NCBI GenBank assembly: GCA_965644315.1
Contig: CBFFRQ010000096.1
Location: forward strand, 62,001 to 126,000
Direction of reading: 5' to 3'
Length of the DNA stretch: 64,000 bases
Source of the DNA: Caecitellus pseudoparvulus
Taxonomy: Eukaryota > Protista > Bigyra: Bicosoecida
Under the pieces are notes generated by a model. That model did not search any database and was not told the DNA's origin. It saw only the letters and a program-made list of their open reading frames with translations. Position numbers and translations under genes: made by a program. The stretch's first letter is position 1, and each line of letters starts with the position of its first letter. This document shows, one piece after another, positions 1-64,000 of the stretch.

Positions 1-2313
1 TTGCCCCCCTGAGCAGCGAGCAGCAAACTTTAGCACGGTGGACAGCCGTGTCAGGGCGTCGACTTGAGAGGCATGCAAGTCTTTTGTGCTCGCTCCACTC
101 TGCAGTCCATGCTGGGCGTGCACCCCCGCAACTTGAATGCGTTTGTTGTCTACTCTTTCACGCAGTTCAGCAGTGCCGCGCTCGACTTGGATGTGGCTGG
201 TTTGCGAGCTACGCCTGCTGCTCGACGCGGTGCTGGCTTGGGACACCTCCCGCCCATCCGCCCATCGAGAATCCGGAAGTTGTTCCTGCATGGAGGCAAG
301 AAGGTCTTTGCCGGCCGTTGTGAATGTGCGCTGCACGGATGGCCGCCGTGCAGGAGGAGTCGCATGTGGACTGCTGTCCGCAATGCCCGTGTGGTCCACG
401 AGGGCTGTGATTTCTCCACGTTTCATGAAGACACCACTCTCAGCTCGGGGAATGGACAAGCGCCGCGGCACTTGCTGCGACCGACGACGCTTTAAGTGCT
501 CTGTCCGCACGCGCATTGCGGCGTTGATCGCGTTGCGGATGATGGGGGGGAGCTCTCGTCGAGCCTGTGACAGTATGAGGAGGGGGGGTGCACTCATGTG
601 TGCGGTGGCAAAGGCAGTTTTGAAGTGATGCTCCATGGCCCGCTTGACCACTGCTTTGGGGTGCTGCAAAACGAATCTTGCATCGTGCACATTGAGGCTC
701 AGAGCATGCCGCCGAGTGTACTCAGCGTTGGCTTCCCGTAGAGTCCGCAAGCGCCGTGCATGCTCCCGGCGCTTCTCCGTCAAGTAGCGGCGAAGGAGAG
801 TCTGCTTCATGCCAGAGGGAACTGCCATCCTTGTGAAGCCGCAAGCGACAAGCTTCCCCCGGCGTGAGTCGTCCACCGTGTACACAACCTGCCTTGATGT
901 CAGCCATGTCGGCAGCTGTAGCTTGGTTCTCACCGCCCGCTGCTCTGCTGAGTCTGGTATAAGCCCAGCTTCCTTTGCTGGGTGCCGTAAGAGCTGGGTG
1001 GGCTCCATGTCGCCGGGAGCGTGCCGCCCTTCAACTGCGGACCCGGTCTTCGCAGCTATCACGCCATGCTGCGTGCCGTACAGAGCACAGCCTTTGAGCA
1101 GCTCCCAAGCAGACGTGGGTCGGGAAGGCTTGAGTTGAGAAGTTTGTGGGCGACGTTGTGGACTCTCTGCACGTCTGGCTCTTGCTTGTGCTGTCCGCGG
1201 TCGCTGGGGATGATGTGTCGGTGTGTCGCCCCGCCTATGTTCTTGCAAGTGCAGGCTTAAACGCTTGCTCCTATCTGCCAGGGCAGACCTTGGTCGGGCT
1301 ATGCGCGCCGAGGGAGGCCTGTGCGAGTGGTACTGGTCTTTGTTGCCGCCGCTCCTGCCCGGCGCTTGCGCTGCTGACGAGGCCTGCGCCTGTGCGAGCA
1401 CTCGTCGGGCCCTTGCAATGCCAGGTTGCTTCTCATTTCGAGCAGATGCAGAGAGCACATGGCGAAGGTACACAGCCCGGGAGCTGTCATTCAGCTTGAG
1501 CTCACGCGCTTCAAGGTCGTCCCATACTTTCGTCAGGAGGAGCATGCGAGTCGTGGTGCTGAGCTTGTACGCGCGCCACATTCGCTGCCACGTGTGCACC
1601 CCGCGCTGCATGGAGCGGATGAGACCCAGCCACCGTGCGATGGGATGCCTGGATGCTTGGAGAGCACCACGGATGATGTTCGCAGCGCGCTGCTTGGCCG
1701 CTCTGCCTGCTTGCAGGCGAGCAATGAAGCGTACAACATGGCCCAGCTTGAGGAACAGCCGTCGCAGAGGAGAGAGGGCTTGCCGCCGCTCACGCCACTT
1801 CCATACTCGCCACCTCCGTTGTAGTTCCATGGCCGCCTCTGCAACTCTGCGGTCGGCGCGGTGGAAGTGTAGCGCGTCGCGCCATCGCTGCGTTGCTGCT
1901 GTTTGGGCCAGGAGGGCTGCCCACAACTGTTGTCGTTGGGCATGGCGATACTCGTCCGCCCTCCTTGCCACAAAGGCTCGACCAAAGAGCGTTTGGGTCT
2001 GTTTGCGGTGGCGGAGCCCACCAGATCCCTGCAGCAGCAAGCTTCGAGTCATCTTTCCACGTGCAATTTCCGCACGTCTCTGCGGGCTGATCCCCACGTC
2101 TCCTGCTTCGGGCTCGTCTTCCAGCAGGCAGGCAAACTTGCCAAGCACGCTGTTTTTGTGTGGAATTGCCCGTCGAAGCGCGCTTAGCTTGCTTGCGACT
2201 CGGTGTCTCCGGGCCGCTGCATCTGCAGCGAGGAGGGCATCGTGGGCCTCCTGCAGTTTGCATCGAGTGGCTTCCTCAGGCTCAAGCCTGCTACCCAGCA
2301 AACCAGTCGCCAT
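1..2313 (-). CDS. Hypothetical basic protein with IQ-like motifs, 3' end runs off the window
   Basis: Minus frame is open from ATG 2313 (an in-frame ATG also lies at 2328) to the window edge, so it is missing from the ORF track. It starts MATGLLGSRLEPEE and contains IQ-like segments LQRRWRVW and WQRMWRAY. The plus ORFs 1223..2398, 809..1138 and 137..628 are its antisense shadows. Confidence 0.7.
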   Translation of the reverse strand, partial: MATGLLGSRLEPEEATRCKLQEAHDALLAADAAARRHRVASKLSALRRAIPHKNSVLGKFACLLEDEPEAGDVGISPQRRAEIARGKMTRSLLLQGSGGLRHRKQTQTLFGRAFVARRADEYRHAQRQQLWAALLAQTAATQRWRDALHFHRADRRVAEAAMELQRRWRVWKWRERRQALSPLRRLFLKLGHVVRFIARLQAGRAAKQRAANIIRGALQASRHPIARWLGLIRSMQRGVHTWQRMWRAYKLSTTTRMLLLTKVWDDLEARELKLNDSSRAVYLRHVLSASARNEKQPGIARARRVLAQAQASSAAQAPGRSGGNKDQYHSHRPPSARIARPRSALADRSKRLSLHLQEHRRGDTPTHHPQRPRTAQARARRAESPQRRPQTSQLKPSRPTSAWELLKGCALYGTQHGVIAAKTGSAVEGRHAPGDMEPTQLLRHPAKEAGLIPDSAEQRAVRTKLQLPTWLTSRQVVYTVDDSRRGKLVACGFTRMAVPSGMKQTLLRRYLTEKRREHARRLRTLREANAEYTRRHALSLNVHDARFVLQHPKAVVKRAMEHHFKTAFATAHMSAPPLLILSQARRELPPIIRNAINAAMRVRTEHLKRRRSQQVPRRLSIPRAESGVFMKRGEITALVDHTGIADSSPHATPPARRPSVQRTFTTAGKDLLASMQEQLPDSRWADGREVSQASTASSSRRSSQTSHIQVERGTAELRERVDNKRIQVAGVHAQHGLQSGASTKDLHASQVDALTRLSTVLKFAARCSGGQ

Positions 2314-2404
2314 GTTGACATTGTGCATGTGCAGTCCCACATACTACAAATCTGAATGGGCACCTGCGTGCTGTCGTGTGAATTGGCATCCCGTGTGAGA
2401 AGCA

Positions 2405-4050
2405 TCACTTTTGAGACAGGGTGTACGCGCTGTAGGCTTTCTCCCCTGTCACTTCCTGCTGGATGCGCAGGAAGGAGGGGAGATCCAGCCACTGCCCAGT
2501 GCGAGACATGCCAGCAGCGCCCTTCTTCACCACGGGCGTGCCCATGGCGTCACCATCTGTGCGGGTGTCCCCTGGCGGCTGACTGTGCTCGCTGCCTGCA
2601 TCTGACGCCTCATCATCTGTGGCCTGCACCGACAACAAGCACATGCCAGCAGCAGAGCTTGGCGAGAGGTACTCGTTCACCTCACAGAATTGGTTGCGCC
2701 ACATGAACACGGTGCGGCGCTGCTTCACCATCTCATGCTCGGCATCGGCGTACAGGCGCACAGCGTTGTCATACCCGCGGGCAGACATGATGCGCTTGGT
2801 TTCAATGGCCTTGCCATCAGCCCCCATGCGCACCAAGGTGTGCCCGTACGCCGCAGACTTGCCTTGCTGGCGTTTCCGGACGAAAGCGTACGGGTACTTG
2901 ACACTGCTCCCGGCAACCTTCCCAACGCCAGCAGCGCCTTCCTCAGAAGGTGCCTGCACGTACACCTTCTCTACTTGGAATGTCTCTACACGCACATGAG
3001 AGGTGACTTCTGGCGCTGTGGCGTCCCACGAGCCAGGCACAAGCAAGAAGCGTCTGAAGCGCCTGCTGGAAGAAGGCATTCCCAGGAGCTGGGACACCTC
3101 CCCCACCACCGCTTGCATCTTGCCTTCAAAATCAGTGTTGTTCCGGAACACACGCAAGCGGGGGTGCCCCGCCCAGGCTGCCAGCAGCGCCCGATCCTTC
3201 GCGATAGCCTGCTCCGGCGTCTCAGTGCGCGTGGTGTTGGTGTCCAGCGTGTAGAAGTCGGCAGCACCATCAGCCGCCGTCACCATGTGCAGCACACAGT
3301 GGTATCGGGAGTCCCGCAGGGTTACCTCGTTGTCCAAGCCGTTCACGTGCAGCATCTGGCGCCAGTCCTCTGGGTCCATATATGCTCGCCCGTCAAGGAG
3401 GCCCCTGTCGCAGATGACGATGGATGTGCGACCCGTGCGCCGGGCTTCCAGGCGGGCCACAGACGTAAACTGGTCCTCCAGGGCGATTTGAATCTTCATG
3501 AGTGCAGTCTGCGCAGCAAAGCGGGGAGGAGGGGGTGGGATGCGCTGGTCGCTAGCAACCAACACGTGCCTGGCCTTACCTGGAACGCAATTGTGTTTGC
3601 GGGGGTCTGGATCATGTCCAGGTTGGCCCCTCCCGACCACAGCATCGTGGCAGCCTCAGGCACGATGAACACGTTAAACCCACGGCTGCGCAGGAACTGG
3701 GACAGGCGGGCCAGGGCTGTCGTCTTGCCAGCGCAGGGGCCGCCTGTCAGAACGAAGCGCTGGGTCATGCCCAGTTCCCACATATGCTCCTTGGAACCCA
3801 GGCCGTCTGAAGACACTGCACTCTTGATCTTCGGTGCATGTACGTCATCTGTCTCCCATCCCGCGTCCGCGCTCACCAACGGTGTTGCTGAGCTTGAGGT
3901 GGGGTGTGAGTGTTGGGCTGCACCTTCGGAGGTGTCTGCTGCCCTGGCAGCCTTCCCCGCACCAGCCTGGGCTCGAAGGCGCATCAAATACACTGCTCCT
4001 CCGCATGCTACTGCTGCCACGATGGGCTTTAGGCTCGCAAGGGCCTCCAT
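2405..4050 (-). CDS. TTD14-like protein (AAA_28 P-loop NTPase plus CYTH-like domain), 2 exons
   Basis: Motifs FVLTGGPCAGKTT, VPEAATML, ICDRGLLDG, YHCVLHMVTAADGA. A predicted intron at 3509-3579 (GTAAGG...GCGCAG) joins ORFs 3496..4050 and 2405..3640 in frame. Confidence 0.85.
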
Positions 4051-4333
4051 GGCGCAGGGTGTGGGAGGTCTGAGCTGAGCTGCGGAACTTGGACAGAAGG
4101 GAAGTGGCTGTGAAGGGGCCCCGCAGTGCTTGCCATCCGCAGGAAGAAAAGGCCGCGTGAGGAGTGGAAAGTATGTGTTGATCCCGGCTGCTGCTTCTGG
4201 CGGTTCTGTCGTGACAGGGTGTGCCTGTCGCCAGGGGTGCTGGCCGGATGTGCACTCACGCCTTCACACTCATGCGGCGCGTACCTGTGGTGCAGCTCTT
4301 GCGAGGGTTTCTTCACTGCATTTCAGCACTTGC

Positions 4334-7300
4334 TCACTCGTCCTCCTGCATAATGAGGGCGACGCCAGCGAGCACCCACCGTGTGGTGGGGTCGCGGGAC
4401 CGCAGCGTGGCAAGAGTCACGTATGTCGGCCCCCGCATCGTGGTGTAGTACAGCGGGCACTCGTACAGGCCCTCCTCGTGGCGGAGGTAGCCGACACTGG
4501 TGGGCTCCCACGCAGGGTTGATTTCCACTGCCTTGACGTACATGACTGGTACGGGGGGCAGGAGCTCCTTCAGGTGGGACTCTGCCAAGTACCCGGCGCA
4601 CTCCGCACCCCCTTCCACGTACGGGTCCAGCAGCGCGCCATCTTCGTCCTTGGAGGCGAACCGGGCACCCTCGATGAACAGGCCGTGCACGAAGGCGCCA
4701 TCGGCAGGGTAGTCCTCCACAGCACTGGCATCCATCATAGTGGTCATGTGGGTGTCGATGGTGACGGAGTCCAGGGGGAAGCTGTTGCGCCGAGCCACCA
4801 CTTGCTGCACCGCTGTGAGGAAGGCGGTGGGGTTGAAGAGGCCTGGCAGCCAGACCGAGGAAGGCAGAGCCATGCCACTGCTCCACTCCTCCAGCTGCGC
4901 CACGCGCACCAGCAGGTCGTTGAACCAGGAGGACAGCGACCGGCGAGACCACCAGGCAAGCTTCTCCCAGCTGGTGCTGTGGAAGGGGTTGCGCCCAGGC
5001 ACTTGGTTGATGGCAAGCGCAGATGCGAGATCTTCCATGGCTGCTGTGATGTTCAGCTGGCCGTCCAGGCCCTTGCTGAGCTCATCCAGGGTGCGGCGAA
5101 TCTCCGCCAGCAGCACGTTCATGCGGCCACACTCCTGCAGCGCCACGACGACGTACGGCCCGTGCCCCTCCAGAAGCAGTGGTTCGGCTCGCATCTGCAG
5201 GTCAATCATGCTGAACTGCTCAGGCAGCCTGCCCATGATGTCTGCGATGACGCCCCGCACAACAGCGGCGCCCGCCACGCCGACATCTGCGCCGCCGCCT
5301 CCGGAGGCCTTCTTGGCGCGGCGCTTGCGTTTCTTCTTGCCGCCAGCAGGCTTGGGGGAAGGGAACAACTCTGCGCCCTCCAGCTGCACGATGGTCGTGA
5401 ACAGGGTGTCCGTGCTGGAGATGAGGTAGTTCAGCTCAGAGTTGGGGTGCAGGCCGTACACCTTGGGCTGCTCGGGCGGCAGCTGAGAGGCGATGTGGTC
5501 CTCCACTTCCTGGTGGGACAGCGAAGGCCCCGGCACCGCGAAGCCGGGCACGACCGTGTCTGTCGCAGTGGGGTCTGTGAACGTGTCAGCCACCTGCAAC
5601 GTAGCCAACTCTGGCACAAGGTCGCCTTCCTTCAGCACTGAGGGCTGGAAGAGCACCTCCAGGTACGTGCGGTTGGTGCGGCGGTCCCAGAAGTCAGTGA
5701 TATGGCCTCCGTACATGATGGCCCCGAAGAGGTAGCGCAAGTCGTCCCACGGCACTGCTCCCTGGTAGCTCACGAGGTAGTCTGCCAAAATGTCTGCGCA
5801 GATGGTGAGGTCGCCCGTGTTGAAGGAGTACGACTTGGACCAGCCCTGCTGCCCGAAACGCCGGCGGCCCAGCATGATGGCGTGGAAGAAGCACAACGTG
5901 AAGAGCGTGGACTTGAAGGTGCCCGCGACGCTGCTGTCGCCCTTGGTCATGTCGGCCACCTTGTCGTCGGAGAAGTTACCCCACGCACGCAGCAGGTTGG
6001 ACTGCAGGTCCGACGGCGCCTCGTTGGACACCTTAATAGCGCCCTGCATGATGCTCTCCGGCATGTTCTTGATGTACGTGAACGGGGGCGGCTCAGCACT
6101 CAAGAAGCAGCGGAAGTTGGCGTGCGCGCCTTCGGAAGCCAGCTCCAGCTGACGCTCCAGCCGAGGCAGCCAGTCCTGCATCAAGTGCACGTTCTGCAGC
6201 ATCAGCCAGCCGCCCTCCTTTGCAAGACGGTGCAGCTGGGCCTCCGCCCGGCTGTCTTGGCCCTGGCCCATGGAGATGTTAACAAACAGACCATTCTCCT
6301 CTGTGATGCCATTCTCTGCTCCCAGCGCCTCCACCCACGTGGTGGGGTCCACGCCAGGGAACAGCACGAAGAACACAGGCACAGTGGGACCCGAGATGTT
6401 GTACACCTGCTGCATGCTGAAGTTCGGCTGCTTCACGTACACATCGCCCAGTTCCTCACTGATCCAGCTGCGCAGGGCAAGCGGCAGGCGGTCTGGGCGC
6501 ATGGCTCGCAGGAGCAGCAGGCGCTCGAAGGCAGTGGCACTGCGGTGGCGGCCGGGCAGCTTCGCGGCCTCTGGCTGCTCATCCTCCATCCACGTCTGCC
6601 ACTTGTCGCTGTCCAGCTGCATGTCCTCGCCCAGCGTCTCGAATCGAGTGTACGTCTCCGACAGGCTCTCCAGGGCTTTCACCTTGCCCCACGTTGCCTG
6701 AGACATCCAGTCAGACAGCACGCCCACACTGCTGGCATCTGGCGCCGAGTCGGCACGCACAAGCAGTCTGGCGGCGGCAGGGTCCAGCTTGCCCTCTTGC
6801 ACGAGCACCTTCAGGGCCAGCAAGGTGGCCACCGTGAGCTTGTCTGTCTCGAACAGCCCCATGCGCACGTACGAGAACATGGTGGAGGTCACGCTACCCT
6901 TGAGCTCCTGAGCGCGGGCCGGCAGCTCCTCGCTCTCCAGCACCTTGACCTTGTACACCGTGCCCTCGGGAATGTCTTCCTCCTCTTCTTCCTCCTCCAC
7001 CGCGCTCGCCTTGGCGCTGGCAGCAGAGGCGCCAGGCGAGCTGTCGCCCGCCCCGCTCGCAGCCGGTGCATGTGCACCGGCGTCTGTGGCTGCGGTAGCG
7101 GCTGCCTTCAGTGCTGCCTTTTGCTTGTCAGCCCAGGCACCCTGGATGCGGCTGGCGGCTGCCATCTCCGCCTCTGAAGGGGACACGAACACTCCATGCA
7201 GGAGAGCCGCCGTGCCGCTCAGCACCAGAGCTGCGCTCTCTCCCGCCACAGCGGCGTGTGAGTACTGCATGGGCACCTTGGGGCCGTCCGCAGTGGTGAT

Positions 7301-10300
7301 GTGCACGGACTTCGTGACTGGGTCGTTGCGAAGCACGACCTCGATGAGTTGCCCGGGCTGCCCGGTGGTCTCGTCGCGGGCGTTCTCAACAGCCTTCCAT
7401 GCCCCGTCTTCGTCCACGACCTCGTGCTTCGCCGCGGCTGGGTATGCCAGCGTGCTGCGCAGGAGCTTGACAGGCACCAGCTTTGCGGCGGGTGCAGCGG
7501 CTTCCTTGCCTTCGCTGTCCTTGCCCTCGCCGTCCTCAGCGCTCTTTCCGTCCTTGTCATCCTTTTCCTCGCCGGCCGTGTCATCGCCGGCCGTGTCGTC
7601 GCCAGGCTTCTCGCTATCCGCAGCTGCTGTGCCTGCACTCTCTCCCGATTGCTCTGCGGGGAGCGCCAGCACACTGAGGGCAAAAGCGTTGGACGCAGTC
7701 GCCTGCAACACCTTCGCGCCAGGCTCAGCAGCGTCAAAATCAGCGAAGTCCTTGGCGTCCCCACCTTCTATGCCTGGTGGCAGCTCTGCATCGCTGGCAG
7801 GGGGCAGCGTCACCCACACTTTGGCTGTCCACTCCGAGGCCATTGACGGCAGCTGGACGTATGTCGGTGAGCCAGAAGCTGCCGCGGGCACTGCAGGCAG
7901 AGCGGTAGGCTTTGTGCCTTCAGGCAGCAGCCCGGGCAGGAACGTCTCTCCCAGCAGCAGAGAAGGCTGCACAAGGCCATCTTGCCCCTGCAACGCTTCT
8001 GCCACACCGGCAGCGACTGCAGACTCATCCTCGGCGACCACCTCGGCCAGAGCGCCGGTGGATGCTTTAGCAACATCCAAAGCGGAGCGCAGAGCAGCAC
8101 AAGACAGTGTCATGCTGGAGGGCACGCCACCGACACCAGGGACTGTGCGGTGAGGGGAGTGCTTCAGCAGGCCTCGCAGGCCAGCGCCAACCAGCAGTGA
8201 CTTCAGCAGCGCAACACCAGGAGCAGAAACCTCGGCTGCCACCTCCTTGGCCACTGCATCTGAGTTGGCTTGCAGCTCTGCCGCCTTGGCAGCTGCCGCC
8301 TCCCGTGCGGCCTGCGCCTTGGCCTCCGCCTCGGCCCTAGCAGCTTCCTCTCGCTCCGCCTCAGCCCGAGCGGCAGCTTCCGCTTCGAACGCAGCCTCGG
8401 AGTCAGCCATGGCCTTCTCGGCCGCCTCCTTGGCAGCGGCCAAGCGGGCGTCACGAGCAGCCCGCTTCTGTGCAGCAGCAGCAGTGGCCTCCTCGTCCAC
8501 CTCCAGATCGGTCACGGCATCGATGCCGCGAAGGAAGACAGAAATGAAGGAGGACAAGGAGTGCACGTAGTACGTGTGCATGTTGGCGAGGGAGTCCATG
8601 AGGAAGAACAGCAAGGCGGCTCGTGCAGCGACGGGACGGTACTGCTCAGCAGTCTCCGCGATCTGCTGCTGCGTCACCTTGGCCGTGCGCATCTTCTCGC
8701 CGATGGTGTGGCTCAGGCGCTTGGCGTTCTCCAGGCTTTCAATCAGCTCCACGTTCTCCGTGACCTCACCCTCAGCCTCCGCCAGTTGCTGCAGAATGCC
8801 GTCCTCCAACTCCTTGATTTTCACCGTGAACTTGTTCTGCTGGCGGATGAGCGCACTGCGCTCCGTGGCCAGATCACGGCGCTCCCGCTGCACAGTAATG
8901 TCCAGCAACTGCTCCTCCAGACCCTCCGGTGTGACGGTGAAGTTAATCAGCGTCGTCTCAGCCTGCACCTCGGGAGGGTAGTGCGGGTTGGACAACTTGG
9001 TGTGCAAGTACAAGCGGAAGTCCTTGTTCCAGTCCAACTCCCGGTCCCCGAGAACCAGCACACGGCGGCGCCCGCGCTTCACAGTGGCTCGGGTAATGAC
9101 CGGCCAGAGCGTCGCGTCGATGTGCTCTGGCAGGTTCTCAAGCAGCATGGGCCGGCCCTCTTGAATGGCCGTGGCCATGCGGTGCACCAAGTCCTTGTTG
9201 TCCATGCGGGCAACGAGGAGTGCGCTGCCTTCCATCCGGCGCACCCACTTGATTCCCTGCAGCTGAGGGTCCAGCAGCAGGGGCCACCTGGACGTGTTCT
9301 GTGTGATGGCGCCGTTCTGGGTGCTGACGGTGTCAGAGGGCAGCCCATGGGCATGCCACTTGGCGATGGTAGCGGTGTTGGCGAGGGTTGAGAGGGGGTC
9401 CAAGTCCTCTGTCAGAGGCACAGGTGTGCCGCTGGGTGGCTCCTGCAGGAACGGCACCCAGTAGTCATTCAGGAGCTCATCACGGTACCTAGAAGTGAAG
9501 GGCCCAGCGAAGGAGACGAAGGCAGAGGCTAGCAGCACGTCTCCAACCAGTGTCGTGCGCTGCTCGTTCAGGCTCTGGATGCCGCTGCTCCAGCGCTCCT
9601 TCTCATCGCCCAGCGCACGCAGCAGGCGCTGGGCGAGGTCCAGGCGACGAGTGCCGCCATCCACTTCAGCCTGTGCCTTGGCACGCTCGGCGTTGGCAGC
9701 AGCTTGCTCCTCCTGCAGCTTGGACAGCGCGGCTTGTAGCTCATCCACCTTCTCCTGCACCTCCTGCAGGCGGGTGGTGGCGGCTGCCAGCTTCTCAGTG
9801 GCCTCGGCAAGGGCTTCGCGCTTGGGAGCCACCACGCACAGGACGTCGTAGTACTCCACAATGTTGCGCACAAAGTCAGTCAGCCCTGCTGCCGCGGGGT
9901 TCTTGCTGAGCATGGCGTCTGAGTTGAAGTAGTCCAGCTCCAGGTAAGGCCGTACCTCGGCGAAGTTACGGGCGGGGACGTCCCCGGCATCGATGCGATT
10001 GCGGAAATCAAGCAAGTTCTGCAGGAAACCCGCAGTCTCCTTCAACAGGGCTCGCTTGACGGGGTCCCACTTGCGGTTTTCCTCCTTCACGATACCGCGC
10101 TTCGTGACAGGCACGTTGGGGTCCACGCCAGCGAACAGCACCGCGACAGCTGCGAAGACATCGTCCACGCCTGGCGGAGGCACCATCATGCCACGACACA
10201 GCCCCAAGTCCTTGGGGTCCAGAGTGTTCAGCGCCTTCTCTGCGTTTTCCAGCAGCGGCTCGGCGGCGCGCAGGTCCTGCTCGGTCTCCTGCTGCTGTGC

Positions 10301-13300
10301 CTGCACCTGCACCTTCATGGCCTCGCAGGCGCTCTGCTCCTTCTGAGCAGCGTTGGTCTCCGCCTCCACCTGGGCGGCCTTCGCAGACACGGCGTCAGCG
10401 ATGACTTCAGCCGCAGCGCGCTTCTCTTCTGCCGCGTCCAGGAGCTCCTTCAAGCTGGCTTCGATGCGCGCGACATCCTCTGCCGTCTCCTCCAGCTTGT
10501 CCACGCCAGACCCCAGGCGGTCGATCTGTCCCAGCAGCTGGGTGCGCTGGGCGGCAAGGAGGGACGTGTACAACTTCAGCCCTTCCAAGAAGGACTTTGG
10601 CGTGGTGTAAGCGCGCCGGCGGTCGCTCTCAGCGAAGCGCGTGGCCACCTCGTTCACGGCCTGGAAGGCGAAAGGCATGAACTGCACGATGGCCTCGCGC
10701 ACCTTGGGTGTGCCCAGATCGGACACCTCTGCCAGCGTGCGCCGCCCGACAGACAGAAGTGCCTCCTCCGGCCACGGGTGGAACCAGTCAATGGTTGTGG
10801 AGTTGATGAGGGCAGGGAAGCGCAGGGCACGCCGAGCAAAGACGTCCCCTGGGGAGAAGCACAGCACGACGTGAAGGTTGGCCCGCACCTGTGACATGAA
10901 GTATTCCCAGCAGGTGTCCTTGTCAGTGGACAGGCCAGCGGCCTTGACCTTGCCGGCAATGTCGCCCACGATGGTGTCCTTGTCCTCTGCCGCGTACAGC
11001 CCCGCGACGCTCCCGGAGGCCAGGATGTCGTTCAGGATGACCAGGAAGCGCTCATTCGTGATCTGGCTGTCGCGCAGGAGGAACATGACTCCCTCCTGCT
11101 TCACGCCAGTCTTGTAGTAGAGGGCCTTGACGTCTTCCTTGAAGTCAGTCATGCTGTATGTTGCACTGACACGGATGGAGGAGATGGACAGGTCGCACAG
11201 GAAGGCTGCGAGCCGAGCCAGGCTCTGCTTGCCACTGCCACCGACGCCCATGAGCAGGGCATGGCCGGCGGTGGGGGACCGCAGCACTCTGGAGATGCGC
11301 GTGACGTGGCGCACGGCGTCCCCGAACAGCACCAGATTCATGGCAGTGGAGACCTCGTTGTGCTCCTTGAGAGCATCGCCAATAGTGCGTGTGAGCGTGT
11401 CCATGCTGGACACCTTGTCGTACACTCCATCGTGGCGGGTCTCGGCAAAGTGGCAGAAAAGCAGCGGCTCCGCGCCAGTCTGCGCGAAGTAGGCACTCAG
11501 GTTATACTGGGGGAAGCGCTTCTTTGCCTGCGCCAGCGCCAGCTGCTTGTAGCGCCCCGCGTCAGCCTCCGTCACCAGGCGGTCACTGTACACGCGGTCA
11601 GACTCGTGCAGCCACAGCCTCACGAGCTTGCCAGGGTCCTTGAACTGCGCTGGCTGGGCTGTGAGCAGGCCTTGGAAGACTGCGGACAGGTGCCGCACCG
11701 AGAACTCGTAGTGGATGTTGCGGGCAGACTTCTTGAATGCGCCTGACACAGCCGCATGCAGGCCCAGCGCACCGTTGATGAGGTGGGACGAAATGGCCTG
11801 CACCTCGTCTGGGAAAGACGCCAGGTGACCGTCCAGGAAGGTCTGGTAGATGGTGAGCAGGGACAGGGCGCCAGGGAAGTCCACCGCGAAAGTCGCAAAG
11901 TGCCGTTGCAGGCGTGGGTTGATGTGGAACGACCCAGTCGTGGGGTTCATCGCCGCCACGTACTGCGTGTTGATGATGCTCTTGAGGAACAACTTGGCAC
12001 GGTCGTACCAGTGGCCGTAGTCAATGTGCTGGCGCACGAGGGCAATGGCGGACTGCGTGTCATACGGGTCCACCTCGGGCAAGTTCAAGTCATCCAAGAA
12101 CACCACCTGAGACTTGGTGCCAGGCGGGCCGTACGTTGTGCCAGACTTGCGGTCCAGGGAGCTCTCTAGCGTGCCCTGCAGTGCCAGCGCGTCAACGTAG
12201 AAGTTGAAGTTGATGGTGTTGGCGATGTACTTGCTGGAGTCCATCTGGGACATGAGGCCCTTGAGCAGGGCAGTCTTGCCGCACCCAGCGGCGCCTGCCA
12301 TCATCACTGGCTTGCCAGCGTCCATGAGCCGGCGGGCCCAGAAGGAAATGGCGACAGTCTCTGGAGTGGGCACGTAGCACGTCGCCATATCCATCTTTGA
12401 CGAGTCGAACGTGACGGGGTAGAAGAGAGGAGAGGCCTTCCAGCTCTCCAGCAAGCCCGTGTCTGGGTTCAGCGTGAAGTCGAAGACGCTGTCGCGCGAA
12501 GGGAAGCGCACACCCTTGAATGAGGCCTTGAACCAGTCGGAGAACTCCCGCTTCCAGTCGACACCGTCCTTCTCCCCCGCACACGAGCCAAACGCCCAGA
12601 CAGCTGAGTACGCGAAGACGTACTCCAGCGGAGCGGCAACAGCAGGGTCCAGGGGCTCGGAGGACTCGCTGGCCTGTGCCTCGTCCACCAAGTCAGCGAC
12701 CTTCATGTGGGTGGCGTAGTACGCAGAGGAATCCATGTCTGACTTGGAGCCCTGCTTCTCAGCCTTCTTCTTCGCTCGAGGGGACCGGCGGCCAGCGGCA
12801 GCTGCAGCCGCGGCGGCTTCATCTTGAGAGCGCTTGCGGTCAGCATCACCAGGCACAGGCAGGAGGGAGGAAAGGTAGTCCAAGAACACCCCCACCAAAG
12901 CAGTGTCCTCCAGGGGCACGAGTGGCTGCAGGGTCTTCTTGTGGTACAACAGGATGGGCGGGAGGTACTCATCGAAGAGCACCTGGAGTGTGGCACAGAT
13001 GGAGGGCGGGTAAGGCGCCGCTGCAAGCCACGAGGCGACGAGGTTGCGCCACTGGTACCCAGTATCCGAGGAGATGAAGATGATGCCAGCACGCGAGACA
13101 GTTGCCGGGGAGGCAAAGCGCAGGTCGCGCAGCTCGAACAGCATGCGCATGTGGTCTTTCAAGGGAATGCGCTCGTTCGAAGCCAGGGTGAGCATCTTGT
13201 TGTCGTCCATGACGGAGTTCATGCTCTCGATCCAGTTGGCGTCCAGGTCGCCGTCCAGCATGATCCACTTGGGGTCCTCGTCCGGAATTTCGCCCATGCT

Positions 13301-16300
13301 TCGCATGATCTCGGGCAGCAGACCGTCCTTCCAGTCACGTGTGGCCAGCACTACGTGCCCGTACAGCTCAGCAGGCGACACTGCTTTGGGGTTTAGGTCC
13401 CGCGTGAGTGTCTTGCGGCCAATGGTGCTGCGGGCCGCCTGCAACGTCTTCCACGTCTCGGTCTTGCCGCAGCCGGGTGGCCCCAGGAGGAACACGGAGT
13501 GTCGAATCTCCAGCAGCTCGTCCAGCTGCACACACTTGAGGCAGAAGTCGTCAGAGGCGGCGAGGCCTCGCTTCTCGGCAGCGGCGACCACAGCGCTCTC
13601 CAGTTCTTGGCTGCGCTTGCGGGGGGGATCGATGGCAGGGAAGAGGTCTGACAGCAAGCCGAAGAAGACGACTCGGTCTGCCTGCACGATCTTGGGGGTG
13701 TTGAAGTCGCGCAGGGCACGCATGAGCAGCTCCTGCTCATCCAGCTCAGGCTCTGCACGCTTGAACGCTCCAGCGACAACCAACACAGACTTCACGGCAC
13801 GAAGGCCCCAGTCATAGTGGCTTTGCTTGGACAGCAGCTCCTGCAGCAGCGAGTACAGGCCGTAGAATTTGCGTGCCAGCAGCTTGCTGGCTTCGAAGCC
13901 CTCAGCCATGAGGAAGTTCTCAGTGATGAGCACCAGGTCTGGCACCATGACAGTGATGGGGCGGAAGAGCGCCTTGAGGCCTTCAGGCAGCTCTGCTCGC
14001 CCCAAGTAGCCAGGGTTCATGGTGATGAACACGCCTGCAGTGCCCGCCTGGCGATCGATCTTGACTTCAGAGCCCTCGATGGACACTGTGGCCTTGTCCT
14101 CCCTCACGGCGTCGCACAGCGCCTTGAACTGCACGGAGCACACCGACAACACCTCAGGCAGCAGGCGATTGAACTCATCGAAGCAACCCCAAGAGCCGGA
14201 AGCAGCGAGGCCCAGGAAAATGTTGCCCAAGGAGCGGAAGTCCATCTCCGGAGAGCAGTTAAACACGTAGCACGCTTTGCCCATCGCTGACGCCAAGTCC
14301 TTGGTTGTCTCCGTCTTCCCCGTTCCGGCGGGGCCAGCGGGGGCGCAGCCCATCTTCAAGTACAGAGCCTGCGTCGCCGTCACGTAGATGCGGTCAGTCA
14401 GAGGTGTAATGACGAGACGAGCGGCATTACCCAGGTACTCGTAGCCGTAGTTGAAGGTGGTGTTCAAGGTCTTGATGTGGGAGTCTCCCCCGTTCACGTC
14501 CACGAATGTGTGCTTGAGCTGCGACTGCCACTGGAAGGCGTTGGCATCCTTGACTCCCTGGTCCACGAGCTGCTGGACGATGTCGCGCTGGTGAGAGTCT
14601 TGGGTGATCATGACCATGACACGCCGACGCTGCTCCTTCGTCAAGGACGTGCGCGTGATGCGGATGAGGTCAGCGAGGTCCTTGCTCTGCTGCTCGTTGT
14701 ACTTGGCCAAGGCATCAGGGCTACCGGTGCTGACAGCGCCGAGAGCCGCTTGCGTGGCCTCATAGTGCCGCATGGCTGCCACGACCACGACGATCTGGGC
14801 TGGGAAAGCAGGGCGCCCATCTGCACCTTCCTTCATGAGCCACGGTGACCGACCTGTGTCGCCTTCGTATGCCTTGTACGCGTCCACAAGGTAGCCTTGC
14901 AGCGACTTCTGCTGGCCTTCCAGCACCGCTGCAAGGTATGCCTCTGCCTTGCCTGTGAGCGGAACGGGAGTGCGGAAGGACACTGTCTCCTTGCCGACAC
15001 CCGCGACGAATTCGGTGGCTGAGGGGCGCCCGCCGCCCTGTCCGTCTGCTAGCACAAGGTCCTTCGTGGCCAGCATGACCTTGGACACGTGGCGCATGAT
15101 GGCGGACGGGTTGTCACCGTTGCTGAGCAAGTGCAGCAGGTCAGCCTCCGACACGAAGAAGAAGCGGGGGAAGATGCGGCGCTTTTCGTCCAGGAAGGAC
15201 ATGAGGGCCTTGCGGCACACCTCGAGGCCAGATTGCTGCTCCTCCAGGGTGCTCTGCACGCCGTCACGGTTGCAGGCGGCAACCACCCACTCGTCCTTCA
15301 CAGCCTGCGCAAACACCTGCCGCACGACAGTGTCGATGGCGCCGAACTGCGTCGCTGCGTCTGGCAGGGCAGTCTTCACTTCTGCGCTGTGCAGAAAGAG
15401 GGGCGCCAGGTACTTCCAAATGCGCCCAACATCACCCAGCAGGCCCACGACGTCTGCGACAGCAGTCAGCTTGGTCTGCCACCCTGTGATCTCCTCCTCA
15501 AAGGAAGCTCGGTAACGGGAGCCCACCATGGCTTGCACGGCCATCTGGTCATTCTCCAGCACCTCCACGTCGTCTTCATGCAGCTTCACAGTGGTCACGC
15601 CGTCACCCAGGTCCTCATTCACCCACTTAACCTTCTCCCAAGTCGCGGTCAGGCGGGCCAGCACTGTCTCCATCTGTGCCTCCTTCACAGCTTGGTCGGT
15701 GATCTCCTCCACTTCCGCCTGGAACTTGTGCAGTTGCAAGTTGAAGAGGTCATCCAAGCGCAGGCTGGGATCCTCAGGGGGTGGGGTGAAGTCCTTGCCT
15801 GTCACGTCGCGCAGCGCATGCCAGTGCCGCAGGCGCATGGACGGGTGGCGCAGGGCAAGGATCAGCGGGCACGACGACACGAACTCCCGCATCATCGTGT
15901 TCAGGCCCTTGAACGCAGAGCACCACTTGATGGAGCTGTGCAGGCCCTGGTTTACCCGGCGCAGCAGGGCCTTGGCCTCTTCCTCAAGCAAGTCAGCGTC
16001 CACTTCGCTCCATAGCGTCGTCTTGCTTTCTGCAATGTAGGCCAGGCATTCCTCTGCGAGATCCCACAGCTCCCGCATGTTCTCCAAGTCGGCATCCACG
16101 CCCTCCATGGCCTCCAAGCTGGCCTTCACGGTCTTGGGGATGTCAAACATGTCTGCAACGTGCTTGCGTTCGTGAGCGTCGGCCCACTCAGCCTCGTGCC
16201 GGGTTGCAGCGGTAGCAAGGGATGCCCGGGCCGGGCCCACGCCGGTCTCCCACTGCCAGTGCGGCAGCTTGTGCGTGCCCTCCGCGTACCGCAGCACGCG

Positions 16301-19300
16301 GGCCTCGTAGGCACCCAGCTCCCCACGGGTGGAGGCACCGTGCACCTTGATAAGGTGCTGGATAGCACCCCTCGTGATGGGCACTTGCCGCTGGACCTCC
16401 TCCCAAGATTCGTCACAGCGCGTGAGAGAGGTCTCCACCGAGCGGCCCAAGATGGGGTCACCGCCGGAGGCCATGCGGCGCTGGCCACCGGGAGGTCCAC
16501 CCTCTGCCTCGCTGTGCATGCGGGCACGGTAGTCCAATGCAGCCTTTACCTTCTGAGAAGTCAACTCCACCCCCTCCTGCTTGTCTGCGACTGCGAGAAG
16601 GTGCTCCTTCACCCTCATCAGGGCGGGCACGCTGTCCTCAGGGACATCTTCTTGCAGGCCGCTCAGAGACGTCTTGATGAACGTGGACATGCCTCGGAGG
16701 TCTGACTTGATGCTGGCAGCGACCAGCGGCCCCGTGAGGGAGTTCAGCCGAACGGCAGCCTCCTCCTGGGTCAGCCCGTCCAAGCCGCGCGGCGGCTGCC
16801 CCATGGCTTCCTCCATGGTCGTGTGCACCCGCTCGATGGCTTCCTCCTTCGGGTAGAAATGGGCGATGTAGGGAGACCCGCGCACTGGCCCCTCGTTGCC
16901 GCCGAAAGTGCCGTTAAAAGTGATGGCCACGCGGTACTTGCCAGCCTTGACGGGCGTGTACTGGATGAGGTACGTGCCGTCCCCGTTGTCGAGGGTGGTG
17001 GAAGTGACGTCTTCCCACAAGTCTTCGTCGTCCTCGTCGATCTCGATGGGGCCATCGTCCGTGCCCAGTGTGGATGTACGCACGGTCAGCTCATGTGCAT
17101 CCTTGCTTTCCTGCGCAGCACCTGCTGGGGGAGCAGGCGGCAGCAGCTCAACTTGAAGGGTCACCGAGCCGGCCGGCTTTGCGTCCTTGTCCAGCAGGTC
17201 CACGATCATGGTTTGGGAGATGCCCCCACCAGCTGCCAGGCGGTGCACCAAGTCGGCCACAGTGGCACCGCCGAGGAAATCATCCTCCCGGCCAAGCCAC
17301 TGGTCGCTGTCGTCATCCATGACCACCACTCGCATCAGTGCAGCGGCTGGGTTGATGCCATCAAGAGGGATGCGCAGGACCTGGTCAAACTTGGGATCCA
17401 GTGCGTCTTGCACGGTGGCAGACCGATCCACTGCCTTGGGGTGCAATTCCTTGTCCCCCACACGCACGACGACGTAGGGGTCAGCTGACTTGCTCTCGAT
17501 GCCAGCTGTGCTGTCTGGGGTCAAGTTCTTGCCACTGATGAGCTTTACCGCCAACTCGCCCTCCAGCGGTGCAAGGGGGTTGAAAGTGCCATCCCCTGAG
17601 CCTGCTACTGGAGCCTCCACAGTGGGGATGAAGCAGGCAGAGAGCTCTAGCTGCCCCGCCTCTGCACCCCCTCCAGCAGCAAGGGGCACCCATCGGTGCT
17701 GGAAGCAACCACCAGCCTTCATGATGTCCTCCAGCAAGTCAATGGTGGCTGTGCCCATGAAATCATCACGGTCAGGCCCGTCGTCCTTGTCTGCCACGAT
17801 CAAGCGCAGCACAGCGTCATCCACTGGGTGATCCTTCAGCACATATGTGAGCACGTCATCGTACTCGGGGTCAGCAGTGTCGTCAACTTTGTGAGTGTAC
17901 TGCAGGAGAGCGCCAGAAGGTCGCTTGCCTACCCCCACAGCAACGTACGGGTCTGCTTCGCCGTCTTCTCCCGCCGCCGCCGCCGCTGACAGCTGCAGCC
18001 CCTTGCCACGGTGAACGTGCACAGTCAGCGTGCCGTTCAAGGGCGCGTCTGCATCTAGCGGCATGTGAACAGCAGGGCGCGGCACCCAGGAGGGTTCGGG
18101 GCGGGGGGCCTCCTTGCTCTCCTCCGCCGCTTGGCCTGCTGCCGCCATGCCGCCGCCCCGGATCTCATCAGCAAACTGCCCCGGGAAGGCGTTGGTGGGG
18201 ATCCACTTGACACTGACAGTGAAGTTGTCCTCCCCCGTCGAGCGAGGCTTGTTCTCAGAGTCACGCGCCTGCACCACGACGTAGGCGGGCGTCTCGGCAG
18301 CCCCACCGTCCAAGACACCCGACCCGAACGCCAAGGAATGGCTGGCGTCTGTAACGGAGTGGAAAGTGTACTCCTGGAACGTGTTTGTGAGCTCCATGGC
18401 ACCCTGTCTGACCCGAAGCTGGGTCTTGCCGGGGCCCAGCCGCTCAAAGGCAGGCGTGTCCACAACGATGCGGGTCGGCGACACGTACCGGGCAGTGGCC
18501 TCTTCAAACGCCGAGCCCTTGCCACGCTGGAATCGCACTGTGATATCGGTGTCTTCCAGGAATCCCTCACCGTGGATGGCCAGGGACTGCCCCCCTGTGA
18601 CGGGTCCAGACCCAGGCTCGATGTCCAGCACAGCGTAAGGGGGGCCCACGAGCGCACTGAGGTCCAAGGAGTACAGACCATCCAGCCAGCGGTTAGACCA
18701 GCCGCCAAACACTAGCATGCGGGAGTGGCGAGCATCGTAGGCCGCCAGGGTGTCCGAGCGCGGCGTGGGTGCCGCCTCGCCGAGCACGTTCACCGAGGGT
18801 TGCCAAGATGCGTTGCCTGCCACATCGCGCACACCGCCATCTCCAGCTGAGACAGCAGGGGTTGACGCACCACCATCCCCTGTGGCTGCCCCTGCCTCTC
18901 CGCCTTCGCTGTCTTGGTTGGGGTTGCGCGTGACGACCAGCTCTGAGCTGGGCCCCAAGTTGTCGAAGACGTCCACCCGGGAAGTGAAAGAGCCTTGCAC
19001 ACGAGCACGCTCGCCAGTGTCGCCAAGAGATCCACCGAAGACGATCATCTTCACTGTGGGAATGGCTTCCACGGCCAGTGCCGAGTGGCCCCAGCGCGGC
19101 GCGCCGTGTGCTGGGTCAATGCAGGACCAAATGAGGGTGTTGGTGTCAAACACCCACGTATCACTGAACTGCTGCTTGGCGTTCCACCCACCGTGCACAA
19201 TGATGCAGTTCTTCACTACCACAGCAGAGTGAGAGGAGCGGGGGTGAGGCGCCGGTGTGCGCTCCTTGATGGGGATGTGGCTCCACTTGATGTCCCGAGA

Positions 19301-20221
19301 AGATGCGGAGAAGACATGCATGTCGTTGAAGTCACGGCGGGCAAAGCCGTCCCCACCATAACCTCCGAACACCCAAACTTTGCCGGCGACGAGGGAGGCT
19401 GAATGCCCTCCTCGGGGCGCAGGCGGTTCACCCAGCTTGGCTGCCTCACGGGTCAGGGTATGGTTGCCCTGCTCGTCGAAGGTGTAGGCGGGGGGGATAG
19501 GCTGGTGCCATGTCTGCTTCTTTGTGTTGAGCACCCACACATCAGAGTACCGTGTGGATGACGACGCGAAGCCGCCGAAAATGAGCAGGCGGCTCTCGCC
19601 TACCACGGTGGCAGTGTGCTTGTACCGGGGAGGGGGGACATTGCCGCCAGTTGGGGCAACCTTCACCCAACGCCAAGGGGCCGTGGAACCTGCCGCTGGA
19701 AGTTTTACACGGTACAAGTCGCTGTTAGGGCCTGGTCGGCGTTCCCCACGTGCGCCGCCTGGTACGTCCTTCAGCGTCGGGTCCAGACCGCCAAACATGA
19801 AGGCGTCTTCGCCAACGACTGTCAGCGTGTGGCCGCTGCGCTTGCCAGGCACATCGCCTGCAACGTTTTCCACCTTGGACCACTCAAGTGCAGCATCGGT
19901 GTCTTGCTGTGAAGTTGGAGGCAGGGAGGGGGGTTCGTTGACGACGTGGCGCAGTCGAGTTGGTATCGGAAAACGGCGGCAAGTGCGCGGGGCTCTCTGC
20001 CGCCTGCACACGCGCACCCAGCCCAGGGACAGCGCCCACGACACACGTCTGACAATGAAACGTCACCAGGCTGGCGGGATTGCCCCGCCTTTACCGTGCA
20101 CCGCCCGCCGACAACTTGCACGATCAGGCCCAACGGCATCGCATGCGACCAAACTCACCAGCAGGCCGAAGGGTGACACGAACTCCTCCACTCCATCGTC
20201 TGACTTCTCCTCAAGTGACAT
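4334..20221 (-). CDS. ODA11: Axonemal outer-arm dynein heavy chain, alpha (kelch-tail) type, with extra C2 domains
   Basis: N-terminal kelch repeats (RSGHT, RYKHTA, RGGHSA, RSSHSA, RWGHSA), then IPT/TIG and filamin-like domains. P-loops GPAGTGKT, GPPGCGKT, GAAGCGKT and GVGGSGKQ, stalk/MTBD, and C-terminus WVLAGVALIMQ. Probable exon 1 is 20159-20221 (MSLEEKSDD...), intron 19907-20158, then one 15.6-kb exon. Confidence 0.93.
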
Positions 20222-20851
20222 CCTGTTGAGAATGTGGTTCCGCCGCGGAGGCCACTGGGTGGTCTCGCAGGGCTCAACACAACTCAAGCAGCAAGTCAGC
20301 TACGAGGCGCCTCGTCGATGATGGGCAGGCGTCCTTCAACACTTGAATGCCTGTGCTTACGTGGCTACACAGGCAACAGGTGCCTTTCGTGTGCGCAAAA
20401 GGGGGATCCCCTTTTCATCCCCTTCGTGCTGAGTGAGAGGGATCTTGTCACGTTTTGTATTGACTGGACTGCGCTGTCGCACCGGTCACCTCGCCCATGT
20501 ATCCGGCTGCGAACAGCTGCTGGGTCCGGGACAAATCAACGACACACCTGGGAAGGGCAGTTGCGTCACGTCATACATGCTGAGGAAGTCCCGCTCTTTC
20601 ATACTTGTTGCCAAGTCTTCCTCGCAGCCGGTGCCTTCTGCAGCTGCTTGTGCTGCTCGTCCCGCTGTGGGGGCACCGGCGACACCTGTCCATCCCCACA
20701 ACACAGCGCGGGCATGTGCAGGGGGGTAAATGGGATGTACGGCGTCGACACCAGGTGTTGTTGAACCAGGGCTGGATGGCAAAGGTACGGCGTCGCACTG
20801 CTCGCGGAAATTGCTGCTTCAGCAACACACCCGGCAAGCCCCGTACTCGCA

Positions 20852-22723
20852 GTGGTGTGCTATGCGGGCGACGAGTCTGGGGATGCAAGACGTCTGCTGA
20901 AGGCCATGAGGGAAGAAGGCGCAACTGCAGCCGCTCTCAGGCGGCGTTTCAGGAGGCACGGGGAGCAGAAAGGCTTCATTCCCCATGGCGTGAGGTGGGC
21001 GGCTTGGCCGCTGCTCCTGGGCGTGGACGGCATGCTGGCGTCGGCGTCTGGGCTGTATGACGCGCTGCTGCGCCTGGGCCGCAGCCCCTCAGACACAGAC
21101 ATTCGCAAGGACATCGGCCGCACCATGCCGCGGCTTCCGCTGCTGCGGAGCTCGCTGCACCAGCGCTGGAAGGGACCCGGCCTCCCGCAATTGTATCGCA
21201 TCCTCACAGCCTTCGCGCACTTGGACGTGGAAGTAGGTTACACGCAAGGCATGTCCTTTGTCGCAGCTATGGCCCTGATCGTGGGCATGCCTGAGGAAGT
21301 CGCTTTCTTCTGGCTGGTGGGCATGATGTACCGTGCGCACTTGGCTATCCTGTTCAAGCCTCCACTGAGCACCGCTTGCGTGGCGGCAGAGGCAGTGCAC
21401 GCCTTGCTCAAACGCAAGGCGCCCAGAGTGGCTCAGCGCATGGCAGCAGTGGGCATGTCTGCGGGGGCGCTGTACAGCGTGTCGTGGCTGCTGTCATGCT
21501 TCGCATCGTCCCCGCTGCCCACATCGACCCTCCTCGTCGTCTTTGACCACCTGCACTGCCAGGTGCCAGAAGCAGAGGCAACTGCAACCCTCCCTGAGCA
21601 CGTGGGGCAGACGCACAGCGCTGCCAAGGCGCGGCTGCGGGGCGAGGAGCCCGCTCCACGTCGGCTTCCCAGCAGCCAGCCGGTCCGGCTGTCGACACCT
21701 GCCGACTTCGCCGCCGCCTATGGCAGGCGCTTGCAGCGCCTGCCGCCTGTGCTGCTGCAAAGCACTCTGGCGCTCGTGCTGGCGCAGGAGGAGAAGTTAC
21801 TGCGCTGCTCCTCCTTTGACACAGTGGCAGCCACGCTCACCTGTCGGCACGTGCAGGACCTGCGCAGCCAGTGGGGGCGTGAGCGCGTCCTGGCCGAGCT
21901 GGATGCCGTGGAGGCTGGCCAGCAAGAGGGCCCCGCGCCTGCGCCAGGGACTGAGCACGAGTCACTTTGCCCCAAGTTCTCCCTGCAGCCGGTGCATGCG
22001 GCGTCCCCGGCGTCGCCCACCCTGCAGGAGAGCTTGGCGGGGGAGGCAGGTGAGGGGGTGCACGCCCCTTGGCTTGTGCATTGGGGTGGGCCGCCTGCGA
22101 CCCAGGACGCACAAGTGGATGCCCTGACCCACCCCGTGCACGCACTTGGCCCGCCACGCCGCTGGAGCCCTGTACAAGCAGGCGAAGGGCAGCCCTTGGT
22201 GGAGCCAGCCTGCGTGACAGCGGCCCGCGAAGCTTCCGCCGGGCCAGCTGGGGCGGGCGCTGCCTTGCAGCGGGGCGGCTCCACCCACCCTGCTGCAGTG
22301 GTCCTGCGGTCTGGAGGCATGCAGTTGGATGAGCCAGCCCCCGATGTGAGCGTCATGGTGGATGGGCTGCCGTGCTTGCCTTGGATGCTCCCGCGGCCGT
22401 TCGCAGCCACGCTCCGCAGTGCTGCCTGCCGCTTCTCCGCATCGCAACTGCGACAGGCAGTTGTAGAGGCAGTGGCGGGCATGCTGCCAGACTTGGAGAG
22501 TGCGGAGGCGTCCGGCCTGCCGAGCCATGCCCCCTTGTCGGAAGAGTGGCCGACGAGGCTGACGCCCAGTCTGTCCAGGACCGCAAGCAGCCAGGGCGCA
22601 GCCGAGACAGGTGAGCCGTCGACGCTTGTGCACGTGCAGCCTGCCACAGAGGACGACGGGGCACCTCGAAAGGACAGCGGGGAACGCCCGCCTCCAGTTC
22701 CTGGCGGCCAGGACTCGGCCTGA
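20852..22723 (+). CDS. TBC-domain Rab GTPase-activating protein (start uncertain)
   Basis: Arg-finger motif IRKDIGRT and Gln-finger motif GYTQGMSF, plus SWLLSCFAS..LP..LLVVFD. The C-terminal half is low complexity. Confidence 0.85.
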   Translation: MVCYAGDESGDARRLLKAMREEGATAAALRRRFRRHGEQKGFIPHGVRWAAWPLLLGVDGMLASASGLYDALLRLGRSPSDTDIRKDIGRTMPRLPLLRSSLHQRWKGPGLPQLYRILTAFAHLDVEVGYTQGMSFVAAMALIVGMPEEVAFFWLVGMMYRAHLAILFKPPLSTACVAAEAVHALLKRKAPRVAQRMAAVGMSAGALYSVSWLLSCFASSPLPTSTLLVVFDHLHCQVPEAEATATLPEHVGQTHSAAKARLRGEEPAPRRLPSSQPVRLSTPADFAAAYGRRLQRLPPVLLQSTLALVLAQEEKLLRCSSFDTVAATLTCRHVQDLRSQWGRERVLAELDAVEAGQQEGPAPAPGTEHESLCPKFSLQPVHAASPASPTLQESLAGEAGEGVHAPWLVHWGGPPATQDAQVDALTHPVHALGPPRRWSPVQAGEGQPLVEPACVTAAREASAGPAGAGAALQRGGSTHPAAVVLRSGGMQLDEPAPDVSVMVDGLPCLPWMLPRPFAATLRSAACRFSASQLRQAVVEAVAGMLPDLESAEASGLPSHAPLSEEWPTRLTPSLSRTASSQGAAETGEPSTLVHVQPATEDDGAPRKDSGERPPPVPGGQDSA

Positions 22724-22752
22724 ACAACGAATGCATTGCTGCGTCCACACCA

Positions 22753-23177
22753 TCATCTGTCCACCATGACGAAAGGCACCTGAGTGTGAGCTTGCCGGTC
22801 CCTCTCAGCATACTCCCCCATGAGCACTGCCTTCTCCATGATAGTGTCAATCTCCTTCACAGTCTTCCCTTCCACGTTGAAGTTCTGCTGCTCTGTCGCA
22901 CCTGCACACGGGCAGAGAGGCGGCAGCGTTTCATCGGCGTGCACCGAATCCCGCTGGCTTGCAGGGACGCACCATAGTGGACATTGATCACAGCAGGGGT
23001 TCCCTTGACCCCTCGGATGCACAGTGGCATGGTCGGGTTCAGCTCCTTCAGCGCACCGAAAGCCTTGTTGTACCACTTGGTCACGCCATGACTGGCTTGG
23101 CCGGGGCTGACTGCCGTGGGGTCGGCAAACACCCACACGCGGCTGATGTTGCGCCCCGCAAATGCGCGCCAGCTCAT
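22753..23177 (-). CDS. NDUFA2: Complex I subunit NDUFA2/B8 (L51/S25/CI-B8 family), 2 exons
   Basis: MSWRAFAGRNISRV...LKELNPTMPLCIRG...HYG|ATEQQNFNVEGKTVKEID resembles B8. Predicted intron 22902-22972 (GTGCGT...GTGCAG) restores the frame. Confidence 0.75.
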
Positions 23178-23575
23178 GATGATAAGGCTATGTTCACTGC
23201 AACTACACTGAACATCTTGTGAGCGCATTCTCATTGAGCACGGCGCGTTGGTTTTGTCGCCTTCTTGCACTGTGAGTGTGGCTCCACGGCCGCCCGCTCT
23301 CGCCAAGGGCCGCCAGGCTTGGCCAGCCTCGGGTCAAGGCCTATCAGCCAACGTGAGGGCGACCTCCCCCCTTGCCATGTCACCTCGAGAAGCGCCTGCA
23401 GATGAGGCACTGCCTCTGCATGAGTGACACCCTCAGCTGTCACTTCATGCCACATTCTGTGCCGCGGTGCGTTCAGCAGTCCAAGACGTGCACGAGCAGA
23501 AGGGCAACTATCAAACGTCTTTTCACGCGAACAGCTGCTGCCAGCCGGGACGCTGTAAGGGAAGGGTGCGGTGGA

Positions 23576-26500
23576 ATGCTGGCCTTCCGAGTGCTTCGCA
23601 GCTCCCTACACCAGACTGCGCGACATGGCGACTCTACGTTAATCAAGCACATGTGGCCAATGGCAGTCGCTGGAACGCAGGTTCATCAACTCTGTCGCCG
23701 CCAATGGCAGTCTGACGTTCCGTCTGATGGGTCTCTGCACCACCTGCGCCAAGCACAGAGTGCTGCGGATTTTGATGCTTGCCTCAGCAGCATTCAGACT
23801 GCCCTCGCTTGCGCAAAAGAAGGGGAGGGGCCAGGCACACGGGCTACAGGAAACGACCTGCACGTTCATTGCATAAATCACCTGCACTTGGCCCGCGGCT
23901 GGGTGATGGCCGCTCTGACGATGCTCGGCAAGCTGAGCAGCCGGCCAGGGGCTGGCCCCAAAGCTGCCGCACGGGGCAGGCAGCAGGCCGAGGCAGCTTG
24001 TCTGGATGCTGCCGAGCGAGCCTGCAGCGAGGCAAAGGCCGCCTTGACTGTCGCACGACGGAGCACGAGGGCTTGGACTCCCCGCAACGCTGCGCAAGCC
24101 GCGGAGGCGCTGCACTTGCCCTCCTTTGACCGGCTGCTGGCAGCTCTGCGGTGGTGGGGCCTGCGACGACCACCACAAGGCTCGGCGCCCTCAAAAGTGC
24201 TGGAAGCAGCGAGCACTTCGGTGGCTGCTGCTCGTGCTCACGGCAAGCAACTGGTGTCTGCTGCTGCGTGGAGTACACTGACTCCCCCTAACCCCGACCT
24301 TGCGCTGCACAGCATGCCTCTGTCGCGGGCCACAGAACTGCTAGCAGCGCTGAGCAAGGCTGGCGTGCCAGGAGACGCCGTCCCTTCATCTTTGTTGCAG
24401 AGCGTGTGCGCGGCGTTGGGGGACTTGGCTGCTGAGTACGCGCCCGTGCCGCCCAGCTCGGCAGACGATGGCCGGAGCTCGTTGCAGGCTGCCTCACTGC
24501 ACATCACGCGCCTTTCCTTGACGCTGCCATCAGAAGCTGTGCCCCGCAGTCAGGTGCTTACTTGGATGGCTTCTACATGTGGAGCCATCGCTCAGCTTGA
24601 CCGTGGGCACCACTCGGCGACGCAGCATGGCGACTCTGTGGAGGTCCTCGTGGAGCGCCTGCCAGCTTTCTTGCGGAGCTCACTTTCTGAGCGCACAGAG
24701 GCACTTGCGCTCGTCGCTGGGGCTGCACCCAGGGCAGCAGGTAGGCAAGACCGGGGCGCGGCAAATGCCAGCGCCACAGCTGCTGCGGCAGCTGCCGTCT
24801 TGCTGGGCTCGAACCCTGATGCGCCCTTCCTGCCACAAGAAGTGGACGCAGTAATTGCATGCTTTGGACTTGCTGGGCGCCAAGGGACGAACCTTGATGC
24901 ACTGGGGCAGGTCGCCCAAGCTGTCGTGCATCGGCGGCGGGCAGGCTTCCTGCCGCACTGCACCGCTGCACAGCTGGCGGCAGCCTCAGCTGCTCTCGCT
25001 GCAGTATACTCAGATGTTGCCCCACCAGCGCTGAGACATTTGGCTCACATGTGTGTGCACCAGTTGTTCGTGAGGTGCACTGCAGACGCTGGGGAAAGCA
25101 GTGCCCTCTCACCTGTGGAGGCAGCAGAGCTGCTGCATGTGCTGAGGCCAGTGCTGCGCGGGTCTCCACATGCCTTTGGCGTGGACACGTCCTTTGGAGA
25201 GGCTGTGGTGCGCATGGAGGCCAGTGAAGGCTGGGGGTCTGATCGGTTGCATGCAGCGATGAGGGGCCGCGTGGGGCCCACGGGGCAGTACTTTCCACAC
25301 TCCTATCCAGCCGAGCCAGCCCAGAAACAGCTATCGAAAATGCCCCTGGCCTCAGTGGCTCGTGTGGTAGATGCTGTTGTGGGGCGAGTGATCCAGGCCA
25401 TCAAGTCTGACCCTTCTTCAGTGCGTGTGCCGTTAGCACTGCAGACGCTGGCCACCGCCCATGCGTTAGGCGAAGCCCATGCCAGCATGGCAGCCAGCAC
25501 CTGTGGCGCACCTCGAGCATTCGAGCAAGAGGGGGGCTCGCGGGACCTTGGAAATCCTGCGTGGCGTCCATGGGAGGGCGTGCCAGAGCACAGGGCGCCT
25601 GCGTGGTTGCAGGAGGCTGAGCAGCTGTGCGATTCCCTGCAGGCAGCGCGGAAACGCGAAGAACGGGGCAGTTACAGAGGCGACCTTGCTCGAATGCTGA
25701 CTCCCGTGCAATTCTGGTGGAATGGCCTGTTCCCTGCCGGCTTGTTCAACGTCTCGCCTCGCGGCAGCTCCCGAGCGCGGCCAACGCAGGCAAGTGCGGC
25801 TGCCGCGGCCTTTGCGTCCATGCCGGACCGCACCCAAGCAACTGTAGCTCTTTACAGCCTGCTGCTCATGCGGGCCCTGCACCGAGTCTCTCGAGACTAT
25901 CGCCGAGTGGGGAGTCAGTACTTCACTGCTGCAAGCACCCACGAGCTACCACCCACCGTGCTAAGTGAGCTCGCGGCTTCTGTCAACGTCACGGAGCTCG
26001 GCATGCGGCGAGCTGCCTTGGCTGCTTGGGCTCCATCTTCCTTTGGCTACTCTGACGATGCGTTGCTGCGTGCAGCTGCACCTCGTCGTCAGGGAGCAGG
26101 CTTCGTCCCTGATGTCGGCGCAGCTGGCGAGGAGGCGGATGAGCTGCCCGACTTTTCGTCCACATCGGCATCAGACCTCTCTGATGGTTGGCTGCACAGC
26201 TCGTCTGATGACGGCGACACTGTGGAAGACTTGGGGCGCTTTCGACTTGCCGGTGCCCCCCAGAGCATGCTTCGTGCTGCTCGAGTGAACACGCTCGCCG
26301 CCGCTCGGCTCCGCCACTTTGACGAGTGCAGCCTTGCACACCTTTCGTGGGTCATTGCTGATGCCATGTTCTTGCTTCGCAGGCAAGCCAAAGTGAACGC
26401 TCTCCTTGGCGCCGCTGCCTCCTGGGCGTTACTTTCCGGCACAGCGCCCCCTTCGGCCCAGGCCGCCGCTGAAGTGTTGCAAAGCAACCCACACATCGCA

Positions 26501-27133
26501 GACCAGGCAGCTGCCTTGCTAGTGGATGCGAGCATGCACAGCATGCGGGCAAGTTGCATTGCCCTCCTTGAGGCTGCGGCGGCAGGGCAAGTGGGAGAGA
26601 GCAAGTCAATCTCTGGCTTTGGCGAGTTGCCGGGGCGAGTCTTGGGCACGCTGCGGGCCCTGCACTGCCGCCACAGCGCCATGGCACCTCAAGCAAAGTT
26701 GCGGGAAGTCCTACTGCAAACGTACCCTCTTCCTGTGTCAGCCTTTGCAGCGGCTCACGGGCAATGGGGCAGCAGTCCCCGCAGTGACACGGCGCAGCAC
26801 CTGAAGGAACACGCTCACTTCCTGTCTTCCTTTGCGCCACTGTCAGGCAAGATGGCATCTGTGGTGGACGCCACCGATGCACTTGCAAGTGACATGTATC
26901 TCCTCGCGCCTGATGTACTGTGTGGGATGCTCCTTGTCTCCGGGCTTCACGAGTTTGGTCTGCATTATCGCTTGCAGCGAGTGGTTCCGGCACCCGCGTC
27001 ACAGAGCAGTGTTACAGACCCCCGCCAACTCTTCCCACGCCGGGTGCGGTGCGCCAGCAACCCAACTCCATTCAAGGAATCCAACCTGCAGGCTCAAATT
27101 GCTGCCGTGCAGACGTGGGGGACGAAGGCATGA
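23576..27133 (+). CDS. Large Ala/Leu-rich hypothetical protein, possibly mitochondrial
   Basis: Frame is open 23372..27133. ATG 23576 gives MLAFRVLRSSLHQTAR, which looks like a presequence. No recognisable catalytic motif. Confidence 0.65.
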   Translation: MLAFRVLRSSLHQTARHGDSTLIKHMWPMAVAGTQVHQLCRRQWQSDVPSDGSLHHLRQAQSAADFDACLSSIQTALACAKEGEGPGTRATGNDLHVHCINHLHLARGWVMAALTMLGKLSSRPGAGPKAAARGRQQAEAACLDAAERACSEAKAALTVARRSTRAWTPRNAAQAAEALHLPSFDRLLAALRWWGLRRPPQGSAPSKVLEAASTSVAAARAHGKQLVSAAAWSTLTPPNPDLALHSMPLSRATELLAALSKAGVPGDAVPSSLLQSVCAALGDLAAEYAPVPPSSADDGRSSLQAASLHITRLSLTLPSEAVPRSQVLTWMASTCGAIAQLDRGHHSATQHGDSVEVLVERLPAFLRSSLSERTEALALVAGAAPRAAGRQDRGAANASATAAAAAAVLLGSNPDAPFLPQEVDAVIACFGLAGRQGTNLDALGQVAQAVVHRRRAGFLPHCTAAQLAAASAALAAVYSDVAPPALRHLAHMCVHQLFVRCTADAGESSALSPVEAAELLHVLRPVLRGSPHAFGVDTSFGEAVVRMEASEGWGSDRLHAAMRGRVGPTGQYFPHSYPAEPAQKQLSKMPLASVARVVDAVVGRVIQAIKSDPSSVRVPLALQTLATAHALGEAHASMAASTCGAPRAFEQEGGSRDLGNPAWRPWEGVPEHRAPAWLQEAEQLCDSLQAARKREERGSYRGDLARMLTPVQFWWNGLFPAGLFNVSPRGSSRARPTQASAAAAAFASMPDRTQATVALYSLLLMRALHRVSRDYRRVGSQYFTAASTHELPPTVLSELAASVNVTELGMRRAALAAWAPSSFGYSDDALLRAAAPRRQGAGFVPDVGAAGEEADELPDFSSTSASDLSDGWLHSSSDDGDTVEDLGRFRLAGAPQSMLRAARVNTLAAARLRHFDECSLAHLSWVIADAMFLLRRQAKVNALLGAAASWALLSGTAPPSAQAAAEVLQSNPHIADQAAALLVDASMHSMRASCIALLEAAAAGQVGESKSISGFGELPGRVLGTLRALHCRHSAMAPQAKLREVLLQTYPLPVSAFAAAHGQWGSSPRSDTAQHLKEHAHFLSSFAPLSGKMASVVDATDALASDMYLLAPDVLCGMLLVSGLHEFGLHYRLQRVVPAPASQSSVTDPRQLFPRRVRCASNPTPFKESNLQAQIAAVQTWGTKA

Positions 27134-27140
27134 CGCGGGG

Positions 27141-30100
27141 TCACTTACCTTGCTGGCCGATCCCGAGGCTGAGCGTGTCTTGGAAGGTCAGCGCGTGCAG
27201 TACCGGCGTCGTGCTCCCAGCTCCTGAAATGGCAATGTATGCAGCCACTTCGGGTACCCACTCAAACGGCAACGCGAGGAGCGAAGCGAACTGCCGCACT
27301 GACGCCGCCGAAAGTGTAGGGGTGTCTGACCTCGCAGCCCCGAAGCCGGTGAGGGCGGGCGCAGTTTGCGCTTCGCGCACAGCAGGCAGAAGTGTTCCCA
27401 GCCACTCCACGTGTTTCTGCCACCCCTCTGTCGCCGACGTGCAGGAGGAGAGGAAGTTCACTGCGGCACCCGCGACAGAGCCCACGGGGGTCTCGCCTTC
27501 TGCATCGGCGCCCAGGCTCAGTGCCATTGAAAAGAGTGCAAGGGGCGGGTGAGACTCGGGTCCCACAGTTGAGTGCATGGGCGCCGAAGCTTGTGCGTGC
27601 AGCTTCACTGCCGCCACCTGCATCTGCCCGTCGGGCCCTCGCAAATGCACCGCGCCGAGCACCCCCTTGTGTGCGGCTCCCACGGCTTTCCATCGCCCAG
27701 GACAGAACAGCAGTGCAGATGTGTCACACTGAGGGGGCGCCAGGAGATCCAGCAAAGGGAATTGCCACGCGGCCACTGTCAAGCTAGCTGCGTCCGGCTC
27801 CACTGCCTTGGCCGGCTCTGGAATGCGGGCTTGCGGCGGTGGCACGCTCTGGTTTGGTAGCGAAAGGCAGACGTCTACATCTTCCTCAGCTTCTGACTCA
27901 GACTCGAAGCCCTCCAGCACATGAAGCTGCTGAGGGGGTGTGGGGGCTGGGGCGCGGGCTGGGCCGTGCAGCGACACGCCTACCCTGTTGAACATGACGT
28001 CGTCGGAAGCCTGCGTGAGCTCGACGACGGGGGAAGCAGTTGGCAGTGCCGGGATAGGCGCGGCTTCCCCGCTTGGCTCGCTTGTTGCCAGCGCCCGGTC
28101 CAAGGCAGCAAGCATGACCATGCGCTCTGAACGCTGCTGCTGGGAGTCCACCCCTGCAAACTGCAATGGCCTGCTCGTTGGTAAACCATCGCTAGCTTCA
28201 ACACCCCGAGATAAGGCCGCGATGACTTCTTGCTGCAGTGTTCGGGAAGTCTTCGTGAGGCCCTCCAAGTTTGCCATGGACGCAGGGTTCTGGTGGTGCT
28301 CTGCCATGTGCTTGACAGCTCTGGCCAACAGCTCAGCCTCACTGAGGTTGAGCCTGCTGCCCCCAGCCACCGTGAGAGTGCGCCCTGATGACTTCCGCCC
28401 CCACCTGCGCGGAGAGGCAGCCTCGTACAGCTCACCATCAGAGGCGTCCTCTTCTTCTAGCTCAATGCCATCAATTTCCTCGTCTTCTTCATCTTCCTCG
28501 TGGATGGAGGCGTCTTCATCATCTGAGTCTGGCTTCAAGCGGCCTCTGCGGCCGATGCGCCTTCGCTTGCCGCCACCGTCACTCTCTTCGTCGAAGACAC
28601 TGCTCTCCGGCGAGCTGGGGCTGCTTCCAGATCCGGCAGAATCACCATCGCCACCCTCCGCGGCGGGTGCTGCGGCAGCCTCTTGCTCGGCTTGAGCTTC
28701 CTTTTCAGCGATGCTGTACAAGGTGTTCAGGGTCTTGGGCTTGGCAGGGCGCTTTCTAAGCTTAATGACCGTCAGCTGCAAGTCCAAGCCAAGGGCCTCC
28801 TTGACCCGTGCATCAGCTCTCGCGATCTTGCTGTTGTACTTGGATGCCAGCCATTCACACCACGGGTTCCAGCACAAATCCTCCCAAGTGGAATCGACAA
28901 TCTCCTTCAATTTGTACGCGCTGCTTACCACCTGGCGTGATGCCGAATCTGGCGAGTTGCCGTTATACAAAATGGCGTTGTCAAAGATGAGCTTCAGGTC
29001 CCCGATGAACTCTTCGAAGGTTCGGTAGATGTCCAGAGTAAGCAGATTCTCTTCCAGCTTGGGGAAGTCCATGGGCTTCTTGACCATCTGAATGTATGAC
29101 TCGAAGAGCAGCCCGTTGAAAGCTGCCTCAACTGGCGTCATGAAGGGGTCTGTGTCCTTTTTCAGCCTGGCGCTCTTGAGCTTCTTCAGCAGCTTCTTGA
29201 GCACCAAGTTATTCTTGAAGCCTTCGTCCAGCGGGGCTTTCAGCGCCTCAACCGGGCGGGCCTGCAGGATCTCAGTCTTTTCCTGTGCAGCCTGCCCGTC
29301 CAAAGCATACTGCACCCACTCAATCCACAGGACTTGCCACATTTCCTTCATGTGGGCGATGCGAAGGCGCATGGCAGCCCCCAGCGGGTCATCACCCGGC
29401 AGCAGGCCTTCTTGGAAGAGTCCATCGAACACTTTGAAGGCTGTCTCGACGGCCTCCTCCACCTCTTTCGGATGTTCAAAGTGCGACACGACATCCAAGT
29501 CATGCGCGGCCAGGGCACGGGCCTCCTCTTCTTCTGAATCCGATTCCTCGCCTGCGCCAGACGAGCCCCGCCGGCGCTTCTTTCCCCCTGAGGACCGCCG
29601 CCGACGGGCGCGTTCTGCAGCAGACTTCCTGATGCGCTCAGCTTCTTTTGCCGAAATGGTGCGGCGCATGGTGCCACCGATGCCTGCCGTGAACGCGTTG
29701 GTCGGGTCCATGAGCCAGATGACGTGGTCCAAGTCCCACACCCGCCAGACCGTGTCGCCGCCTTCCTCGATTTCCTGCCACCTGAGTTTCAGGCGCTCCT
29801 CCTCTGGAACGCCAGCCGCTTCCATGGCAGCCTCCCACGCTTCCATGCGCTGTTGCCCCTCTGCTACAGGCATCTCCAAGTGGGCCAGGGGGGTGGCGAA
29901 CTTGCTCACTTTCAAGTGCCGAACAGCCGCCTTGGCCTTGCCCACCCACTCCAAGTTTGCCATGTCAGAGGGGAGGTCTGCCCACTCAGGCTTGGCGAAG
30001 CGCTGCACGCCCCCTTCTGGAACCTTCTTGTAGTTGGACGACCTAAACACCGGCGGCGCGTCAGGGTCCACGGGGGGTTCAGGTGCAGCATGGGCAGCAG

Positions 30101-32936
30101 AAGTTGCGCCCCGACTGCGCCCGCGCCCGCTCCCACCGCGCTTCCGGGGCTTTGAGGGCTGCCACGTGTCGTCGTCGTCACCAAACATGTCGTCGAATTC
30201 TTCATCATCGTAGTCGTCATCCCTTCTCTGGCGCCGTGACCGGTCATCATCAAGCCTCGCAGCCCGCCGAGGCGCGCCCAGCTTCAGCTTGATTTTCGCA
30301 GCCGGTGCAGCCATCACCCCACTGGCCGACGCAAACTGCTGGAACAACTGCATCATGGCCGGGTTCTGCAATTGGTCGAAGCTGGGGCCTGATTGATTCC
30401 CCGAGCTTTTCAATCTCAAGGAGAGTTTGGTGCTCCCTCCTGGAGTGGACGCCGGCGTCGGAGGCGCAGGCGTTCGGGCAGCTGGCGTGGAGGCCTTCCC
30501 GCCCCCAAATGACAAGCGTATGGACGCCTTGGGAGGGCCTGAAGGCTTTGTGGTAGCTGGCTTGGCACTTGTGTCTTGTGTTGGTCGAATGCTGAGCTTG
30601 ATCCGGGCTCCAGTCGCAGGAGTCGGGGCAGGGCTCGGAGCAACTGGGGCAGGGCTTGGTGCAGGGGCGGGAGCTGGTGTGGGGAACGTGCCCGCCTCTC
30701 TTGGGGCATGATTGGGGAAGCTCTGCCGCCTAGAGAAGCTGGACAGCGCACCAATCGTGTCACGCTCAGCGGCAGCCATGTCAGGCATGCCAGGCATCGC
30801 CGGGGAAAACTGTGGCACAGGAGCAGTCGGGGCAGGCACACCCAGCATGCCCATGTGCCCGGCGGTGGCAGTGGCCGGAGCGGGGGCCAAAGCAGGCAGA
30901 GCCTGGGAGACTGGGGTCGTCTCCGGCCGAGAAGCGGGAGCAGGGAGCCGAGCCGGGCTGGGAACCTTGGGTTCAATCCTTGTTGGCGTATAGCGGGGTC
31001 CCTGATAAAACTCCTGGTTGGCTTCGTATGGGAAGGCATGAGACAGGAGCTGTGTAAAGCGCTTCTCCGTGGTATTCGCGATGTGGCGGAAATCAGCACC
31101 GCGCACGAGGTCAGAATTGTACGTCCGACAGTTCTTGAACACCAGCATCACGTCTGCCTTCCACTCCTCCAGTCGCTGGTACTGCCAATTCGCGAGCTTT
31201 GCCTCAATAGTGCTGAAGTCCATTGGCTGCTCGATGACGTCCAAGTACCCTGGTGTGTTTGCAAAGTCGACAGGCTTCCCAAACACTGTCCCAGCCAACA
31301 CCGTTGCCGAGGACATGGAGCTGCTGATTGTCGTGGAGTGCAGCTTGTCCATGACAGTCATGCACTTACTGTGCAGCATCTTCCCTGCCTCTCCGATGGA
31401 AGGCCGAGTGTTCGTCAGCTTGGTGGTGAATGGGTGGCTGATTTTCCTACCTGGCACTCGCGGGCCACTGGGCGTGGACGCGGCCGCTCCTGCTGAGGCA
31501 GTCCGCCTCCGAACTGGAGCAGCCTCGTCTCCCGCTTGCACCCACCCCTTTGCACGGCTCGTCGAGCGCTGGGGTGTCGGAAGTTCATACTCTTCTTCAC
31601 CTTTGTCGATGACCCCTTGAGCTGGAAAACCAAGGTGACTGGTGCACAGCCGGTCAATGTCTCGCAGGAGGCCGGTCGCAGCGAGCTGCACAGAAGGGTC
31701 TGCCCCTCCCCGGCCTGGCTGCCAGTACTCTTGTGCGTTCTTCGGCACCCGTAGGAGGTCTGCCATGGCTTGGCCTTTGTGGGCATAGGCCCCTTCGTAC
31801 AAGTTGCGCAGGACTTTGCTGAGCCACATGGGCTTGGACACGAACTCGCGGTACCTGGGCAGCCCGGAGGGGGCAAGGAAGTCGAGGCTCTGCGCAAACG
31901 CGCTGTGCTTGCCCACTCTCCCCCCTTGGCCTGACTCAGTCATGTTCAGGAGAGCCTCCACGATTGCAATACACTGCTTGTATCCATGGAAGCTCTTTGG
32001 CAGCGCCCCTGGCAATTGCCGGAGCAGCGGGTTCGCATTCGTGGCCTTGTCGGCCGCGGCTAACTCCCGAATCGCCGCCTTGCGGAAAATATCAGCAGGG
32101 GAACAGTTGAACTCGATGCAGTTGCAGTACACGTGCCGAACATCTCGCACGGCTTCCAGGACACTGCTGAACTGTTGCCCAGCCGCACGGCGCCTCAGCA
32201 AGCCAAGGTCCAGCGGTCGCTTGATGGCACGCTCGTACCCTGGTACCTGCACCGGAGTTGAGAACAGCTCCTTCCCTGACTTGGTTCCCATGCGCTCTTG
32301 GATGTAGTGCAGGGCAAGATCGTTGTGGGTTTTGCTCGGGATGGCATCCAGTCCGCCAGCAGCATACACCTTTGCCATCCGCTCGGATAGCTTCGCAAGC
32401 TGTGCCTCCTTCGCAGCCACGTGCAGCTGCTTGATGGCCTTCTCCACACCTTTGGACAAGTTCTCAGCGCAAATGTACACAGGTGATCCAGGGTCATTGA
32501 ACGTCATGGCATTCTGTGGGATCAGGCGCAGGTCCTGGATGAACTCATCCACAGTGCGGAACTTGCTCGAGCTGGCGTTTGGCCCGAGCTTTGTCTGTGC
32601 GCGTGGCAGCGGGGTCCACGGGTGAACGTAAGCACTGGCAGTGCATCTGACTTAGACTAGAATCTTACAGATAGCGTCTGGAAGTCCACTGCGCAGATCA
32701 CGAGAGGGAAAAGGCGAGGGCAGTGGCTCGGCTGTCGTGGGCTTGCGGAAACAGAGCACCCCCTCACTTGGCGTTTTCACTTTCTCAAAGTAGGCCGCGA
32801 ACGTCTGCGGCACGGGCTCGTTGAACCATAAGTCGATCTTCCTGGTCTTCTTCACAGCCTCCAGCGCTTTGGTCATGGCTTGGTGCTCCATCTCTGAGAG
32901 CCCTGGCTCGGCGCCGTCAGCGCCAGCACTCGCCAT
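27141..32936 (-). CDS. Multi-bromodomain chromatin protein, 3 exons
   Basis: Five bromodomain signatures: WFNEPV..TPMDF..NAMTFN, LFSTPV..RPLDL..NCIEFN, KPMWL..NAQEYW, FGKPVD..QPMDF..NCRTYN, PFMTPV..KPMDF..NAILYN. Predicted exons 32768-32936, 32669-32688 (20-nt micro-exon) and 27141-32594 join in frame. Confidence 0.88.
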
Positions 32937-33093
32937 GGTGCACTCTCGATGGGATCAGGGGTTGAGGCAGCCAGAGTGTGGGTGCTCGGCGAGGCACACA
33001 CACTCCGATGTAGGTTCCCCCTGACGACAGCTCCAGAGCGCACGGCCACGCGCCAAAGCTCTACCTTTCGTGTTTTAGCGAGGACAGCTCTCC

Positions 33094-35445
33094 GTGCCGA
33101 ACCATCCTCCGCACCCGGCGCAGACTGAGCCAGTGGTCACTCCAAGTCCCCTCGTCGCATTAGAATTCCTGCTAGCACACCCCGGTGCTTCATGGTTATG
33201 GAAGCCCCAGGCTACTATCGAGATGGCAGCAAGTACCCTGCAGCAAAGTGCATGGCCGTGGAACGGCTCGGTTCCATCGCTGTACAAGCCTGTAGCACAT
33301 ACGGGCGTCAATTTCTCACAGTGCGATGACGTGCAAACCTCCAAGCATGTCAAAGGCAGCTTCTTGGTGGAACCAGGCAGCTTCATTCCAGCGCAAGTCA
33401 TGGCACAGAGTCAGCCCGGGCATGCGCGGGGGGCCGAGCAAGGCAGCGTGCCAGGCGTCCTTGCTGCGTTGCAGGAGTGGCGGCACGAAGAGGACATGCG
33501 CGCAGGCCTGAGCACGATGTTCGCTGCGCAAAGCATGCTACTGCATGAAGTGGAGCACGAGACGTTCTCCTCATCGTTGCCAGTACTGCCTGTTGCCACT
33601 GTCCTTCTGTGCAAAGCAGGGTCTGATCTTGGCGTTGCCGCCACGGCAACTTCCGCTGCGTCTCTTCTTGCTGCAGCTCTATCCTCAGGATCCACAGCAG
33701 CTAGACAACCAGAAACACCTTCGGCCAGTCGGATTTGTGTGTGTCTATCAAGCTGCATCGTGCTGAAGCACTTGCTGGGAGCTGCAGAGGTGCAGGATGC
33801 AGGGCTGAGACGAATGGTGTCGCAGCGGGCAACGTCTGTGTCGAGCCTGCTCAAGAAGAGGCTCCCGTGGACAGACCTGAACCTCATCACACCGCTCCTC
33901 TCTCGGCTTCAGTGCACCTCATCTGAAACGGAGCCTCAACCGGCGACGGTCACTTCCGTCTTGAGTGCCTGCAGCGTGCTGGGTGCCACGCAAGCTGTGG
34001 GTTTGGCGCTCGTGGTAGACAGCTGCGTCAGAGTCTGCCTGCAGATGCCCAGAAGTTCACAACTTGAGGACCATGTTGCCTGTGCAGCTCTTTTGGCAGT
34101 GTCTTGCGGGCCTGCGAGTGCTGGTCCCGGCTTGGTGCAGGCAGCGGCCGCTTGTGGCAGCATCTTCTTGGAGACTGATGAACTGCCATCGCAATCTGCC
34201 TCACTGCTGCACATTTCGCTTGGCATGCTTGTACAATCCCAGCCCGCGCTGGGCCCACGAGACTGTGCGTGCATTGTGCTGGCCGCAGCAAGGCGAGGCA
34301 CACTCTCTGAGCAAAGCCTACGGCAGCTTGGGCTGCAGCGCCTGTGTGGTGGCGACGAAGAAGCCGAAGCGCTAGACTTTCTGGAGGCTTGCCTTCTCGC
34401 AGGAGTCCAGGCAAAATCTGAGCAAGCGATCTCACGACTTGCTGCAGTGGCATGTCAAAGAGGTCAGGGGCCTTCGCGCCGGCGCGAGCAGGACATGTCC
34501 CTTGTGCGTGCAGTGGCAGGGCCCGGAGTCATGGCCCGCCTTGCACGGGTACTCTTTCAACGAGAAGGAAGCGTGGACGTGCTTTCCTACTTGGGCCAGT
34601 GCCACGATAAAGGCGGCCAGCAAACTGAAAGTGGCCTTGAGGTGGGCGCTGCCCCTCTGCCCTTTGCTTGGGCCAAGGCAGCGGCATCTGCTGGACAAGT
34701 GTGGGATACCGAGCTACTCGCACATATCCCAATGGAAGTTTTTCGGGAAAGTGAAGCCTGCCTGTTGGTTGGCGTTCTCCTTAGACACGGGTTCGATGCT
34801 GGAATTGCCAGCCTGCCTCATTGGTCTCGAGACGTGAAGCCTCTGCTTGCGGCGTGGCACACAGTCGCACAATCACCTTCCCACGATTGGCTCTGCAACG
34901 CTGCAAGGCGCAGCCTTGCTCACTACTGTGCCCCGGAGGTCGCTCTGCAGGCGCTTGCGCAGGTGGGGGCTTGCCTTTCAAAAACAATCCCCAAAGCGCC
35001 GCGAAGTTTGCACAAGGCGATCAGCAAGGTATGCCAGCTCGAGCTTCCAGGACTGATGAAGCTGGCTCTTTTGACTGGATGGATAGCACCAAGTCAGCGT
35101 GCCATCCCCAACGACTTGGAGCTGGATCTGCTGGCGGAGTGCATCCTGCAGAGTAGCAGCCCTGGTACTTGGCATGGGCTGTTGACCCTCCTTCGGACGC
35201 GCCACCATACTGAAAAAAGGCCATCTGAGCATGAATCTGTGTTGCTTGGAGACCTTCTGTGGCTGTGTCAGCATGCCCAGCTTGTTGGGCGTGCAGGGAT
35301 GTGCATGTGCCAAATGTGCACAGATCCCTGGCCCAATCAGCACGGGCCTGCCACGCTGTTCGAAAGTGCCTTGAGCCTCAAGGCAAGTAGAGAAGAACAT
35401 TCTGCACAATATCGTGAGCAGCGCTCTGCTGCACTGCCTTCTTGA
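33094..35445 (+). CDS. Hypothetical Leu/Ala-rich, probably helical protein (likely start ATG 33400)
   Basis: 783-codon open frame filling the gap between flanking genes. No family recognised. Confidence 0.6.
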   Translation: MPNHPPHPAQTEPVVTPSPLVALEFLLAHPGASWLWKPQATIEMAASTLQQSAWPWNGSVPSLYKPVAHTGVNFSQCDDVQTSKHVKGSFLVEPGSFIPAQVMAQSQPGHARGAEQGSVPGVLAALQEWRHEEDMRAGLSTMFAAQSMLLHEVEHETFSSSLPVLPVATVLLCKAGSDLGVAATATSAASLLAAALSSGSTAARQPETPSASRICVCLSSCIVLKHLLGAAEVQDAGLRRMVSQRATSVSSLLKKRLPWTDLNLITPLLSRLQCTSSETEPQPATVTSVLSACSVLGATQAVGLALVVDSCVRVCLQMPRSSQLEDHVACAALLAVSCGPASAGPGLVQAAAACGSIFLETDELPSQSASLLHISLGMLVQSQPALGPRDCACIVLAAARRGTLSEQSLRQLGLQRLCGGDEEAEALDFLEACLLAGVQAKSEQAISRLAAVACQRGQGPSRRREQDMSLVRAVAGPGVMARLARVLFQREGSVDVLSYLGQCHDKGGQQTESGLEVGAAPLPFAWAKAAASAGQVWDTELLAHIPMEVFRESEACLLVGVLLRHGFDAGIASLPHWSRDVKPLLAAWHTVAQSPSHDWLCNAARRSLAHYCAPEVALQALAQVGACLSKTIPKAPRSLHKAISKVCQLELPGLMKLALLTGWIAPSQRAIPNDLELDLLAECILQSSSPGTWHGLLTLLRTRHHTEKRPSEHESVLLGDLLWLCQHAQLVGRAGMCMCQMCTDPWPNQHGPATLFESALSLKASREEHSAQYREQRSAALPS

Positions 35446-36457
35446 GGGCTTCTACAGTCCGGTCGCCTCGGCCCAGGCTGGACTTGGCTTGCGCCAAGGC
35501 TTTGCCCACCGCTGCGGCATCCCCACCAGCGACCCTGACTTGTTTAATGCACAGTCCAATCTGCAACAAGGGGAAGCATTGTGTTGTAGGTAAGGGGGTT
35601 GGCATGCGTCAGCGGCACGCACTGCTTCGCGCAAAGCAAGCTCGGACGAGTGTGAGCTGGAGTGGGCAGTGGCAGTGTCTGACGCGCGCTCAGGACGCCG
35701 TTCAGGCACACCTGCTGTGGAAAGAACACGCATGCAGTCCGCTTGCACTTCCTCGCTGCGCAAGAGAATGGTTTGGGCCTTGGACAGTGCATCGACTTTG
35801 GGCTCTTGCAGCGCGAGGCCGCACCTGCATCGCTCCGCGTCAATGCACGTAAGGGACCCGCCTTCCCACGACCCAATGGCTCCTGACTTGCTGCTTGAAT
35901 CAGAGTCTGGGAGGCCAGAGAGCACTGTTTGGAGCGTTCCTGGCGCCACCGCAGCATGTGCCGGAGTTCGAATCTCTCGCGATGCGAGTCTTTGCTCACA
36001 CACACTAGACCTGGCGTGCAACACAAGCGAGTGAAAAGGGGCAATGTCTGTGCCAAGCGACAGTTGTATGTCTCTCGTGCCGGGTTGCGACCCTCGCCAT
36101 GGCCGCCAACGCACTTGCTCTGGCCAGATTGAAGTACGGCTTGCGCAGGCTTGGCAGATGAAACGTGTCATCAACGAGCACCGTTCTATGTGCCTCCAGC
36201 TCCGCACCAGCGACTGCAACGGCATGCATCCTAGCTTTCTTCAGGAGCTTTGCCGTCTGGCTGGCTGATATCGTGCCTTCCTCGAGAGCTTCCTGTGCCG
36301 CCAAAAATTCACCGTCATACAGCTCGTCCACCGACACGACCCGGCAGTCCCCACCAAGTTTCTCGAGCAAGCCGCGGCATACCGTCGACTTTCCACTTCC
36401 AGGTGCGCCGCATACAAGCAGTATGCCAGCAGTGCCTGCTTGGCTCTGGGCGGCCAT
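35378..36457 (-). CDS. PSTK: L-seryl-tRNA(Sec) kinase (PSTK)-like P-loop kinase
   Basis: LLVCGAPGSGKST, VSVDE, VLVDDTFHLPSLRKPYFNLAR, and C-terminal HSSELALREA|IGLCIK..GKALAQAK, which resembles the PSTK tail. Predicted introns 36048-36114 and 35561-35622. KTI12 or another AAA_33 kinase is not fully excluded. Confidence 0.65.
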
Positions 36458-36637
36458 CGCAGGCCACACCAGCGAATGGGTGTGGTGCTGCGGGACGCGT
36501 CCTGCGTTCGCGAAAGCTGCACGAACTAATCATAAACGAAGAAGAGTTGCACCTGGCTAATGCGAAATCAAATTGATTACTGGATTTCCGCCACTGAATC
36601 ACAGGCGGGTAGATTTTGTTGGGTGGGACGCGTTGCA

Positions 36638-38722
36638 ATGGCGAGCAGCTCTGAAGTTGCGGACCAATTTCCGCACCACGTTATTGTTGGGGGAGGTGCG
36701 AGCTTGGAAGGGAGTTTGTCATGACTTGCATGGTGGAACTGAAAATCATGTGTGCTACGCAGGCATAGCTGGTGTTTCTTGTGCTGAGGAGCTCGCTCGA
36801 TTGCGCCCAAAGGATCGCATTACACTGGTGTCTGCCTCCCGGTCTTTGCGTGGGGTGCGTGGCAGCGTTGACAGAGCTCGGGCAGACGCCAAACGTACTA
36901 GCTGTGCGATAGCAGGTTGCAAATGTCGTTCGTGTTACCGACTCGTTGGAGAAGTTTGATGTCGTGGAACGGTGAGGCTGTGCTGCGGGCCAACCCAATG
37001 GACGCAGATTCAGCACACCCTTTTTCCGTTCCTTTGTTTGCCCTGTCCAGGCCTCTTAATTTTCTGGAAGTAGGCCACGGCAATGTGCACTGCATGGAGG
37101 CTGAAGTGGTGGGCGCGGACTTTAAGAACAAGACCGTGGCCTTAGCTGGTATGGCCTGAGGGGCAAATGCGAGATTCCCCTCCGGTGGCATCAACGTTGC
37201 CCATTGCCCTCTTCTCAGGTGGAAAGGAGCTGCGCTTCACCCAGCTTTGTATAGCATGTGGGGCATCCCCTGACGTGATCTTGGAGCACCCTCTTGTCTT
37301 GGGTGTGCGGGACAGTCACAGCATAGAGGAGCTAGCCGCCCGCCTGATCAGTGACTTGCCCGTCCTCGTTGTTGGCAACGGCGCCATCGCGGTGGAGCTG
37401 GTGCACGCAGTGAGTATCAAGGGCTCGACCTTCCTTCCCTTAGCATGTGTGTACTGACCTGTGTCGTTCCCGCCGCGTTGCAGATTTCCACGGCGCCTGT
37501 GCACTGGGCTCTGCGCGAGTCGTACATGGGGCACACTTTCTTCGACGCGTCAGCATCTGACTTCCTCAGCACGCTTCAAAAACCCGTAACGCAAGCAGCA
37601 CAGCCTGCAGACATACCTGCGGCAGCTCCATGCGCACCAGGCGACCGCCCAGGGGCCATGGGTAACGCAGTTGGGCCACAGTGGCTGACGCTCCTGCCCA
37701 GCAAGGGCGGGGTGCAGGCAGGCAGGCAACCCACGCTGCACACTGAGTGCCATGTTGCCGCGATCCGCCAGTTGCAGCCTGTTCCCGGCGCTGCACCGGG
37801 GGCTGTTGGCTCCTGGAGTATTCTCAGCGAACACACCGACCCCACCTCCCTGCCGGATGGCTTGCCCATCGATGGAGGAGAGGCTCCCTTGCAAGTGGCG
37901 CTGAGCGACGGCACGCTGTTGTGTGTTGGTGCGGTGGTGTCTGCGACAGGTGTGAACCCCAACACAGCCTGGTGCGCGGCGGCAGGGCTGCCTTTGGCGC
38001 CTTGTGGAGGGGTCGTGGTCAACAAGTACATGCAGAGCAGCACGCAAGCATCAGTGTTTGCCGCTGGGGATGCTGCGGCAGTGCACTGGCCATCGTCGCC
38101 TGTGTGGTTTCAAATGCGCACTTGGTCCCAGGCCCGCACACAAGGGACCTACGCAGCTTGGTGCATGGGCGGGGCGGTGCCCGACGTGCCCAACTCGCCG
38201 AGCCCGCCGCCCCAGCATCCCCCCGTGTTGCAGCGTCTCGCAGAGATCCATCGACAGCTGGATGCAGGCCTGATTGTGGACGATGAGGATGACTTGCTGG
38301 TTGGAGGGGGCGCCTTCGACGTGTTTGCGCACATGACGACGCTGCAAGGCTTGAAGGTGGTGCTGCTGGGCCTGTACAATGGCCAGGGTCTGGGCGATGA
38401 GTACCAGCACGCGATCCAGAACGCTTCCACGGCAAGTGATGGGTCTATCGGGGGCGTCACAGGCCTGAAGAAGTGCTCTCCTGGTGCGGCTCAGGGGGGC
38501 GCGGGGCCCCCACCAGCAGTACAGGTGCTGTACCGCAGCACGCCTGGTGTCGAGTACGTGAAGCTGGTCCTCGTCTCAGGGCGAGTGGTGGGTGCCATGC
38601 TCTTGGGAGACACAGATCTGGAGGAGACAGCAGAGAACTTGATTCAGTCCAGGCTGAATGTCGGTGCGTTGGGCTTGGACTTGCTGCACGCAGACCTGGA
38701 CCTTGAGGACTTCTTCGACTAG
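36638..38722 (+). CDS. PYROXD1: Pyridine nucleotide-disulfide oxidoreductase domain protein 1, about 6 exons
   Basis: Spliced HVIVGG|GIAGVSCAEEL, LGVRDS, VVGNGAIAVELVH, GNAVGPQW, WFQMRTWSQAR, and the characteristic C-terminus DLDLEDFFD. Confidence 0.9.
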
Positions 38723-38741
38723 CTGCATTGAGGAGGGCGAC

Positions 38742-40527
38742 TCACAGGCCATGCCTGCCGCGGTGGTCTCGGCTGCCATACGACCCCACCCCTGCTTGGG
38801 GATGCAGGCCTTGTCCAGGGGGGGTGTCGTACCGCGCCGCGTCATCGAACACCCTGTCCGCGTGCCTGTCCGCGAAGCTGCGGCTCGTGAAGCCGCTGTT
38901 GGCCAGCCCTGCACCGCTCATGTCTCTGGAGCTGGGGCGCGTGGACGGTCCACTGTCTGTGGAGCTGCCCCGGCCACCGCTAGGCATGCCTAAGTGGCTG
39001 TCCTGCGTGAACTGGTGGCGAGCTGGGAGGCCCGGGTGGTCCATGCCGCTTCCCACGTACATGCCGTGGTGTGCCGACACCCCCCCCTCATCCAGCGGCA
39101 TGCCGCCCATGCCAGTCTGCGCCATGATGGCCTGCTGTTGCAAGTACGCTTCATAGGCATCGTGGAAGCTGCCAGCGCCGGAGGGTGTCGAGGCAAGCGT
39201 GCGCCCACCCCGCATGGTTCCGAAGGTGGAGGCGCCCAGACTGGCGTCCTGCTCTTGTGCCGTGCGGGCATGGGAGGAGGAGCCCCCCCCGTTGGGAATC
39301 TCATACCCCGTGGACACTCGGTCGTCTGCGTCTGGGAGCTGAGCGTAGTCCGCATGGGGGGCTGCAGCAGTGAAGGTCTCTGACAGACCAGCCGAGTCGC
39401 CCGTTCCCAGCAGGCTAGCGACCAGCGGCCCCCTGTCCACAGCTGTCTCATCGTCACTGTCACTGACATCGCCGACGTTGCCATCGCCGCCTTGCATGGC
39501 TTGGATGGCGCCAAAGACGCCGATGGCTGGTGCAGCGGCGGCGGTGGAGGCCTGCCCCACCCGCCCTGCCGCAATGGTGGCCAGCAGCAGCACAATGGGC
39601 AGCACCTCCCACCACAGGTAGGCAGAGACAAAAATTGCCACATCTTCGGTGCTGGCCTGCCCACCCGTGGAGATGGTCACAGCGCCAGCAGCTGTGACGA
39701 CGTCGAACACCGCTCTGGACACGAAGACGACGAAAAGCACCACGACAACTGCCGCCACAGACGTTGGCCGCATCATGAACATGCGGGAATACTGCTGTGG
39801 CTCCAGGTGCAAGACATGGTACGTCACCCACGCGAAAGCGCTGGCAAGGAATCCAAAGATGATGCCAGACACCCACTGCTGCTGTTGCTGCACCGCGGTT
39901 CCCTCATTGTTTGAGTTCGCACCAAGCAGGGTGCTGACGAGGAGTGCAAGGCACAGAATGCCATACACAATGCGTGTCGGTAGTTTCCACGTTGCCCGCC
40001 ACGTGGAGCGCTTGATGACCTGCGCAGCGCCGGCACGCAGTGATGAGCTGAGCCACAGGCGGCGGAAGCGAGCCTGGCCTCACCTTGATCCAGAAGACAA
40101 CCAGCAGTCCAAACGTCGCAAACTGCACTGACTGAGGGACAAAGTGCACGATGCTGTAGCCGTAGTGCTTTGGATCAAAGGGGGTGAAGATGCTGATCCA
40201 ATTCAGCACGCGCAGCGTGGACCTGGGAGTGGGGAAGGGGGGGTGGGCAACGTAATGTGCAGTGCACAAGGAGGACCGCCCGCATCACGCGCCGTTGCAG
40301 CCGGCCGCGAAGAAAGCAACGACTGAGCGAGGGCCCCCACTTAGAGCGGCACATGTTCCATTCATGCCGACGCACCAGAGCATGGTAAAGACGTTGAAGC
40401 CCATCTTGAAAGAAGTCTTGCGGTGCCGCTGGGCAACCAGCACAAACACTTGAAATGTGACATACGCAAAGATGAGGCCGTACACCACGGTGAAGCCCAT
40501 AGCGGCTCCATTTACCGCCTTGGCCAT
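38742..40527 (-). CDS. GPR137/TM7SF1 (THH1/TOM1)-like multi-pass membrane protein, 3 exons
   Basis: About 7 hydrophobic segments, RHRKTSFK, LW|STLR, HFVPQSVQFATFGLL, LWWEVLP, and a long disordered tail. Predicted introns 40223-40375 and 40020-40083. Confidence 0.7.
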
Positions 40528-40719
40528 GGTGCCGCTGAGCTCTTGCCGAGCTTGGCCCGCACCACAGCCCACTGGAAGAGCCCCAGGGCCGTGCGGAAAT
40601 TGCTTCCACGCCCAGGCGCCGTTGGTCTCAGTGTGCAAGCTTGGGATGCTGATGGCAGCCGTGGTAGGCACGGAGTACCGTGGACTACGAAGGGATAGAT
40701 TTTTGTTGAAGTGTTGGGC

Positions 40720-43543
40720 TCACTCTTTGCTCTCGGAGGGCCCATACCTCTCCTCATGATCGGCGACCTTTCCCTCCTCCACCATGTGCTGCACCTGGCT
40801 TCGAAGCGAATGGCAGACAGACAGACAATCCGCACGGTCAGACACACAGTCATCGCCTTCTTTGGCCTCTTCCTGTTCAGAACAAATGCTGCCCAGGGTG
40901 TGCAGCATGGACAGCGCCTCCTCGTCTGTGAGGCGTTCGTGCCCTGGCCGAGCCGCCTCCCAGCCCAGCAAGAAGTTATGCAAGGCCTGAGCAGCAAGCC
41001 TAGACAAGTGCAAGTCTCCACCCCAAAAGGCTTGGTCCACCACACGCACAAGCACCTCCAGAAGGGGGGAGCCAGGCCCGCCACCAGCATCCTCCAGCAC
41101 CGTGGAGGCCAACGCCACCTTACCGCAGGGTTCTTGCGCAAGGTTCATGAGCAGGCCGCACCCAGCCACGGCAGCTCTGCGCTGCGGGTGGTGCAGCAAA
41201 CCAGCCGCCGCTGCAGTCAAGCCTGACTCAGGCTCTGCTAGCGCTGCCCGGCAGGCCGCGCTCCTGCACAGGTTGCCGGCGGCTTGAGCTGCGAGCACCG
41301 CAAGATCCGCGGATGGGTCCAGCATGAGTGACGCAAGTACGGGCGGCAAGTCGCGACACACCGCATGCAGGCCTGGGGTGCCCTCGGTTCCGGCGAAGAA
41401 GGCCACGTTGAGGAGAGCGGAGAGGGCGTTAAAGGTGAGCTCGTCCAGAGCCTCGGGCACGGGCGGCGCTGCCAACTGCAGAATGGAGAGGAGACCTCTG
41501 AAGATGTCTGCATCGCACAGCAGCCCCTCAGCAGCTACTTGATGCATGCCGACATGAGCCAACAGCCGGTATGCCTTCACCAGCACGTCCAAGGAAGCTT
41601 TGGCGGGGGCAGGCAGAGCTCCTGTGCGCGCTGCTGATGCGTTGGCAGCGACAACGGAGCAGTGAACGGCCACCACCCTGGAAACGCAAGAAAAGAAACT
41701 AGCACTGGCTCCAACGTATCCTCGAAGCGCTTGAGACTCGCCTGTCAGGTTTCCCAGAGCAAACAGCACGCGCACAGCAGTCGCGGTTGGCACGGCCTGC
41801 CCCCCATCCAGGCACTGCATCAGCGCATCCGTGTAGCTGGCGTGATCTTCGAATCGCTCAACGCACGCAGCATTCATGGTCACTTTGCCGACGACCCGCA
41901 CAGTGTTCAGGACCACTTCCTCGTGGCTTTGCACGAGCGGCAACAGGGACATGAGGGAATCCACGACGCCCTTGGCGGCCAGCCGGGGCAGGTGTTTCGA
42001 GACCAATGCCAGATTGCGCACCGCGCCAGTGACTTGAACAGCCAACTGGGCAAGGTGGCGCGGAGGTGGGTGGCCATCGCAGTGCTGGAGCACGCCCAGT
42101 AACAAGGACCCAGCCAAGCGGCAGGCGCCTTGACTACCCAGCCACTCAGAGTTCGACGTGGAGTTGCTGACATTCTTAAGGATGCCGACCAGGTAAATGA
42201 GCTCAGAGGCTGTCGCAGGGCAGGCGGAAAAATCAAAAGCGGCTGGAGCTCCGGCAACGATCGGCTCAGCGGAGTGTGTGTTGGGAACCCCTGAGCCGAG
42301 CACTTCCAGCAGACAGCCCAAGACACCACTTGCTCGGAAGGCGTCATCTAGGGAAGCCTTCTTGGATGCCACGAAGAGGTGCCTAGCAGCCACCGCCGAC
42401 GCGGCTCTCACTGGGTCTTGCTCCTCCGCCCCACCTGCAGCAGGGACGGGGCCGGGCCGGGTTTTTGTAGGGGAGCACAGGGCATGTTTATGAGGCTCGA
42501 TCTCGGCAGCGGGTACGGCAGCAAGAGCCACAATGCAGTGGGAAAGGTGCATGCGGGACTCAAGAGTTGCGTGATCCAGTGGCGCCACCAGTCGGCGCAC
42601 AAGCCGCCGACGAAGCGTCAGCGCGCCCTCCACAACCAGCCGAGCCTCTTGAACGAGCGCGCCGTCCGGGTCCATCGACCGAATAGCAACGGCCGCTGCT
42701 GTGATGGCTGCCGCCAAGCTCAGAGCCGAGCTGGCTAGCTGTTTGCAAGCGGTGATGCCAGCCTGCTCAACTGTCGTGGCAGCCACAGCAGGCGTCGTGG
42801 TGGTGGGAAGGGGGAGCAGGGGAGCCCACGCCTGCTCCAACTGATCCAGCAGCCCAAACATACCCTCACATACCAAGTTCAGGGAATACAGCGCAGAGGG
42901 GAGGGGTGGTGGCGCCCCAGTGGTGGCTTCCGTTGCCCCCACCGCAGTTGCAAAGCGCGCCGCCACCTCAGCTTCCACATCCACGGCGGTGCCAGGCTCT
43001 GAGTGTGGCTCAGGTGGCAGCTCGCTCAAACTGGCCAGGACTGCTTGCGAGTATGCATCCAGGCCATCTTCTCCGCTGCTCTCATCACTGTGATCTGCAG
43101 GCGATTGGTCGCCGCGCAGTGTGCCCTCATCGCGGCCAAGCCGTTCCCCAGCACCAGCTCGGGCAGCAGACTGAGGGGCAGTGCTGCCCCATCCCCAATC
43201 AGACACCGGCCCTGATGGAATGCCCCCTGCGCCCCCTGGCTCTCGGCTGGCCAGCCGGGACTGCAGACCTGAGGAAGAGTCTGTGGAGGACCAGCTGGAA
43301 GCTGGCCGCCCTGCTGCAGTGTAATCAGAGCCGCCAAACAACTGGCGTGGGTCCCGGGGAGTGAAGGGCCTTTCAGTGGTCAGGGCACCACTTGCCTCTT
43401 TCCTTGCCTGCAGGGCAGCACGCAGATTCGTTGCGGAGTGGCAAGCAGCACAACTAGCGTTTCGCCGAGGGGAGGCTCACCTCAGCCAAGACCTCAGCGA
43501 TGGTGCCCTTGCCTCCACTGAAGAACGGATCATCAGCTGCCAT
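40720..43543 (-). CDS. ARMC2: Armadillo repeat-containing protein 2 (radial-spoke IFT adaptor family), 2 exons
   Basis: N-terminal TIAEVLAE|AR..RPFTPRDPRQLFG and ARM motifs VQVTGAVRNL, VRVLFALGNLT, DVLVKAYRLLA, GCGLLMNL, LAAQALHNF. Predicted intron 43408-43480. Confidence 0.85.
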
Positions 43544-43752
43544 TGCATGGAACGTGTGTTTTGGTTACACTTCCGACCGCTGGGCTTGTACCTTTCTTCG
43601 CCAAAGCAGCGGCTGGAGGATGGGGAGGCTTGCTGGGTGGGCAAGCGAAACGCTCGTTGCAGCTGCCACACCCGTTGGGCACCCAAGCAGCGACCAGAGC
43701 CGGGAGGCAAGGCGCACGATGTCATAAATTAGTGTGCACGGAAAGAGGCGGT

Positions 43753-46700
43753 TCAGAAGGATGTGTCTGCTCCTGACTCGTGCTCCTCCCCATCAGTGCC
43801 GCTGCTGTCTGATGCTGAATCAGAAGACCGCAGCTCTGCTGCTGCGTCAGCCAGTGGGCCTGGCGGAGATGCAGTCAAACCCAAGCTCATCCCCCCGGCC
43901 AACGGAGAGAAGGCAGTGTCCATGTCCAGAAGCCCCCCAAATGCACCCATTCCCCCGAATGCGAGGGAGTTGAAGCCAGGCCCACCCGCCAGTGGCTGGT
44001 CAAAGGCAGCGGGGCCAGGACCCATCAGGCCACTGTCCCAGGCAGCCCCACCCAGTGGTGCCAGAGGCGAACTGGTTGCTGTGTGTGGCCCGGCAGACGG
44101 CAGGGAAAAAGGCAGCGAGGCACTGTCGGGCGGGAGGAGTCCCACAGACGTACCAGTGCCAGGAGCTGATGAGTCGGGCTCCAAGTCCTCCACTGACGGA
44201 ATGGACAGCTGCACCGTCGCAGGGTCGAAAGAAAGCGCGTCAGAGCTGCTGTCCTGGTCAGATGCAGCCGAGAAGGAGCGAGTTGCAGCGGACAGCTTCC
44301 GGGACCGAACGTCAGGCGAGGGGGGCGGCAAGTCATCCTCAGTCAACAGGCCAGCCAGGAGCAGGGCCTGCGCAGGAGATTGCCCTTCGTCAAGTAGCGC
44401 AGCCGCTTCTGACGCCTCCACCACACCATTGGAAGCTTCTCCCTGGAGCCACGTGAGGAGTTCTTCGTCAGCCTCTGGCTGCCCAGCAAAGCGCACCAGC
44501 AGCGCCATCCGTTGGCTGTCTGGAGCAGTACCCCGGTCCACCGAAGCATCGGTGTGCGAATCTGCCCCAAGTGAGCCCACACTTTCCGTCAGAGCAGCAG
44601 GCGGTGCTGCTTCTCCGGCGTCTAGGTTGGAAACACCAACCGGTACACTGGACTGAGAGCCAGCGTCTGCCTGCGTCCCGGACGGCTCATGCTCAGCATC
44701 AGGCGTCGGGGCCTCTTCGTTGGCAGGAACTTCAACAGTTGAATCTGGGATGCCAATCGGGAGCAGCGCAGGGCTGGTATCCACTGAAATGTGGCTGCTG
44801 CCTGGGCCAGGGGAACCACCCGAAGCAGGGGAGCCATCAGAGGCCTCTGACAGTGAGCGGGGAGGGGTGCCGCCATCGCCCTGCTCCAGGATTGCCAAGC
44901 CATCAAGGCTGCCGCCGCTCACGGCACTGCCACCGGAGGGTGCGCGGGAGCGCGACCGGCGTGCTCCTCGCCGGCGGCGACGCTTTTTGCCAGTGCCAGT
45001 GCTGGGGGACGCTTGGGGAGCCTTAGCGCCCACTGTGTCATTGGATAGCACTGCCGCGGGCTCTTTAGGGGGTGGTGCCGTGTCGGAGTCGGCTGGGGTC
45101 GGTGCTGGCTCTGGAGCCGCGGCAGGGGAGGGAGCGGGGTGCTTGACCCGTTGCGCTTTCAGTGTGTTCAAAGCACCTTGTGCGCTACGGACGATCCCAG
45201 GCCAAGCAGGCATAGCCAATACTACAAGACCCACCGCGGCAACGGCTGCAATGAGGAACATGGCCAGGAGCGAAGCGGCCCTGTCCTCGTCCACAGCACC
45301 TTCCGAGGTGCCCGAGCCCAGCAAGTGCTGGATGCCAGCAGACAGCCATGGCGGGGTGGACCCTGACCTTCCAGACGCAGGCTGGATCAAGTTATCGCCA
45401 GCAGACGGGGACTCTCGGATGCTACCCTGCAGGGATGCAAAGGCCTCTGCGGGGGAGTCCGCAACGGGTGGGGCAGCAGGCGTCGGGACGTGGTTGGCAG
45501 CCACGCCCATGGGCTGGCTAGCGCTGCCCCCGGACTTGCCCTCCAGACCACCAATGAGTCGAGTCGCAGAGGGCCCGCGCAGGGGCTGAGGAGTAGCCTG
45601 CTTGGTGTTGTGCCAGGTGTGCTCACTGGCATGCTGCATGCCATGGAGCAAGCCCTGCTCCACCTCCGGCGGCAGGAATGAGAAGGCGTGCTCAGATTCC
45701 TCCAGGCGCGAGGCATCTTGCATGAGAGTCTTGAGAAGTGTGAGGGAGTGCTCCCACTCGTCTGCATCACTACAGCCGTCCTTTGAGAGGTCCAGCTTCG
45801 GCACGCCTGGAATGCCAGCGAGTGCACGCTTCGGAGGGAGGTCTGCCTGCAAAGCTTGCAAGGCTTTGGAGCCTTCTCCCAGCATGTGTGTGGAGGGGTG
45901 CTGCTCGGGCTTTCCGAGAGGCGCCCCAGAAGGCTGCTTGGAGTCTTTCGTGAGCACTGCAGACAGCCGCTTCAACAGAGCATGCAGCTCCGCCTTCGCA
46001 TCTGCGGCAGACATGGGCTTTGAGTCACCTGCTTCGTCACCATGAGTAAGCTGCACATCATGCTGGTGGTGGGTTGTACCGCTGTCGCGTCGAGGAGGAG
46101 GAGGAGGCGTGGGGGGGCGCTGTTCGGGGAGGGTCACTGGTGTCGCTCTACGTGGTTTCTCGGCCAACGCCCCTGGCACGCCCAGCGAGCCCGGAGCTGG
46201 CTCCAGGATGCGCAGGGCAGAGGCGATAGCGTCGCGAAAGGAATCTAGTTCTGAATGCTGAAGGGGGCTGGTGGCGAGTGAGTCCTCGACGGGTGAGTGG
46301 CCGGCTCGAAGCTGCGGCCAAGTGTTTGCCTGGACGTGGTGCAGCCACTGTGTCCTCTCTGCCTGAACGGCTGGGCTGGCCCAACCAACATTGGCAAAGT
46401 GGGCGGCGCTCTCAGTCCCAACAGCCAGCAGAGCACAGGCGGCCAAGTACGCTGGCAGCGACAGGCGAGGCGACAGCGGCAACTTGCGGGCCGAGACTGC
46501 AGCGGCGGTGCCAGCGGCAGCGGCAAGCAGCAAGGCACAGCGCAAGACTTGTACCATGCTTCGAAGCAAGAAGACATTGTTCCAAAGCATGTGGGCGATG
46601 GACATGCCAGCCAAGTGTGCTTCCTGCGACGGGCGTTGTGCGGAGCAGTGCCGGACAGGGCGTTTCAAGTGCAGTGCACCTGGGCCTGGCAGGCTGAGCA

Positions 46701-47339
46701 GCACGTACGAGCTCAGAGCAGGCAAAGAGGGCCATGACAAAGCCCTTGTCCTTCGTGCACAGCTTCCGTCTATGAACGCCACTCAGTGCAAGCACTGCAG
46801 CAATGCGCGCTGCCCAAACGTGCGTTGCTGCGCCGATCGGGAAAGCTGAGAAGCCAGCAGCTGAAGCAATGAGAGACGCCGCAGCGGCAGCCGCGAACGC
46901 TTTGGTGGACCAGAGAGACTCTGACGGGCTTTTGTCTGACCAAAGATGCCGCAGCTTGTGCACGATGGCGAGAAACCTGCGTCAGGCGAGGAAGCACTGA
47001 TGTGACAACACTTGAAACGCAAGCGTGTCTGCTGTGGAGCCTGCTCTCCAAGGCCGCCCGCGCGTGGCGGATGGCGACTCACTTTGCTGTGCAGTACACG
47101 CCTGCTACAGTGAACCAAAGCATGTACGAAAGGAAGAAGCGCAAGTCGCCTCCTGTCGCTGAGACGTAGCGACAAGCGCAGCCGAGGAGGGACACGTAGA
47201 GCACGAGAGCAGCCAGGGGCCAGGTGGGCACGTCTGGCTCAGACTCGTCGCTCTCGCCTGAAAAGTGCACGGGAGCCGCTATGCGAGTGGAAACTGCCTT
47301 GGGCTTGCGCTCCTTCTTGCTCGGGCTTCGCCGTGCCAT
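43753..47339 (-). CDS. Hypothetical membrane protein, about 3 exons
   Basis: ORFs 47079..47339, 46412..46963 and 43753..46782 can be joined with GTGAGT and GTACGT donors (first intron 46977-47082). Several N-terminal hydrophobic segments, one later TM segment (LLAMFLIAAVAAVGLVVL), and a low-complexity tail with a KKRRRRR patch. Confidence 0.6.
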
Positions 47340-47748
47340 TCCTGAACGCCTTCAATACTGCTTCCTTGACACCCACGTGTGCTGCGGGTGACAACAGCCG
47401 CAGCTGTGTTCTCGCAGAAGCCTAAGCACGGTGCTCAGCGCACAGTGTGGCAATGCAATGTGTTTGCCTTTCTCAATGACAAGCGATGTTCTAGTTGCAG
47501 TTTGTTTGTGTCATGGGAGTGTCACTGTCCAGCAGAGGCAAGAGTGGCTGCGGAAATCGAAACGGCAGCACAAGCATTTTCGTGCACCACGTCACCTTGC
47601 AAGCGATCGTTTCAGGCCAACACAAATTTTCGCCACAAACAATGCCCATGCACAGAATAGTACCCTGACTCCCGGCTTGGTTTCCCAACGCCTGGATTTA
47701 CCCAGCAGCAGGGCCAAGAGGCAGTCTGAGCAACGATCACGGCACACC

Positions 47749-48645
47749 ATGCCAACCATGGTCAGCCTTGGGCCACTGGGGGAGGTGTCAACCAACGAGT
47801 TGATGCTGCTGGCTTTTTTCACACTTGCTACACTCGCATTCCTGTACTACATGTACAAGGTTGTCGGTGGGTGCCGCTGCTCGGTCGCCACCTGGCACTT
47901 GGCGTTTCACATCACTCGCTGCTGTGTGCTGCACGGTGCCTCCTTGCCTCTCCCGCTTTCAGTGGAGTACCAGAACATGGATCCCGAGGACTTTGCTGAT
48001 GATGAACCCCAGGAGTCATACCAAGACTTCACGAAAGCGGGTGCGTGGAGCGGCAGCCTTGCCTTCCGCTCGCCCGGACCTGTTTCGCATGCCCCAGCAA
48101 CCTGGCACCTCTCCCGCGCTTCAGAGCTGAAAGAGTTCAATGGAGCTGACGGCAAGGGAATTCTGATCGGCGTCATGGGCATTGTCTTCGATTGCTCCTC
48201 TGGTGCTGACTTCTACGGCCCTGGCGGAGCGTATCACGCCTTTGCCGGGCAGGATGCCACCTTGGGCCTGGCCAGCATGGAAGTGGACCCCGCCAACTGG
48301 CCCAAGCGCGCCAGTCGCGATGACCTCACAGCCCAGGAAGAGGACACACTGAATTCTTGGATTCAGAAGTTCGAGGAGAAGTACCCCGTGGTGGGATTCT
48401 TGACTGATGGCTTCGAAGGGCGCTCCACGGAAGCCGTCATGGAGATCTTGCGCCAGCAGGAGCTGGAGGAAGAGTCACAGGAGGAGGGGGCCGACGCGAC
48501 CCTTGTAGAGTCAGGGGATGTGGATGGGGAGGATGAGGGTGGCTTGCGCCACCGTGCAGCGGGGTCAGGCGACGCAGGCGCTGCCGGAGGCGAGCCTGAG
48601 CAACACCGTTCGAAGGCTGCCGAGGAGCACGAGAAGGCGGACTGA
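47749..48645 (+). CDS. Membrane-associated progesterone receptor family (cytochrome b5-like heme/steroid-binding), 3 exons
   Basis: N-terminal TM segment and motif FTKA|ELKEFNG..ILIGVMGIVFDCSSGADFYGPGGAYHAFAGQDAT..W..KFEEKYPVVG. Predicted introns 47867-47962 and 48041-48124. Confidence 0.9.
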   Translation: MPTMVSLGPLGEVSTNELMLLAFFTLATLAFLYYMYKVVGGCRCSVATWHLAFHITRCCVLHGASLPLPLSVEYQNMDPEDFADDEPQESYQDFTKAGAWSGSLAFRSPGPVSHAPATWHLSRASELKEFNGADGKGILIGVMGIVFDCSSGADFYGPGGAYHAFAGQDATLGLASMEVDPANWPKRASRDDLTAQEEDTLNSWIQKFEEKYPVVGFLTDGFEGRSTEAVMEILRQQELEEESQEEGADATLVESGDVDGEDEGGLRHRAAGSGDAGAAGGEPEQHRSKAAEEHEKAD

Positions 48646-49261
48646 AAGGAATGAATGCAAGGTTGCAGTGCCCCGCTTGACAGGCCGATGTGCGGATTCG
48701 TGTGAGGCCTCGCACGTGCCCGGTCCTGCCGCCTCTCGCCCAGCTCGGACACGGCAGGGGATGCCAGCGCGGGTGCCTTCGTCAGAGGGGTCTACACAGA
48801 GTCGCCGAAGGGGCATGCTCCTCACCACACGCAACTGGCCCTCAAGCAACACTTCCAAAACACCCCCACTCCCCGCTGCTGCTCGTGCGCCCCTTACCCA
48901 CGCATACAGTCACCCCTTGGCTTTGACCTTCACAAGGCAGACCACGTGGGTTGCGTCTGTTGCGAGCGATCGAGGTTCAGCGCAGAACGTCTGTACGTCT
49001 GGGCTTCCACCAGGTGCCACACCAGTGAATTCGAAGACCCGGGTTTACACACACTTTCTTCTTCTTCATGTGCGTGTTTGCACGCGTATGCGGCGCTTGG
49101 GCACTGCGAGCGCCCCGGTTCTGTGTTTTTGCGGAATTCTCGGTGGACGGCGCTGCCGCTCCTGCCGACTCGAATCCAGAACTTTTGCGAGCGCTCGCCA
49201 TTGCGGCCTGCTCTGTGCAGAGGAGCCTTGGAGTGACTTGTGCTGCCTTGCCTCTCGCAGA

Positions 49262-50697
49262 ATGCTGGGATCCCGTCGTTCTGCAACTGTCGCCAATGCT
49301 CTGCTGGAGCACATGCGCAGTGGCGTGGGCGAGGCCGTGACTGTCGTGGACCTTCGCCAGGTGGCCAAGCGTGCCGCCGAGTGGTCTGCCCTGCTGCCAC
49401 GAGTGACACCCCACTATGGTGAGTGAATTCGTGCAGTTTCGAAGTCCGGCATCGTCCCACCATCACACGGCCCCCTTCTGATCCCTTCGCAGCCGTCAAG
49501 TGCAACCCCGACCTAGCCATTGCCAGCACCCTGGCGGAATGTGGCGTGAACTTCGACTGTGCCTCCGCCACTGAGATGGACATGATCGTGTCCAAGGTTG
49601 GGGTGTCTCCAGACCGCGTCATTTACGCCCACCCCACCAAGGCGCCTTCCCAGCTGCGGTACGCTGTGGACAATGGCGTGGACCTGACCGTCGTGGACAG
49701 CATTGAGGAGGTGGAGAAGTTGGCTGCGCTGCACCCCACCGCCAAGATTGTCGTGCGCATCAAGGTGGACGACTCCAACTCCGCCATGCCTTTCTCGGCA
49801 AAGTTCGGTGCGGACCTGTCAGCCGTCCCGGCTATCATGGACCGTGCTTCCAAGCTCGGGATGGCTGTCGTCGGCGTGTCCTACCACGTAGGCTCTGGCT
49901 GCGAGCACCCTGACACGTTCTACAAGGCTGTCGGCGCGGCTAACACCGCTTTTGGCTACGGCAAGGCTGCAGGGCACGCCATGACGCTGCTGAACCTGGG
50001 TGGCGGCTACCCCGGCCGCGCCGACCCCGGCGCCCCCACGCACATGCTGCCCAGCATCTTCCCCACCGTGGCAGCCCGCATCAACGCTGCCCTGAACGAG
50101 TTCTTCCCCGAGTCCCGCGTGGACAGCGTGTCTGGGCAGCCCATCCGAGTCATCGCTGAGCCAGGGCGGTACTTCGTCAGTTCCTGCCAGACCATGGCCA
50201 CCCCCATCATTGCCCAGCGCATTGAGGGCGACCCTGCCGGGGACGGCATGTCTCGCCTGTACATCTCTGACGGCGTGTACGGATCCTTCAACTGTGTCAT
50301 CTTCGACCAGCAGAAGCCCAGCCCAAGCTTCGTGCCCCGGGAGCTGCTGGAGGCACCCGATGCTGCGGCGGTTCTGGAGGCCATGACGCCCCTTGCTCCC
50401 CCCTCTGATGATGATGAGGTGCCCTCCCAGCACATGTCTGTGTGGGGCCCCACCTGCGACTCCGTGGACCTGGTGGTGAAGGACCTGCGCGTGCCTGTGG
50501 GCACCCGCATCGGCACTGGGGACTGGTTCGTGTGGGACAACATGGGCGCATACACCAACGCATCCGCCTCCACGTTCAACGGCTTCCATGTCCCCAACCG
50601 TGCCTACATCCCAGCTTCAGCCCAGTGGGACTTCGAGGGCTTGGTGCAGGAGGTGGCACAGGAGCTGCACCAGCACCAGCCCACGCCGTTTTCCTAG
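49262..50697 (+). CDS. ODC1: Ornithine decarboxylase (fold-type III PLP enzyme), 2 coding exons
   Basis: PHY|AVKCN (PLP lysine, intron 49419-49492), FDCAS, KFGA, YHVGSG, LGGGYPG, AEPGRYFV, WGPTCDSVD, NMGAYT. Substrate specificity is inferred. Confidence 0.9.
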
Positions 50698-50704
50698 GGA
50701 GCGA

Positions 50705-50783
50705 CGGTGACGGGTTTCATGTTGCGGGCTGCAACCCCTCCTGCCATTCAGGGGGGCGCGCACCCCTCAACACACCGTCACCG
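50705..50783 (+). promoter_or_regulatory. Long RNA hairpin 7 nt downstream of the ODC UAG (candidate readthrough element)
   Basis: CGGTGACGG (50705-50713) is the exact reverse complement of CCGTCACCG (50775-50783). Inner pairings are TGTTG/CAACA, GGG/CCC, TGC/GCA and CCCTCCTG/CAGGGGGG around a CCATT loop. Confidence 0.5.
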
Positions 50784-51032
50784 GGCAAGCCATGGTGTGT
50801 CCCACTTCAAGCCGGCACAGGGGCACACCGCGTGGAGGACACAGCAGGTGCGGGGTGTTCACACCTTTGTACCTGGTTGGGCTGCGCAGCGGGCGGCAGC
50901 AGGCGTCGTGGATGCCATGCTGCTGCACACCACCGCCTACGCAGCCAAGGAGGCAGGCTAACGCCAGGTGGACAGAGCAATGCATTCTGGGCGTCAGCAG
51001 GCTTGAGGGAGTCGGCTTTGCCTGCGCGGCAT

Positions 51033-51944
51033 TCACTGGGCCTGCGATCCCATTGCCGTGGAGACACACTCAGCCAACTCATCTGGCTGAACACCTGCAG
51101 CGCCTGAGGAGTGCAGCAGGCACAGGAGTGGCTCGGCTGCTTTGTCGTCGTCCTGGCGTATGAGCCCAACGTGCACGTTTGCGTCCGCGATGGCTTGCTC
51201 GTCAGCGGTGGGGTCCACTAGCCAGTGCCCAGCCACCCTCGACAGCGACGTGGCAGTGGGCAGGCTGCCCACTGCCACAGAGCACGTCACGGGGGACAGC
51301 CCCTCTGCCTTCAGCACCTCTGACGAAGGGGCCAGGTGTGCCTTGCCAGTAGCTGGGTGCACCACGACACTTGGCAGGGCCGTGGAAGCCAGCGCCTGCC
51401 CCGCAGCCGCAACTGCAGCTGCCAGTGGAGACCCGTCCAAGCTTGTCACGAGCAAGTCGACCTTGAGAGCCCACACTGCCTTTCCCTCGGCAATGCAGAG
51501 GCTGGAGAGGTTCACCACCTTGCTGCGAATGAAGAGCCGACCCAACAACTCGGCCAGCGCGTAGGCTTCATCAGGCGTGGAAGATGGTGAGAAATCGGGA
51601 GAGCACTGAGGTGTCATGTGCACCTGGAACTCGACCACCCCGTCCTCAGGGGCGTGCTCTTGTGGCACTGTTGCCACGCCCCTCACCGTCGCCACAACGC
51701 TGTTCCCGCCGATCGTGGCTACTGCTGAGCCATGCCCGCTTGTCACGTAATCTGCAATCACACGGAAAGTTTCGCTGCCTGAAAGAGAAGCACAGGGCCG
51801 TAGTGCAGGTCACACACCCTCCTGCACACTCAAGCTGCGCTGCTGAACAGCTGACCGGCCATCTGGCCGGATCCCTTTCGAGAGGAACTGCTTCGTGTAC
51901 TCCAGGGGCTGTAGCGCCTTGAAAGCATCTGCAGACAGAGCCAT
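51033..51944 (-). CDS. EXOSC8: Exosome complex component RRP43 (RNase PH family), 2 exons
   Basis: AFKALQPLEYTKQFLSKGIRPDGR, GSAVATIGGNSVVATVR, LCIAEGKAVW, LDGS, LVDPTADE. Predicted intron 51752-51817. Confidence 0.88.
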
Positions 51945-52219
51945 CCTAACTCCTGTGTAGTTTGGTGGTGCATGCGAGTGTGAGGGGAAATCATTGTCCT
52001 GGGGCGCCTGCAGGAATTTGTCAAGGCCGGGAGGGTGATAGGTCCTGCGGAAATCGGTGCTCTGGCATACCTAGGCCAAAACCGTACACCCGTATGCTGA
52101 GAAGCCGGCGCACCAGGATTAGCGTACATCACTTAGGTCGCTTACTGTTAGGCTTGCCAGGAGGCCTCATCGCCGAGCATCTCTCGAAGCTCGACGCAGT
52201 CGCAAGCGAAAGCTTGAGG

Positions 52220-52741
52220 ATGGCAGCGCGCCGCAAGCCGCAAGGCTTACAGCCAGGCAGCGACCTACCTCGCAAGTTCCAGCAGTTTAAGGAAACGACG
52301 TCAAGTCTCATAGCTGCCGTGGAACGCATTCAATTGCAGTTGGAGACAGCGCAAGCAGGTACGGGTAGAATCAGCAACCATGCTCAGAAACGCCCGTCAC
52401 AACACTGGCCTCGCGTGTGCCTTCGGGCTGCTGCAGATGCCAAAGCTGATGCTGAGGGAATCGCTTCATACGAACGAGCGATGGCGTCACTGAAGATTCG
52501 ACAGGAAGCCCTTCAGCGACGCCTCAAGTCGAACAAGCGGTGGGTTGAGTGGTTTGATGCTGAGGTGGAGCCACAGTTGCAGCGCTTTGACAACCTAAAG
52601 GCGGACTTGTCTGGACTGTATGCTGATGCCAAGCAGCGCCATGCGAAAGGCATCGAGCTCTTGCGCAGGGAGTTTGGCTATCACCCAGAGTTCAAGCGGC
52701 CTGGGGATGTCATCACCGGCGTGTCCTTCACTCCCAAGTGA
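52220..52741 (+). CDS. Small coiled-coil hypothetical protein, 2 exons
   Basis: ATG 52220, in-frame 78-nt intron 52359-52436 (GTACGG...CTGCAG), heptad pattern, and C-terminus EFGYHPEFKRPGD..FTPK. Confidence 0.65.
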   Translation: MAARRKPQGLQPGSDLPRKFQQFKETTSSLIAAVERIQLQLETAQAGTGRISNHAQKRPSQHWPRVCLRAAADAKADAEGIASYERAMASLKIRQEALQRRLKSNKRWVEWFDAEVEPQLQRFDNLKADLSGLYADAKQRHAKGIELLRREFGYHPEFKRPGDVITGVSFTPK

Positions 52742-53260
52742 CCCACTGAAAGCCGTACGAACCACACGACAGCCATGGGCTGTTGAGATACGTCCTTAAG
52801 TGTCGTCGGCTGCCAGTATCGATCCCGCGCAAACTGAAGGGGTTGTGCCCGCCCGCTACCTTCGACTTTATGGGTATCTGCGAATGGGAAGCCTCAACCC
52901 CTCCCCCCGGGCATGCGCGCGACATATCCCTCTGCATGGCCACGATTTCCAGTCTTGGCACATGCTCACGACTGTCATATTTTAATACACAACGTTACTG
53001 CGATACCCGATGTGCTGGCGTTCCCTCGCCTGTCTGCGGCACGCACACCTGCAAGCAACTTCCGCAGCGACAGCGCCAGTCGGAAGCAGCGCGCGGTCGT
53101 CTTGCCCGAGCCGCTAACTTGACCGGCGTTGAACCGCTGAGGTTTCTCGTCTGCGTTCAATTCTCACTGAGGCAACTGCAGGACTGACCCTACAGCGTCA
53201 AAGCGTTCCTTCAACCCTCCGCACCACCGAGTTCCGCTTCCCACCGGCACTTCAAACACC

Positions 53261-56200
53261 ATGGACAACACGACGCGCTCTGTGTTCTACAAGTTCAAGA
53301 ACTCGGTCAGCTATGAAACCCTCAAGTTCAAGGGGCAATTCATTTCTCTGGAACAACTCAAGCGCAACATAATCTCCCGGCACAACCTTGACCAAGATGA
53401 TCGCCGCGCGGTGACCAGCGTCATCATCACCGACGCAGAGACGCAGCAACGTGAGCCCTCCTTGCTTCTGCTACACGCGTGTCCAGAACGCACCACCTCT
53501 CTATTCCTCGCCCTTGATGTCCCGCAGCGATCCTCCCAGGCCAGCCCATCAACCCGGGCGCATCGCTTCTGGTCAGGCTGGATGCGAGCTCGTCGGCCTC
53601 AAGCGCAAGGGCTGCGCCCACGAGCGGCTCCACCACTCGTGCATACCAGATCGGGGACACCATGCTGCAGCCGCGCCAGCAGCGGTCGCAGCAAGAGGTC
53701 TTCCAGCCCACCAAAGGGCGGACGGCCCCTTTTGGGTACCAAATCTCGGCGCCCACCAGCACGACCAACTTCATGAGCGGAGATGCCTCTGCTCTCGCCT
53801 CCTTGCGCCAGCAAGCAGGTGCCAGGCCCAATGCGGCGGCTAAGGCAGCCGCCCTCCCCGCAGCTGCTGCCAAGAAGTACGATTCCGCCCCGGCAGCACT
53901 CAAGTGCGCCATCTCGGGCCAGCTCCTGCTGGATGCTGTCTTGCTGCCTTGCTGTGGCAAGCACGTCTCGGACGAAGCTGCGCGTGAAGCCATCCCTGCT
54001 AATGACCTCAAGTGCCCTCTGTGTGGCACTGCTGGACTGTCCGTGGACAACATGGTCATCCTGAAAGGTGTGCGCGACAAGGCTGCCGCCTGGCTCCAGC
54101 GCGAAGTAGAGGGCGGGCAGCCTGTGCAAGAGGAGGCTGCAGCACCAGCTCAGCATGCTGAAGTCCGTCGTCAAGCAGCCGATGATGAGCTTGCGGTGAA
54201 TCCCTCTGCCTTCATGGTGGCCAAGGCGGTGGTCGTGGACTCCATGGCTCAAGGCGCGCAAGCTGGGGAGGGTGCTGACACCGAGGAGGACTCAGACGAT
54301 GACCTGTACGACCTTGGGAGTGACGATGATGCCCAGCCACAAGCCGAACAGAATGCTGCATCACAGCCCCATGCTCCTGACGCTGTGGTTCCCGACGCCC
54401 AATCACACCAGCCAGCGCCTGCTGCACCGCACACAGCAGCCGGGACACAAGCAGGTCCGGCCGTTGCTGACATTCCTGTGACTCAACAACAACCAGCTCG
54501 TCAGGAGGGTGGCGGGTATGGTGGCCCACCCAAGAGCCAGGGCGGTGGCGGGTATGGCGGCCCACCCAAGAGCCAGGGCGGTGGCGGGTATGGCGGCCCA
54601 CCAGCTCGTCAGGATGGTGGCGGGTATGGCGGCCCACCCAAGAGCCAGGGCGGTGGCGGGTATGGCGGCCCACCAGCTCGTCAGGAGGGTGGCGGGTACG
54701 GCGGCCCACCCAAGAGCCAGGGCGGTGGCGGGTATGGCGGCCCACCAGCTCGTCAGGAGGGTGGCGGGTACGGCGGCCCACCCAAGAGCCAGGGCGGTGG
54801 CGGGTATGGCGGCCCACCAGCTCGTCAGGAGGGTGGCGGGTATGGCGGCCCACCAGCTCGCCAGGAGGGTGGCGGGTACGGCGGCCCACCAGCTCGTCAG
54901 GAGGGTGGCGGGTACGGCGGCCCACCCAAGAGCCAGGGCGGTGGCGGGTATGGCGGCCCACCAGCTCGTCAGGAGGGTGGCGGGTACGGCGGCCCACCCA
55001 AGAGCCAGGGCGGTGGCGGGTATGGCGGCCCACCAGCTCGTCAGGAGGGTGGCGGGTATGGCGGCCCACCAGCTCGCCAGGAGGGTGGCGGGTACGGCGG
55101 CCCACCAGCTCGTCAGGAGGGTGGCGGGTACGGCGGCCCACCAGCTCGCCAGGAGGGTGGCGGGTATGGCGGCCCACCAGCTCGTCAGGAGGGTGGCGGG
55201 TACGGCGGCCCACCCAAGAGCCAGGGCGGTGGCGGGTATGGCGGCCCACCAGCTCGTCAGGATGGTGGCGGGTACGGCGGCCCACCAGCTCGTCAGGAGG
55301 GTGGCGGGTACGGCGGCCCACCAGCTCGTCAGGAGGGTGGCGGGTATGGCGGCCCACCAGCTCGTCAGGAGGGTGGCGGGTACGGCGGCCCACCAGCTCG
55401 CCAGGATGGTGGCGGGTATGGCGGCCCACCAGCTCGCCAGGATGGTGGCGGGTATGGCGGCCCACCCAAGAGCCAGGGCGGTGGCGGGTATGGCGGCCCA
55501 CCAGCTCGTCAGGAGGGTGGCGGGTACGGCGGCCCACCCAAGAGCCAGGGCGGTGGCGGGTATGGCGGCCCACCAGCTCGTCAGGAGGGTGGCGGGTACG
55601 GCGGCCCACCCAAGAGCCAGGGCGGTGGCGGGTATGGCGGCCCACCAGCTCGTCAGGAGGGTGGCGGGTATGGCGGCCCACCCAAGAGCCAGGGCGGTGG
55701 CGGGTATGGCGGCCCACCAGCTCGTCAGGAGGGTGGCGGGTACGGCGGCCCACCCAAGAGCCAGGGCGGTGGCGGGTATGGCGGCCCACCAGCTCGTCAG
55801 GAGGGTGGCGGGTATGGCGGCCCACCAGCTCGTCAGGAGGGTGGCGGGTATGGTGGCCCACCCAAGAGCCAGGGCGGTGGCGGGTATGGCGGCCCACCAG
55901 CTCGTCAGGAGGGTGGCGGGTATGGCGGCCCACCAGCTCGTCAGGAGGGTGGCGGGTATGGCGGCCCACCAGCTCGCCAGGAGGGTGGCGGGTATGGCGG
56001 CCCACCAGCTCGCCAGGAGGGTGGCGGGTACGGCGGCCCACCCAAGAGCCAGGATGGTGGCGGGTATGGCGGCCCACCAGCTCGTCAGGATGGTGGCGGG
56101 TATGGCGGCCCACCCAAGAGCCAGGGCGGTGGCGGGTATGGCGGCCCACCAGCTCGTCAGGATGGTGGCGGGTACGGCGGCCCACCAGCTCGTCAGGAGG

Positions 56201-56634
56201 GTGGCGGGTATGGCGGCCCACCAGCTCGCCAGGAGGGTGGCGGGTATGGCGGCCCACCAGCTCGCCAGGAGGGTGGCGGGTACGGCGGCCCACCAGCTCG
56301 TCAGGAGGGTGGCGGGTACGGCGGCCCACCAGCTCGTCAGGAGGGTGGCGGGTACGGCGGCCCACCAGCTCGTCAGGAGAGTGGCGATTCACGTCGAGGG
56401 AGTCGCTATGAGCCACCAGTCAGATCAGCTGATGGCACACGAGCTGAGGGTCGTGCTGGCACCTCCGCCTCAGGGAGTGGTCGGTGGGATAACACTGCAC
56501 CACGCCCACGAATCGTTGTCAAGCGTCGCAGCGAGCAAGGACACCCAGCTAGAGCCTCAAGTCGAAGCCCTCCTCCTTCTCGCCCTGCTCCAGACAGTGG
56601 AGGTAGTCGACGGGTCGTCGTCATTCGGCGGTGA
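53261..56634 (+). CDS. RBBP6/Mpe1-like protein: DWNN ubiquitin-like domain, degenerate RING/U-box, Gly/Tyr/Pro repeat tail
   Basis: SVFYKFKNSVSYETLKF..ISLEQLKRNII (DWNN). Intron 53451-53527 joins it in frame to ORF 53662..56634, which contains LKCAISGQLLLDAVLLPCCGKH..CPLC. Confidence 0.8.
54493..56379 (+). repeat. Coding minisatellite, 52 x 36-nt units plus a partial unit
   Basis: 54493-56364 is 1872 nt, exactly 52 units. Unit variants encode PARQEGGGYGGP, PKSQGGGGYGGP and PARQDGGGYGGP. Confidence 0.97.
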
Positions 56635-56715
56635 GTGGTGGAGATCGACTGACAGAAGTTGAGCTGCTGCTTGGGCAATGCATTTGGGTCAAACTGGAGA
56701 CCTTCGTAGCCCGTC

Positions 56716-59539
56716 TCACGCACTCACTGTCGCATCAGCCTTGCGCTCTTCCATCGCACCCCCAGCGCCACTTGCAGCAGGAGCTGGCAGCGATGCAACG
56801 TCTAAGAGCGCTGAGACTCGCTGCAGCACATCCGTTAGCTCAGGGTGGTCCCGAACCATGGCTTGGATGCCAGCTTCCACCTGCCTGCGGCGGGACTGAG
56901 CAGCCTGCAGCTCGCCGCGCGCAGCAGCAAAGTCACTGGGCGTGGCCACGGCTCCGTCCATGATGGCAACATACCTCTCTGCGCGCCTTCCCAGCGCTGC
57001 AGCAGCCTCCTCAGCCTTTTGCTTGTCGTAGGCAAGCCCATTCACGGCGGCTTGGGCTGCAGCAGTGCGACCCTCCAAAGCCCGCACCTCCTCCTCGGCA
57101 GTGGCTGCAGCTGCTGCGGCCTTTTCCACGGCAGCCTTTTTCTGAGCGATGGCGGCGTCATAGGCGCCCAATCTCTCCTGCTTGGCGGCGATGTCCTTGC
57201 GCAGCTTCGTGAGTGCACTCTGCAAGCCCTTGCGCGTGTGCCCGCCGCCCGGCACCTTCCCTGCCTTGCGGCCCCGGTACTTCACAGCGATGTCCTCGTG
57301 CTTGTCGATGGCGCGTTCCATTTCCCGAATGAGGCGCTCTTGGTCCCGCGTCAGGGTGTCCAGGCGCAGCTGCATGCGGTGGATCTCCCGCTCCATGCCG
57401 GCGACTTCACTTTCGCCCACTGTGGGGTCCAGCGCCGCCTGCATCTCCTTCTCCAACTCGATCTTCTTCTCCCACTGCACGAGCTGGCGCTCCAGCTCTG
57501 CCAGCTCCTCCACTTGGGCGACCTTGGCCTCCTTCAGCGTGGCCACTTTCCCCTCCAGCGCGATGCTGGCCTCCTCTGCCTCCTTGAGACCCTCTCGGAA
57601 GTCGCCCTCGGCAATGGCGTTGGCTTCTGCCACCTTCTTGTTCAAGTCGGCGTTCTTGGAGATGAGCGCGTTGATACGGGCCATGTCTTCGTGCATGTTC
57701 TGAATGGCCACGCGCAGGTCAGCCACCTCCCGCTCCTGCCCAGCGATGGAGCCTTCCATGCGGATGCGCTTCTGGTCCAGCAGCATGTGCTGGGACCGCA
57801 TCTCGCGCAGGCGGGCCGACTTGCTCTCCACTGCCGAGGCGTGCTTCACCAGCTCAGTCTGGTCTGCCAGCCAGCGCTTCTGCATCTCCTCAATGGCCTT
57901 GCGCTTCGCCTCGATCTGCTTGGTGGTGTTGTGGATGGTGGCTTCCAGGGGGCCCATGTGCTCCTCTTCGCTGCGCCCAGCCACCAGGCCCTCGTACTTG
58001 CGGTTCAAGCGGTCCACCATGTACATCTTCTTCTCGATTGCGTCGTTGCGCTGGCGGATCTCCAGCTCGTACTTGGCCACCAGGGCGTCCTTCTCCGACA
58101 GCTCCGCCTCCAACGCCTTGAGAGTGTCAGCCAGCGCCGCATTGTGCGCCCGCGTGTTCAGCACGTCCACCTTGATGCGCGCCAGCTCGTTCTCGACATT
58201 GGCTTGCTCCATCTCTTTGCTGTGGATGAGCGCCAGCACCTTCTTGGCGCTGCGCGTCATGTTGCGGGCCTGCTTCTGCGCCGTCTCCTGCGCCGACGCT
58301 GCCTCTTCGATGGAAGCCTCCAGCTCCTGCCGCTTGCGATCCACGCGAGCACGGGATGCCTCCAACTCCAGCACTTCCTTGCGCAGTTTCTCCGCCTCGC
58401 TGCGGTAGCGCGCCACTTCCGCGTCTGTGGATGCCAGACTGCTCTGCAGCATGCCGTACCGCTCCTCCAGCGCCTCCCGCTGCCGGTTCATGCTGGTCAG
58501 CTGCGCTTCCAGCCACTGCAACTCGGCGTCCACCTTGTCCATGACCTCCGTCAGTTGTGCGTTCTTGTCTTGTGCAGCGCGGATGTTCTTGTGGGCGTTG
58601 TTCTCTGCTGCGTTGAGGGAGTTGAACTCCTCCTTGATGTCGCGGAGAGCATCCCGGGTGGCTTGGAGGGCCTCGTCGCGCTGCTTCAAGGCGATGAGGT
58701 TGGACTGCCACTGTGCCAGCAGCTGCTGCTTCTCAAAGCGCACAGTGTCCATCTCCTTCCCCGCATCCCGGAGCGTTTCTACGGCAGCGCCAGTCTCCTC
58801 GCGCTGAGCGGCAATTTTTGCCTTCAGCAGGGCGATCTGCTCCTGAGCCACCTTCGTCCTCTCGTTCAACCTGTCAATCTGGACGTCTTGCTCCTCCTTC
58901 ACCTTCTCTTTCCCAGCCACCTCCGCCTCAGCTTTGTATGCCCCTCGGCGAGTGAGAGCAATTTCCGCCTCCATCTCCTTGTTGTACGCCTCAACCTGCC
59001 GCACAGTGTCAGCGACGCCATTCAGCTCCTTCAAGAACTTGTCTAGATTTCCCTGCTCTGCCAGGATCTGTGCCTTGCGCTGCTCGTGTCCCTGTGGCAG
59101 CCAGGCAGGCAGCAAGTGTGTCGCAGGTGGCAAAGAAATGTCGGCAACCGGCACGCACCTCCTTAAACGCCGCAAGGTCTTCCTCCGCTTGCGCGCGCGC
59201 ACCCGCAACGACTGTCGCATTCTGCTGCATCGTCTCCAGCTGCATCTGCAGCTTGGCAAGCTGCTGCTGCACTCCATACAACTCAACGCCCAGCTCCTCT
59301 CGCTGCTTTGCCGTGCGCGCCGCTTCCTCTGCTCGGTCTCGGAGCTCTTCGTCCACACGGTCATACCGAGTCTGGAGCTGCTTCTGCAGCGCAATTTGCA
59401 CACGCTCCATCAAAGGGTGGTCGCCAATGTTACGCAGCAGGCGCTCATCTTCAGCGTCCATGAAAGCGGCAGCGCCGACATCTCCGCCACTCGCAGCTGC
59501 ACTGGGAGCGCTGCTCCCGCCATCATACGCCGCTGCCAT
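56716..59539 (-). CDS. CCDC40: Coiled-coil domain-containing protein 40 (axonemal 96-nm ruler, FAP172), 2 exons
   Basis: DHPLMERVQIALQKQL..QREELGVELYGVQQQLAKLQ, GPLEATI, WEKKIELEKEM, EVAGMEREIHRMQLR. Predicted intron 59092-59158. Confidence 0.9.
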
Positions 59540-60092
59540 GCCTCTTATTGCGAGCAAGTGCCACCGAGTGAGACAATGGAGGTGATTTCCACCTCTTTCG
59601 GTGCTGGATGGCGAGGAAGACCTTTGCAGCAAAGCCTCTGGAGCTCACGGCAGCGTTTCGTGAAACGCAAGCCGAGCCGGAAGGACTTGGTGAGTGCTGC
59701 CGTGCACCAGCGCGTCAAGTTGTGGACCCAGGTGATTGCAACCGTGAGGTGGAGGGTTGTGTACGGGATATCGGTTTTGTGATGGCCTTTTCATGCTCAT
59801 GAGTGAGGGGGGGGGGAAGCCAAGTGCTGCGTGGCCTGAGCAAACCCAGTCCTACCGCTTCCGTTGGAAAAGAGGGGAAGAGGGGGGGGGACTGAGGATC
59901 AATCAACATCAAAACATCACAATCCACCTGCCCCTACGTGTCACACCGGCAGCCTTGTGCGTCCAAGACTCTGAATACAGTGCACGCGTTACGCAGCGTA
60001 ACGTGTCCAGCCACGCCAAACCACGCAGGGAGACCAGGAAACCCCTTCACGCAGCTTAGGACGGGAAACTCGGAGCTGAGTCGTTTTTCATA

Positions 60093-62060
60093 ATGGCATC
60101 TTTTGCAGAGCGCATTCAGGCACGCAGGAAGCAGCAGTGGCAGTGAGTTGTGTCAGCGCGCAATGTCGCAGTGCTAAAACCGCGTCGGGAACACCGCTTC
60201 TGTGCCTGCCCGCATCACAGGTGCCCTTGCTGTGCGTCGTTCAACGACAACAAGTTCACCATTTGTGGCTCCTGCAGTGAGCCCAAGCCAGGGACTGCTG
60301 CCCCAGCCAAAACAATGGGGGTCAGTGCTGGCGCAGGCACTCTCTTTGCTGCGGCGCCCGCTCCCGCCACTGGGCAAGGCAGCGGAAGCTTGTTGGGCGG
60401 GGCTGGGAGCCTTCTGAGCGGTGGCAGCGGTAGCCTTCTTGGCGGCTCAAGCGGGGGGGGTGCTGGAGGCAGCTTGCTTGGCGCCGGTGGCGCCTCAGGC
60501 GGCAGTCTGCTGGCAGTGGGAGCCATGACCCAAGCACCTGCGGCGGCTGCTGGCGGCAGTGGCGGTGCCTCGCTGTTCGCTGCCAAGCCCCAGCAGACCC
60601 CTGCTGAGAAGGAGGCGGCCAAGGCAGCAAAGGAAGCAGCGGCAGCGGAGGCGCTGGGGTCCTACTTCACCCCGCCCGCCTCCGCGCCCATCAAGCCTGG
60701 CAAGACCCGGCCGAAGGACTTCGACCTGACCCAGCCCCTTCCCAAGCAAGCGGCAGGGGTGCCTGCAGGCGTCCCCTTCTCATGGGGCTGTGGCGACTGC
60801 GAGCAGCTGGGGCACGGCGATGACTTCCCAGAGGTCATGCACCCCATGCGCCTCGCCGCGGCGGACGCAGCCGGGGTGACTTTCGCTCGCATCGCCAGCG
60901 GCAGTGTGCACAACCTGGGCCTGACAGCTGCAGGCAGGGTGTGGGCATGGGGCTGCAATGATGACGGCGCCCTTGGCCGCAGCGACAAGCTGTCCTCGTC
61001 CCTGGAGCAGGTGACGGGGGGCGGCCTGGGGGAGGTGCGCGTGGTGGCCATCGCAGCTGGCGAGTGCCACTCCCTGGCCCTGGACGACAAGGGGGACGTC
61101 TGGTGGTGGGGCGCCTACAAGAGCCGTGAGGGGCACATGCAGCACGATGGGGAGGGGGGGGAGAAGGTGAGCACGACGCCCACGAAGGTGGCCCTGCACC
61201 GCTCCAAGTACGGCAAGCCGGTCAGCATCGCCAGCGGCCTGAACCACAGCATCGTCATCACGGACAAGGGCGTTGCGCTGAGTTGGGGCATGGGTGAAGT
61301 GGGGCAGTTGGGTCGCCCCGTCGTGTCCACGAACCTGCGGGGCCGCCGGCAGAACCGGGCCAAGCTGCTGCCCAACCCCATCCACGCGTGGAATGAGGGT
61401 GAGCGCCAGATCGCCAGCAAGTGCGTCAAGTGGGCTCGAGCCTGGGGTGTAGGATTCTCCACCTATCTGGAGGATGTAGACGGTCAGATCTGGGTCATGG
61501 GTCTCAGCAACTACGGCCAGCTGGGCTTGGGGGATGCTGACAACCGCCAGTGGCCTGAGCTCATGGGCCCGGCAGCTGATGGGACGAGTCTGCACGGGAG
61601 GCTGGAGTCTGTGGCTGCAGGGCAGCACTTTGCCCTTATTGTGACCAAGGACGGCGCGCTGTACGCGGCGGGACGTGGGGACTCGGGCCAGCTGGGCGTC
61701 TCTGCTGACGCCTCAGACAAGCCGCCGTTCGCTGCCGCCGCATGGAAGGCCACCCGTGTCCCGCAGCAGCACTTTGCTGGATCAGCCGTCGTGCACGCAG
61801 CTGGTGCAGGGTGCTTTTCTCTGGCCCTCACGGCCGATGGGACTGTGTGGTCGTGGGGATTCGGCGAAATGTCGCAGCTGGGCAACGGCACGGAAAAGGA
61901 CGAAGTGGTGCCCTTCAATGTCACTGCAGCTGCTGAGTCGCTGGCAGGCAAGCGAGTGCTGCAGCTGGCTGCGGGTGGGCAGCACTCAGTTGCATTGGTG
62001 GCGGATGGTGAAGAGCCCGGCGCCGCCGCCCCGGCTGCCAAGCGGGCCAGAAGAGGCTGA
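60093..62060 (+). CDS. RCC1: RCC1 (RanGEF) with an N-terminal RanBP2-type zinc finger, 2 exons
   Basis: Blades match RCC1 proper: WGCNDDGALGR, AGECHSLAL..WWWGAYK, GEVGQLGR, GLSNYGQLG, AGGQHSV. Intron 60143-60220 gives WQ|CPCC..N..CGSC. C-terminal PAAKRARR looks like an NLS. Confidence 0.85.
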
Positions 62061-62098
62061 GAGTGCTAGACACGCAGCAATGCAAAGGAGCGCCCAGC

Positions 62099-63837
62099 TC
62101 ACGTGCTGTCTTTGCGGTGCCCACCCTTCTCCAGCAACGGGGCAGAGTCCTCGCTGGGGAGGGAGGCGCGCACCTGCTTCGCGTATGCTGAGCCGATGGG
62201 GCTCGAGCCATGCAGTGCTCGTGCACGCTCTGCGAAGCGGAACTCCTGGCGCGACACAGACGCCTCCGCCATGGCGGACGCTGCTGCTTCCGCTGTGTTC
62301 ATGCTTCCGTCAGGCATGAGCACCCGACCTTGTTGGGACACCAAGCTGGCCCCCCTGCGTGGCTCCGCCTTTGCGTGGTGAAAAATGGGGCTTTGGTCCA
62401 CAGCAGACTTGTGCGACTGCTGGGCATCCCGCATCGTGAGGCGTGCAGGGGGGGGCTGGGAAGGCAAGGCAGCCGAAAGGGCCCCTCGCGCTGCAGCGGC
62501 ATGTGCTGCCGCCGGCGACACGCCAACAGCCGCGATGCCCGGCTTGGGTCCGGGGATGCCACCAGGCTGCCCGCGGCCGCGGTGGTCCAGGCCTGTGCCT
62601 GGGATGCGGGGGGTCTGGCCAAGGCTCACCCCGTCCTGGATGTACAGGCGGTGCTCAGCCAGCCACTTAGGGTTTGCAATGTCCAGGGCGGAAATCGCGC
62701 CTGGGCCTGCGAGCCCCGAGCCCTCCAAGTACGCCACGGCCTCTGATGGTGATAGGCTGCCGATGCTTGCCCGGGTGGCTGCCGCTCGATCGTAGCCGCC
62801 CAGCAAGCCCCTTGCCAGGTGCAACTTGGAGAAGTCCCCTTGAGAAATGAATCGGAGGGGCCCCTCCCGCCCCAGCACCGATGTTGTCAGCCCCTGCACG
62901 CCGGCCCTGAGGTCTGGATCGTCGGCCCATCCTCGCAGCAGTCGGGCTCGGACAGAGAGCAAGTGCTCCAGGCGGCTGGTGAGGGCTGTAGTGGCGTCGT
63001 CAATGGGTCCTCGGTGTGCACAGAACAACGTCGAGAGCTCCATGGTGGGGTCTTGCAAGATGCTCTCTAGTGTCCGAATGCCTGCCAGCACGTCCTCATC
63101 GAAGCGCGCCATTGAGGGGCGGGCTGTGACGAACAGGTCCGCCGCGAAAAGCCAGCCTGTCTCCGGCACATACACAACATGGTGATCAGGACAATGACCG
63201 GGTGCATGAACGAGCTTCAGCGTGTATGTCCCAGCGGAAGCGCCTGCGACTGGATCTGCGGTGTCCACAGTTGCGGTCAGAGCCGCAGGAGCAGGCGACG
63301 CCGAGTACGGGGCCGGCTTCCCCCAAACGACCCGACGGTACCACTCAAGGTGAAAGCCCTCTGCGAAGTCGAAGGTGTGGTGGCGAGTTGCAGGTCCTGG
63401 GCCCATGGCTGCAACCCCGCAGCGAACGCACCCCGCAGCAAAGCTGTGGACAGCTCTGGAGCCATGACCTGCATGCCGAACTCCTCTTGCAGAAGCTTGC
63501 CATTTCCAGCATGATCTGCATACGAACCATGCGGGAACAATGCATGGGTGCAGTTTGGTCAACCCTTTGGGCGTTGAACTCTACCTTCATGGTGGTGGGT
63601 GGCCAGTGCTGTGGAGACTTTCACGCCTTGGGAAGCCAATTTCCGCAAGTATTGCCTCACCCACCGCGCGTGGTTTGGAGCGCCAGTGTCCACCAGCGTG
63701 TCTCCCACACGATACATCCACACAGCTGTGTTCGGTGCCATTCCACTGATGCCCATGTGAACGCCCTCGACGCCCTCTACCATTGACTTGGTGAAAACAG
63801 GGGCCAGCCGGCTGGCTGCCCGAAGCATGCTGGCCAT
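62099..63837 (-). CDS. Metallo-beta-lactamase-fold hydrolase, 3 exons
   Basis: LVDTG, THHHE|DHAGN (HxHxDH split by intron 63516-63584), APGHCPDH, LFAADLF, FCAHRG. A second intron (GTGCGT...TCGCAG) joins ALLR|EGFHLEWYRRVVWGKP. Confidence 0.85.
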
Positions 63838-64000
63838 CCCTGGCCAGGGACAGCACCAGCCCTCAGCCTCAGGCGAGCGAAAACACAAGAACGTCCTTGA
63901 AGACTGGTTGCTGCATTGCCATGGATCGTGGTGAGGCAGCAGGGCAGAAGTATTGTGTTAATGGTCGGCCGGACATTCAACGCGTCTGGCTGCGGCGCTG

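Follow-up and report, generated by a model that had tools for sequence, protein, structure and literature searches.

Stop-codon readthrough stimulated by an extended stem-loop 3' of the stop was described by Firth et al. in 2011 (PMC3159437) in alphaviruses, in tobra-, furo- and pecluviruses and in a coltivirus. In this class a stem of about 9 to 12 bp lies 7 to 9 nt after the stop codon, the structured region between the two arms is variable, the one or two codons just 3' of the stem are conserved, and the element extends about 90 to 150 nt past the stop. In cellular genes, readthrough that depends on a virus-like extended stem-loop is rare. Polyamine metabolism, for its part, is rich in recoding, with the +1 frameshift of antizyme, the AMD1 tail, and uORF or uCC sensors. 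The vertebrate AMD1 gene has a conserved readthrough tail that is followed by a ribosome stall (PMC13025110), and polyamines reportedly stimulate the UAG readthrough of MuLV (PMC4178896, citing Petros 2005). A 2016 review of recoding (PMC5009743) states that readthrough is not known to take the place of the antizyme frameshift in any organism, and we found no report of readthrough on ornithine decarboxylase (ODC) in the literature searched.

Analysis of a stretch of 64,000 nucleotides (called the window hereafter, always at its full length) indicates that such a case probably exists in a compact eukaryotic genome of about 62% GC (G000; 30.6 Mb in 215 contigs), in which we found no LHC genes. 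The ODC gene lies on the plus strand, begins at ATG 49262 and has a main exon that ends at TAG 50695-50697. Its product is a group IV PLP decarboxylase with both expected domains, Orn_Arg_deC_N (PF02784, 3.2e-60) and Orn_DAP_Arg_deC (PF00278, 5.9e-15), according to Pfam. The gene that converges on it is RRP43, which has the domains RNase_PH and RNase_PH_C. We propose that the UAG of ODC undergoes programmed readthrough stimulated by the 3' stem-loop, a reading to which we give a probability of roughly 0.72 and in which the event at the ribosome is inferred. The features of the locus are the following.

48961-49069, plus strand: 5' leader exon of ODC, reaching at least this far upstream; record 1 of run X1 joins 49069 to 49261.
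49070-49260, plus strand: leader intron, GT..AG, 191 nt, skipped in X1 record 1.
49262-49418, plus strand: first coding exon of ODC, from ATG 49262 to ...PHY(A), read from the sequence; splice 49417/49492 in X4 and X5.
49419-49492, plus strand: GT..AG intron of 74 nt, absent from the X4 and X5 contigs and also from X1, there with a 2-nt strain difference.
49493-50694, plus strand: main coding exon of ODC, with Ser as last sense codon, supported by the Pfam match and 7499 homologues.
50695-50697, plus strand: first stop UAG in the context C-UAG-GGA, the proposed readthrough site, supported by RNA contigs of X1 and X5 and by five of five orthologues.
50698-50704, plus strand: spacer GGAGCGA, 7 nt, of which GGA is invariant and the other 4 nt are variable.
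50705-50783, plus strand: extended stem-loop, with the 5' arm at 50705-50713, the 3' arm at 50775-50783 and an upper stem that is variable yet always paired.
50773-50788, plus strand: CACCGTCACCGGGCAA, covering the 3' arm and the GGCAA directly after it, identical in the window, L001, L002 and L011 and with two changes in L014.
50698-50958, plus strand: putative readthrough extension of 87 codons in the ODC frame, the sole frame open in five of five sequences, with coding-type evolution.
50875-50958, plus strand: C-terminal segment of the extension, conserved in the alignment as F[VI]P...AQRA...[KR]EAG; a predicted helix, residues 60-86.
50959-50961, plus strand: second stop TAA, in the block AAGGAGGC[A/T]GG[C/A]TAAC; TAA in five of five sequences.
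50979-50986, both strands: palindrome AATGCATT, a probable poly(A) signal common to ODC (plus) and RRP43 (minus), with AAUGCA on each strand.
50995-50996, plus strand: probable 3' end of the ODC mRNA; X1 record 1 stops at 50996 and X4 record 6 at 50995.
51033-51035, minus strand: stop codon TGA of RRP43, 71 nt past the ODC TAA.

An initial annotation, made from the sequence alone, had called the two genes ODC and RRP43 and had claimed the UAG at 50695-50697, the GGA after it, the 7-nt spacer, a hairpin of about 28 bp with a 9-bp base stem and 87 open codons up to the TAA at 50959-50961, all of which held. It had also put the end of RRP43 at a distance of 335 nt from the UAG but only 71 nt from the second stop, and these distances were confirmed. 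For the other convergent gene pairs, to which it had assigned separations of 7, 19, 29, 38 or 81 nt or overlaps, a crude ORF list gives 6, 7, 19, 38 and 81 nt and in addition two gaps, of 133 and 255 nt, which may be due to gene models that are incomplete.

The region 48700-52000 (3301 letters) was compared with four public runs, all of them in the form of contigs. Three of these runs (X1, X4 and X5) skip the GT..AG introns 49070-49260, 49419-49492 and 51752-51817, and are therefore RNA-derived. Unbroken contigs span 49495-50996 (X1 record 1), 50301-50839 (X5 record 12) and 50701-50995 (X4 record 6). Because neither a joint nor a variant was seen at the UAG in the RNA contigs that cover the site (X1 and X5), the UAG is real and unspliced in the dominant mRNA; the evidence is at the level of contigs, where rare isoforms can be hidden. 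The ODC mRNA probably extends beyond the second stop and ends at about 50996, 35 nt after the TAA, contig ends being only suggestive on this point. The RNA runs also carry strain SNPs: seven lie in the CDS, the 299 nt that follow the UAG are free of them, and the numbers are too small for a test of selection. The sequence was detected in seawater metatranscriptomes as well.

Orthologues were searched with the ODC main exon alone as query, the joined two-exon protein not being used. The nearest ODC relatives, P0002 and P0003 (loci L001 and L002), have identities of only 57% and 56%. L011 came from a metagenome pattern scan and L014 from a search with RRP43; the RRP43 of L014 is 63% identical, and the L014 contig carries only the 3' end of ODC. 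ODC converges on RRP43 in all four orthologous loci, and the comparison set consists of five sequences (the window and these four) from only about three deep lineages. All five sequences show C-UAG-GGA, the 7-nt spacer and the long hairpin in the same register, an in-frame stop-free continuation (87, 90, 106, 103 and 107 codons), and an extension that ends in [KR]EAG and is followed by TAA. The context C-UAG-GGA is invariant although the ODC proteins share only 56-57% identity, and this conservation across such distant species indicates that the signal is under clear selection. The invariance is striking because, from one lineage to another, the ODC tails directly 5' of the UAG can hardly be aligned. 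Of the 30 crude ORFs in the window, 3 are closed by TAG, a minority stop codon here.

The sister ODC clade (L003, L004 and L012; 41-44% identical) showed no readthrough-type extension in these three loci. Since its ODC genes end in TAA with more stops right after and lie beside another neighbour gene, the readthrough layout is specific to one clade among the loci compared. Several other candidates were discarded: L009 and L010, from the metagenome pattern scan that gave the true orthologue L011, are chance matches, L013 is unrelated as an ODC locus, and the distant RRP43 contig L015 has no adjoining ODC. A scan of viral contigs for the pattern found nothing.

The hairpin at 50705-50783 has 28 bp, and its base is a perfect 9-bp stem formed by CGGUGACGG and CCGUCACCG. 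Its minimum free energy is -45.1 kcal/mol over 86 nt, a value reached by 0.4-0.6% of random 86-nt stretches of the window, and comparison with dinucleotide shuffles gives z scores of -2.3 to -3.3. When the five orthologues were folded singly, each gave one long hairpin with a base stem starting 7 nt after the UAG (z = -3.28, -3.28, -3.59, -3.39 and -2.69; 0 to 2 of 200 shuffles fold as well). The arms across the five sequences read CGGUG[A/G]CGG and CCGUC[A/C]CCG. The base stem is almost invariant: one change from A-U to G.U keeps the pairing, and in L014 there is one U.C mismatch. Between lineages the upper stems are of unrelated sequence, yet they are paired in every one. RNAalifold reports five compensatory pairs, located in the poorly alignable upper stem; strict covariation support is limited to the realigned upper stems, the base stem being nearly invariant. 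Structure prediction covered nested folds only and gave a simple extended hairpin, with pseudoknots outside its scope. The 16-mer CACCGTCACCGGGCAA is unique in the 30.6-Mb genome, and the possibility of a repeated element was rejected on this ground, the single match with 1 mismatch being at control level.

Coding tests were run on frame-agnostic DNA alignments, which avoids a protein-guided bias. Among the six frames, +0 is the only one free of stops in all five sequences. An open frame of 87 codons is expected by chance in 8% of cases by composition and in 16% empirically, which agrees with the earlier remark that the open frame alone is not rare. Alignment gaps have lengths divisible by 3, singly or when added together (3 and 12; 3 and 9; 12 and 7+2; 6, 6 and 3), and those 3' of the hairpin are 3; 12; 6 and 3. 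In the L001 group, the Nei-Gojobori (NG86) omega of the three pairs is 0.40, 0.42 and 0.36 in frame 0, and 0.65-1.8 in frames +1 and +2; the ODC body, at 0.07-0.10, is under stronger constraint than the extension (about 0.4). When only the codons past the hairpin are counted (about 68), the pN/pS values are 0.37, 0.59 and 0.49, with no more than 0.1% of bootstraps reaching 1, and 0.96-2.15 in the shifted frames. The comparison of the window with L014 gives a pN/pS of 0.71 [0.56-0.91] in the ODC frame, and of 0.92 and 0.91 in the shifted ones. Over the 35 final codons of this comparison the mismatches at the three codon positions are 10, 16 and 26 (pS 0.86, pN 0.37), and in the KEAG-TAA block the window differs from the L001 group at two sites, both of them synonymous third positions. 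The proximal third of the extension shows little amino-acid constraint. These data from five sequences show that the extension is under moderate purifying selection at the protein level, strongest in the last 30 or so residues, and they bear out the earlier impression that its last codons look coding-like, the terminal peptide being conserved. The ODC frame of the extension is likely to be translated, an inference from the pattern of substitutions made without translation data.

The position of the gene end was also considered. The motif AATGCA occurs within 60 nt downstream of 8 of the 29 crude ORF ends in the window, at distances of 6-46 nt, where 0.36 would be expected. In ODC, AAUGCA (50979-50984) follows the TAA at a distance of 17 nt and the UAG at 281 nt, and the mRNA contigs end about 10-12 nt past this signal. 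As AATGCATT is palindromic, the minus strand also reads AAUGCA (50986-50981), 46 nt after the TGA of RRP43. The motif is kept in L001 and L014, and L002 has AATGTATT. The end of RRP43 lies 35-74 nt after the ODC TAA in all relatives; in the window it lies 71 nt from the TAA and 335 nt from the UAG. Since both the poly(A) signal and the RRP43 end sit close after the TAA, we consider it likely that the TAA, and not the UAG, serves as the end of the ODC gene. The gene model is corrected in this sense, with the functional end of ODC placed at the TAA at 50961.

ODC and the extension were analysed as separate pieces, and the fused readthrough protein was not folded. The extension has no match in Pfam and no similarity to the C-terminus of rodent ODC (E = 4.4). 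AlphaFold2, run on the five-sequence alignment of the extension, gave a mean pLDDT of 59, with residues 1-58 disordered and residues 60-86 forming a helix (pLDDT 67-79). The tail is thus predicted by the model to be a disordered linker followed by a conserved terminal helix. Its function is unknown, and our best guess is that it could be a regulatory tail that acts on the stability or activity of ODC, perhaps linked to polyamines. The conserved extreme C-terminus and the TAA-C would also be compatible with a stall like that of AMD1, a possibility that rests on the conservation pattern only, without arrest data.

The alternative that survives best, which we still consider unlikely, is that the region is an ordinary but unusually long 3' UTR with a conserved regulatory hairpin (acting in stability, localisation or protein binding) that is never translated. 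In its favour, both arms of the hairpin and the sequence around the UAG show nucleotide conservation, the proximal extension has little amino-acid conservation, and open frames of this kind arise by chance in 8-16% of cases at the local GC content. Against it, a pure RNA element needs no reading frame, yet one frame is open in all five sequences and the others are not. Indel lengths are all divisible by 3, and only the ODC frame has a pN/pS below 1, also over the 68 codons past the hairpin. The TAA is in phase in all sequences, and the codons of KEAG differ only synonymously. Moreover, a 3' UTR of 299 nt would be several times as long as those implied by the poly(A) signals that lie close to other stops in the window.

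A second alternative is that a minor spliced mRNA removes the UAG, through CUAG/G (the slash marking the junction) or an acceptor within the extension, and that the tail is reached by splicing. The sequence CCUAG/GGA does look like a 3' splice site, and contigs drop rare isoforms, so a rare spliced form stays possible. Against this, only the three known introns show joints in the four RNA runs, and the ODC tail 5' of the UAG is clearly coding (omega 0.09-0.18). No in-frame donor resembling the consensus is present within 400 nt upstream in four species, L014 being outside this test, and the intron would be only about 45-57 nt in the window species, compared with 66-191 nt for the known introns. 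Splicing would also leave unexplained the conserved hairpin 7 nt after the stop. We therefore judge this route very unlikely.

Less probable still is that the extension is a separate small ORF with an initiation of its own (internal, or as reinitiation), an antisense gene, or the 3' UTR of RRP43. What speaks for this group of explanations is a minus-strand ORF of 165 aa that is called over the region in L001, and an omega of about 0.5 in the antisense shadow frame. The extension, however, has no AUG at all in L002 and L014, which argues against a separate ORF. All three antisense frames have stops in at least one species, and an omega of about 0.5 is what is expected for the antisense frame with shared third positions. 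The RRP43 mRNA should end near 50969, short of the extension, because the minus-strand AAUGCA of AATGCATT is at 50986-50981. Finally, that the UAG is a sequencing or assembly error, or a sense codon, is supported by nothing more than its prior possibility and is all but excluded, as independent RNA contigs and the four orthologues all carry the UAG, other long ORFs in the window end in TAG, and ORFs of up to 5243 codons run uninterrupted under the standard code.

As the spliced, independent, antisense and reassigned-codon routes look unlikely, readthrough is the remaining route to the ORF; that it is the route used is an inference by exclusion. The initial annotation had named observations that would refute readthrough, and the in-silico tests that it listed were all run, the readthrough reading surviving each of them. 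An early poly(A) site upstream of about 50960 was not found, the mRNA passing 50961 and ending near 50996 as far as the contigs indicate; no intron removing the UAG was seen in the RNA contigs; an error at the UAG was contradicted by the RNA contigs and the four orthologues; and a lack of conservation of frame or stem in relatives was ruled out in five of five sequences. Its interpretation of the locus as readthrough is supported by the comparative evidence, ribosomal readthrough itself being inferred, and its suggestions of polyamine sensitivity and of a degron, stalling or targeting role for the tail are still pure inference. A limit on our reading is the absence of direct translation evidence from ribosome profiling, peptides or a reporter. 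A G at +4 is not a classic leaky context in animals and yeast, which counts against readthrough.

In the mechanism that we propose, most ribosomes would terminate at the UAG at 50695-50697 and release standard ODC, and a fraction of them would decode the UAG via a near-cognate tRNA. The invariant context C-UAG-GGA and the stable extended stem-loop may favour this decoding, with the base stem, 7 nt after the stop, predicted to be placed at the mRNA entrance of the ribosome. Ribosomes that read through would go on for 87 codons to the TAA at 50959-50961, and the longer ODC isoform would carry a disordered linker of about 58 residues, then a conserved helix (about 27 residues) at the C-terminus, with KEAG as its last residues. 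Whether this isoform has a regulatory role, through its stability, its activity or a stall at the second stop like that of AMD1, is a matter of speculation, and it is likewise conceivable, without any polyamine data to support it, that readthrough rises with the polyamine level. A bolder, speculative version holds that polyamine feedback is built into the ODC mRNA as a functional substitute for the antizyme frameshift. High spermidine would then lead to more UAG readthrough at the hairpin, with one of two supposed consequences: an extended ODC that is short-lived or without activity, or a stall of ribosomes at the TAA, caused by its conserved C-terminal peptide, that silences the mRNA. No antizyme domain was found in the genome search, which is a weak test because antizyme is divergent and frameshifted, and the group, heterotrophic marine protists, may only tentatively be regarded as lacking antizyme. 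The locus is in this respect a candidate for an antizyme-independent route of polyamine feedback.

Among the known systems, the ODC element resembles the class of Firth et al. in its spacer, its stem, its variable interior, the conserved codons 3' of the stem (GGCAA here) and its overall span past the stop. It differs from that class in belonging to a cellular gene of a protist and not to a virus, and in its UAG-GGA, where UGA-CGG or UGA-CUA is typical. At about 110 nt it is a compact element for studying structure-stimulated UAG readthrough in a non-model eukaryote. The layout of MuLV gag-pol is similar in the UAG, in a purine-rich spacer of 7-8 nt and in the stable RNA structure that follows; MuLV also has GGA directly after its UAG. 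The comparison with MuLV, made already in the initial annotation, held for the UAG-GGA and the spacer; the structure is a compact pseudoknot in MuLV, whereas in ODC an extended stem-loop, a long hairpin, is predicted from nested folds only. With AMD1 the locus shares a polyamine-synthesis enzyme, a tail of about 90-130 codons and a conservation that peaks at the very end and the second stop, but AMD1 has no strong 3' structure and low readthrough, and its tail has no sequence similarity to that of ODC. The likeness to the mammalian ODC degron and antizyme lies in the regulation of ODC through its C-terminus and in recoding as a polyamine sensor in the same pathway, features that are inferred here; the differences are that the tail is dissimilar to the rodent C-terminus and that the recoding would take place on ODC itself.

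The intergenic interval between the convergent genes for ornithine decarboxylase (ODC, plus strand) and RRP43 (minus strand) contains a short palindrome which reads as AAUGCA, the probable poly(A) signal of both genes, in either direction:

50979-50986, both strands, palindrome AATGCATT, AAUGCA on either strand, intergenic between convergent ODC and RRP43

It lies 17 nt past the ODC TAA, the second stop that closes the proposed readthrough extension, and 46 nt past the RRP43 TGA, and AATGCATT is apparently a bidirectional poly(A) signal common to the two genes, a reading that we consider likely. Among the orthologous loci with the ODC extension, L001 and L014 keep the palindrome and L002 has the version AATGTATT. 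The palindrome was also observed adjoining RRP43 in a distant RRP43 contig (L015).

An extra AATGCA occurs within the extension itself at L001 (around 7640) and L002 (around 3350), about 75 nt upstream of the TAA and in the codons G-N-A-V-A; this internal copy is absent from the window and from the orthologous loci L011 and L014. If the same poly(A) signal is used in the species carrying it, a shorter mRNA might be produced there.

Stop-codon usage is strongly skewed in the whole window, with TGA ending 26 of 30 crude long ORFs, TAG three and TAA one. The two successive ODC stops, UAG and then UAA, are each a rare codon in the window, and each is kept in all orthologues.

Contigs from two RNA-derived runs, X1 and X5, confirmed an intron in the ODC 5' leader, whose splice product has ...TTCAT joined to AATGCTGG:

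49070-49260, plus strand, GT..AG intron of 191 nt, ODC 5' leader

At window 49418-49495, the X1 contig, from a seawater metatranscriptome, has the junction 49418/49495 with CT between, the culture runs having 49417/49492; the deviating junction probably reflects strain variation where exon and intron meet. Strains also differ within an acidic part of ODC, GATGATGATGAG (50404-50415): run X7 has an in-frame deletion of 3 nt at 50406, and several runs carry the substitutions A>G (50411) and T>G (50415).

Both L001 and L004, the latter belonging to a sister ODC clade, derive from the public and highly fragmented assembly GCA_024449685.1. This single assembly holds ODC loci from two protist lineages that differ from each other, the L001 locus having the readthrough tail and the L004 locus lacking it. 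It appears to be a mix of organisms.
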